Below, piece after piece: positions 1-5,088 of a stretch of 5,088 nucleotides of DNA. A program made the translations under genes and the position numbers. The DNA is taken from the IMG/VR virus record IMGVR_UViG_3300029706_000090, positions 1-5,088 of that record; one strand, 5' to 3'. The stretch comes from a virus. Each line of letters begins with the position of its first letter. Positions within the stretch are counted from its first letter, which is position 1. The notes under the pieces were generated by a model, which did no database searches, had not been told where the DNA came from, and was given only the letters and a program-made list of their open reading frames with translations.

Positions 1-93
1 CAGAGTTGCAAGAATAGAGGAAGTAGCGGTCTGAAGTCATCATCCTTTCATAAAAATATTTATGGCACATGTCACGGTCGAAGCATGAGAACC
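1..93. repeat. Terminal direct repeat, identical to 4996-5088. Most simply a circular replicon of about 4995 bp laid out with 93 bp of overlap. Less likely, att-type duplication flanking an integrated copy.
   Basis: Bases 1-93 (cagagttgcaagaatagagg...catgagaacc) recur exactly at 4996-5088. Genes and ORFs continue across the junction. Confidence 0.95.
43..70. other. dif-like candidate XerC/D-type recombination site (tcctttCATAA-aaatat-TTATGgcacat), repeated at 5038-5065
   Basis: The inner half-sites CATAA-N6-TTATG are the most conserved core of dif sites. It lies in a noncoding gap between two small ORFs. No tyrosine-recombinase or integrase gene is present in the element. The outer arms are divergent and the region is AT-rich, so it could be chance. 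Confidence 0.3.
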
Positions 94-185
94 AACATAG
101 AGAAAACAGCAGCGAATACAATGAAATAGCCAATCTCGGGGACAGTGAAGATACCGAAACAATACTGTAAAGGTAAAATAGTCAT
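72..185 (-). CDS. 37-aa hydrophobic small protein, a candidate minor coat protein (pVII/pIX-like by size). Sequence: MTILPLQYCFGIFTVPEIGYFIVFAAVFSMLVLMLRP.
   Basis: Not in the ORF track (too short). Its ATG overlaps the stop of the upstream 205-aa ORF (ATGA at 183-187), implying translational coupling. It is a single predicted transmembrane helix. The stop is TGA at 72-74. Confidence 0.4.
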   Translation of the reverse strand: MTILPLQYCFGIFTVPEIGYFIVFAAVFSMLVLMLRP

Positions 186-802
186 CAGCTCATGCGCCCC
201 CAAATCGCGTTTTTAATCCAAGTAACAGTAGTAATGAAGACAAGGACAACAAGCAGAGCAGAAACGCAAGCTTGCGGGTTGAGTACCTGAGAAGTGGTAG
301 TGGAATCTTCCTCATAAGGGAGCTGAATAAGTTGAGTCGCACTATTATAGGAATACCTTTCAGACGTATAGCCGGACTTGTGCACCGTCTCAGTGCGTTC
401 GATAAAAAACGTGTCTCCGAACCAATCCATAATAGAAGTGAAACTATTAGAGACGTTAGGGAGATTAGCATACAAAGCCGGAGTATCTGCGGCACGGTCA
501 TCATAAGCGGTCAAACTCCCCTCAAAAGGCAATTCTTCTTCCTGAGGAACATAATCTTCACGGAGGTCAGGAGATTCAGTGATATTTTGTGCAGGTTCAC
601 CAGAAGCAGAAGCTTCAGACGGAGAATCATCTCGTGCATCTTGCTGTGAATCAAGTTTAACAATAGCTTCGGCAGATGCCTTAAGATAATCATACTGCTG
701 CACGGTCATGTCACAAGTACTACCGTCTTTATACAGCACAGTGTAGACAGTAACGCCGTCAGTATCAACCCAAGTTTTGATAATAGCAGGGACTTCCATC
801 AT
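185..802 (-). CDS. 205-aa acidic protein with a C-terminal transmembrane helix (tail-anchored), in the position pVI occupies in Ff phages. Function unknown.
   Basis: Long ORF with an excellent SD (GGAGGTGATAA before ATG). Its start overlaps the stop of the 55-aa ORF (ATGA). It has a Glu/Asp/Ser-rich middle and a C-terminal hydrophobic stretch, ACVSALLVVLVFITTVTWIK. Confidence 0.7.
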   Translation of the reverse strand: MMEVPAIIKTWVDTDGVTVYTVLYKDGSTCDMTVQQYDYLKASAEAIVKLDSQQDARDDSPSEASASGEPAQNITESPDLREDYVPQEEELPFEGSLTAYDDRAADTPALYANLPNVSNSFTSIMDWFGDTFFIERTETVHKSGYTSERYSYNSATQLIQLPYEEDSTTTSQVLNPQACVSALLVVLVFITTVTWIKNAIWGRMS

Positions 803-966
803 TTATCACCTCCATCCCAAAGGCCACGGAGAACAAAACCAACAAGCGAAAGCAGAAGACAGACAAGAACGAAGTTGCCAAAGGTACCGAAGCCGAAAAA
901 AGAAAGATTAAGGACATTAGCGATAAACGATGTTACAACACCGAGGGTCGAAACGAAGTCTACCAT
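799..966 (-). CDS. 55-aa small hydrophobic membrane protein, a candidate virion minor coat or membrane protein. Sequence: MVDFVSTLGVVTSFIANVLNLSFFGFGTFGNFVLVCLLLSLVGFVLRGLWDGGDK.
   Basis: Not in the ORF track. AAAGGA lies 9 nt upstream of the ATG at 966. The start overlaps the stop of the 43-aa ORF (ATGGTAG), and its own stop overlaps the start of the 205-aa ORF (ATGA). It has two hydrophobic segments. Confidence 0.5.
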   Translation of the reverse strand: MVDFVSTLGVVTSFIANVLNLSFFGFGTFGNFVLVCLLLSLVGFVLRGLWDGGDK

Positions 967-1091
967 GGCAACCAATCCTTTACGAATTTATAGATACCGA
1001 GGGCAACGAGAAAAACGACAACGGCGATAACAAGAGCACCACCGGAACCGAGCAAGCCAAAGACCTGCTTGAAAAAGTCAATAAAAGTCAT
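960..1091 (-). CDS. 43-aa major-coat-protein candidate (pVIII-like, with no signal peptide, as in Pf3 coat protein). Sequence: MTFIDFFKQVFGLLGSGGALVIAVVVFLVALGIYKFVKDWLPW.
   Basis: Not in the ORF track. GAAAGG lies 9 nt upstream of the ATG at 1091. The ATG overlaps the TGA of the pIII-like gene (ATGA at 1088-1091). The protein has an amphipathic N-terminus, a hydrophobic core, and Lys residues near the C-terminus, which is the typical pVIII layout. Confidence 0.5.
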   Translation of the reverse strand: MTFIDFFKQVFGLLGSGGALVIAVVVFLVALGIYKFVKDWLPW

Positions 1092-2266
1092 CCGTCAACC
1101 GCCTTTCGTATCAACATACGGAGCACAACGGCACCAAAGACCATGAGCGAAATAATGAAAAGGAAGCCGCCAAGATTCTGAAACATGGCATTTAGTACCG
1201 AAATAGAAGTCGAAGCAACGTCAGTATCTACGGAAGAAGAAGAATTCCAAGAATTCAAGTTATCCTTTGTGTTTGTGAGAGTATCGGAATCAACATCAAA
1301 GTCCTTAACAAGCTGGTCTTGAAGCTTATCCATAGTAACTTGAGAAATCCAATCACCAACCTTGACATCAGCAGGAAGCAAAGCATCAGGAACCCAAAGA
1401 GTTAAAGCAAAAGAGATAGAAACATCAAATTGCGTATTATAGACATGCATACCAGAACTAGAAGGTTGCTTACAAAAAACTAAACCAACGTCAGAAGAGG
1501 GAATAGAAAAAGCAAGGGGGAAAGGACGATAAGAGGGAGTACTTAAATGCGACATGCTCAAATGCAAATAATTATCATTAGAGGGGGAAGCCCAAAAATC
1601 ATTATCACCGTTCCGAATACTAAAAGAAGTATGATTAGTAGAACTATCGGATTTATCCCCAAAAAAGAAAATATTAGTGGGAACATAAATAGGATTATAA
1701 TCAAATATTTCGTGATCGAAATAATCAGAAATAGAAGAAGAATCAGAAGAAGGCCAAGAAGTCAAAAAACCAAAAATAGAACGGTCGGAAAAGACATCTG
1801 AAATGTTTTGAAGATCACCTCTCCATTTAACAGGATAAACGCGGAGAGCGCCAATATTGTAAGAAGGGTCACCAACAGGAAAAGAGGGCAAATCAAAAAG
1901 ATAACCAAAATCACTAGTCGGAACATAAGGAACCGAATACATATAAGTATGCGTAGTACCAGAAGAAGAAGTATAAGAATAGGTCGAAGAATCAGTTGAA
2001 TAAGGGAGCCAAGAATTATAAGAACTACCAGGGTAAGAGGAATACTCCTTCATAGGAGAGCAAATCAACTCATAACCAGAATACCCAGATAAAGACTTGC
2101 GTTGCCAAACATACCAAGAGCCAGGACGAGAATGAAAATCATCATTAGAAGGAGACGCGGGCCAATTATTAGATGCAAAAGCAGGAACAGAAAGAGAAAA
2201 AGAAAGAACCAAAGCCGCGACAAGGGCGGCGAAGCGCTTAAAGAAGCACCAATGCTTTTTATTCAC
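1088..2266 (-). CDS. pIII-like adsorption or minor coat protein. It has an N-terminal signal peptide, a Ser/Tyr-rich ectodomain, and a C-terminal membrane anchor. The probable start is GTG at 2266, which follows AAAGGTGGT + 9 nt. The maximal ORF begins at GTG 2284 and gives 398 aa.
   Basis: The signal-peptide-like N-terminus is (M)NKKHWCFFKRFAALVAALVLSFSLSVPAFA|SNN. The C-terminal hydrophobic anchor GFLFIISLMVFGAVVLRMLIRK is followed by a short basic tail. It is the largest structural gene, with tiny coat ORFs downstream of it. Confidence 0.6.
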   Translation of the reverse strand: MNKKHWCFFKRFAALVAALVLSFSLSVPAFASNNWPASPSNDDFHSRPGSWYVWQRKSLSGYSGYELICSPMKEYSSYPGSSYNSWLPYSTDSSTYSYTSSSGTTHTYMYSVPYVPTSDFGYLFDLPSFPVGDPSYNIGALRVYPVKWRGDLQNISDVFSDRSIFGFLTSWPSSDSSSISDYFDHEIFDYNPIYVPTNIFFFGDKSDSSTNHTSFSIRNGDNDFWASPSNDNYLHLSMSHLSTPSYRPFPLAFSIPSSDVGLVFCKQPSSSGMHVYNTQFDVSISFALTLWVPDALLPADVKVGDWISQVTMDKLQDQLVKDFDVDSDTLTNTKDNLNSWNSSSSVDTDVASTSISVLNAMFQNLGGFLFIISLMVFGAVVLRMLIRKAVDG

Positions 2267-2313
2267 TTCGCCACCACCTTTCACGGCATCGAATAACGGA
2301 GGTCAATCCGTAC

Positions 2314-2387
2314 TGGTTGCGGGGTTAGGATTCGAACCTACAGCTTCACGTTCAGAGCGTGACGTGCTACCGTTGCACCACCCCGCC
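2314..2387 (-). tRNA. tRNA-Gln (anticodon CUG at 2355-2353), 74 nt, with an encoded 3' CCA
   Basis: Minus-strand sequence: GGCGGGGUGGUGCAACGGUAGCACGUCACGCUCUGAACGUGAAGCUGUAGGUUCGAAUCCUAACCCCGCAACCA. Cloverleaf features by eye: acceptor stem 2-7/66-71 (6 bp, G1·A72 mismatch), U8, A14, a 4-bp D-stem GUGC/GCAC with G18G19 in the D-loop, a 5-bp anticodon stem UCACG/CGUGA, loop CU-CUG-AA with U33 and A37, a 4-nt variable loop, and a GGUUCGAAUCC T-arm (G49·A65 mismatch). Confidence 0.7.
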
Positions 2388-2447
2388 ATGTGAGAGCGGC
2401 GAACCACTCTCCCATAGGAAATGAAATTTAGGTTTGAACAAAGAAAG

Positions 2448-2690
2448 TTAAACTTCCTCAATTCCGAGAAGAAACCCATTGCGGTCGAAGTCGAAATCGT
2501 ACATAGCGCCAACAACAACAAGCGCATACGGCATCATACGAGCGTCAACATTGATTCTATCAACCTGCACGCCATCGTTGTCATCATTTGCACGCATCGA
2601 ATATTCGACCATGAGAGTAGTAAAATCATAGTTTTTGCCCTGCTTAGATGTGCCAGCGCGACGGGACTTACCAACTACAGTAGCTTTCAT
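2448..2690 (-). CDS. ssDNA-binding protein, gpV-like (80 aa)
   Basis: It lies immediately downstream of Rep, as gV does in Ff. GAAAGGATGG lies 7 nt upstream of the ATG. The segment SRRAGTSKQGKNY resembles the M13 gV DNA-binding wing TRSGVSRQGKPY (pattern S-R-x-G-x-S-[RK]-Q-G-K-x-Y). The size matches gV (87 aa in Ff). Confidence 0.6.
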   Translation of the reverse strand: MKATVVGKSRRAGTSKQGKNYDFTTLMVEYSMRANDDNDGVQVDRINVDARMMPYALVVVGAMYDFDFDRNGFLLGIEEV

Positions 2691-2708
2691 TGAGAGACCA
2701 TCCTTTCA

Positions 2709-3845
2709 TCAGAATAAAGATATATCATCAAACCCGACTTCACTAAAGGGAGAGGGGTCATCAGCGACTTCACGAAATTCTTCAACGGCAACACGCGAGG
2801 ATTCCGAGAATTGCGCAACTTCCTCTGTCAGCGCCAGAGGGGAGAACGGAAGACGCTCATTATAAAACTGTTCCCACTTACAACAAGCGAGGATTAGAAG
2901 CTCAGGGCGATAAAGCATAATATCAATAAGCCTGTGACCGAAGACATTAGCAACATAGGTCATTTTTTCTTCCTCGGTATGGATAGCAACGGAGAACTTT
3001 TGAACAAGGTCATCACTAAGGGGATGCGATAAGTCCTTAGTGAACTTAATGTTACGGGCATCAATATCGGTCACAAACTGCATATCATCCCAGCCATCAG
3101 GGAGAAGAATTTCATTCCCATAGCGACACCAGAATTTACGGAGATAAGCGAAGAGCATGTCAGGGTCTTCATAGTAAAACCAGAAAAGAGGAGAGGGGTC
3201 ATAGACGGTACGAGACCCAGCACGAACACGAGAAATGAATTTAAGCTCCATTTCATAACGAATAATATAGGAATCATCAGGGCAATCCAGAAGTTCACCA
3301 GAAGACATACAGAACTTTTGTTCAGGGTCTTGCAGAGATTTATTATAGATACGACAGAAGACCGCAGAAGACGTTCTGCGACCGATATAAACGGTAGTAG
3401 AATCGCCATAGCCTAGATACATGAACTTGCGAACCTTACGGGCTTTTTCAGGGTAATTCATTTCATCGACAGATGCAGTAACAACACCGAGATAGAACTC
3501 GCGCCACCGTTCTTTTTTCATAACAACATCGAAACAAAAGTCAAGACGGGAAAAATGACCGTATACATGACCTTCCTGCATCAGTGACGCAAGTCGTGGT
3601 AAGGTGGAGCGGAAAAGCTCACAACCATGACCAGACACTTGCAAAGAATGCGGAGATTGTTTCGCACCGTTGTTCGGCTTATAGAAAAGCCCCGCAGGGG
3701 AATTAAAAGGGGAATTCTCACTTGCGTTAGAAGTCTGTGCAAAGTGCAAATCACCCTTAGCAAGAGCATCTTCGATTTTAGGAATAGAAATTGAGCCCTG
3801 TTCAAAAGCAAATGTAGCGTAGTCAAGTTTAACAACCGTTTTCAT
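2709..3845 (-). CDS. rep: Rolling-circle replication initiator of the Rep_trans family (pT181 RepC/RepD-like). The probable start is ATG 3845, which follows AAAGGTGG. The maximal ORF starts at 3887 and gives 392 aa.
   Basis: Motifs: SRLDFCFDV near the N-terminus of the domain; CRIYNK with the putative catalytic Tyr codon at 3345-3347; YIIRYEMELK (compare the R-V-E-I-E-L-K segment of staphylococcal RepC/D). The upstream ATG at 3887 has no SD and lies inside the predicted -10 hexamer of the promoter. Confidence 0.8.
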   Translation of the reverse strand: MKTVVKLDYATFAFEQGSISIPKIEDALAKGDLHFAQTSNASENSPFNSPAGLFYKPNNGAKQSPHSLQVSGHGCELFRSTLPRLASLMQEGHVYGHFSRLDFCFDVVMKKERWREFYLGVVTASVDEMNYPEKARKVRKFMYLGYGDSTTVYIGRRTSSAVFCRIYNKSLQDPEQKFCMSSGELLDCPDDSYIIRYEMELKFISRVRAGSRTVYDPSPLFWFYYEDPDMLFAYLRKFWCRYGNEILLPDGWDDMQFVTDIDARNIKFTKDLSHPLSDDLVQKFSVAIHTEEEKMTYVANVFGHRLIDIMLYRPELLILACCKWEQFYNERLPFSPLALTEEVAQFSESSRVAVEEFREVADDPSPFSEVGFDDISLF

Positions 3846-3877
3846 GTGAGAAAACCACCTTTCATTTCCATGGCTAA

Positions 3878-3906
3878 ATGTTACCATAGTATGGATAAGC
3901 TGTCAA
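3878..3906 (-). promoter_or_regulatory. Sigma70-like promoter reading into rep on the minus strand: -35 TTGACA (3906-3901), 17-bp spacer, -10 TAACAT (3883-3878)
   Basis: Perfect -35 hexamer, optimal 17-bp spacing, 4/6 match at -10. It lies about 35 nt upstream of the SD and ATG at 3845. It is the only obvious promoter on the coding strand, which is consistent with a single operon that ends at the terminator at 4089-4141. Confidence 0.5.
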
Positions 3907-3922
3907 GAGGAAATTTCAAAAA

Positions 3923-3949
3923 GGTGGGCGTATTACACGAACGCCCACC
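3923..3949. other. 9-bp perfect inverted repeat (GGTGGGCGT...ACGCCCACC) with a 9-nt loop. It is a candidate plus-strand origin, Rep nick-site hairpin or operator just upstream of the promoter.
   Basis: Perfect complementarity between 3923-3931 and 3941-3949, in the noncoding region between the terminator and the rep promoter. Confidence 0.4.
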
Positions 3950-4010
3950 GGCTCCCGCCATCACGGTAGACACTACACAACGGAAGCCCCTACCAAACTG
4001 TTTAGGAGGG

Positions 4011-4029
4011 GCAAGGGCTTTGCCCTTGC
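4011..4029. other. 8-bp GC-rich hairpin (GCAAGGGC-TTT-GCCCTTGC) in the intergenic region. It is a candidate for a minus-strand origin, packaging signal or ori structure.
   Basis: Perfect 8-bp stem with a 3-nt loop, embedded in a GC-rich noncoding segment (3950-4088) that is atypical of the rest of the genome. Confidence 0.35.
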
Positions 4030-4088
4030 GGGGACGAGGGACGCGGTGGAGACGCTATCGCGCGACTAAACGTCGGGAGTGCTCCGGT

Positions 4089-4141
4089 AAAAAAAAGAAC
4101 TCCCCTAACCCCCTACGGGGGCACGGGGAGAACTTTTTTTT
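4089..4141 (-). terminator. Strong bidirectional rho-independent terminator. It ends the minus-strand operon directly after the Zot-like gene.
   Basis: A8 (4089-4096), then a two-tier GC stem CTCCCC/GGGGAG (4100-4105/4125-4130) enclosing CCCCC-TAC-GGGGG (4109-4121), then T8 (4134-4141). On the minus strand the stop codon TAA (4142-4140) runs into the stem-loop, followed by UUCUUUUUUUU. Confidence 0.75.
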
Positions 4142-4763
4142 ACTTCGAGGGGGTCTTGCTGATAACCTGCTCTGTATCGTATTCTAAGGCACTCACCTGC
4201 TTCACGGACTTAGGGATAGTATACCACCTTGCCCTGCCAGCCTTGCGCACCGTGTTGACCAGCTCTTGGCCTCCCTCGGGGCGATGTTCCATGGCAATGC
4301 AGGAGCGATAAGGAGTAAGACGACAGAACCAGCCGATGCGGTTGCAAAGAAAAATACGGTCACAGAGGTCACGAATCTTTTTATCAAAGTCCATGGTCTG
4401 AGAAGATACAATAATCGTCAAATGATATTTGCGCTGCATTTTGAAAAACTCAACTGCTTCTCGGGGCATAGTCTTGAAGTCACGGTTAGAGTGGAGCACG
4501 CCTATCTCATCAATGAGAATGAGAGAATCAGGGAGAAAGGTCTGTTTCCAATATTCCGGCTCTAACTCATAACCGATACCCATATTAGAATAGATAAGCC
4601 CCTTATTAGAACGAAGCCACTTATCAGCAACACGAGACATATACAGAGATTTGCCAGAGCCTTTTGAACCAACAACAGCTTCCAATTTGTATGGATTTTT
4701 GCAATAATTATCGATATATACAAAAAGCCAGCAAATACAAAAGATGAGAATACCATAAAGCAT
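4140..4763 (-). CDS. Zot/pI-like P-loop NTPase, a filamentous-phage assembly ATPase. This short form has an N-terminal transmembrane helix and no C-terminal periplasmic domain. The probable start is ATG 4763, which follows AAAGGA + 9 nt. The maximal ORF starts at 4781 and gives 213 aa.
   Basis: Walker A GSKGSGKS is encoded at 4670-4647. Walker B LILIDEIG compares with Zot FLFIDECG. YHLTIIVSSQT compares with Zot HHGWDICLTTPN. The N-terminal hydrophobic segment is LYGILIFCICWLFVYI. It is the last gene before the terminator, as gI is late in Ff. Confidence 0.75.
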   Translation of the reverse strand: MLYGILIFCICWLFVYIDNYCKNPYKLEAVVGSKGSGKSLYMSRVADKWLRSNKGLIYSNMGIGYELEPEYWKQTFLPDSLILIDEIGVLHSNRDFKTMPREAVEFFKMQRKYHLTIIVSSQTMDFDKKIRDLCDRIFLCNRIGWFCRLTPYRSCIAMEHRPEGGQELVNTVRKAGRARWYTIPKSVKQVSALEYDTEQVISKTPSK

Positions 4764-4786
4764 AGCATATAATCCTTTCATAAGAC

Positions 4787-4829
4787 GAGAAAACGTCGCC
4801 GACCATAAAATGGTCGGCGGCGTTTTCTC
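4787..4829. other. 19-bp near-perfect hairpin (one G·U pair) with a 5-nt loop, between the 42-aa coat-like ORF and the Zot-like gene. It is a candidate packaging signal, minus-strand origin or attenuator.
   Basis: GAGAAAACGTCGCCGACCA (4787-4805), loop TAAAA, then TGGTCGGCGGCGTTTTCTC (4811-4829). It ends 5 nt before the ATG at 4781. No U-tract follows in either orientation. Confidence 0.5.
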
Positions 4830-4836
4830 TCAGCGT

Positions 4837-4965
4837 TTAACTGCGACCGGGAATCCAGCGGCGGAGAACACGAAGCACAATGCCCGCGATAGCGATAATC
4901 ACGAAGACAAGCAGAATCGGCTGCGATTCATAGAAATCAATAAGCTGACCCATCCAAGTGATCAT
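4837..4965 (-). CDS. 42-aa pVIII-like coat protein candidate. Sequence: MITWMGQLIDFYESQPILLVFVIIAIAGIVLRVLRRWIPGRS.
   Basis: Not in the ORF track. It has the canonical major-coat layout: an acidic amphipathic N-terminus (D10, E13), a hydrophobic core, and a basic C-terminus (four Arg). It is followed by the 19-bp hairpin, which is reminiscent of the structure after gVIII in Ff. There is no clear SD, so the start is uncertain. Confidence 0.4.
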   Translation of the reverse strand: MITWMGQLIDFYESQPILLVFVIIAIAGIVLRVLRRWIPGRS

Positions 4966-4995
4966 CGAAGTGAAGAATTCACCGACCAAGGAAAG

Positions 4996-5088
4996 CAGAG
5001 TTGCAAGAATAGAGGAAGTAGCGGTCTGAAGTCATCATCCTTTCATAAAAATATTTATGGCACATGTCACGGTCGAAGCATGAGAACC
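4996..5088. repeat. Second copy of the 93-bp terminal repeat (equals 1-93)
   Basis: Exact identity with 1-93, offset 4995. Confidence 0.95.

Follow-up and report, generated by a model that had tools for sequence, protein, structure and literature searches.

A 4995-bp inovirus genome in which an initiator-type tRNA(CUG) probably starts the coat-like gene at a private CAG codon

The window (the whole 5,088-nt stretch of DNA that was analysed) is the complete 4995-bp circular genome of a small filamentous phage (inovirus), and we found hundreds of close relatives in gut metagenomes. The terminal overlap (Table 1) agrees with those of the relatives, which are k-mer-sized (79-121 bp) and have break points that differ in genome position, the pattern expected of an assembler linearising a circle. 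Hence, the circular unit of about 4995 bp proposed in the first-pass annotation is borne out. Its single-strand layout was also read correctly, as the minus strand, which is T-rich, carries the tRNA and every supported gene. Along this strand the order is Rep, SSB, tRNA, pIII-like protein, 43-aa, 55-aa, 205-aa and 37-aa proteins, coat-like 63-aa protein and Zot; the order given earlier was partly right, but the 205-aa gene sits among the small ORFs rather than after them, and the Zot-to-Rep intergenic region, put at 182 nt, measures 294 nt (3846-4139). Overall, the earlier observation is partly confirmed and its interpretation partly supported.

Table 1. Features of the 5,088-nt window.
Feature	Position	Strand	Remarks
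Terminal overlap	1..93 = 4996-5088		100% identity over 93 nt; assembly artefact of 4995-bp circle
37-aa hydrophobic protein	72..185	-	phrog_27039 E=2e-27, match begins at its ATG
205-aa protein, C-terminal membrane anchor	185..802	-	phrog_27347 E=7e-129
55-aa hydrophobic protein	799..966	-	phrog_24276 E=2e-34, match begins at its ATG
43-aa hydrophobic protein	960..1091	-	phrog_22214 E=1e-26
pIII-like protein, 392 aa	1088..2284	-	Probable start GTG 2266; phrog_24417 E=6e-70
tRNA, anticodon CUG, CCA encoded	2314..2387	-	ARAGORN; Rfam tRNA 53.5 bits
SSB, 80 aa, predicted OB-fold ssDNA-binding protein, RstB/gpV analogue	2448..2690	-	
Rep, rolling-circle replication initiator, 378 aa, Rep_trans-like	2709..3845	-	ATG 12 nt after AAAGG
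att core TATCGCATCCCCTTAGTG, within rep at codons ~272-277	3014..3031	-	Flanks integrated copies as a direct repeat
Promoter-like TTGACA-17 nt-TAACAT, TG extended -10, upstream of rep	3878..3906	-	-35 and TGnTAACAT conserved in aligned relatives
Intergenic hairpin GGTGGGCG-N11-CGCCCACC, then T-run	3923..3949	-	Conserved
Hairpin between A- and T-runs, immediately 3' of Zot	4087..4143	-	Bidirectional intrinsic-terminator-like
Zot/pI-like assembly ATPase, 207 aa	4140..4763	-	N-terminal transmembrane helix, Walker A GSKGSGKS
Hairpin, stem CGCCGACCA/TGGTCGGCG, T-rich tail, between coat-like gene and Zot	4787..4829	-	Sequence-invariant
Coat-like gene, 63 aa, spans assembly junction	4837..5028	-	First codon CAG 5028-5026 (= 33-31)
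Coat SD AAAGG	5039..5043 (= 44-48)	-	10 nt upstream of CAG

Rep matched phrog_27843 'replication initiation protein' across 378/378 positions (E=1e-248) and Pfam Rep_trans at E=1.4e-5, with 25.2 bits under the gathering threshold of 29.6. The Zot-like ATPase scored 22.9 bits against Pfam Zot, over the gathering threshold of 20.3, and also matched phrog_25712 (E=6e-149), the Zot-like phrog_197 and phrog_1675 'protein I of M13'. The 80-aa protein is predicted by modelling to be an OB fold. The pIII-like protein has the sequence features of an N-terminal signal peptide and a C-terminal membrane anchor, and its position and topology are what suggest its function; the 43-aa protein is a candidate minor virion or assembly protein. 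A family search of the genome found no secretin, integrase or repressor families, as the first-pass annotation had claimed for secretin, integrase and regulatory genes. Hence, its reading of a complete, minimal, secretin-less inovirus-like genome is upheld by the Pfam Zot match, the PHROG matches and the OB-fold model.

A promoter-like site stands where the promoter was expected ahead of rep (TTGACA-17-TAACAT at 3906..3878), with the -35 and TGnTAACAT kept across aligned relatives, and a terminator-like element (a hairpin plus T-run) where the terminator was expected after Zot. The conserved intergenic hairpin is a candidate terminator, origin or packaging element, and the hairpin between the coat-like gene and Zot a candidate terminator or attenuator. 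Given this second terminator-like hairpin, and since the tRNA would have to be excised from any long transcript, the single promoter-to-terminator unit proposed earlier looks too simple.

Prophage copies of the window's clade carry a 13-18-bp att repeat within rep. Hence, the earlier statement that lysogeny is absent is true of the gene content, but the clade integrates. The integrated copies are flanked by SLH-domain protein genes in Bacillota-type chromosomes and genomes of Oscillospiraceae and Lachnospiraceae harbour integrated relatives, which bears out the weak 'Firmicutes-like' host guess. CTXphi-type inoviruses encode RstA/RstB and integrate into the chromosome without a phage integrase. 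The window resembles them in the succession of a Rep_trans-family Rep and a small RstB-like SSB, in its Zot ATPase and in integrase-free integration; it differs in that the att core lies within the coding part of rep, a gene that is thereby split on integration, and we recognised no dif-like site.

The closest known systems are small secretin-less inoviruses of monoderm hosts (GenBank Inovirus sp., bajarodino viruses and Enterocloster/Hungatella inoviruses; PMC10061712), which share a circular genome of 5-8 kb, genes on one strand, Rep, a small RstB-like SSB, a pIII-like protein, tiny hydrophobic proteins, a Zot/pI ATPase and the lack of a pIV secretin. Four porcine 'Inovirus sp.' records (MT135292/293/296/305) align with 19-48% of the window at 82-88% nucleotide identity and share its tRNA(CUG), while Rep of the GenBank relatives differs (37-39% amino-acid identity to that of the window). 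In the public records of relatives, both the tRNA and the coat gene are left unannotated, and PQ006172 has a CDS that runs over the tRNA. The Enterocloster inovirus paper makes no mention of a tRNA (PMC10061712).

The genome's single coat-like gene is a 63-aa ORF that begins at CAG and was left uncalled by gene callers. Its product has a variable S/T/A/G/P-rich N-terminus, a hydrophobic core and a basic C-terminus (RVLRRWIPGRS); we found no match to curated coat families, and size, charge pattern and position suggest that it is the major coat protein. We found no ATG, GTG or TTG start at its SD, where the in-frame sequence reads TGA TGA CTT CAG. This CAG is invariant in all genomes of the window's clade that have the coat-like gene, and its spacing (AAAGG+10) is that of the ATG or GTG of Zot, the 43-aa, the 55-aa and the pIII-like genes. 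Hence, the AAAGG-N9-11-start rule of the first-pass annotation stands as to spacing (10-12 nt) and fails for the coat-like gene, which has CAG in place of a start codon. This is the genome's only SD+CAG site with a long ORF and without an upstream NTG.

The signature of coding reaches back to the CAG. Ahead of the first ATG in frame, the coat frame has 144 synonymous to 50 non-synonymous codon changes, compared with 20/174 and 3/173 in the other two frames, and length changes are of whole codons. These 18 codons argue against a coat start further downstream (TTG 4989 or ATG ~4965) behind an untranslated stretch, with tRNA-codon matches due to chance or hitch-hiking. The ORF list does contain a 50-aa ORF from TTG 4989, and an in-frame ATG lies 20 codons after the CAG (MITWMG...), but many clade members have CAG (Q) in place of the TTG and neither codon is preceded by an SD, so we regard such a start as very unlikely. 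With it, coat peptides covering QTATSSILATLLSLVGEFFTS would not be expected.

The tRNA is found in essentially all complete relatives. Among 44 aligned tRNAs, 92% of cloverleaf cells are paired and 14/21 pairs show double changes, which 0/500 shuffles equalled. The acceptor stem in the window has a G1.A72 mismatch, G2:C71, C3:G70 and A73; in the alignment, 1:72 is unpaired in 37/44, U-A in 7/44 and never G-C or C-G, and G2:C71 and C3:G70 are invariant. Among 70 distinct tRNAs, N1:N72 is G:A in 42, C:A in 16, U:A in 8, A:A in 2 and U:C in 2, and A73 is present in 52. The unpaired 1:72, G2:C71 and C3:G70 are determinants for the formyltransferase Fmt (PMC5389676). Hence, the tRNA is real and conserved; the first-pass annotation handled it as an oddity and overlooked the missing start of the coat gene.

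An unbiased blastn search of 5426 E. coli genomes gave tRNA-Met, rather than tRNA-Gln, as the best full-length match, at four places per genome, one of which is the metZWV initiator cluster adjoining amiC (77.6% identity over 97% of the length). In phage records, full-length matches are likewise tRNA-Met and tRNA-Gln matches span only the internal 64-75%. The window tRNA shares with bacterial tRNA-fMet the unpaired 1:72, G2:C71, C3:G70, G4:C69, A73 and encoded CCA; it differs in its anticodon (CUG, not CAU), in its anticodon stem (A29:U41, C30:G40 and G31:C39, not three G-C pairs), in having U11:A24 in place of A11:U24, and in a shorter D-loop. Two of these differences count against an initiator reading: U11:A24 replaces the initiator-typical A11:U24 in 41/44 family tRNAs, and the window has C30:G40 rather than G30:C40, which only 31/44 members have. 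Of the '3GC' initiator feature in E. coli, it is the middle G-C pair in the anticodon stem that is essential, and growth was not sustained by a mid-CG mutant (PMC5389676). Many tailed phages carry canonical tRNA-Met(CAU) genes, and such genes on tailed-phage contigs have the same D-arm as the window tRNA. By its sequence, the tRNA looks like a descendant of the bacterial initiator type, or a product of convergence on it, with its anticodon changed from CAU to CUG.

The anticodon and the ARAGORN call (tRNA-Gln) would fit an elongator tRNA-Gln(CUG) that compensates for a host reading CAG poorly, with the match at the coat 5' end incidental. Codon compensation is the classical account of phage tRNAs (PMC10264068), and the phage uses CAG slightly more than CAA (24 vs 17). 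However, this initiator-like acceptor stem lacks the paired A1:U72 and the G73 of typical phage tRNA-Gln genes retrieved with the same D-arm pattern, and help with 24 CAG codons across 5 kb would be a small return on a 74-nt gene. A 1:72 mismatch disfavours EF-Tu binding, which speaks against a role in elongation. Nor does compensation predict the Thr, His, Glu and amber anticodons of sister phages, each matching the codon at the coat SD, and we consider it quite unlikely.

Across about 90 related elements, we found ten anticodon/codon classes: CUG/CAG, UUG/CAA, AUG/CAU, GUG/CAU (wobble), CGU/ACG, UGU/ACA, AGU/ACU, GGU/ACC, CUA/UAG and CUC/GAG. In the matrix of anticodon against codon, the diagonal entry is 1.00 in 8 classes, and the cognate codon was found in 68/69 tRNA-bearing loci with enough sequence. 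Only 1 of 200,000 label permutations reached the observed match, which also argues against a downstream coat start. The coat gene is without NTG at its SD in 63 tRNA-bearing loci and has one in 6; among loci lacking the tRNA, the counts are 1 and 22 (Fisher p = 9e-15, uncorrected for phylogeny). All these covariation statistics are uncorrected for phylogeny, and their independence rests on the ten anticodon classes. Relatives without the tRNA start the coat gene at ATG, GTG or TTG, and many in Oscillospiraceae and Lachnospiraceae do so at ATG; an Rfam re-scan of 12 loci without an ARAGORN tRNA found none. In six tRNA-bearing loci (L269, L273, L275, L278, L292 and L307) a TTG directly precedes the cognate codon, as it does before the CAA of L210, which is outside that count, and L241 has an in-frame ATG within the SD, so a canonical start is possible there. 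The pairs L245/L246 and L271/L280 have no detected tRNA and no NTG at the SD, with an ATG 3-9 codons later.

The tracking of the coat's first codon by the anticodon bears on two further explanations. The tRNA might be an RNase P/Z processing signal that splits the early rep-ssb mRNA from the late structural one, or an ssDNA origin or primer, with the coat started otherwise. It always lies between the replication and structural modules, and in the L036/L269b type the coat start follows 27-30 nt downstream of it; the SD region is overlapped by an ATG ATG that is out of frame, and a slippery TTTT or CTTT precedes CAG in L003 and L013. Under this explanation the coat would begin by an unusual route, for example re-initiation or frameshift from that ATG ATG. 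However, neither the tracking across ten classes nor the conserved T-loop, CCA and acceptor determinants would be needed for it, the ATG ATG is too close to the SD (0-4 nt), the frame-0 ORF shows non-coding substitution patterns, and no slippery site is common to the clade. We judge it unlikely as a replacement for initiation, though a processing role could coexist with an initiator role. The tRNA might instead be a spare that evades an anticodon-nuclease defence, since phage tRNAs can escape tRNA-targeting defences (PMC10264068 and PMC11464382), or an attP remnant, as many inoviruses integrate at tRNA genes (PMC6813254). The clade's att core is inside rep rather than the tRNA, the tRNA is full-length with compensatory evolution, and anticodons that differ between close relatives yet always match the coat start are not predicted, which makes this extremely improbable.

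We therefore favour, as the probable reading, a complete inovirus of a gut Bacillota-type host whose initiator-type tRNA(CUG) starts the coat at a private CAG. The tRNA would be transcribed with the early genes, released by RNase P and 3' processing, and charged with the amino acid that its anticodon specifies, probably Gln. Because the acceptor determinants are kept (unpaired 1:72, G2:C71, C3:G70), the host formyltransferase would formylate it, and the 1:72 mismatch would keep it out of elongation. IF2 would bring it to the 30S P site, where pairing with CAG would begin coat synthesis; the coat gene would have lost its ordinary start codon and begin at CAG at the normal 10 nt from a strong SD. 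Many Bacillota are without GlnRS, which makes Gln charging of a G1.A72 tRNA(CUG) a point against this reading.

The tRNA together with the coat gene's absent start codon is the most significant feature of the window. If the reading is right, coat production hinges on a phage-private pair of initiator and start codon; the pay-off could be control of coat timing or dosage, independence from the start-site rules of the host, or an N-terminal residue other than Met on a surface-exposed protein without a signal peptide.

We found no description of such a natural 'private start codon' system. The suppressor tRNAs of recoded gut phages are alike in that a phage tRNA alters codon reading in late or structural genes, which are unreadable without it, but they act in elongation at in-frame stops throughout late genes (PMC10879173), whereas the tRNA here matches a single start-site codon, has an initiator-type acceptor and, across the family, pairs mostly with sense codons. 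Engineered initiators have the same design of an initiator body, a changed anticodon and a start at the complementary non-AUG codon: tRNAfMet(CUA), charged with Gln and formylated, brings formyl-Gln to a UAG start, and non-AUG codons likewise serve as starts for other mutants with the matching anticodon (PMC11744186 and work cited there), so the mechanism is feasible. Those are laboratory constructs, whereas the pair here is apparently natural and would serve one structural gene of a 5-kb virus. A natural relative, L189, has the same CUA anticodon paired with UAG at its coat SD.

We found that positions 1-93 of the window are identical to 4996-5088, so the unit is 4995 bp. We collected 27 IMG/VR relatives via Rep, nearly all on contigs of 4.0-5.7 kb, and many of them have terminal overlaps of 79, 94-99 or 119-121 nt whose break points differ along one shared gene circle, which is the signature of circular genomes linearized by the assembler. 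Hence, the circle of about 4995 bp that the first-pass annotation had deduced from the 93-bp terminal identity holds, and its placement of all supported genes on one strand is also borne out, as every one of them, and the tRNA, lies on the T-rich minus strand. A small circular genome with genes on one strand and a T-rich coding strand is what is found in inoviruses (Tubulavirales). The gene order of that annotation had to be corrected against the verified minus-strand map below, as did its intergenic length of 182 nt; the rest of its description of the window was accurate, with the single promoter-to-terminator transcription unit as a candidate arrangement.

Features of the 4995-bp circle, in window coordinates
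Feature	Position	Strand	Remark
Promoter-like TTGACA-17-TAACAT	3906-3878	minus	
Rep	3845-2709	minus	
Att core/direct repeat (TATC)GCATCCCCTTAG(TG), 13-18 bp	3031-3014	minus	both prophage junctions
80-aa protein (SSB)	2690-2448	minus	
tRNA	2387-2314	minus	
392-aa signal-peptide/anchor protein (pIII-like)	2266-1088	minus	
43-aa protein (g43)	1091-960	minus	
55-aa protein (g55)	966-799	minus	
205-aa protein (g205)	802-185	minus	
37-aa protein (g37)	185-72	minus	
63-aa coat-like gene	5028-4837	minus	spans artificial assembly junction
Hairpin between coat and Zot	4829-4787	minus	
Zot	4763-4140	minus	
Hairpin and T-run after Zot	4143-4087	minus	

The gene products agree with the initial description of a secretin-less, integrase-less inovirus with Rep, SSB and Zot. 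The Zot/pI ATPase scores 22.9 bits against Pfam Zot (gathering threshold 20.3) and also matches phrog_197 Zot-like (E=6e-9) and phrog_1675 'protein I of M13'. Rep, the rolling-circle initiator, matches phrog_27843 'replication initiation protein' (E=1e-248) and phrog_453 (E=1e-6); against Pfam Rep_trans (E=1.4e-5) it reaches 25.2 bits, below the gathering threshold of 29.6, so its Pfam family call alone is sub-threshold. As in inoviruses, a small ssDNA-binding protein adjoins rep. Family searches with the window's gene products detected no secretin, integrase or repressor, and PDB sequence searches with Rep, SSB and Zot returned nothing useful. The Zot/pI homologue is very short (207 aa), and its single transmembrane helix is N-terminal, ahead of the Walker A motif, whereas the helix of Ff pI is placed after the ATPase domain. 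Rep ends in TGA TGA, and SSB follows in the same frame after 5 codons (2690-2714, minus strand); read-through would join both proteins, and we judged this arrangement probably a coincidence (a 1 in 3 chance).

Megablast returned four circular pig genomes in GenBank ('UNVERIFIED: Inovirus sp.') with 82-88% identity over 19-48% of the window. These four (L001-L004) have the structural module in common with the window, their Rep is 37-39% identical and their promoter region is different. Hence, modules have been exchanged between lineages, and the mosaic genomes imply that exchange would take place at the intergenic region and the tRNA. The SSB protein search found 667 homologues, and the best 120 of these are at least 86% identical and mostly lie on contigs of ~5 kb; therefore, the clade is very common in gut data.

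The first-pass annotation had suggested a search for integrated copies, and we found them for the window's own clade on three long contigs (101, 36 and 51 kb; L334 9660-14699, L335 9660-14692 and L336 773-5805), with distant relatives integrated in Oscillospiraceae, Lachnospiraceae and other Clostridia. In the three copies the circle is opened within rep, and a direct repeat inside rep marks both junctions; hence, rep is split in the prophage, with an N-terminal part of ~291-296 aa at one end and an 84-aa C-terminal ORF at the other, which excision would restore. With this att core inside rep, we rejected the tRNA as attP. No tyrosine or serine recombinase or transposase was present among the nine ORF products scanned (the coat-like ORF as its 50-aa TTG-start version), so a missing integrase does not mean missing integration. 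The annotation had listed neither an integrase nor a lysogeny module: the absence of integrase and repressor families stood, but the clade is integrated in chromosomes.

The prophage flanks (54-58% GC) bear genes for HSP20, HtpG and two large SLH-domain proteins, which supports a Bacillota-type host and strengthens what had been a weak Firmicutes-like guess. Comparing the L334 flanking proteins with the named genomes among the collected loci gave no assignment. The closest genome match is an 'Alistipes onderdonkii' MAG (L287 1-1802, CAVDWO010000002.1), which carries a window-like phage from g55 to Zot with 73% nucleotide identity. This 1.8-kb piece ends a 95.9-kb contig of 58% GC, and the 3' end of Zot joins unrelated DNA there, at a junction unlike the att site; we did not count it as evidence for the host, as the piece looks like a chimera, a binning artefact or a remnant.

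The promoter-like site of rep and a hairpin upstream of it are conserved in the relatives. In 18 of 18 aligned genomes, the hairpin that separates coat from Zot shows no change in its stem (CGCCGACCA/TGGTCGGCG) but varies in its loop; a T-rich tail follows, and the stem is kept even where its flanks diverge. Since the stem is invariant without covariation, it suggests a protein- or DNA-level signal, and the hairpin is a candidate terminator, packaging signal or minus-strand origin. It recalls the terminator that follows gene VIII in Ff phages.

Inovirus major coat proteins have about 50-60 aa, with a variable or acidic N-terminus, and only the ORF just upstream of Zot resembles them in size and in the distribution of charge. 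Its product has 63 aa; the N-terminus is variable and S/T/A/G/P-rich, a hydrophobic helix follows, and the C-terminus, RVLRRWIPGRS, is basic. Its homologues adjoin Zot in one or two copies in the relatives. The product had no significant family match in Pfam, PHROGs or PDB, and 'coat' is a candidate assignment. We found no coat gene annotation in any GenBank or public record examined; the gene callers of public assemblies leave the gene uncalled and call a spurious antisense ORF in its place (103-106 aa; L334 12514-12834 and L337 2952-3263, on the minus strand there), possibly an annotation error that recurs throughout the clade.

This coat gene lacks a canonical start. The ORF listing begins it at TTG (4989), which is replaced by CAG in many relatives. 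The coding signature extends upstream of it: over the 18 codons that precede the first in-frame ATG, we counted 144 synonymous and 50 non-synonymous differences in the coat frame, against 20/174 and 3/173 in the other two frames, and N-terminal length differences are whole codons. The frame is closed upstream by TGA TGA, which CTT CAG follows directly. This CAG is invariant and lies 10 nt past the Shine-Dalgarno (SD) AAAGG. Zot, g43, g55 and the pIII-like gene have their ATG or GTG at the same distance (Rep, 12 nt; SSB, 11 nt). The coat gene is the genome's only site where an SD and CAG head a long ORF that has no in-frame ATG, GTG or TTG (NTG) upstream.

We rejected two other routes to a start. 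If TGA were read as sense (genetic code 4 or 25), the coat ORF would extend to an upstream ATG; relatives have TTG or AAG in place of this ATG, and the TGA stops of Rep, g205, g55 and g37 lie at PHROG-supported positions. A +1 frameshift from an out-of-frame ATG ATG would also reach the coat frame, but the clade has no slippery site in common, both ATGs lie too near the SD, and substitutions in frame 0 follow a non-coding pattern.

The tRNA of the window has the anticodon CUG (ARAGORN; Rfam 53.5 bits). Of the relatives, the four from GenBank all carry the tRNA, and among those from IMG/VR only three truncated contigs do not. We tested the cloverleaf on an alignment of 44 distinct family members and found 92% of cells paired, with changes on both sides in 14 of 21 pairs; none of 500 shuffles, and no slid register, came close. 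In one relative (L018, 1578-1646), the anticodon loop has one additional base (CTACTGAA; ARAGORN 'anticodon actg'), perhaps through a sequencing error or as a variant with an 8-nt loop, and its coat gene still begins with CAG.

A 1:72 mismatch, G2:C71 and C3:G70 are initiator tRNA features or Fmt determinants (PMC5389676). The window tRNA has no Watson-Crick pair at this position (G1.A72), and across the 44 family members 1:72 is unpaired in 37, U-A in 7 and never G-C or C-G. Over 70 distinct tRNAs, 62 are mismatched and 8 are U:A (G:A 42, C:A 16, U:A 8, A:A 2, U:C 2), and position 73 is A in 52. G2:C71 and C3:G70 are each found in 44 of 44, and G5:C68 is invariant in the same alignment. The 3GC feature of the anticodon stem is absent from the window tRNA (A29:U41, C30:G40, G31:C39); position 30:40 is G30:C40 in 31 of 44 and C:G in 9 of 44. 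In E. coli, G30:C40 is the critical part of 3GC, and mid-CG mutants fail (PMC5389676). U11:A24 is elongator-like, and CUG stands where a bacterial initiator tRNA, which is charged with Met, has CAU. From these features, we infer that the window tRNA may work like an initiator, yet it is no tRNA-fMet.

Unbiased blastn of the window tRNA against 5426 E. coli genomes gave as best full-length match a 'tRNA-Met' found at four places per genome with 77.6% identity; the match examined is the triple metZWV cluster adjoining amiC (CGCGGGGTGGAGCAGCCTGGTAGCTCGTC.GGCTCATAACCCGAAGGTCGTCGGTTCAAATCCGGCCCCCGCAACCA). In the phage collection outside the inoviruses, full-length matches are likewise annotated tRNA-Met, and tRNA-Gln matches span only the internal 64-75%. 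Hence, the tRNA combines a Gln anticodon arm with an acceptor stem of the initiator type. An elongator tRNA-Gln would have the anticodon (CUG/UUG) that the window tRNA has, but it would also have a paired 1:72 and G73, as in bacterial tRNA-Gln (U1:A72, G73) and in typical phage tRNA-Gln genes with the same D-arm pattern (A1:U72, G73), where the window has G1.A72 and A73. An IMG/VR pattern scan with the 5' half of the tRNA was unspecific; among the matches listed, most were tRNA-Met and tRNA-Gln of tailed phages.

Blastn with the tRNA also recovered more distant small inoviruses with related tRNAs and other anticodons. We collected relatives by Zot protein from IMG/VR, gut metagenomes and species-representative genomes, and identified their tRNAs by ARAGORN and their coat genes by HMM. 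Across all anticodon classes, one coat gene carries at its SD the Watson-Crick complement of the anticodon, with a G.U wobble in GUG/CAU.

Anticodons of phage tRNAs and codons at the SD of a coat gene
Anticodon	Codon	Loci
CUG	CAG	many lineages, SD+8 to +10
UUG	CAA	L210, L211, L288
AUG	CAU	L214
GUG	CAU (G.U wobble)	L212
CGU	ACG	L032, L208, L209, L302, L307, L308
UGU	ACA	L037, L226, L228, L233, L237, L269 group
AGU	ACU	L035, L225-L239 group, L268, L290, L317
GGU	ACC	L242, L322
CUA	UAG	L189
CUC	GAG	L269; GAG-headed coat-like ORF 27 nt after tRNA

In the Thr box, the third base of the codon tracks anticodon position 34 while neighboring Thr codons remain ACT. In the class-by-codon matrix, eight classes have a diagonal value of 1.00 and off-diagonal values are low save for the common codon ACT; 1 of 200,000 label shuffles reaches the observed value. 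Among loci with enough sequence to contain a tRNA, 63 tRNA-bearing loci have a coat gene lacking NTG at the SD and 6 have NTG beside the cognate codon, against 22 tRNA-less loci with NTG starts throughout and 1 without (Fisher p = 9e-15, uncorrected for phylogeny). Re-scanning 12 loci without an ARAGORN tRNA by Rfam found a tRNA in 0 of 12.

Two coat paralogues occur in many sister clades. The short one has ATG or GTG; the longer one begins with the private codon (the codon matching the phage tRNA) and bears an additional S/T/P/A/E-rich N-terminus. The window's clade has the longer type only. TTG stands directly before the cognate codon in six tRNA-bearing loci, likewise before CAA in L210, and in L241 an in-frame ATG lies inside the SD. 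Four loci with no ARAGORN tRNA (L245/L246 and L271/L280; the Rfam re-scan covered L245 and L271) have GCT or ACT, not NTG, at the SD-proximal position and an ATG 3-9 codons downstream; they may be tRNA-loss intermediates or may use an unusually long SD-start spacing. In L269 and L278, a second, different inovirus-like element adjoins the first prophage and has a tRNA(CUC) (8820-8894 and 8319-8392, respectively) whose anticodon stem bears the full GGG/CCC initiator signature. In L269, a coat-like ORF of the L036 type ('FMWW..RK') with GAG at its head runs from 8922; the scan flagged no counterpart ORF in L278.

The tRNA structure, the missing canonical start and the covariation are facts at the level of sequence, and they would be explained most simply if the tRNA were an anticodon-switched initiator, which would start the coat protein at the private codon at its SD. 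Such a tRNA would have to be charged, formylated, delivered by IF2 and excluded from EF-Tu. Anticodon changes alone reportedly convert tRNA-Met to Gln or Thr acceptance (Schulman and Pelka), which would agree with the phage tRNAs having mostly Gln and Thr anticodons. Private initiation is feasible, because an engineered tRNAfMet(CUA) starts proteins with formyl-glutamine at UAG, and mutants with other anticodons start at their complementary codons (PMC11744186). Possible pay-offs would be coupling coat synthesis to the phage tRNA level (a timer or dosage control), keeping a membrane protein that may be toxic insulated in the prophage, and a non-Met N-terminus on a surface-exposed protein without a signal peptide. 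Overall, we consider it probable that gut inoviruses, and possibly some tailed phages, have natural orthogonal initiation, in which the complement of a switched initiator-type tRNA (CUG, UUG, GUG/AUG, NGU, CUC or CUA), a sense or stop codon, is the private start of the coat gene, and the protein, with a non-Met first residue, is made only with the phage tRNA.

Bacterial initiation in its textbook form uses one initiator tRNA (fMet) at AUG or near-cognates. In our literature search, whose coverage is incomplete and which may have missed prior work, neither tRNAs in inoviruses nor natural anticodon-switched or non-AUG initiator tRNAs turned up; as far as this search shows, a natural dedicated pair of non-AUG initiator and start codon is undescribed, such pairs having come from engineered tRNAs. 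In Roux et al. 2019, tRNAs appear solely as att sites (PMC6813254), and the paper on Enterocloster inoviruses is silent on them (PMC10061712). If it works as inferred, the phage tRNA/start-codon system has no natural precedent that we found, in a genome otherwise of known type. It would then add a phage-tRNA function beside codon compensation, defense evasion and stop-codon recoding, reveal a gene class invisible to current gene callers, offer synthetic biology a natural toolkit of about ten orthogonal initiator/start-codon pairs, and possibly represent a control principle in which very abundant gut phages lock a structural gene to a phage-supplied tRNA. Initiation by the phage tRNA is directly testable because two cultured strains, Oscillibacter ruminantium GH1 (CGU/ACG) and Oscillospiraceae bacterium 44-34 (CUG/CAG), hold tRNA-bearing prophages.

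We considered small CAU-bearing contigs (L062, L069, L077, L091 and others) as ancestral inoviruses and rejected them, as they have no Zot or coat homologues. Some tailed-phage contigs have the same initiator-type acceptor stem (C1.A72, G2:C71, C3:G70, A73) with other anticodons, namely CCT in L064, L066, L089 and L110, CAG in L044 and CGT in L106 (4610-4683). Given these tailed-phage tRNAs with CCU, CAG and CGU, initiation at private codons may reach beyond inoviruses. The L106 contig encodes an SPP1-type portal and minor capsid protein 2.

Follow-up and report, generated by a model that had tools for sequence, protein, structure and literature searches.

In the Ff phages (M13/fd), pVI, pVII and pIX are small hydrophobic proteins (32–112 aa) that lack a signal peptide and are present in few copies at the virion tips, and their genes lie in the structural block, translationally coupled to their neighbours. 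Gene VI, not gene VIII, is located just before gene I, and gene VIII is followed by a terminator. The major coat protein of Pf3 belongs to class II and has 44 aa, no signal peptide and a net acidic N-terminus. In bacterial initiator tRNA, G2:C71, C3:G70 and A73 are the formylation determinants. Anticodon mutants of E. coli tRNAfMet, including an amber initiator (CUA) and versions with CUG, GAC or AAC, reportedly come from the work of RajBhandary and Schulman. Engineered anticodon mutants of initiator tRNA have also been described recently (PMC11744186; bioRxiv 10.1101/2021.05.25.445580). Our search of the published literature returned engineered systems only and no natural non-AUG initiator tRNA of a phage.

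Here we analysed positions 1 to 5,088 of the IMG/VR virus record IMGVR_UViG_3300029706_000090, a stretch of 5,088 nucleotides referred to as the window (Table 1), and compared its small genes and its tRNA with these systems. The products p43, p55 and p37 resemble Ff pVI, pVII and pIX in size, hydrophobicity, position and coupling, but in this comparison, made from the genes alone, they share no sequence similarity with them (no coat family in Pfam), and unlike in Ff the small genes all follow the pIII-like gene, none preceding the coat gene. Like the Pf3 coat protein, p43 is short (43 aa), lacks a signal peptide, and has a Gly-rich hinge before the transmembrane (TM) segment and an aromatic/basic C-terminus with two C-terminal lysines; it differs in that its N-terminus is not net acidic and its gene is coupled to the adsorption gene. 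The p64 family shares with the class I protein pVIII of Ff an N-terminus that is both acidic and amphipathic, some 19 hydrophobic residues and then a basic C-terminus, its distant members have a putative signal peptide ending in AXA, and the p64 gene, like gene VIII, is followed by a terminator. In contrast to pVIII, p64 of the window has no signal peptide, no canonical start and no sequence similarity to fd pVIII, and its gene lies directly before Zot instead of before the pIII-like gene. Finally, the phage tRNA resembles the engineered tRNAfMet mutants in that it joins an initiator-type acceptor stem (1:72 mismatch, G2:C71, C3:G70, A73) to a non-CAU anticodon, for which a matching non-AUG first codon is found behind a Shine-Dalgarno (SD) site, UAG being among the codons. 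Unlike in the engineered mutants, the proposed phage pairing is natural, concerns one gene and comprises at least six codon/anticodon pairs, and of the three G:C pairs in the anticodon stem one or two are gone.

Table 1. Position and properties of the features described in the window.
Feature	Position	Strand	Properties
IMGVR_UViG_3300029706_000090 (window)			Pfam matches PF05707 (Zot) and PF02486 (Rep_trans)
p37	72..185	-	Hydrophobic 37-aa ORF, unlisted, conserved; dN/dS 0.10; start overlaps p205 stop
p205	185..802	-	C-terminal TM helix; phrog_27347; start overlaps p55 stop (ATGA)
p55	799..966	-	ATG start; 55 aa; two hydrophobic helices; phrog_24276
p43	960..1091	-	ATG start; 43 aa, MTFIDFFKQVFGLLGSGGALVIAVVVFLVALGIYKFVKDWLPW; single TM; phrog_22214
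p55 SD (TAAAGGA)	976..982	-	9 nt before ATG; inside p43 end
p398	1088..2284	-	pIII-like adsorption protein; phrog_24417; C-terminal TM anchor
p43 SD (GAAAGGCGG)	1099..1107	-	7 nt before ATG; inside the end of the pIII-like gene; conserved in relatives
tRNA, anticodon CUG	2314..2387	-	74 nt; G1/A72 mismatch, G2:C71, C3:G70, A73, encoded CCA
Zot/pI-like assembly ATPase	4140..4763	-	207 aa from ATG at 4763; PF05707, phrog_25712
Terminator-like hairpin	4797..4819	-	Intrinsic type; stem of 10 bp with 7 G-C pairs, followed by a T-rich tail; between p64, which it directly follows, and Zot
p64	4837..5028	-	63 aa, QTATSSILATLLSLVGEFFTSMITWMGQLIDFYESQPILLVFVIIAIAGIVLRVLRRWIPGRS; just upstream of Zot; first codon CAG
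p64 SD (GAAAGGA)	5038..5044	-	9 nt before CAG; motif and spacing recur before Zot and p80

Genome organization and host

The window represents a circular inovirus genome of 4,995 bp, the circle being closed by a 93-nt terminal redundancy. All genes lie on one strand and, together with the small circle, the Zot/pI-like ATPase and the rolling-circle Rep, this arrangement is that of the Tubulavirales; the closest GenBank records carry the label Inovirus sp. No integrase was found among the genes of this phage. The morphogenesis block has the order pIII-like p398, p43, p55, p205, p37, p64 and Zot, with overlapping stop and start codons at all four junctions from p398 to p37, and the same order of similar-sized genes recurs in remote relatives (bajarodino and Dulem viruses, L059, L060). 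Translation of p398 likely starts at the GTG at 2266, in which case its signal peptide ends in AFA. Among relatives with Zot more than 93% identical, p398 identity was 29–66%.

The host is a spore-forming, high-GC, Gram-positive member of the gut Clostridia, as judged from the contig carrying the prophage copy L044, where the neighbouring genes code for CotJA/B/C, a PASTA kinase and RadA and the DNA has 62% GC. The label of L044, 'Alistipes onderdonkii', was rejected as that of a mis-binned contig because of the flanking spore-coat CotJ genes and PASTA kinase and the GC content.

p43 and p55 are conserved genes within the morphogenesis block

A sequence-only reading of the window had pointed to two short ORFs at 799–1091, with SD motifs and coding for single or double hydrophobic helices, in the apparent gap that separates the pIII-like gene from the 205-aa gene. 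All of these observations were confirmed: the ORFs, p43 and p55, occupy the gap on the minus strand, both SD motifs can be read from the sequence, and one hydrophobic helix (residues 19–33) is present in p43 and two in p55. The same reading had named conservation of the frames in relatives as a check, and both frames were found to be open, with the start at an equivalent position, in 42/42 related genomes; ATG is the start codon, replaced by GTG in four (p43) and one (p55) of the 42. The dN/dS ratios were 0.125 for p43 and 0.206 for p55, with most variable columns at codon position 3, whereas the shifted frames on the same strand gave values of 1.1–4.0 and contained stops in 42/42 genomes, and the opposite-strand frames were broken in 11 to 42 of the 42. 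Both products matched PHROG families end to end (p43, phrog_22214, E = 1e-26; p55, phrog_24276, E = 2e-34), showing that these genes have already been called by other annotators. On this comparative evidence, p43 and p55 are genuine, conserved genes for predicted membrane proteins.

The genes are tightly interlocked with their neighbours by ATGA (1088–1091, p398/p43), ATGGTAG (960–966, p43/p55) and ATGA (799–802, p55/p205), and the SD site of the gene that follows, p205, also codes for the C-terminal GGD of p55. The C-terminal motif YKFVK[DE]WLPW of p43 is almost without variation. An in-frame fusion of p398 with p43 occurs in a single genome (L019), which would suit partners working together. 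In the ORF listing, p55 begins further upstream, at a TTG (975), and is 58 aa long. Neither PHROG has an assigned function.

p43 is probably a minor component

The sequence-only reading had further proposed p43 as a pVIII-like major coat protein with the layout of class II. Size, absence of a signal peptide and the single TM segment (maximum at residues 19–33) do agree with the Pf3 type, but the charge distribution does not: the N-terminal half is net 0 (D5, K8) and the last 12 residues net +1 (K35, K38, D39), in place of the acidic N-terminus and basic C-terminus of class II. No coat family was matched in Pfam, the PDB gave no hit at all (phmmer/hmmsearch, E ≤ 10), profile comparison with the Pf3 coat by hhalign gave a probability of 0.8%, and the ATGA overlap couples p43 to the pIII-like gene. 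Since the stop/start overlaps would tie their synthesis to the level of p398, p43 and p55 may be made in step with this low-copy adsorption protein and would most likely act as minor virion-tip or assembly components in the inner membrane, like Ff pVI, pVII and pIX. A minor role, in the virion or in its assembly, fits p43 better than that of a major coat protein of thousands of copies. A tail common to p43 and p64 (G-I-x-basic-x-x-basic-x-W-[LI]-P) raised the idea that the two are paralogues, which was dropped at an hhalign probability of 3.5%.

p64 is the probable major coat protein

It had also been argued that the element would appear to lack a capsid protein if p43 and p55 were left out. 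This was not supported: a better coat candidate, p64, lies at 4837–5028 on the minus strand. This protein has the pVIII-like layout of an acidic N-terminus, one TM segment and a basic C-terminus at about 50–65 aa in the mature form, its first half being net -2, its TM segment spanning residues 38–52, and its last 12 residues being net +4, with four arginines at the C-terminus. The dN/dS ratio of p64 (0.08) was the lowest, the terminator-like hairpin stands right behind the gene, and a p64-like gene was present in 102 of 107 loci, adjoining Zot where inspected. Among distant hits of the p64 HMM (L066, L067, L079, L083, L087 and L104; E = 1e-5 to 1e-9), an n-region and an h-region are followed by AYA, AFA or ALA, and the residue after AXA aligns with the N-terminus of those p64 versions thought to be started by the tRNA. 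Among curated coat families, Pfam and PHROGs returned no match for p64, the PDB gave no meaningful match, and the hhalign probability against fd pVIII was 1.7%. Layout, position and homologues together make p64 the probable major coat protein. With no signal peptide to help it, the protein would insert N-out, C-in, and the four arginines at its C-terminus would face the DNA. Only nine protein clusters contained a called p64, versus about 100 for p43, ORF finders missing p64 because it has no canonical start codon.

The p64 reading frame probably begins at CAG

No ATG, GTG or TTG start is available for p64. Its first codon is CAG (5026–5028, repeated at 31–33), directly preceded by an in-frame TGA TGA. 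This CAG is invariant, with in-frame stops one or two codons upstream; wobble variation sets in at the CAG, and indels downstream of it stay in frame. In L045–48, L049, L050, L051 and L103, an in-frame ATG, GTG or TTG nearby may provide an alternative start. If CAG is used, N-terminal peptides of p64 would begin QTATSSILATLLS or QGATTSILATLLS. It would be odd for the most abundant protein of a virion to rely on a non-canonical start, and this counts against the view taken here.

Several other ways of starting p64 were considered and rejected. If TGA were translated (genetic code 4 or 25), p64 would extend upstream to ATG AAA GGA, but TGA ends p398, p55, p205 and p37 and the long ORFs contain no internal TGA; in addition, relatives have TTG, AAG or TCG where the upstream ATG stands, and the length of the spacer varies by non-multiples of three. 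A +1 frameshift after the out-of-frame ATG ATG is at odds with the variable slippery context (ACT, TTT, CTT or ACA after the ATG) and with the single ATG of L044. The TTG at 4989, at which the ORF listing starts p64, lacks an SD site and reads CAG in 12 genomes, and the constraint on coding reaches upstream of it.

The phage tRNA has an initiator-like acceptor stem and a non-CAU anticodon

For the tRNA, ARAGORN offered a 69-nt reading for the window (G1:C72, 4-bp T stem), which was set aside for the 74-nt version because the latter keeps U8, A73 and CCA and is ARAGORN's own reading for most relatives. The tRNA was found in every complete genome of the clade, and 14 pairs of the cloverleaf show compensatory changes. 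As in initiator tRNAs, positions 1 and 72 are unpaired in 21/22 aligned sequences, E. coli tRNAfMet included. All 22, again with E. coli tRNAfMet, have G2:C71 and C3:G70 without exception; the Gln-type and amber-type tRNAs carry A73, the Thr-types C73 or U73. Other positions depart from the initiator pattern. Instead of three G:C pairs in the anticodon stem (29:41, 30:40, 31:39), the window has A:U, C:G and G:C and many relatives A:U, G:C and G:C, and the elongator-like pair U11:A24 was seen in 21/22 sequences, as opposed to the purine 11:pyrimidine 24 of initiators (A11:U24 in E. coli tRNAfMet). The anticodons are CUG, UUG, AGU, CGU, UGU and CUA, none of which is the initiator anticodon CAU. 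Elsewhere in phages, the same D-arm motif belonged to tRNA-Met(CAT) in 26 of 30 loci.

CAG accounts for 25 of the 1,475 codons of the phage, leaving no obvious need for the tRNA in elongation; with this count and a sole identified host contig of 62% GC, a role as codon-usage helper is unlikely. tRNA genes are integration sites of other inoviruses (PMC8530359), but an attP remnant is likewise unlikely for a tRNA of full length with encoded CCA and compensated stems in a phage without an integrase.

The anticodon matches the probable first codon of p64

In nine lineages, the anticodon of the resident tRNA matched the first codon of p64, which was one of six different codons. The anticodon/codon pairs were CTG/CAG (four times), TTG/CAA, AGT/ACT (twice), CGT/ACG, TGT/ACA and CTA/TAG; given that the nine lineages are related to one another, they represent about five independent switches. 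In relatives lacking the tRNA, p64 starts with ATG, GTG or TTG behind an SD site. We propose, on the basis of the codon/anticodon match and the SD spacing, that the phage tRNA is an initiator-tRNA derivative with its anticodon changed from CAU to CUG, and that it reads the CAG of p64 in the ribosomal P site. Synthesis of the protein would then strictly require the phage tRNA, and the protein would start with a non-Met residue at the place where relatives expose an N-terminus cleaved by signal peptidase. For the combined view that p43 and p55 are minor membrane proteins and p64 a major coat protein started by the phage tRNA, the sequence evidence tips the balance in favour. We consider it likely that a lineage of small inoviruses of gut Clostridia has a private initiation system, in which a non-CAU initiator-tRNA derivative and the first codon of the coat gene have changed together through six states or more (CAG, CAA, ACU, ACG, ACA and the stop codon UAG), with p43 and p55 as tip or assembly partners of the coat protein.

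Alternative explanations

It is hardly credible that p43 and p55 are merely frames left open by chance in a spacer that codes for nothing. Short ORFs are common, and the window holds 73 of at least 20 aa, so that small size alone proves nothing; the intact frames in 42/42 genomes, dN/dS well below 1, stops in the other frames, the conservation of starts and SD sites, and the roughly 100 protein clusters in which p43 was called independently at a length of 43 aa all speak for genes. A second alternative, in which p43 forms the coat as a Pf3-like class II protein and p64 has another role, such as that of a pVI-like tip protein with its gene beside gene I, seems very doubtful. It draws on the 43-aa length, the single TM segment, the missing signal peptide, an amphipathic N-terminal segment, K35 and K38, on the canonical ATG or GTG with a good SD site in every genome, and on the position of gene VI, rather than VIII, before gene I in Ff. 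Yet p43 resembles neither the Pf3 coat nor any solved coat protein, its charges are 0/+1 as against -2/+4 in p64, and it is ATGA-coupled to a low-copy pIII-like gene with no terminator or promoter of its own; moreover, apparently cleavable signal peptides, a class I hallmark, were seen only in members of the p64 family, and L056 and L057 have a p64-like gene but no p43-like protein among their annotated proteins shown. Unlikely, too, is that p43 and p55 are membrane proteins outside the virion, such as partners of Zot at the assembly site (like Ff pXI), superinfection-exclusion proteins or modulators of membrane stress. [quoted passage not shown]

The p64 start might also be independent of the tRNA, through near-cognate reading by host tRNAfMet, a frameshift from the ATG ATG, or a downstream CTG, TTG or ATG, the tRNA then being an elongator, a suppressor or an integration remnant. 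We regard this as improbable. The out-of-frame ATG ATG does abut the SD site in the window, a TTG (4989) or ATG is found downstream in many genomes, the anticodon stem lacks the GGG/CCC signature, and other inoviruses integrate at tRNA genes (PMC8530359). However, 12 genomes have CAG in place of the TTG, the codon ahead of the start is variable (CTT, TTT, CAT, CCG), coding constraint and in-frame indels begin at CAG, and the tRNA keeps its full cloverleaf and encoded CCA through compensatory changes in the absence of an integrase. Above all, a tRNA-independent start predicts no match of six first codons, UAG among them, to the resident anticodon.

Consequences for annotation and translation initiation

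If translation of p64 is started by the phage tRNA, this would be, as far as the literature searched shows, the first natural reassignment of a start codon by a dedicated non-AUG initiator tRNA, and it would give a reason why a 5-kb phage devotes 1.5% of its genome to a tRNA. Gene callers would then systematically overlook the coat gene of these abundant gut inoviruses. The need in vivo for three G:C pairs and a CAU anticodon in initiation would become testable, and the initiator/codon pairs would be ready-made orthogonal pairs for Gram-positive synthetic biology. For p43 and p55, the present comparison offers a basis to annotate PHROGs 22214 and 24276 as membrane proteins of the morphogenesis module. 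In this phage, four of the nine genes are hidden by the default ORF cut-off.

Genome organization and host

The window ends as it starts, with bases 1–93 repeated exactly at positions 4996–5088; given this 93-nt terminal repeat, it represents one full circular genome (4,995 bp). All credible genes lie on the minus strand, and p64, a coat-like 63-aa frame, spans the junction of the circle.

Features of the circular genome in order of transcription
Feature	Positions	Strand	Remarks
Promoter-like site	3878–3906		intergenic region, first in transcription order; hairpins also present
Rep_trans replication initiator	2709–3845	−	domain match
p80 (RstB-like, 80 aa)		−	after Rep, before the tRNA
tRNA	2314–2387	−	between p80 and p398
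p398 (pIII-like, 398 aa)		−	signal peptide and C-terminal anchor
p43	960–1091	−	after p398
p55	799–966	−	after p43
p205		−	after p55
p37	72–185	−	after p205
p64	4837–5028	−	after p37
Hairpin terminator	4797–4819	−	between p64 and Zot
Zot/pI-like ATPase (207 aa)		−	last in transcription order

The closest GenBank records were four porcine 'Inovirus sp.' genomes, in all of which the small genes are unannotated. A prophage copy, L044 (positions 1–3000), is incomplete: it covers p55 through Zot and roughly 1 kb more, and sits at one end of a 96-kb contig that carries the label Alistipes onderdonkii. Judged by the CotJA/B/C genes, PASTA kinase, RsgA and RadA encoded in its 62% GC flank (3000–11804), the host is a spore-forming member of the Clostridia and the Alistipes label a binning error; the strong Shine-Dalgarno (SD) sites preceding every gene of the window and the absence of a secretin gene fit a Clostridia host.

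A 240-nt non-coding region directly after Zot (3900–4143), with G+C-rich hairpins and a 27-nt inverted repeat between A and T runs (4087–4143), may contain a terminator and replication or packaging signals. The repeat family D2 (41–58, 2699–2716 and 4771–4788) places TATGAAAGGAT before p64, p80 and Zot, and a variant, ATGAAAGGTGG, precedes Rep; the motif is a shared ribosome-binding context, and its ATG is out of frame with the genes. The pIII-like ORF probably starts at the GTG at 2266 rather than at 2284 (region 2248–2284, minus strand); translation from there yields MNKKHWCFFKRFAALVAALVLSFSLSVPAFA as a signal peptide, with SNN next, and residue 28 is where the protein's PHROG alignment opens.

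Small conserved genes downstream of the pIII-like gene

The sequence-only reading had described two tiny hydrophobic ORFs, p43 and p55 (43 and 55 aa), whose coordinates and SD sites (7–9 nt) were recovered when read in the sequence; stops and starts overlap as ATGA at p398/p43 and p55/p205 and as ATGGTAG at p43/p55. Since ORFs this short arise often by chance (73 ORFs of at least 20 aa in the window), their conservation was tested in 42 genomes, comprising the window, 37 IMG/VR genomes with Zot >93% identical and four GenBank relatives. Both frames were kept in the relatives, being open in 42/42 genomes with the start position unchanged (dN/dS 0.125 for p43 and 0.206 for p55), and both shifted frames of each gene contained stops in all 42, while the opposite-strand frames were interrupted in 11–42 of 42. 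The identity of p43 was 65–100% even where the adjoining pIII-like protein drops to 29%, and its C-terminal YKFVK[DE]WLPW survives synonymous changes in the bajarodino and Dulem viruses, so that the constraint lies on the protein. Both products matched PHROG families of unknown function end to end (phrog_22214 for p43, phrog_24276 for p55), and p43 is called as a 43-aa protein in approximately 100 protein-database clusters. Thus p43 and p55 are almost certainly real genes; they have already been called by other annotators and belong to known, uncharacterised families.

A third unlisted small gene, p37 (MTILPLQYCFGIFTVPEIGYFIVFAAVFSMLVLMLRP), has a start overlapping the p205 stop, and its ATG start and open frame were found in 41/42 genomes (L019 differs at the start; dN/dS 0.10). 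The sequence GGAGGTGAT serves twice, as the SD site of p205 and as the codons for the conserved acidic tail of p55, WDGGDK (799–815, minus strand); distant positional homologues likewise carry the GGD ending (GGDGDGD, GGDDN). In L019 (approximately 3650–3810) the junction is 2 nt shorter, which puts the pIII-like gene and p43 into a single reading frame (...IKKAVW-MTFTEFF...); the fusion could be natural, a hint of physical partnership, or could stem from an assembly error.

The coat protein candidate

The proposal that p43 is a pVIII-like major coat protein was not supported. The likeness of p43 to the Pf3 coat does not go beyond size and overall shape: neither single-sequence nor profile searches against all PDB chains gave a match at E ≤10, hhalign against the Pf3 coat gave a probability of 0.8%, and no coat family was found for p43 in Pfam. 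Its charges are only weakly polarised (net 0 across the N-terminal half, net +1 over the final 12 residues), and it belongs to a chain of overlapping cistrons headed by the adsorption protein, an arrangement expected to give similar, low output and ill-suited to the roughly two thousand copies per filament. p43 is likely not the major coat; like p55 and p37, it probably serves as a minor protein at the tip or in assembly. A suspected paralogy of p43 and p64 was unsupported by profile comparison.

The frame just upstream of Zot, p64 (QTATSSILATLLSLVGEFFTSMITWMGQLIDFYESQPILLVFVIIAIAGIVLRVLRRWIPGRS), has a textbook coat layout, with a first half of net charge −2, a transmembrane helix at residues 38–52 and four arginines among its final 12 residues. 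No other small gene is as constrained (dN/dS 0.08), and p64 is followed by the clearest intrinsic-terminator-like hairpin of the genome, with the longest stem in the scan. A p64-family HMM found a member in 102/107 loci examined, beside Zot in the loci inspected. Distant homologues (L066, L067, L079, L083, L087, L104) carry a typical Sec signal peptide ending in AYA, AFA or ALA, and the residue after this motif aligns with the beginning of the window p64; a cleavable signal peptide on a small inovirus protein of about 55 residues is the mark of a class-I major coat such as Ff pVIII. No similarity was found to fd pVIII or curated coat families, so the assignment rests on architecture, position and the signal-peptide-bearing relatives, from which p64, not p43, is the probable capsid protein.

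p64 stayed hidden because its frame has no usable ATG, GTG or TTG start; gene callers seldom find it (9 clusters of varying length, versus about 100 uniform ones for p43). TTG 4989, the start in an automatic ORF listing, was rejected: it is CAG in 12/42 genomes and lacks an SD site. An in-frame TGA TGA shuts the frame two codons before an invariant CAG. Immediately past this CAG, wobble-type variation sets in together with frame-preserving indels of 3 and 6 nt, and the 7–14 codons from CAG to the conserved VGEFF gave a dN/dS of 0.38 in frame versus 0.72 and 3.3 out of frame. GAAAGGA lies 9 nt before the CAG, with the same motif and spacing before Zot and p80. In relatives that lack a tRNA, namely bajarodino viruses 60 and 79 and Dulem virus 75, an ordinary ATG or GTG occupies the corresponding position, with MEGASTT lining up with LQGATTS.

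A phage tRNA with initiator features

A tRNA with anticodon CTG is located between p80 and the pIII-like gene in every complete genome of the clade and is absent only from four short contigs (3.3–4.2 kb), which are probably incomplete. Elongation demand fails to explain it, because CAG makes up only 25 of the 1,475 codons of the window. The 74-nt reading has U8, A73, an encoded CCA and the acceptor stem GGCGGGG/CCCCGCA; in six genomes it reads CGCGGGG, exactly as in E. coli initiator tRNAfMet (reference checked against 5,426 E. coli genomes: 100% match, in a three-gene tRNA-Met cluster between mltA and amiC). When 21 phage tRNAs were aligned with tRNAfMet, 92% of pair cells were paired, with compensatory changes in 14/21 pairs; positions 1:72 were unpaired in 21/22 tRNAs, and G2:C71 and C3:G70 were invariant. 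These three features are known formylation determinants.

A D-arm motif search of IMG/VR yielded 30 loci outside these inoviruses, 26 of them tRNA-Met(CAT), many with the GGG/CCC anticodon stem, which appear to be initiator tRNAs on other phage contigs. Three features set the inovirus tRNA apart from initiators: of the three G:C pairs one or two are gone, it has U11:A24, and the CAU anticodon is missing.

Anticodon and first codon change together

In each of nine lineages the anticodon matches the first codon of the p64-like gene; this codon follows the SD site by 5–9 nt and either coincides with the last in-frame stop or comes right behind it.

Anticodon of the phage tRNA and first codon of the p64-like gene
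Lineage	Anticodon	First codon
Window clade	CTG	CAG
L045–48	TTG	CAA
L049	CTG	CAG
L103	CTG	CAG
L050	AGT	ACT
L060	AGT	ACT
L051–53	CGT	ACG
L059	TGT	ACA
L101	CTA	TAG

In L101 the context reads GGAGGTGAATTTG TAG ACT ACT GTC; the peptide encoded downstream, TTVT, lines up with the N-termini seen in the remaining lineages. The lineages being related, about five independent switches were counted, each needing the right codon of 61–64; with synonymous choices alone counted, the chance of the match is roughly 2e-4. In an automated scan, tRNA-bearing genomes had a p64-like ORF with the cognate codon behind the SD site and, L050 excepted, no canonical start there, whereas complete tRNA-less genomes had ATG, GTG or TTG behind theirs. 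Apparent exceptions were L061, L063 and L064, short and possibly incomplete contigs with CAG at the start position; L052, with an SD variant outside the pattern used; L101, whose TAG was counted as a stop; and L095, with ATG immediately after the SD site. Ordinary initiation nearby is conceivable in several lineages, where an in-frame ATG, GTG or TTG lies within a few codons of the p64 start. On the whole, p64 translation is quite probably started by the phage tRNA.

The p64-like gene is often tandemly duplicated (L049–L053, L101 and many of L062–L100). In tRNA-bearing genomes the private codon opens the first copy, and the second starts ordinarily, with ATG or TTG; in the others, a signal peptide is present on only one of the two copies. 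Across the window, L049–L060 and L101, tRNA position 73 tracks the anticodon class (A73 with CTG, TTG and CTA; C73 with CGT; T73 with TGT and AGT), which may reflect the synthetase charging each tRNA.

Proposed mechanism

The tRNA would be carried on the operon transcript, excised by host RNase P and a 3' nuclease, and charged with an amino acid; laboratory tRNAfMet mutants with CUG or CUA anticodons take Gln, and those with NGU take Thr. It would probably be formylated via its initiator-type acceptor stem and then act on the 30S subunit, where the SD site positions the coat gene's CAG. p64 would then insert into the membrane with its acidic N-terminus outside, the coupled cistrons p398, p43, p55, p205 and p37 would supply tips and assembly partners, and Zot would drive extrusion. 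Such a system may tie coat synthesis to the phage tRNA level or, alternatively, may allow an N-terminal residue other than methionine with no signal peptide involved. Engineered non-AUG initiator tRNAs have been described (PMC11744186; 10.1101/2021.05.25.445580); in the full-text literature searched, coverage of which is incomplete, we found neither a natural phage-encoded non-AUG initiator tRNA nor inovirus tRNAs so used. The same tRNA body occurs on two contigs that lack Zot, a 12-kb viral contig (L134, match at 8230; anticodon CAG ('Leu'), A1/A72 mismatch, ACCA end) and a 36-kb contig (L146, match at 2815; anticodon AGT), which may represent similar private-start systems outside the inoviruses.

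What the first reader, a model, noticed from the sequence alone, without database searches (positions are those of the whole stretch)
2314..2387. A canonical-looking tRNA-Gln(CUG) with encoded CCA embedded in a 5-kb filamentous-phage-like genome
tRNA genes are common in large dsDNA phages but very unusual in minimal ssDNA inovirus genomes. Here a 74-nt cloverleaf sits between the SSB and adsorption-protein genes, on the coding strand, inside the single operon. It has U8, A14, G18G19, U33, A37, the T-loop GGUUCGAAUCC and an encoded CCA. Two non-Watson-Crick pairs (G1·A72, G49·A65) suggest a divergent and possibly specialised molecule. Possible roles: supplying the CAG codon; an RNA-processing punctuation site in the polycistronic transcript (by RNase P or RNase Z); a primer or structural mimic at a minus-strand origin; or a relic or target of tRNA-gene integration.
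Basis: seen in the sequence. Interest (0 to 1): 0.8.

Follow-up and report, generated by a model that had tools for sequence, protein, structure and literature searches.

The report
Phage initiator tRNA for CAG starts
This 5-kb gut filamentous phage carries a real tRNA that is built like a bacterial initiator tRNA but has the anticodon CUG, and it most likely starts translation of the phage's coat-protein gene at a private CAG start codon, which would be a natural start-codon reassignment that I could not find described anywhere.

Summary
The tRNA is real. It lies at window 2387->2314 on the minus (coding) strand (Rfam 53.5 bits, E 8.6e-10) and is conserved in more than 40 related circular gut inoviruses, with compensatory stem changes.

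It is not an ordinary tRNA-Gln. Its only E. coli relatives are the initiator tRNA-fMet genes. Position 1:72 is unpaired in 30 of 31 distinct family members (G.A, C.A or A.A), followed by the G2:C71 and C3:G70 formylation determinants.

The one conserved coat-like gene (4837-5028, minus strand) has no usable ATG, GTG or TTG. Its Shine-Dalgarno motif is followed, at the spacing other genes use, by an invariant CAG.

Across lineages the anticodon and this start codon change together:
- CUG with CAG
- CGU with ACG
- AGU with ACU
- UGU with ACA
- GGU with ACC

tRNA base 37 is complementary to mRNA base -1 in 43/43 and 38/39 cases, in all four states. That pairing is specific to initiator tRNAs. Relatives without the tRNA start the homologous coat gene with ATG, GTG or TTG.

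Best reading: a phage-encoded initiator tRNA for a private start codon. A dsDNA phage group appears to do the same with anticodon CCU and AGG starts on its structural genes. Charging, formylation and the protein's N-terminus are untested.

The parts
2314..2387 (-). Initiator-like tRNA with anticodon CUG and encoded CCA. It has a G1.A72 mismatch, G2:C71, C3:G70, G4:C69, discriminator A73 and anticodon loop CUCUGAA (A37).
   Evidence: ARAGORN. Rfam 53.5 bits. Covariation on 31 sequences. Its only E. coli relatives are initiator tRNA-Met genes.
2392..2411 (-). Stable hairpin GAGAGUGG-UUCG-CCGCUCUC, 4 nt (ACAU) upstream of the tRNA 5' end. Its role is inferred: it probably protects the 3' end of the Rep-SSB mRNA after RNase P cleavage, or acts as a weak attenuator.
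   Evidence: Present in relatives with compensatory changes (e.g. GAGAGCUG..CAGCUCUC). An equivalent hairpin of different sequence precedes the tRNA in L001-L004, L035, L036 and L149. Predicted in the MFE fold.
2297..2311 (-). Small hairpin ACGGA..UCCGU immediately 3' of the CCA, ahead of the ribosome-binding site of the adsorption-protein gene.
   Evidence: Conserved in the clade. Present in the MFE fold. Function not tested.
5036..5044 (-). Shine-Dalgarno motif GAAAGGAUG of the coat-like gene (the same bases appear at 41-49 in the terminal duplicate).
   Evidence: The same GAAAGG motif precedes Zot, Rep, SSB, pIII-like, p43 and p58, ending 10-12 nt before their ATG or GTG. Here it ends 10 nt before CAG.
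5026..5028 (-). CAG, the proposed start codon of the coat-like gene (the same bases appear at 31-33). It is preceded by U at -1, complementary to tRNA A37.
   Evidence: Invariant in all 33 genomes of the clade. The frame is closed 1-2 codons upstream by TGA TGA. The codons that follow vary synonymously and by in-frame indels. Anticodon/start covariation in other lineages. N37/-1 complementarity.
4837..5028 (-). Coat-like gene of 63 codons plus stop: (Q)TATSSILATLLSLVGEFFTSMITWMGQLIDFYESQPILLVFVIIAIAGIVLRVLRRWIPGRS. It has a polar N-terminus, a hydrophobic helix and a basic C-terminus. It is the last gene before the terminator and lies just upstream of Zot.
   Evidence: It aligns over its full length with coat-like proteins of other lineages. 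The L036 counterpart hits PHROG 2186 'virion structural protein', E 7.7e-6. This gene has no PHROG family and no annotation in the GenBank relatives.
4787..4829 (-). Terminator-like hairpin followed by a U-rich tail, directly after the coat-like gene.
   Evidence: Inverted repeat I2, 20-nt arms, 95% complementary. Terminator scan hit 4819->4797.
3878..3906 (-). Best promoter-like site (TTGACA-17-TG-TAACAT), upstream of Rep. It probably drives the operon that contains the tRNA and the coat gene (inferred).
   Evidence: No promoter-like site was found next to the tRNA.

Best explanation
The element is a phage-encoded initiator tRNA whose anticodon has been changed from CAU to CUG. It serves a single 'private' start codon: the CAG that opens the phage's coat-like gene.

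Proposed sequence of events:
1. The tRNA is transcribed within the single operon (promoter-like site at 3906-3878; Rep-SSB-tRNA-pIII-...-coat-terminator). It is then cut out by RNase P (U at -1, G+1) and 3' trimming to the encoded CCA. This step is inferred.
2. A host synthetase that reads the anticodon charges it, most likely GlnRS with glutamine. This is inferred by analogy with E. coli initiator anticodon mutants.
3. The unpaired 1:72 position together with G2:C71 and C3:G70 makes it a substrate for methionyl-tRNA formyltransferase and IF2, and a poor one for EF-Tu. The determinants are shown to be present; the reaction itself is inferred.
4. On the 30S subunit it pairs with CAG placed 10 nt after the GAAAGG Shine-Dalgarno motif. 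A37 adds a fourth pair with U(-1). This step is supported by covariation.
5. The coat protein is made starting with (formyl-)Gln.

The consequence is that the most abundant virion protein can be translated only when the phage's own tRNA is present. The gene is also invisible to standard gene callers.
For: (a) Identity.
- blastn of the 74 nt against 5426 E. coli genomes hits only 'tRNA-Met' genes, a median of 4 per genome, at 77.6% over nt 2-74.
- The locus examined is the tandem tRNA-Met trio next to amiC, with C1.A72, CGCGGGG/CCCCGCA-A-CCA and a GGG/CCC anticodon stem. That is tRNA-fMet.
- The phage acceptor stem is identical to it apart from nt 1.

(b) The 1:72 position.
- It is unpaired in 30 of 31 distinct family sequences.
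- A72 is fixed while nt 1 varies (G, C or A). All other stems covary.
- PMC7949028 names the 1x72 mismatch plus G2:C71 and C3:G70 as the formylation determinants.

(c) Start site.
- The coat-like ORF is closed by TGA TGA just upstream.
- The TTG proposed by ORF listing becomes CAG (Gln) in 8 relatives.
- The frame-0 ATGs overlap the SD and are individually lost in some relatives.
- CAG is invariant in 33 of 33 genomes, whereas the next codons vary synonymously and by in-frame indels.
- CAG sits exactly where Zot, pIII, p43 and p58 have ATG or GTG, 10 nt after GAAAGG.

(d) Anticodon/start covariation.
- Window, L033, L036, L151: CUG with CAG.
- L034, L158, L161, L166, L183, L202: CGU with ACG.
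- L035, L149, L159, L174, L194, L209: AGU with ACU.
- L037, L172, L177, L180: UGU with ACA.
- L234: GGU with ACC, plus a paralog starting with ACU.

(e) Base 37.
- tRNA N37 is complementary to mRNA -1 in 42/42 genomes, plus L036, and in 38/39 metagenomic cognate starts.
- All four states occur: A:U, U:A, C:G and G:C.
- This fourth pair is an experimentally shown property of initiator tRNA in the P site (PMC10018350).

(f) Presence/absence.
- Relatives without the tRNA (L147, L148, L152, L153) start the homologous coat genes with SD+ATG/GTG/TTG.
- L153 'GAAAGGAGTGtttttaATG' and L151 'GAAAGGAGTGtttctgCAG' differ essentially only at the start codon. The N-termini align.

(g) Feasibility.
- E. coli initiator tRNA with anticodon CUA initiates at UAG at 50-60% of the AUG level and is charged mainly with Gln (10.1101/524249).
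- Transplanting initiator features into tRNA-Gln lets it initiate (PMC7949028).
Against: - No experiment exists. Expression, processing, charging, formylation and the coat N-terminus are all inferred.
- The window tRNA lacks two classical initiator marks: the three consecutive G:C pairs in the anticodon stem (it has only G31:C39) and A11:U24 (it has U11:A24). In E. coli the 3GC pairs matter for IF3 proofreading.
- The host is not identified for this clade. Related prophages are in Oscillospiraceae/Clostridia. Whether that host has GlnRS, or how a CUG initiator would be charged through the GluRS/GatCAB route, is unknown.
- 'Coat protein' rests on size, topology, gene position and weak homology only.
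- Outliers: the L022 tRNA looks damaged although its coat gene keeps CAG. No cognate coat start was found in L070. One U37:C(-1) exception was seen.
- In L033, L151 and L034 an in-frame GTG or TTG lies inside the SD motif, too close to the SD to be a likely start but not formally excluded.
Confidence: 0.85

Rival explanations
1. It is an ordinary elongator tRNA-Gln that supplements decoding of CAG codons in phage genes (codon compensation).
For: The anticodon CUG reads CAG. Both predictors call it tRNA-Gln. Partial blastn matches (nt 8-61) to annotated tRNA-Gln genes of actinophages exist. CAG is slightly more used than CAA, 24 against 17.
Against: - The acceptor stem is of the initiator type, with a conserved 1:72 mismatch and A73. 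No E. coli tRNA-Gln is retrieved by similarity.
- There is no marked CAG bias.
- Sister phages carry CGU, AGU, UGU or GGU instead, each matching the SD-linked first codon of the coat gene.
- N37 covaries with mRNA -1. This has no meaning for A-site decoding.
- Non-purine bases at position 37 occur in the family.
Confidence: 0.04
2. It is only a tRNA-shaped RNA-processing signal (an RNase P/Z punctuation site) that splits the polycistronic transcript between SSB and the adsorption gene, with no decoding role.
For: It lies inside the operon with no promoter of its own. It is flanked by conserved hairpins. U(-1), G+1 and the encoded CCA suit RNase P.
Against: Processing needs only the acceptor/T-arm shape. 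It does not explain the invariant anticodon loop within a clade, the exact anticodon/start-codon match in five anticodon classes, the N37/-1 match, or the loss of canonical coat start codons only where the tRNA is present. Processing is probably a by-product, not the reason the element exists.
Confidence: 0.04
3. The coat gene is started by some other route (host tRNA-fMet on a near-cognate codon, a frameshift from the ATGs inside the SD, or reinitiation), and the tRNA match is incidental.
For: In the window clade two ATGs lie in another frame 0-3 nt after the SD core. ACG is a known weak near-cognate start.
Against: - CAG differs from AUG at two positions.
- L035, L036, L037 and L149 have no ATG nearby at all.
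- The ATGs are individually lost in L019, L001, L017, L020 and L027.
- An incidental match would not recur for CAG, ACG, ACU, ACA and ACC together with the fourth base.
Confidence: 0.04
4. It is a DNA-level element: a cloverleaf in the packaged single strand that serves as a minus-strand origin or packaging signal.
For: The packaged strand of filamentous phages normally has mRNA sense, so the cloverleaf could form in ssDNA.
Against: The genome has a separate non-coding region with long hairpins (3900-4140) of the usual origin type. tRNA-specific conserved bases, the CCA, the anticodon and the covariation with a distant start codon are not explained. G.U intermediates fit RNA.
Confidence: 0.02
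5. It is a relic or target of integration into a host tRNA gene (attP, or a captured host tRNA fragment).
For: Many inoviruses integrate into tRNA genes (PMC6813254).
Against: It is full length, under purifying selection with compensatory changes, and has no integrase next to it. In the Oscillospiraceae prophage L151 the tRNA lies inside the element, between the SSB-like and adsorption-like genes, not at a border. The anticodon/start-codon match is unexplained.
Confidence: 0.01

Closest known systems
Bacterial initiator tRNA-fMet (e.g. E. coli metZWV/metY)
   Same: It is the best and only sequence relative in E. coli (77.6% over nt 2-74). The acceptor stem is the same from position 2 to 7 (GCGGGG/CCCCGC), with A72 unpaired with nt 1, A73 and CCA. 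The loop has C32 U33 C34 and A37 A38. Position 37 pairs with mRNA -1.
   Different: The anticodon is CUG, not CAU, so the amino acid is presumably not Met. The mismatch is G1.A72 instead of C1.A72 (C1.A72 does occur in clade members L085, L091, L111, L120, L123, L138 and in L033, L151). There are no three consecutive G:C pairs in the anticodon stem. It has U11:A24 instead of A11:U24, a 7-nt D loop and a 4-nt variable loop.
Engineered anticodon mutants of initiator tRNA (amber initiator CUA, i-tRNA-AAC and others), including phage biocontainment with UAG start codons
   Same: The principle is the same: changing the initiator anticodon moves initiation to the complementary codon behind an SD. 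The CUA mutant is charged mostly with Gln and works at 50-60% of the AUG level (10.1101/524249; titles).
   Different: Those are laboratory constructs in E. coli built on the full tRNA-fMet body. Here the pair (tRNA plus start codon) is natural, carried by the phage itself, limited to the coat gene, diversified into at least five anticodons, and accompanied by co-evolving N37/-1.
Phage-encoded elongator tRNAs (codon compensation, or escape from anticodon nucleases; PMC10264068)
   Same: A tRNA gene carried by a phage.
   Different: Those act in elongation and occur mainly in large dsDNA phages. This one is in a 5-kb ssDNA phage, has initiator-type features and matches a start codon.
Stop-codon recoding in phages with suppressor tRNAs that gate late genes
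   Same: A phage-borne tRNA changes the meaning of a codon used in structural or late genes, so these genes depend on the phage's own decoding component.
   Different: That system recodes stop codons during elongation. Here the reassigned codon is the start codon, and the tRNA acts in the P site.
Elongator tRNA-Gln converted to an initiator by transplanting C1xA72 and 3GC (PMC7949028)
   Same: A Gln-anticodon tRNA with an initiator-type top of the acceptor stem.
   Different: The laboratory construct also needed the 3GC pairs, which the phage tRNA lacks. By inference, the fourth base pair may compensate.

Membership tests
tRNA (Rfam RF00005) | Cloverleaf with conserved D- and T-loop nucleotides, scoring above the family threshold | tested here: met
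   53.5 bits against a gathering score of 29. ARAGORN positive. Cloverleaf 91% paired with 11 covarying pairs on 31 sequences.
Bacterial initiator tRNA | No Watson-Crick pair between positions 1 and 72 | tested here: met
   G1.A72 in the window. Unpaired in 30 of 31 distinct family sequences, with nt 1 varying (G, C or A) and A72 fixed.
Bacterial initiator tRNA | G2:C71 and C3:G70 (formyltransferase determinants; PMC7949028) | tested here: met
   Both pairs are invariant in 31 of 31 sequences.
Bacterial initiator tRNA | A11:U24 (purine 11 : pyrimidine 24) | tested here: not met
   U11:A24 in all 31 sequences.
Bacterial initiator tRNA | Three consecutive G:C pairs 29:41, 30:40, 31:39 in the anticodon stem | tested here: not met
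   The window has A29:U41, C30:G40 and G31:C39. These pairs vary freely in the clade. Some other lineages keep two of the three (L034, L036).
Bacterial initiator tRNA | Anticodon CAU and methionine identity | tested here: not met
   The anticodon is CUG. The amino acid was not testable.
Bacterial initiator tRNA | Decodes the SD-linked start codon in the P site, with position 37 able to pair with mRNA -1 | tested here: met
   By comparative evidence only. The anticodon matches the SD-linked first codon in five anticodon classes. N37 is complementary to -1 in 43/43 and 38/39 cases. The experimental precedent is PMC10018350.
Bacterial initiator tRNA | Formylation by methionyl-tRNA formyltransferase, IF2 binding and EF-Tu exclusion | not testable with these tools
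   Needs biochemistry.
Bacterial elongator tRNA-Gln | tRNA-Gln body with a U1:A72 pair, G73 and G2:C71/G3:C70 (E. coli identity set: PMC9976931 and own knowledge), and sequence similarity to host-type tRNA-Gln | tested here: not met
   It has G1.A72, A73 and C3:G70. blastn against E. coli returns only tRNA-Met genes. Only the anticodon fits tRNA-Gln.
attP / tRNA fragment left by integration | A partial tRNA (usually the 3' part) at an element border next to an integrase | tested here: not met
   It is a full-length gene with no integrase in the 5-kb genome. It is internal in prophage L151.
Inovirus (filamentous ssDNA phage) genome context | Zot/pI-type assembly ATPase, rolling-circle Rep, small hydrophobic coat genes, about 5-kb circular genome with one coding strand | tested here: met
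   PF05707 Zot and PF02486 Rep_trans. PHROG hits. Circular, 4995 nt. 76-83% identity to GenBank 'Inovirus sp.' MT135292/293/296/305.

The most novel reading that the evidence does not exclude
Gut phages have evolved a natural orthogonal translation-initiation system. A phage-encoded initiator tRNA with a reprogrammed anticodon (CUG, NGU, and apparently CCU in a dsDNA phage group) reads a private, non-canonical start codon (CAG, ACN, AGG) on structural genes through a four-base codon-anticodon interaction. Synthesis of virion proteins therefore depends on the phage's own tRNA. This window is one member of a widespread family that existing annotation overlooks.
Probability: 0.75. Interest if true: 0.95.

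Novelty: categorically new. Interest (0 to 1): 0.93.

Why it matters
If correct, this is the first natural case I could find of a start codon reassigned by a dedicated initiator tRNA. Nine full-text searches found none.

- Biology: the start codon becomes an evolvable, private signal. Phages could gate their most abundant or late proteins at the level of initiation. It also implies proteins that begin with Gln or Thr rather than Met.
- tRNA-mRNA pairing: the data provide natural covariation, in all four base states, for the debated fourth pair between tRNA position 37 and mRNA -1.
- Annotation: gene callers that allow only ATG/GTG/TTG miss the major coat gene of these inoviruses. It is absent from the GenBank records and from PHROGs. 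They also mis-start capsid, portal and terminase genes in the CCU/AGG phages.
- Engineering: it offers ready-made orthogonal initiator/start-codon pairs from Firmicutes-type systems.

Tried and rejected
1. TTG at 4989 as the coat start (from ORF listing). Rejected: there is no SD in front of it, and it is CAG in 8 relatives.
2. The ATGs in GGATGATG as the start. Rejected: they are 0-3 nt from the SD core, open only a 19-codon ORF in another frame, and are individually lost in relatives. The substitution pattern shows the other frame is the coding one.
3. Genetic code 4 (TGA = Trp), to extend the coat frame upstream. Rejected: Rep ends with TGA at the full PHROG length, and the would-be upstream ATG is AAG or TTG in relatives.
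4. A genome-wide 'orphan ORF' rank statistic over all codons. It was too noisy to be useful, because wrong-frame ORFs on a T-rich strand dominate. I replaced it with analyses restricted to coat homologs.
5. A first loose ACN scan gave many 'non-cognate' hits. On inspection these were second codons, codons next to a real ATG, or internal or wrong-frame ORFs.
6. A Rep-based scan of species genomes found nothing. A Zot-profile scan was needed to reach hosts.
7. Pfam gave no significant hit for the coat proteins. PHROGs supported only the L036 type.
8. I looked for inoviruses with a CAU version of the tRNA, as a possible ancestral state. None of the small CAU-bearing contigs has Zot.
9. The AGU-anticodon tRNAs of the 30-58 kb contigs showed no enrichment of ACU starts. 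I did not pursue them.
Full report
**Observation.** The window is a circular 4995-nt genome; bases 1-93 repeat at 4996-5088. All genes are on the minus strand. They are:
- a Zot/pI-type ATPase (4140-4763)
- a Rep_trans-type initiator (2709-3845)
- an 80-aa SSB-like protein (2448-2690)
- a 398-aa secreted adsorption-like protein (1088-2266)
- several small membrane proteins

A non-coding hairpin region lies at about 3900-4140. The closest GenBank records are four porcine 'Inovirus sp.' genomes at 76-83% identity.

The reported tRNA is at 2387->2314 on the coding strand. ARAGORN calls tRNA-Gln(ctg).

**Conservation.** The tRNA is present at the same place, after the SSB-like gene, in all four GenBank relatives. 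It is also in 24 of 27 IMG/VR relatives found with the Rep protein; the three without it are contigs that end before that position.

The stems change by compensation, for example UCACG/CGUGA to CCAGC/GCUGG, UCGCG/CGCGA and UCAGU/ACUGA. G.U intermediates occur on this strand only. On 31 distinct family sequences the cloverleaf is 91% paired, 11 pairs show double changes, and no shuffle out of 500 reaches that score. It is therefore a functional RNA, not a relic.

**What kind of tRNA.** Only the anticodon says Gln. A similarity search of the 74 nt against 5426 complete E. coli genomes returns only genes annotated tRNA-Met, a median of four per genome, at 77.6% over nt 2-74. The locus I opened is the tandem trio beside amiC, with C1.A72, CGCGGGG...CCCCGCAACCA and the GGG/CCC anticodon stem. 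That is initiator tRNA-fMet.

The phage tRNA has the same acceptor stem from 2:71 to 7:66, plus A72, A73 and CCA. Across the family 1:72 is unpaired in 30 of 31 sequences. Nucleotide 1 varies (G, C, A) while A72 is fixed, and G2:C71 and C3:G70 are invariant. A review of initiator tRNA names exactly these elements as the determinants of formylation (PMC7949028). Two other initiator marks are absent: A11:U24, and the three G:C pairs of the anticodon stem.

**The matching start codon.** Every gene of the window has the motif GAAAGG(A/T)(G/T)G ending 10-12 nt before its ATG or GTG. One further copy of this motif (5044-5036, also at 49-41) is followed by no usable canonical start.
- The two ATGs in GGATGATG overlap the motif and open a 19-codon ORF.
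- In the next frame, two stop codons (TGA TGA) are followed by CTT CAG and then a 63-codon ORF. It encodes a small protein with a polar N-terminus, one hydrophobic helix and a basic C-terminus. It ends at a strong terminator hairpin just before Zot.
- CAG lies exactly 10 nt after GAAAGG, as ATG or GTG does for Zot, pIII, p43 and p58.

In all 33 genomes of the clade CAG is invariant. The codons after it vary at third positions (GGC/GGT, GCA/GCT/GCC, ACT/ACG) and by indels of whole codons. The TTG that ORF listing proposes as the start is CAG in eight relatives. Each of the overlapping ATGs is lost in some relative.

This ORF is unannotated in the GenBank records. It has no PHROG family, although every other gene of the window hits PHROGs at E below 1e-26.

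**Covariation across lineages.** More distant small inoviruses carry the same kind of tRNA with other anticodons. In each of them a strong SD is followed after 7-8 nt by the exactly complementary codon, which opens a 60-68-aa coat-like ORF:
- MT135307 and bajarodino virus 50: CUG with CAG
- MT135291: CGU with ACG
- MT135284 and a Selenomonadaceae-bin contig: AGU with ACU
- bajarodino virus 22: UGU with ACA
- a prophage in Oscillospiraceae bacterium 44-34: CUG with CAG

A metagenome scan for NGU-anticodon members gave 106 loci and 55 distinct tRNAs. In the recognisable coat homologs that lack a canonical SD-linked start, the cognate codon is again at the SD-linked position. This includes GGU with ACC, plus a paralog with ACU, which is a G:U wobble.

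Relatives without the tRNA (Pseudoflavonifractor, Clostridia and Eubacteriales genomes) start the homologous coat genes with ATG, GTG or TTG behind the same SD. The N-termini align within 0-3 residues.

**A fourth base pair.** Position 37 of these tRNAs is unusual because it can be any base. It is always complementary to the mRNA base just before the start codon:
- A37 with U(-1): window, L035, L036
- C37 with G(-1): L033, L037, L151
- U37 with A(-1): L034 and many CGU types
- G37 with C(-1): L172, L177, L180

The counts are 42/42 plus L036 and 38/39. Pairing of initiator position 37 with 5'-UTR position -1 has been shown in E. coli with compensatory tRNA-fMet mutants (PMC10018350). It has no counterpart in A-site decoding. 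In my view this is the strongest single argument that the tRNA works in initiation. By inference, the extra pair may also compensate for the missing 3GC pairs.

**Mechanism.**
- Shown by sequence: the initiator-type acceptor stem, the SD-linked cognate codon, the four-base complementarity, and the co-occurrence of the tRNA with a non-canonical start.
- Inferred: transcription from the promoter-like site at 3906-3878 through the whole operon to the terminator at 4819-4797.
- Inferred: excision by RNase P and 3' trimming. U(-1), G+1 and the encoded CCA fit this, and the hairpin 2392-2411 is left at the 3' end of the Rep-SSB mRNA.
- Inferred: charging according to the anticodon. U35 and G36 are major GlnRS elements (PMC9976931). 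The CUA initiator mutant is charged mainly with Gln and initiates at 50-60% of the AUG level (10.1101/524249).
- Inferred: formylation and IF2-dependent P-site binding.
- The discriminator base is A73 in the window clade and other Gln-type tRNAs. It is U73 in the GenBank Thr-type tRNAs and U, C or A in the metagenomic ones. This is consistent with, but does not prove, adaptation to different synthetases.

Why the phage does this is speculative. Possibilities are translational gating or insulation of its most abundant and membrane-active protein, a non-Met N-terminus on the virion surface, or independence from the host initiator pool.

**Rivals.**
- Codon supply fails on the modest CAG usage (24 against 17), on the initiator features, and on the alternative anticodons.
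- A pure processing signal, a DNA origin or an integration relic cannot explain anticodon-level covariation with a distant codon.
- Initiation by other routes fails because several lineages have no nearby ATG at all.

**Host.** A Rep-based scan of species genomes found nothing. A Zot-profile scan found relatives in Oscillospiraceae, Pseudoflavonifractor, other Clostridia and a Selenomonadaceae bin. The closest of these (Zot 83% identical) is on a contig labelled Alistipes onderdonkii. Its 62%-GC flank carries RadA, a CwlD-like amidase, a manganese-catalase/CotJC-like protein and CysK, which looks like a spore-forming Firmicute. The strong SD usage also fits Firmicutes.

**Breadth.** The 5'-half pattern of this tRNA occurs in IMG/VR mostly in CAU (Met/fMet-like) tRNAs of larger phages. 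One group of 27-39-kb contigs carries a C1.A72, CCA-ending tRNA with anticodon CCU. In these phages the terminase large subunit, the SU10-type major capsid protein (profile aligned from position 4), the SPP1-type portal, a tail-tube protein and others have SD + 7 nt + AGG as their first SD-linked codon, often directly after a stop. They mostly have A at -1, opposite U37. The same mechanism therefore seems to exist in dsDNA phages for late genes.

**Novelty.** Nine full-text searches found engineered anticodon-mutant initiators and phage elongator tRNAs, but no natural non-AUG initiator tRNA and no inovirus tRNA of this kind. I therefore rate it as a new kind of system. The caveat is that all evidence is comparative.

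Noticed in passing
L137 (3384-5141, 5833-7488, 8115-9113, 10203-10538, 11430-11852, 11861-12310, 13085-14554); also L049, L051, L063, L113, L115, L140: IMG/VR contigs of 27-39 kb (no Zot) carry an initiator-like tRNA with C1.A72, CCA and anticodon CCU. Their structural genes (terminase large subunit, SU10 major capsid, SPP1 portal, tail tube and others) have SD + 7 nt + AGG as the first SD-linked codon, often right after a stop codon. They mostly have A at -1, opposite U37. AGG appears to be used as a start codon for late genes.
   Followed up: partly
L041, L045, L058, L069, L094, L098, L106, L143, L154; metagenome loci L186, L195, L206, L221...: Contigs of 30-58 kb carry a related tRNA with loop UUAGUGU (apparent anticodon AGU), a GGG/CCC anticodon stem and an apparent U1.U72. 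I saw no enrichment of ACU starts. Its role is unexplained.
   Followed up: no
L005 (MT839577.1) 3969-4041: A 7.1-kb human-gut 'Bacteriophage sp.' record has a tRNA(CAU) 81% similar to the window tRNA, with U1-A72, A11:U24 and a hairpin just upstream. No Zot homolog was detected, so it is probably not an inovirus.
   Followed up: partly
window 4837-5028 (-); GenBank MT135292/293/296/305: The coat-like gene is not annotated in any of the four GenBank relatives and has no PHROG family, evidently because gene callers require ATG/GTG/TTG. The annotated genes in those records carry microvirus-style names (protein A, C, F, H) that do not fit an inovirus.
   Followed up: partly
L014, L016, L020, L023, L025 (tRNA coordinates): Within the window's own clade (Rep 84-87% and Zot 95-98% identical to the window's) a second, clearly different tRNA allele occurs (GGCGGGTTGGTGTAATGGTAACACGCAAGG-UUCUGAG-CCTTG...). 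It still has anticodon CUG, G1.A72, A37 and a CAG coat start. This suggests the tRNA gene is exchanged between phages.
   Followed up: partly
L022 1578-1646: In this relative the tRNA looks damaged: one G is missing from the D loop, the anticodon loop has 8 nt, and the acceptor stem has a C>T change. The coat gene still starts with CAG. This could be a sequencing artefact or a defective genome.
   Followed up: no
L033 4323-4505 and 4521-4685; L034; L147; L153; L234: Many related inoviruses have two tandem coat paralogs. In tRNA-bearing genomes the longer one, with a Thr/Ser/Pro-rich N-terminus, has the non-canonical start and the shorter one starts with ATG or TTG. In L234 both are non-canonical (ACC and ACU).
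   Followed up: partly
L146 1-1802 versus 1803-9804: A contig assigned to an 'Alistipes onderdonkii' bin ends inside a prophage of the window's clade (Zot 83% identical). It continues into 62%-GC DNA encoding RadA, a CwlD-like amidase, a CotJC-like catalase and CysK. The bin label looks wrong, or the contig is chimeric.
   Followed up: partly
window 4087-4143: An inverted repeat with 27-nt arms (A8/T8 runs flanking a G+C-rich core) lies in the non-coding region between Zot and Rep. It gave a spurious mir-936 match. It may be an origin, packaging signal or bidirectional terminator.
   Followed up: no
L070 (4723-nt IMG/VR contig), tRNA near one end: This contig has an initiator-like tRNA with C1.A72 and anticodon CGU (U37), but no Zot homolog and no SD-linked ACG coat-like ORF was found. 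The contig may be incomplete or belong to another phage type.
   Followed up: partly

Follow-up and report, generated by a model that had tools for sequence, protein, structure and literature searches.

How a filamentous phage leaves a cell that would be bounded by a single membrane, and with which assembly motor, is the question raised by a short open reading frame (ORF) on the minus strand of IMGVR_UViG_3300029706_000090, a viral sequence of 5,088 nt that was analysed over its whole length and is here called the window. In canonical pI proteins (iPF_00003-type) the ATPase domain begins at residue 1 and is followed by a transmembrane (TM) helix at about residues 210-270 and by a periplasmic domain, which works together with the secretin pIV. 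The original prediction for this locus described a different protein, namely a Zot/pI-like P-loop ATPase that is preceded by its only hydrophobic helix, ends after about 210 aa and is encoded in a genome without a secretin, and regarded it as a minimal assembly ATPase adapted to a monoderm envelope. According to our analysis it is very probable that the gene encodes the pI/Zot-family morphogenesis ATPase of a 4,995-nt filamentous ssDNA phage of gut Clostridia, which has the "atypical" architecture of the monoderm type. This reading is correct and not novel, as both the architecture and the connection with monoderm hosts were published in 2019 and near-identical proteins had already been deposited.

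Genome and gene content

Positions 1-93 of the window are an exact repeat of positions 4996-5088, and therefore the window contains a complete circular genome with a unit of 4,995 nt. All plausible genes, eight ORFs in total, are located on the minus strand (Table 1). The gene content is of the inovirus type, with a rolling-circle replication (RCR) initiator and several small single-TM proteins on a small circular genome. Among the eight ORFs of the complete genome no Pfam family other than Zot scored above threshold and no secretin was found with Pfam, which agrees with the predicted lack of a secretin. The RCR initiator Rep stays under the cut-off of the Pfam family Rep_trans (25.2 versus 29.6 bits), and its likely start is M15 at position 3845, with an SD-like motif upstream. 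The 80-aa protein is a candidate ssDNA-binding protein also because it follows Rep, an arrangement seen in other inoviruses. A signal-like N-terminus and a C-terminal hydrophobic segment characterize the 398-aa protein, which gave no Pfam match and is no secretin, and the 43-, 58-, and 205-aa proteins each match a phage-group-specific PHROG of unknown function. The small protein of 42-50 aa upstream of the pI gene has an acidic N-terminus, a hydrophobic core and the basic tail RVLRRWIPGRS. Going by the traits that inovirus coat proteins show (PMC6813254), it is a candidate for the major coat protein and would then be the substrate of the assembly ATPase.

The pI gene is bordered by structured DNA on both sides. 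A hairpin with 27-nt arms (inverted repeat I1, 4087-4143) abuts the pI stop codon, and more GC-rich hairpins follow within the intergenic region between pI and Rep, which folds as ssDNA with -55.6 kcal/mol (z -6.19) and has a promoter-like site, TTGACA-17-TAACAT, at 3906-3878 according to the promoter scan. Probably this region comprises terminator, origin and packaging signal. On the other side of the gene, a terminator scan gave a match at 4819-4797, inside the hairpin that separates pI from the coat-like gene.

Table 1. Features of the window, ordered by position
Feature	Position	Strand	Basis or remark
205-aa gene with C-terminal hydrophobic segment	185-802	-	ORF; candidate minor virion/assembly protein
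58-aa gene with hydrophobic segment	799-975	-	ORF; candidate minor virion/assembly protein
43-aa gene with hydrophobic segment	960-1091	-	ORF; candidate minor virion/assembly protein
398-aa protein, candidate adsorption/minor coat protein, pIII-like layout	1088..2284	-	phrog_24417, function unknown
80-aa protein, candidate ssDNA-binding protein	2448..2690	-	weak phrog_929 (RstB) match, E 6e-4
Rolling-circle replication initiator (Rep)	2709..3887	-	phrog_27843 "replication initiation", E 1e-248
Structured intergenic region, pI to Rep	3888..4139	-	inverted repeat I1, ssDNA fold, promoter scan
pI/Zot-like morphogenesis ATPase gene	4140..4763	-	most likely frame; 207 aa + stop TAA 4140-4142
Walker B LILIDEIG	4500..4523	-	translation; D85 and E86 invariant in A1
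Walker A GSKGSGKS	4647..4670	-	translation; G, K, G, S, G, K invariant in A1
Juxtamembrane N-P-Y motif, between anchor helix and strand 1	4689..4697	-	conservation in A1
N-terminal hydrophobic helix LYGILIFCICWLFVYIDNYC, predicted membrane anchor	4701..4760	-	hydropathy, AF2 helix
In-frame upstream ATG extension, 6 codons	4764..4781	-	probably untranslated; holds SD-like GAAAGGA 4773-4779
Terminator-like hairpin between coat-like gene and pI	4787..4829	-	inverted repeat I2, 20-nt arms, 95% complementary
Small single-TM protein, candidate major coat protein, 42-50 aa	4837..4989	-	ORF and sequence

Start codon of the pI-like gene

Read from its first ATG, the ORF 4140..4781 on the minus strand encodes 213 aa. 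This ATG at 4781 overlaps the SD-like motif GAAAGGA, which is located 9 nt ahead of the seventh codon, M7 (ATG 4761-4763), and the same GAAAGG motif (repeat family D2) is also found upstream of M15 of Rep and of the 80-aa and 43-aa genes. The Met equivalent to M7 is the start in nearly all full-length homologues, in the PHROG profile, with the phrog_25712 alignment beginning at residue 7 of the 213-aa ORF, and in the GenBank CDS of MT135293. Given where the SD-like motif lies and at which Met the homologues, PHROG and GenBank begin, the first ATG was dropped and M7 is taken as the start, so that the protein probably comprises 207 aa. The predicted end after about 210 aa, with no C-terminal domain following, is right, and only the length has to be corrected from 213 to 207 aa.

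Assignment of the P-loop domain to the Zot/pI family

The Walker A motif GSKGSGKS and the Walker B motif LILIDEIG, from which a P-loop domain had been proposed, are both confirmed by translation. In A1, an alignment and profile of 38 homologues, the residues K38, D85, E86, R94, R111, K112, S121, and D125 are invariant. As the Walker A Lys, the Walker B Asp-Glu and the residues downstream do not vary, the protein can be expected to be an active ATPase.

The Zot/pI-like nature of this domain is supported by Pfam, by the PDB sequence profile and by the fold. As the original prediction had suggested, the protein was run against PF05707 (Zot), which it matches over residues 78-151 with 22.9 bits versus a cut-off of 20.3, and a precomputed PF05707 annotation is present on 70 of 86 homologues. 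The other Pfam families, AAA, AAA_30, RNA_helicase and others, all stay under their cut-offs. Among the PHROGs, the "Zot-like" phrog_197 matches with 5.9e-9 and phrog_1675 (M13 protein I) with 1.6e-3, and hhalign of A1 versus the canonical pI of Vibrio fs1 gives an E of 5e-6. The top PDB profile match for A1 is 2r2a, the N-terminal domain of Zot from N. meningitidis (E 3.8e-4). The suggested structural comparison led to the same protein, since an AF2 model built on A1 (pLDDT 82.9) has 2r2a as its top Foldseek PDB match with an E of 3.4e-8 and a moderate TM of 0.52-0.56. In BFVD the top results are "Zonular occludens toxin [Inoviridae sp.]" entries with several models, and a deposited protein with 96% identity has a model TM of 0.89. 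The Pfam score for Zot barely exceeds the gathering threshold.

The second-best Foldseek match is the packaging NTPase B204 of STIV2 (E 7e-6), and the 37.2 kDa protein of plasmavirus L2 and A32-like packaging ATPases match the model as well. Moreover, no virion of this phage has been observed. The protein might therefore be an ATPase of another FtsK/HerA-type family, comparable to the packaging NTPases of membrane viruses or plasmids such as STIV B204, on an element that does not extrude filamentous phage. However, Zot comes first by Pfam, by PDB sequence profile and by fold, so that no non-phage ATPase family matches better. Furthermore, the content of the genome is that of an inovirus, with an RCR Rep, several single-TM proteins of 40-60 aa and a 5-kb circle, and a capsid protein of any other type is missing. 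Related Lachnospiraceae inoviruses do make filamentous particles (PMC10061712). Membership in another FtsK/HerA-type family is thus improbable. Individually, the AAA, RNA helicase, NACHT, KaiC/RecA, and STIV B204 families were each weaker than Zot and were rejected.

N-terminal helix and conservation of the architecture

The sole hydrophobic segment of the protein comprises residues 1-29 (Kyte-Doolittle 19-residue mean >1.0), peaks at 2.26 over residues 3-21 and coincides with a helix at residues 2-21 of the AF2 model, which has a block-mean pLDDT of 90-94. The Kyte-Doolittle scan of the whole protein detected no hydrophobic segment after the ATPase domain, and the canonical C-terminal extension, consisting of a TM domain (TMD) and an extracytoplasmic domain, is absent, as the protein ends at 207/213 aa. 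That the only hydrophobic helix precedes the P-loop domain, as had been proposed, is hence borne out by hydropathy and is also conserved in the family. We found 86 homologues from independent assemblies, almost all on contigs of 4-5.5 kb, which mostly have 200-260 aa. Among those with an intact N-terminus, nearly all open with about 20 hydrophobic residues, in which the hydrophobicity is kept and the sequence is variable. Basic residues come next, then a near-invariant (C/T)-x-N-P-Y and, at about residues 32-35, Walker A. In an exhaustive profile search 2,841 cluster representatives reached E<=1e-3, of which 829 had E<=1e-10, and the N-terminal hydrophobic segment is present in 127 of the 131 top 50%-identity representatives with a full N-terminus. 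Helix and NPY layout also occur in about 40 genome-derived prophage homologues of Lachnospiraceae and Oscillospiraceae with 205-295 aa. A second hydrophobic segment, close to the C-terminus, occurs in a few relatives. The designation "permuted", which had been chosen for this topology, is appropriate as far as the N-terminal position of the helix is concerned, but it is descriptive only, since nothing shows a descent from the canonical C-terminal helix.

Canonical pI proteins have 350-430 aa, and the pI of Vibrio phage fs1 (NC_004306), our canonical-pI control, has 384 aa with its TM at 212-236. For this reason the short protein could be suspected to be an artefact of a frameshift, a sequencing error or a recent truncation that hides a longer canonical pI. 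However, all three frames downstream of the pI stop codon are interrupted by stops and lack any hydrophobic stretch, and the Rep gene follows after only 252 nt of noncoding, structured DNA, so that there is no hidden C-terminal domain. In addition, the homologues from independent assemblies have the same end, and the same 207-aa CDS is present in the GenBank relatives. As this architecture is conserved in independent assemblies and the lengths of the homologues, the prophage versions included, agree with each other, a frameshift artefact is excluded, and the probability that a longer canonical pI is concealed here is practically nil.

Predicted membrane topology and the N-P-Y linker

The 12 residues after the helix have a mean net charge of +2.3, whereas the charge before the helix is about 0 (127 representatives). 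By the positive-inside rule, this bias would be expected of a protein with an external N-terminus and a cytoplasmic ATPase. Thus, from hydropathy and the positive-inside rule an N-out/C-in topology of the anchor is predicted. In the juxtamembrane N-P-Y motif the Y is invariant in A1, conservation of the N and the P is 90% or more, and the motif is even kept in Clostridia prophage homologues at about 30% identity. One may speculate that such a conserved NPY linker points to a role beyond tethering.

Since relatives are annotated as "ZOT protein" or "Zonula occludens toxin", and since possible Zot toxicity was raised for the Enterocloster inoviruses (PMC10061712), the N-terminal segment could alternatively be a signal peptide that is cleaved off, with the protein being a secreted Zot-type toxin. 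However, no basic n-region is found before the hydrophobic core and the positive charges are located after it, and a P-loop ATPase requires cytoplasmic ATP. In Zot of V. cholerae the enterotoxic (tight-junction) fragment is the C-terminal extracytoplasmic part after the TM. The region that would match this fragment is absent here, which makes a secreted toxin extremely improbable. Because the toxin-bearing C-terminal region is missing, the label "zonula occludens toxin" on gut-virome records is misleading, and the same applies to the label "protein H" (see below).

Hosts of the phage family

A host scan with one genome per species revealed 45 loci, almost all of them in Lachnospiraceae, Oscillospiraceae or other Clostridia. 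Contigs of 100-800 kb carry several of them as integrated prophages, and some originate from isolates, e.g., Oscillibacter ruminantium GH1 and Lachnospiraceae bacterium AM93-12TA. The closest locus, L001, with 83% aa identity, is titled Alistipes onderdonkii, which would argue for a diderm host of the Bacteroidota whose secretin is borrowed by the phage, as CTXphi does. The L001 contig comes from a metagenome bin and breaks off within the prophage. However, the prophage adjoins radA and the spore-coat operon cotJA/cotJB/cotJC in a flank with 62% GC. RadA, CotJA/CotJB/CotJC and the GC content of the flank identify the contig as a mis-binned piece of an endospore-forming Bacillota. Moreover, the other 44 loci carry labels of Clostridia or other Bacillota with two exceptions, one unclassified bacterium and one weak Treponema match. 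A diderm host is therefore highly improbable. At the L001 junction no tRNA is present and no att repeat was identified. The contig could conceivably be an assembly chimera. In three prophages on large scaffolds no secretin was found among the large ORFs near pI, whereas Rep was found.

Monoderm Clostridia are hence supported as hosts of the family, and for the exact phage of the window the prophage L001 suggests that gut Clostridia are the probable host. Together with the Zot family assignment and the layout of the protein, the Clostridia hosts support the proposed minimal assembly ATPase for a monoderm envelope. In this way a very common faecal phage group is placed on spore-forming Clostridia.

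Comparison with known systems

The canonical pI/Zot proteins (Ff pI, CTXphi Zot, Vibrio fs1 pI, 2r2a) share with the protein described here the P-loop domain, Walker A and B and the conserved basic residues downstream, and the same role as assembly motor is presumed for them. In contrast to these, the TM is located ahead of the ATPase and there is neither a C-terminal part nor a secretin. Exactly such proteins were described in the Supplementary Notes of Roux et al. (2019; Nat Microbiol, PMC6813254), who found an "atypical" pI in 13 protein clusters (iPF_00013; 1,740 proteins). The authors concluded that the choice between typical and atypical pI follows the envelope, diderm on the one hand and gram-positive or wall-less on the other, and reported the short N-anchored pI as the usual form for inoviruses whose hosts are gram-positive, wall-less or, in some cases, archaeal (Roux et al., 2019). 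The Zot-like domain, the lack of a C-terminal extension, the N-terminal TMD, the monoderm hosts and the lack of a secretin are all alike, and there is no difference of substance from the published description.

For the suggested comparison with Propionibacterium phage B5 (Paulinoviridae), the likeness is only partial. Its protein Orf8, which is named as a member of iPF_00013 (PMC6813254), also has a Zot-like domain without a C-terminal TM extension in a phage of a gram-positive host, and its gene is located directly before Rep, as it is here. However, Orf8, with its 308 aa, is only remotely similar (63 columns aligned by hhalign, E 6.8e-6), and a hydropathy scan detected neither a hydrophobic segment nor an upstream extension. 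The N-terminal anchor is therefore not shared with B5, and with its remote match and without a hydrophobic helix in Orf8 the phage was rejected as a direct analogue.

For the Enterocloster/Hungatella inoviruses the secretion of particles has been shown experimentally, with Enterocloster both in vitro and in vivo (Microbiome 2023, PMC10061712), and the genomes of Enterocloster and Hungatella hold relatives of this pI with 36-41% identity (L022 and L009). These inoviruses have Lachnospiraceae hosts in common with the phages described here, but have larger genomes of 6.5-8.5 kb and belong to a different clade. The topology of pI is not discussed in that paper, and the Dehalococcoides IME1 preprint contains no statements on it.

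The nearest deposited relatives are the porcine gut "Inovirus sp." MT135292, MT135293, MT135296, and MT135305 with 95-96% aa identity over the whole 207 aa. MT135293 and relatives have the same gene order and the same CDS length, while the four genomes have 82-88% nt identity over only 20-49% of the window. In these records the CDS is named "protein H", e.g., QRV61693.1 (UniProt A0A894JLK4), and phrog_25712 matches with E 6e-149. "Protein H" is a microvirus-style label without functional meaning. Inoviruses from faeces of lemurs and rodents are more distant species. Dulem virus 75 and the bajarodino viruses 79 and 60 are the nearest of these with 55-59% identity, and the other Dulem and bajarodino viruses mostly have 29-38%. 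Their circular genomes of 4-8.5 kb encode the same short protein, which is annotated there as "ZOT protein", a toxin name that is inherited from the Pfam family.

Proposed model for extrusion through a single membrane

Taken as the pI/Zot-family morphogenesis ATPase, the protein would consist of a very short N-terminus outside, a single TM helix, the N-P-Y linker and a complete cytoplasmic P-loop domain, and of nothing more. The helix would tether the ATPase, which we infer to be oligomeric, to the cytoplasmic membrane on its inner side. Hydrolysis of ATP could then swap the ssDNA-binding protein for the membrane-embedded coat proteins during extrusion of the genome, a role that we infer from the family and the layout. 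As the host would have no outer membrane, neither a secretin nor the periplasmic pI domain that engages it would be needed, and both could be dispensable. If the ATPase were a hexamer, its six anchor helices would form no obvious channel for a filament.

A further idea, which we consider unlikely and mention only tentatively, is that the N-terminal helix and the near-invariant (C/T)-x-N-P-Y linker are a docking site for the membrane-embedded coat proteins or for the 205-aa protein with its C-terminal anchor (185-802). The machine of this clade would then be in two parts, with a trans-acting partner that replaces the C-terminal domain of pI and pXI. If this were true, the phage would offer a tractable minimal model of how filaments are extruded through one membrane and the peptidoglycan independently of a secretin. 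With a genome of 5 kb and an ATPase of 207 aa, it is in any case among the smallest candidate systems for studying how filamentous virions exit from monoderm cells.

The pI protein and its counterparts in other phages

After the N-terminal anchor helix, the Zot/pI-like assembly ATPase pI carries an N-P-Y sequence as part of a juxtamembrane (C/T)-x-N-P-Y motif, which is near-invariant across pI relatives ranging in identity from 96% to about 30% and of which no description was found in the literature examined. The homolog P0001, which is 94% identical to pI, belongs to a 90%-identity cluster of 3,081 member sequences from public sequencing run assemblies, and this phage group is therefore very common in sequenced samples. 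When the AF2 model of pI was compared with BFVD, it matched P42538 (E 1.2e-7, TMq 0.62), the uncharacterized 37.2-kDa protein of Acholeplasma phage L2, an enveloped, budding plasmavirus. This resemblance between predicted structures may point to a Zot-like ATPase in a membrane virus that is not filamentous and whose host is wall-less. Propionibacterium phage B5 is a classic gram-positive inovirus, whose pI-like protein Orf8 showed no hydrophobic segment at the N- or C-terminus in a hydrophobicity scan and has no in-frame upstream extension. For its membrane association, Orf8 may depend on a second protein, e.g., Orf7, which is encoded directly upstream.

Features analyzed in the phage genome (window) and in related records
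Feature	Location	Strand	Basis or remark
N-P-Y after the anchor helix of pI	window 4689-4697	minus	conservation in relatives
Orf8, pI-like protein of phage B5	L047:3274-4200		hydrophobicity scan
37-aa hydrophobic ORF, MTILPLQYCFGIFTVPEIGYFIVFAAVFSMLVLMLRP	window 72-185	minus	reading frame
205-aa acidic protein	window 185-802	minus	phrog_27347
Intergenic region with hairpin	window 3888-4145	minus	ssDNA folding
Recurring GAAAGG(A/T/C)	window 4773-4779, 3853-3860, 2699-2716, about 1100	minus	sequence
Contig of the closest prophage, CAVDWO010000002.1	L001:1-9804		record title Alistipes onderdonkii, i.e., Bacteroidota label

Genome organization

The first 93 nt of the window are repeated exactly and in direct orientation at its end (1-93 and 4996-5088); the window spans one full circular genome (4,995 nt) plus an assembly overlap. 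The 205-aa protein, whose PHROG is confined to the present phage group, has a C-terminal hydrophobic segment followed by a short basic tail and lacks a signal peptide. Its stop codon overlaps the ATG of the 37-aa ORF (TGATG); this ORF may encode an additional small virion protein, translated by coupling to the 205-aa gene. As ssDNA, the intergenic region forms a very stable fold (z -6.19). It contains a hairpin that starts at the pI stop codon, has arms of 27 nt and lies between runs of A8 and T8; the region could act as a bidirectional terminator, a packaging signal or an origin. The GAAAGG(A/T/C) motif, a Firmicutes-type Shine-Dalgarno sequence, sits 8-12 nt 5' of the likely starts of pI (M7), of the rolling-circle initiator Rep (M15) and of the 80-aa and 43-aa genes. 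This placement implies that several ORF starts, called mechanically at the first ATG/GTG, are too long.

Labels of deposited relatives

The contig with the closest prophage appears to be mis-binned and to originate from spore-forming Clostridia, because the prophage flank, with a GC content of 62%, carries radA and a spore-coat operon (CotJA/CotJB/CotJC). Between pI and radA on this contig, about 1.1 kb (1822-2970) match neither the window nor any Pfam family. In the porcine gut relatives MT135292, MT135293, MT135296, and MT135305, deposited as "UNVERIFIED Inovirus sp.", the pI-like gene is labeled "protein H" and other genes are labeled "protein A", "protein C", and "protein F"; these names are microvirus-style and unsuited to an inovirus.

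Follow-up and report, generated by a model that had tools for sequence, protein, structure and literature searches.

The question raised by this locus is what function is served by an exceptionally stable palindrome that stands between a small coat-like gene and the gene for a Zot-like assembly ATPase. The window, which is the whole stretch of DNA that was analysed (5,088 nt of the IMG/VR record IMGVR_UViG_3300029706_000090), opens with bases 1–93 that recur as an exact repeat at 4996–5088, so it is read as a circular genome of ∼4995 nt covered once, plus an assembly overlap. The genome is inovirus-like and circular, and its minus strand carries all of the convincing ORFs. This sense strand is 35% T, and in being T-rich it resembles the viral strand of Ff phages. 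The features are collected in Table 1, with the gene order read along the minus strand, starting from the non-coding region.

In GenBank, the nearest records are four 'Inovirus sp.' genomes of pig-gut origin (82–88% nucleotide identity), and ∼120 near-identical contigs, some of them at 130–170x coverage, come from human-gut and other metagenomes; such small filamentous phages are common in gut metagenomes of human, pig, rodent and lemur. Searches of IMG/VR and JGI metagenomes yielded almost only this close clade, and the diverse relatives were drawn from Logan/ENA assemblies, genome bins and GenBank records, with Zot grouped into about 84 clusters. A relative with 83% Zot identity lies at the end of a 96-kb contig, in which the adjoining DNA is 60–65% GC and encodes RadA and the spore-coat proteins CotJA/B/C. 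The hosts are most likely spore-forming Clostridia that use Shine-Dalgarno (SD) sites and canonical intrinsic terminators, as evidenced through the strong SD-type sites GAAAGGA/GGAGG in these phage genomes, the CotJ and RadA genes beside the prophage part of that relative, and the CRISPR spacers that link gut inoviruses with stand-alone Zot to Clostridiales (PMC8530359).

Table 1. Features of the window and of the hairpin region, listed in gene order along the minus strand
Feature	Coordinates	Strand	Details
Non-coding region	3888-4139		∼250 nt, hairpin-rich; after Zot, beside the Rep gene
Rep_trans-type replication initiator	3887..2709	minus	phrog_27843, 1e-248; 1st in order
RstB-like ORF		minus	80 aa; 2nd in order, after Rep
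GC hairpin before the tRNA gene	2411..2392		UUCG loop, no U-tract; after the RstB-like gene, ends 4 nt before the tRNA gene
tRNA-Gln(CUG) gene	2386..2318	minus	3rd in order, after the RstB-like ORF
398-aa ORF		minus	4th in order, after tRNA-Gln(CUG)
Three small membrane-type ORFs and a 205-aa ORF		minus	Between the 398-aa ORF and the coat-like ORF
Small coat-like ORF	4837..5031	minus	Listed as 50 aa from TTG 4989; hydrophobic core, basic tail ...LRVLRRWIPGRS; with the hairpin and Zot, last in order
Full hairpin	4787..4829	minus (sense)	GAGAAAACGCCGCCGACCAT-UUU-AUGGUCGGCGACGUUUUCUC; 19 Watson-Crick pairs and one C.A mismatch, 3-nt loop
A-tract GAGAAAA	4823..4829	minus	Pairs with the U-tract (UUUUCUC), lengthening the helix to 20 bp
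GC-rich core	4794..4822	minus	CGCCGCCGACCAU / AUGGUCGGCGACG; 13 pairs, loop 4807-4809, mismatch 4820.4796
U-rich tract UUUUCUCGUCUU	4782..4793	minus	Immediately 3' of the GC core; its initial 7 nt are paired to the A-tract
Shine-Dalgarno GAAAGGA of Zot	4773..4779	minus	9 nt before the conserved ATG
Zot/pI-like assembly ATPase	4140..4763	minus	Stand-alone, 207 aa, from the conserved ATG at 4763-4761
Second hairpin	4087..4143	minus	A8-stem-loop-stem-U8; directly after the Zot stop, -37 kcal/mol

The upstream neighbor of the palindrome would, judging from its size, composition and position, be the major coat protein gene. Homology between the coat-like ORF and the 56–70-aa proteins of relatives reaches just after the TGATGA at 5032–5037, and the homologous small gene in relatives ends ...RRW[I/L]PG..; searches with this ORF and its longer homologues gave no Pfam or PHROG family match. 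The idea that the phage tRNA-Gln(CUG) acts as initiator for a CAG start of the coat ORF was considered and rejected, its anticodon stem being without initiator features. On the other side of the palindrome, the Zot gene matches Pfam Zot (6.5e-5), phrog_25712 (6e-149, from residue 7) and the Zot-like phrog_197 (6e-9), and its homologue is annotated as a 207-aa 'protein H' in MT135292/293/296/305. The true Zot start is probably the ATG at 4763 and not that at 4781, 18 nt farther upstream, because the GenBank relatives are annotated from the former, the PHROG alignment begins at residue 7, MT135305 lacks the upstream ATG, and a GAAAGGA motif is present in ATGAAAGGA. The same motif also precedes the coat-like and Rep genes, as a repeat family.

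The hairpin begins 7 nt past the stop codon of the coat-like ORF, on the strand of all genes. The original prediction had placed it in a 55-nt gap (4782–4836), 5 nt before the ATG of the Zot-like gene, which holds for the longest ORF (ATG 4781) but not for the probable start at 4763, from which the hairpin end is 23 nt away, with 7 nt between hairpin end and SD. A promoter scan found no promoter-like site between the coat-like ORF and Zot, and Zot would therefore be transcribed by read-through from upstream.

The palindrome is confirmed as real and far beyond chance. Its arms (4787–4806 and 4810–4829) are 20 nt each, 95% complementary (19/20) and separated by 3 nt, which bears out the near-perfect 43-nt palindrome first proposed; the 19 bp and 5-nt loop given for it apply if the closing A-T pair is open, and otherwise the helix has 20 pairs and a 3-nt loop. 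When both strands were folded, the sense-strand RNA reached -30.4 kcal/mol with a single C.A mismatch at 4820/4796, and the plus-strand RNA, in which 4820/4796 is a G.U wobble, reached -34.9 kcal/mol; the z-scores were -9.1 (minus) and -10.0 (plus), with 0/200 shuffles as stable, and DNA parameters gave -21.1 and -22.9 kcal/mol. The best inverted repeat in whole-genome shuffles (n = 30) had 7–12 pairs, compared with the 19 observed. In each genome the hairpin ranks among the top two or three local structures by stability, and those that rival it lie after Zot, in the non-coding region. A search of Rfam 15 returned no family above chance, the best being the miRNA-precursor family mir-278 (18.8 bits, E = 0.93, where the gathering score is 55). 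An antisense role, hinted at by the plus-strand G.U pair, is unsupported, as the imperfections run both ways (C.A in the window clade, a sense-strand G.U in L136) and no antisense gene lies nearby.

A standard terminator had originally been set aside on the ground that no U-tract follows the palindrome. This is literally so for the full 43 nt, after which the bases are GTCTTATG, but the last 7 nt of the palindrome are TTTTCTC, and the GC-rich core at 4794–4822 thus directly precedes UUUUCUCGUCUU. The exclusion of a terminator consequently fails, in view of the A-tract/U-tract base of the hairpin, of a layout shared with M13, and of the T6–T8 terminators found in distant relatives. On the sense strand the hairpin has the general build of an intrinsic terminator, in which a 13-pair GC core with a short loop is flanked by an A-tract and a modest U-rich tract, and a terminator scan of the window lists the core as terminator-like. 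The U-tract after the core, UUUUCUCG, is 5/8 U, and these U's are paired with the A-tract.

Conservation within the close clade was scored as the mean majority frequency per segment in an alignment of 102 distinct sequences. The 43-nt helix scores 0.95–0.99, against 0.68 for the 7-nt spacer before it, 0.74 for the 7-nt spacer after it and 0.90 for the coat-like coding sequence; the helix is strongly conserved, and the spacers on either side of it are very variable. The GC core is identical in ∼85/92 close genomes, with nearly all stem variation at the mismatch pair, which is C.A in most of them and has become U-A in 4 and C-G in 2. In the loop, a run of T's varies in length (3 to 7 or more), and TTTT directly follows the core in 90/92 close genomes, with a second T-run next in most. 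Pairing of the outer A-tract and U-tract survives through double changes that arose independently in MT135292 (GAAAAAA/UUUUUUC) and in L032 (AAGGAAA/UUUCCUU). Within the close clade the helix is also better conserved than the canonical terminator after Zot, in a comparison limited to 22 sequences.

Absence of the palindrome from related genomes had been named at the outset as an observation that would speak against a function. It is present in essentially all close relatives, one contig (L026) having lost the GC core by internal deletion, and a hairpin stands in the coat-Zot gap of every examined relative with a Zot identity of at least 46%. In the relatives with 46–83% Zot identity, this is in every case a perfect or near-perfect GC-rich hairpin of 10–21 pairs, with a stem sequence unrelated to that of the window. 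With no common sequence, the stems could not be aligned by MAFFT, and per-sequence shuffle z-scores and a loop-anchored table of pair types were used instead. Individual shuffle tests were made on 16 hairpins, 13 from the 46–83% group and three more distant, and 15 of these gave z-scores of -3.3 to -8.2, with 0–1/200 shuffles as stable. With the stems anchored on the loop, every one of the ten innermost positions shows each of the four Watson-Crick pair types. Compensated changes can be read directly between the window and L046 (CGCCGACC/GGTCGGCG vs CACCGACT/AGTCGGTG), and also in the close pairs L006 vs L048, L132 vs L049, and L133 vs L137. As the hairpin is present in every examined relative of this group whilst its stems are unrelated and all four pair types occur, selection acts on the helix and not on its sequence.

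Other properties of the relatives' hairpins bear on what the helix is for. Their perfect pairs, 10–21 in number, give -23 to -40 kcal/mol, and hardly any G.U pairs occur. In 12/14 lineages the loop is a run of T's on the sense strand, which the 35% T composition of the strand does not explain. U-tracts were scored in 14 lineages (49–75% Zot identity), of which 2 have a strong tract, 3 a moderate one and 9 a weak one or none. The hairpin stays at the coat-Zot junction across replacements of the Rep module (Rep_trans, Rep_OBD and REP_ORF2-G2P), and its retention through these swaps fits a role in gene expression at that junction.

Further from the window, textbook or near-textbook terminators occupy the coat-Zot gap of relatives with 31–46% Zot identity; at 31–38% identity the gap has either a textbook stem with T6–T8 or nothing. 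Individual coat-Zot gaps contain a 12-bp stem and T8 (MT135291), a 7-bp stem and T6 (MT135294), a 12-bp stem and TTTTTATCTT (MT135290, with the tail also given as UUUUUAUCUU), a stem followed by a T-rich tail (L045), and a stem and T6 (L133). The U-tract counts as strong (T6–T8) in MT135291, MT135294, MT135290 and L133. The distant L144–L146 and L149–L151 have no hairpin there, the coat-like gene and Zot abutting with gene order kept. The T6–T8 terminators of distant relatives support reading the window's hairpin as a terminator.

A second hairpin, at the other end of the Zot gene, is likely the definitive terminator of the operon. It shows compensatory changes with its A and T runs kept, and distant relatives have an equivalent hairpin and U5–U8 after Zot or after the ORF following Zot. 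Since the same genomes use canonical hairpins with U-runs after Zot, the coat-Zot hairpin may be regarded as a weakened canonical terminator, and a weakened U-tract would fit the dependence of Zot on read-through.

The reading favored here, to which a probability of roughly 0.5 is assigned, is that the hairpin is a leaky intrinsic terminator and/or a 3'-end-protecting stem-loop that uncouples an abundant coat mRNA from a scarce Zot mRNA. This agrees best with one of the three options offered in the original prediction, an attenuator or RNA-processing site throttling Zot. The hairpin would act as punctuation at the level of the transcript, on the sense strand and directly 3' of the coat-like gene. 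As RNA polymerase transcribes it, the GC-rich stem would form ahead of the U-rich UUUUCUCGUCUU; a fraction of transcripts may end there, and the stem-loop may shield their 3' ends from exonucleases, so that ended or trimmed transcripts would provide abundant and stable coat mRNA. The Zot cistron would be present only on read-through transcripts, with its SD starting 7 nt past the helix, and these transcripts would stop at the A8/U8 hairpin (4143–4087). The predicted outcome is a high ratio of coat to Zot, as produced by the Ff central terminator after gene VIII; in Ff phages, over-production of pI is harmful. Termination and/or 3'-end protection at the hairpin, and the partial character of either, are thus proposed from the features and their conservation.

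There are, however, points that do not sit easily with a terminator. The U-tract of the window is modest (5/8) and base-paired, and in 9/14 lineages the tract is weak or absent. The stems are longer and cleaner than termination needs, the T-run loops are not required for termination, and the close clade conserves the helix more strongly than the neighboring coding sequence, all of which count against a terminator. Long clean stems, T-run loops and strong conservation of the helix would instead suit a DNA hairpin that survives coating by a ssDNA-binding protein, as in the Ff model. A packaging signal on the viral ssDNA (of mRNA sense), perhaps acting also as a weak terminator, is therefore the main rival, although an unlikely one. 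Such a hairpin would stay double-stranded under the ssDNA-binding protein and mark the end from which assembly at the Zot ATPase starts, and its stability as DNA (-21 kcal/mol), its long, perfect stems almost without G.T pairs, the poor U-tracts, the T-run loops on the sense strand and the extreme conservation of the helix in 102 close genomes are all in agreement with this. The hairpin also moves with the morphogenesis module (coat and Zot) and not with the Rep module, and known signals of Xanthomonas phages are GC-stem hairpins with loop pyrimidines.

Against packaging stands the lack of any relation among the stems of phages that share 50–83% identity in their coat-like and Zot proteins. 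The Xanthomonas signal, the only one outside Ff to have been finely mapped, depends in contrast on the sequence of its stem and of its loop, and its consensus is absent here. The element shrinks to the 7-bp stem and T6 of MT135294, is missing from L144–L146 and L149–L151 with gene order kept, and has lost its GC core in the close genome L026. Additionally, the classical hairpin-rich intergenic region beside Rep in the window could itself hold the signal. The distance from the hairpin to the tRNA gene, which is 45–49.5% of the circle in 12/12 complete genomes and would put the two at opposite filament tips, favors packaging, but this antipodal spacing is explicable by conserved gene order alone. 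A particular form of the packaging idea, in which 4-6-kb gut Clostridia inoviruses would use a structure-only signal (a T-run-capped perfect GC helix that lies within the morphogenesis module, just before the ATPase gene, instead of in the origin region, which is also a weak terminator and forms the tip opposite the hairpin and tRNA module), is unlikely.

The hairpin and tRNA module mentioned above is conserved, roughly opposite the coat-Zot hairpin on the circle. A hairpin followed by a tRNA gene is found in 10/13 genomes, with a spacer of 3–6 nt and stem sequences that differ; the RstB-like gene upstream is of the ssDNA-binding type and expected to be highly expressed, and if RNase P cut at the 5' end of the tRNA, the mRNA upstream would be left with the hairpin at its 3' end. 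The presence of this hairpin without a U-tract in the same genome supports a role at the RNA level for hairpins that lack U-tracts.

It is in this context that a pure element of RNA stability or processing, without termination, has to be weighed. The hairpin would block 3'-to-5' exonucleases so that, of the polycistronic RNA, the coat part would last longer than the Zot part, after an endonuclease cut that is assumed to fall in the A/U-rich spacer before the Zot SD. This would account for the hairpins without U-tracts, has a parallel in the hairpin ending 3–6 nt before the tRNA gene, where RNase P would make such an end, and is compatible with the spacer after the helix, which is variable in sequence yet stays A/U-rich. 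However, clear U-tracts, for which such a model has no use, persist in the window clade and in several relatives, and no conserved cleavage motif is seen, making protection without any termination rather improbable.

Functions in replication were also considered. As a minus-strand (complementary-strand) origin, the hairpin on the infecting ssDNA would prime synthesis through host RNA polymerase or primase, a function that would be strand-specific and independent of the Rep family, and small ssDNA phages such as phiX174 and G4 show that hairpins of this kind can be placed between structural genes. Known single-strand origins are, on the other hand, larger and imperfect and have conserved motifs, whereas the stem sequence here turns over completely, with no -35/-10-like boxes in the stem and no promoter-like match on that strand. 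The conventional candidate would be the hairpin cluster at 3925–4030, beside the Rep promoter-like site, and because a separate hairpin-rich intergenic region adjoins the Rep gene, this option of the original prediction is weak and judged very unlikely for the coat-Zot hairpin.

A site acting as duplex DNA, whether a plus-strand Rep nick site, a repressor operator or a Xer/dif-type recombination site, is extremely improbable. The palindrome is perfect enough to invite such a reading, and Rep_trans and HUH origins do have hairpins with the nick in the loop, but the loop here is merely a T-run of variable length with no conserved nick motif, and the same type of hairpin accompanies three unrelated Rep families. 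No HTH repressor is encoded in the window, a host dif site would keep its sequence, which this hairpin does not, and loops that are T-rich rather than A-rich indicate strand specificity. Plus-strand origin, operator and dif site were accordingly all rejected, on the variable T-run loop, the unconserved stems, the Rep swaps and the lack of a repressor gene.

The coat-Zot hairpin is thus most likely a terminator-type intercistronic element of an ordinary kind, placed after the coat gene in a filamentous phage whose group has been little studied. For gene expression and assembly in small filamentous phages of Gram-positive gut bacteria, the hairpin offers a good handle, being the one non-coding element found in every examined relative with a Zot identity of at least 46%. 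If it is a leaky terminator, then unrelated inoviruses of Gram-positive hosts have taken up the way in which Ff phages keep a toxic assembly ATPase scarce, with a terminator after the coat gene; should it be a packaging signal, it would be the element needed for phagemid or display vectors for Clostridia. Either way, its position offers a simple landmark by which coat and Zot genes can be annotated in genomes whose annotation is poor.

With regard to known systems, intercistronic hairpins that stabilise mRNA, such as those of Rhodobacter puf and the E. coli malEFG REP, place a stem-loop 3' of a cistron needed in excess, make segments of one mRNA differ in stability and need no U-tract; these are chromosomal cases defined by experiment, whereas the hairpin described here is known from sequence. 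The Ff packaging signal is, like it, a stable hairpin of the viral strand that is not melted by ssDNA-binding protein and stands after a morphogenesis gene; in Ff it lies after gene IV and is recognised during assembly at the pI ATPase. It is, however, a 54-78-nt imperfect hairpin (in f1) within the origin-containing intergenic region, as opposed to a 43-nt near-perfect hairpin between genes of the structural module, and the position that matches it in this genome is that of the hairpin at 4087–4143, not 4787–4829. A long imperfect hairpin inside an origin-containing intergenic region, which is what an Ff-type signal would be, is therefore not what is seen at 4787–4829, the non-coding region being 3888–4139.

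The packaging signal of the Xanthomonas phiLf type is closer in form, as it is a short GC-stem DNA hairpin with loop pyrimidines that may sit away from a classical intergenic region, inside gII or a gIII homologue. Its stem is of 7-8 bp with an essential consensus GGX(A/-)CCG(C/T)G, and its loop, of 6-10 nt, contains an essential T and an essential C (Yeh et al., 2023, bioRxiv 10.1101/2023.12.30.573655). That consensus does not occur in 4787–4829, where the loop is UUU, and its sole match in the window, at 2156–2163, is at chance frequency. The phiLf-type signal is sequence-specific, unlike the stems of the present hairpins, which are not conserved between lineages.

The nearest counterpart is the central rho-independent terminator of M13 (Edens et al., 1975), which is used in PMC3643576. 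There are clear differences between the two: the helix has 20 pairs and -30 kcal/mol here, compared with 9 pairs and ∼-18 kcal/mol (whole gap) in M13, the U-tract is 4 and interrupted here and 9 in M13, and the next gene is Zot/pI here and gIII in M13. The host here is Gram-positive and of Clostridium type, and there is no sequence similarity. The layout is nevertheless equivalent. In the M13 record, the gVIII stop is followed by a 56-nt gap with AAAGGCUCC-UUUU-GGAGCCUUU and U6, and then by the gIII SD and start; both hairpins thus stand directly after a coat gene in gaps of nearly the same length (56 nt in M13, 55 nt here), both join an A-tract and a GC stem with a T-run loop to a U-rich tract, which is modest here, and both have the SD and start of the next gene within ∼10–20 nt. 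In Ff phages, the role of the central terminator is to keep coat mRNA abundant and the downstream morphogenesis genes scarce.

The window carries a complete tRNA gene in sense orientation, within a filamentous phage genome of only 5 kb. The gene is a tRNA-Gln(CUG) that has CCA encoded and a G1·A72 mismatch, and it is also present in 11 of the 12 close relatives that were scanned, with tRNA-Gln(UUG) or tRNA-Thr in its place in distant relatives. Its position is always immediately 5′ of the longest (pIII-like) gene or overlapping that gene's annotated start. The element could act as a genuine tRNA or an attP site, or mark the point at which RNase P/Z processing cuts the polycistronic mRNA in two. 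Preceding it is a GC-rich hairpin lacking a U-tract, whose stem sequence varies from lineage to lineage; in 10 of 13 genomes, 3–6 nt separate its 3′ end from the tRNA 5′ end. Hairpin followed by tRNA looks like a conserved module 3′ of the RstB-like gene, an 80-aa ORF (coordinates are collected in the table).

Features of the window and of related phage sequences (L-numbers)
Feature	Sequence	Position	Strand	Remarks
tRNA-Gln(CUG) gene	window	2318-2386	-	sense orientation; Rfam 53.5 bits
tRNA gene	L001	113-186
tRNA gene	L132	585-658
tRNA gene	L141	3253-3326
tRNA gene	L143	1296-1369
tRNA gene	L144	2428-2501
tRNA gene	L145	3536-3609
tRNA gene	L146	2603-2676
tRNA gene	L147	147-223
tRNA gene	L148	4588-4657
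GC-rich pre-tRNA hairpin	window	2392-2411	-	GAGAGUGG-UUCG-CCGCUCUC; no U-tract
Pre-tRNA hairpin, equivalent sites	L001, L047, L049, L132, L141, L143, L148			
Hairpin	window	4087-4143	-	27-nt arms, A8/U8 flanks; -37 kcal/mol; directly 3′ of Zot stop
Further hairpins	window	3925-4030	-	after 4087-4143
Promoter-like site	window	3906-3878	-	TTGACA-17-TAACAT; upstream of Rep
Coat-Zot hairpin loops concerned	window, L006, L048, L130, L133, L136, L139-L142			

The coat-Zot hairpin (4787-4829), between the small coat-like ORF and the gene for the Zot-like assembly ATPase, possesses a sense-strand T-run in its loop in 12 of 14 lineages, the length of which is polymorphic inside the close clade of near-identical relatives (T3 to T7 or more). 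A T-run loop is required by none of the explanations considered. In one close relative, L026 (IMGVR_UViG_3300029310_000195), the GC core of the hairpin is deleted and GAGAAAACGCCGTTTTCTC remains in the gap before Zot; the deletion is either natural or an artefact of assembling across the palindrome.

There is no conserved canonical start codon for the coat-like ORF in the close clade (window 4990-5049, - strand). Protein-level homology with relatives extends to just past two in-frame stops (GAAAGGA-TGATGA-CTT-CAG...). The GenBank relative MT135292 has CAG in place of the first in-frame TTG (4989), and both ATGs 3′ of the Shine-Dalgarno (SD) sequence are out of frame. On the other side of Zot, the hairpin directly after its stop codon, the further hairpins that follow and the promoter-like site in front of the replication initiator gene (Rep) likely represent an operon terminator plus origin region.

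An exact 93-nt terminal direct repeat (1-93 = 4996-5088) shows that the window represents one complete circular genome, ~4995 nt long. Two relatives are joined to other DNA. In L046 (CAVDWO010000002.1, 1-9804), labeled Alistipes onderdonkii, a phage-like part with 47% GC adjoins DNA of 60–65% GC that codes for RadA and CotJA/CotJB/CotJC, so the contig stems from a spore-forming Clostridium-type bacterium and not from Alistipes; the phage copy may be integrated or chimeric. In L051 (3917-5565 of a 50.7-kb contig), the Rep gene is truncated at approximately residue 295 and fused to unrelated DNA that carries a gene for Hsp20.

In all 12 complete genomes checked, namely the window (4808 vs 2352) and 11 others, the tRNA module is 45–49.5% of the circle away from the coat-Zot hairpin; these genomes are 4.9–5.6 kb in size, with Zot identities down to 31%. 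This spacing may be a mere result of conserved gene order; it places the two elements nearly antipodal to each other, like the two tips of a filament.
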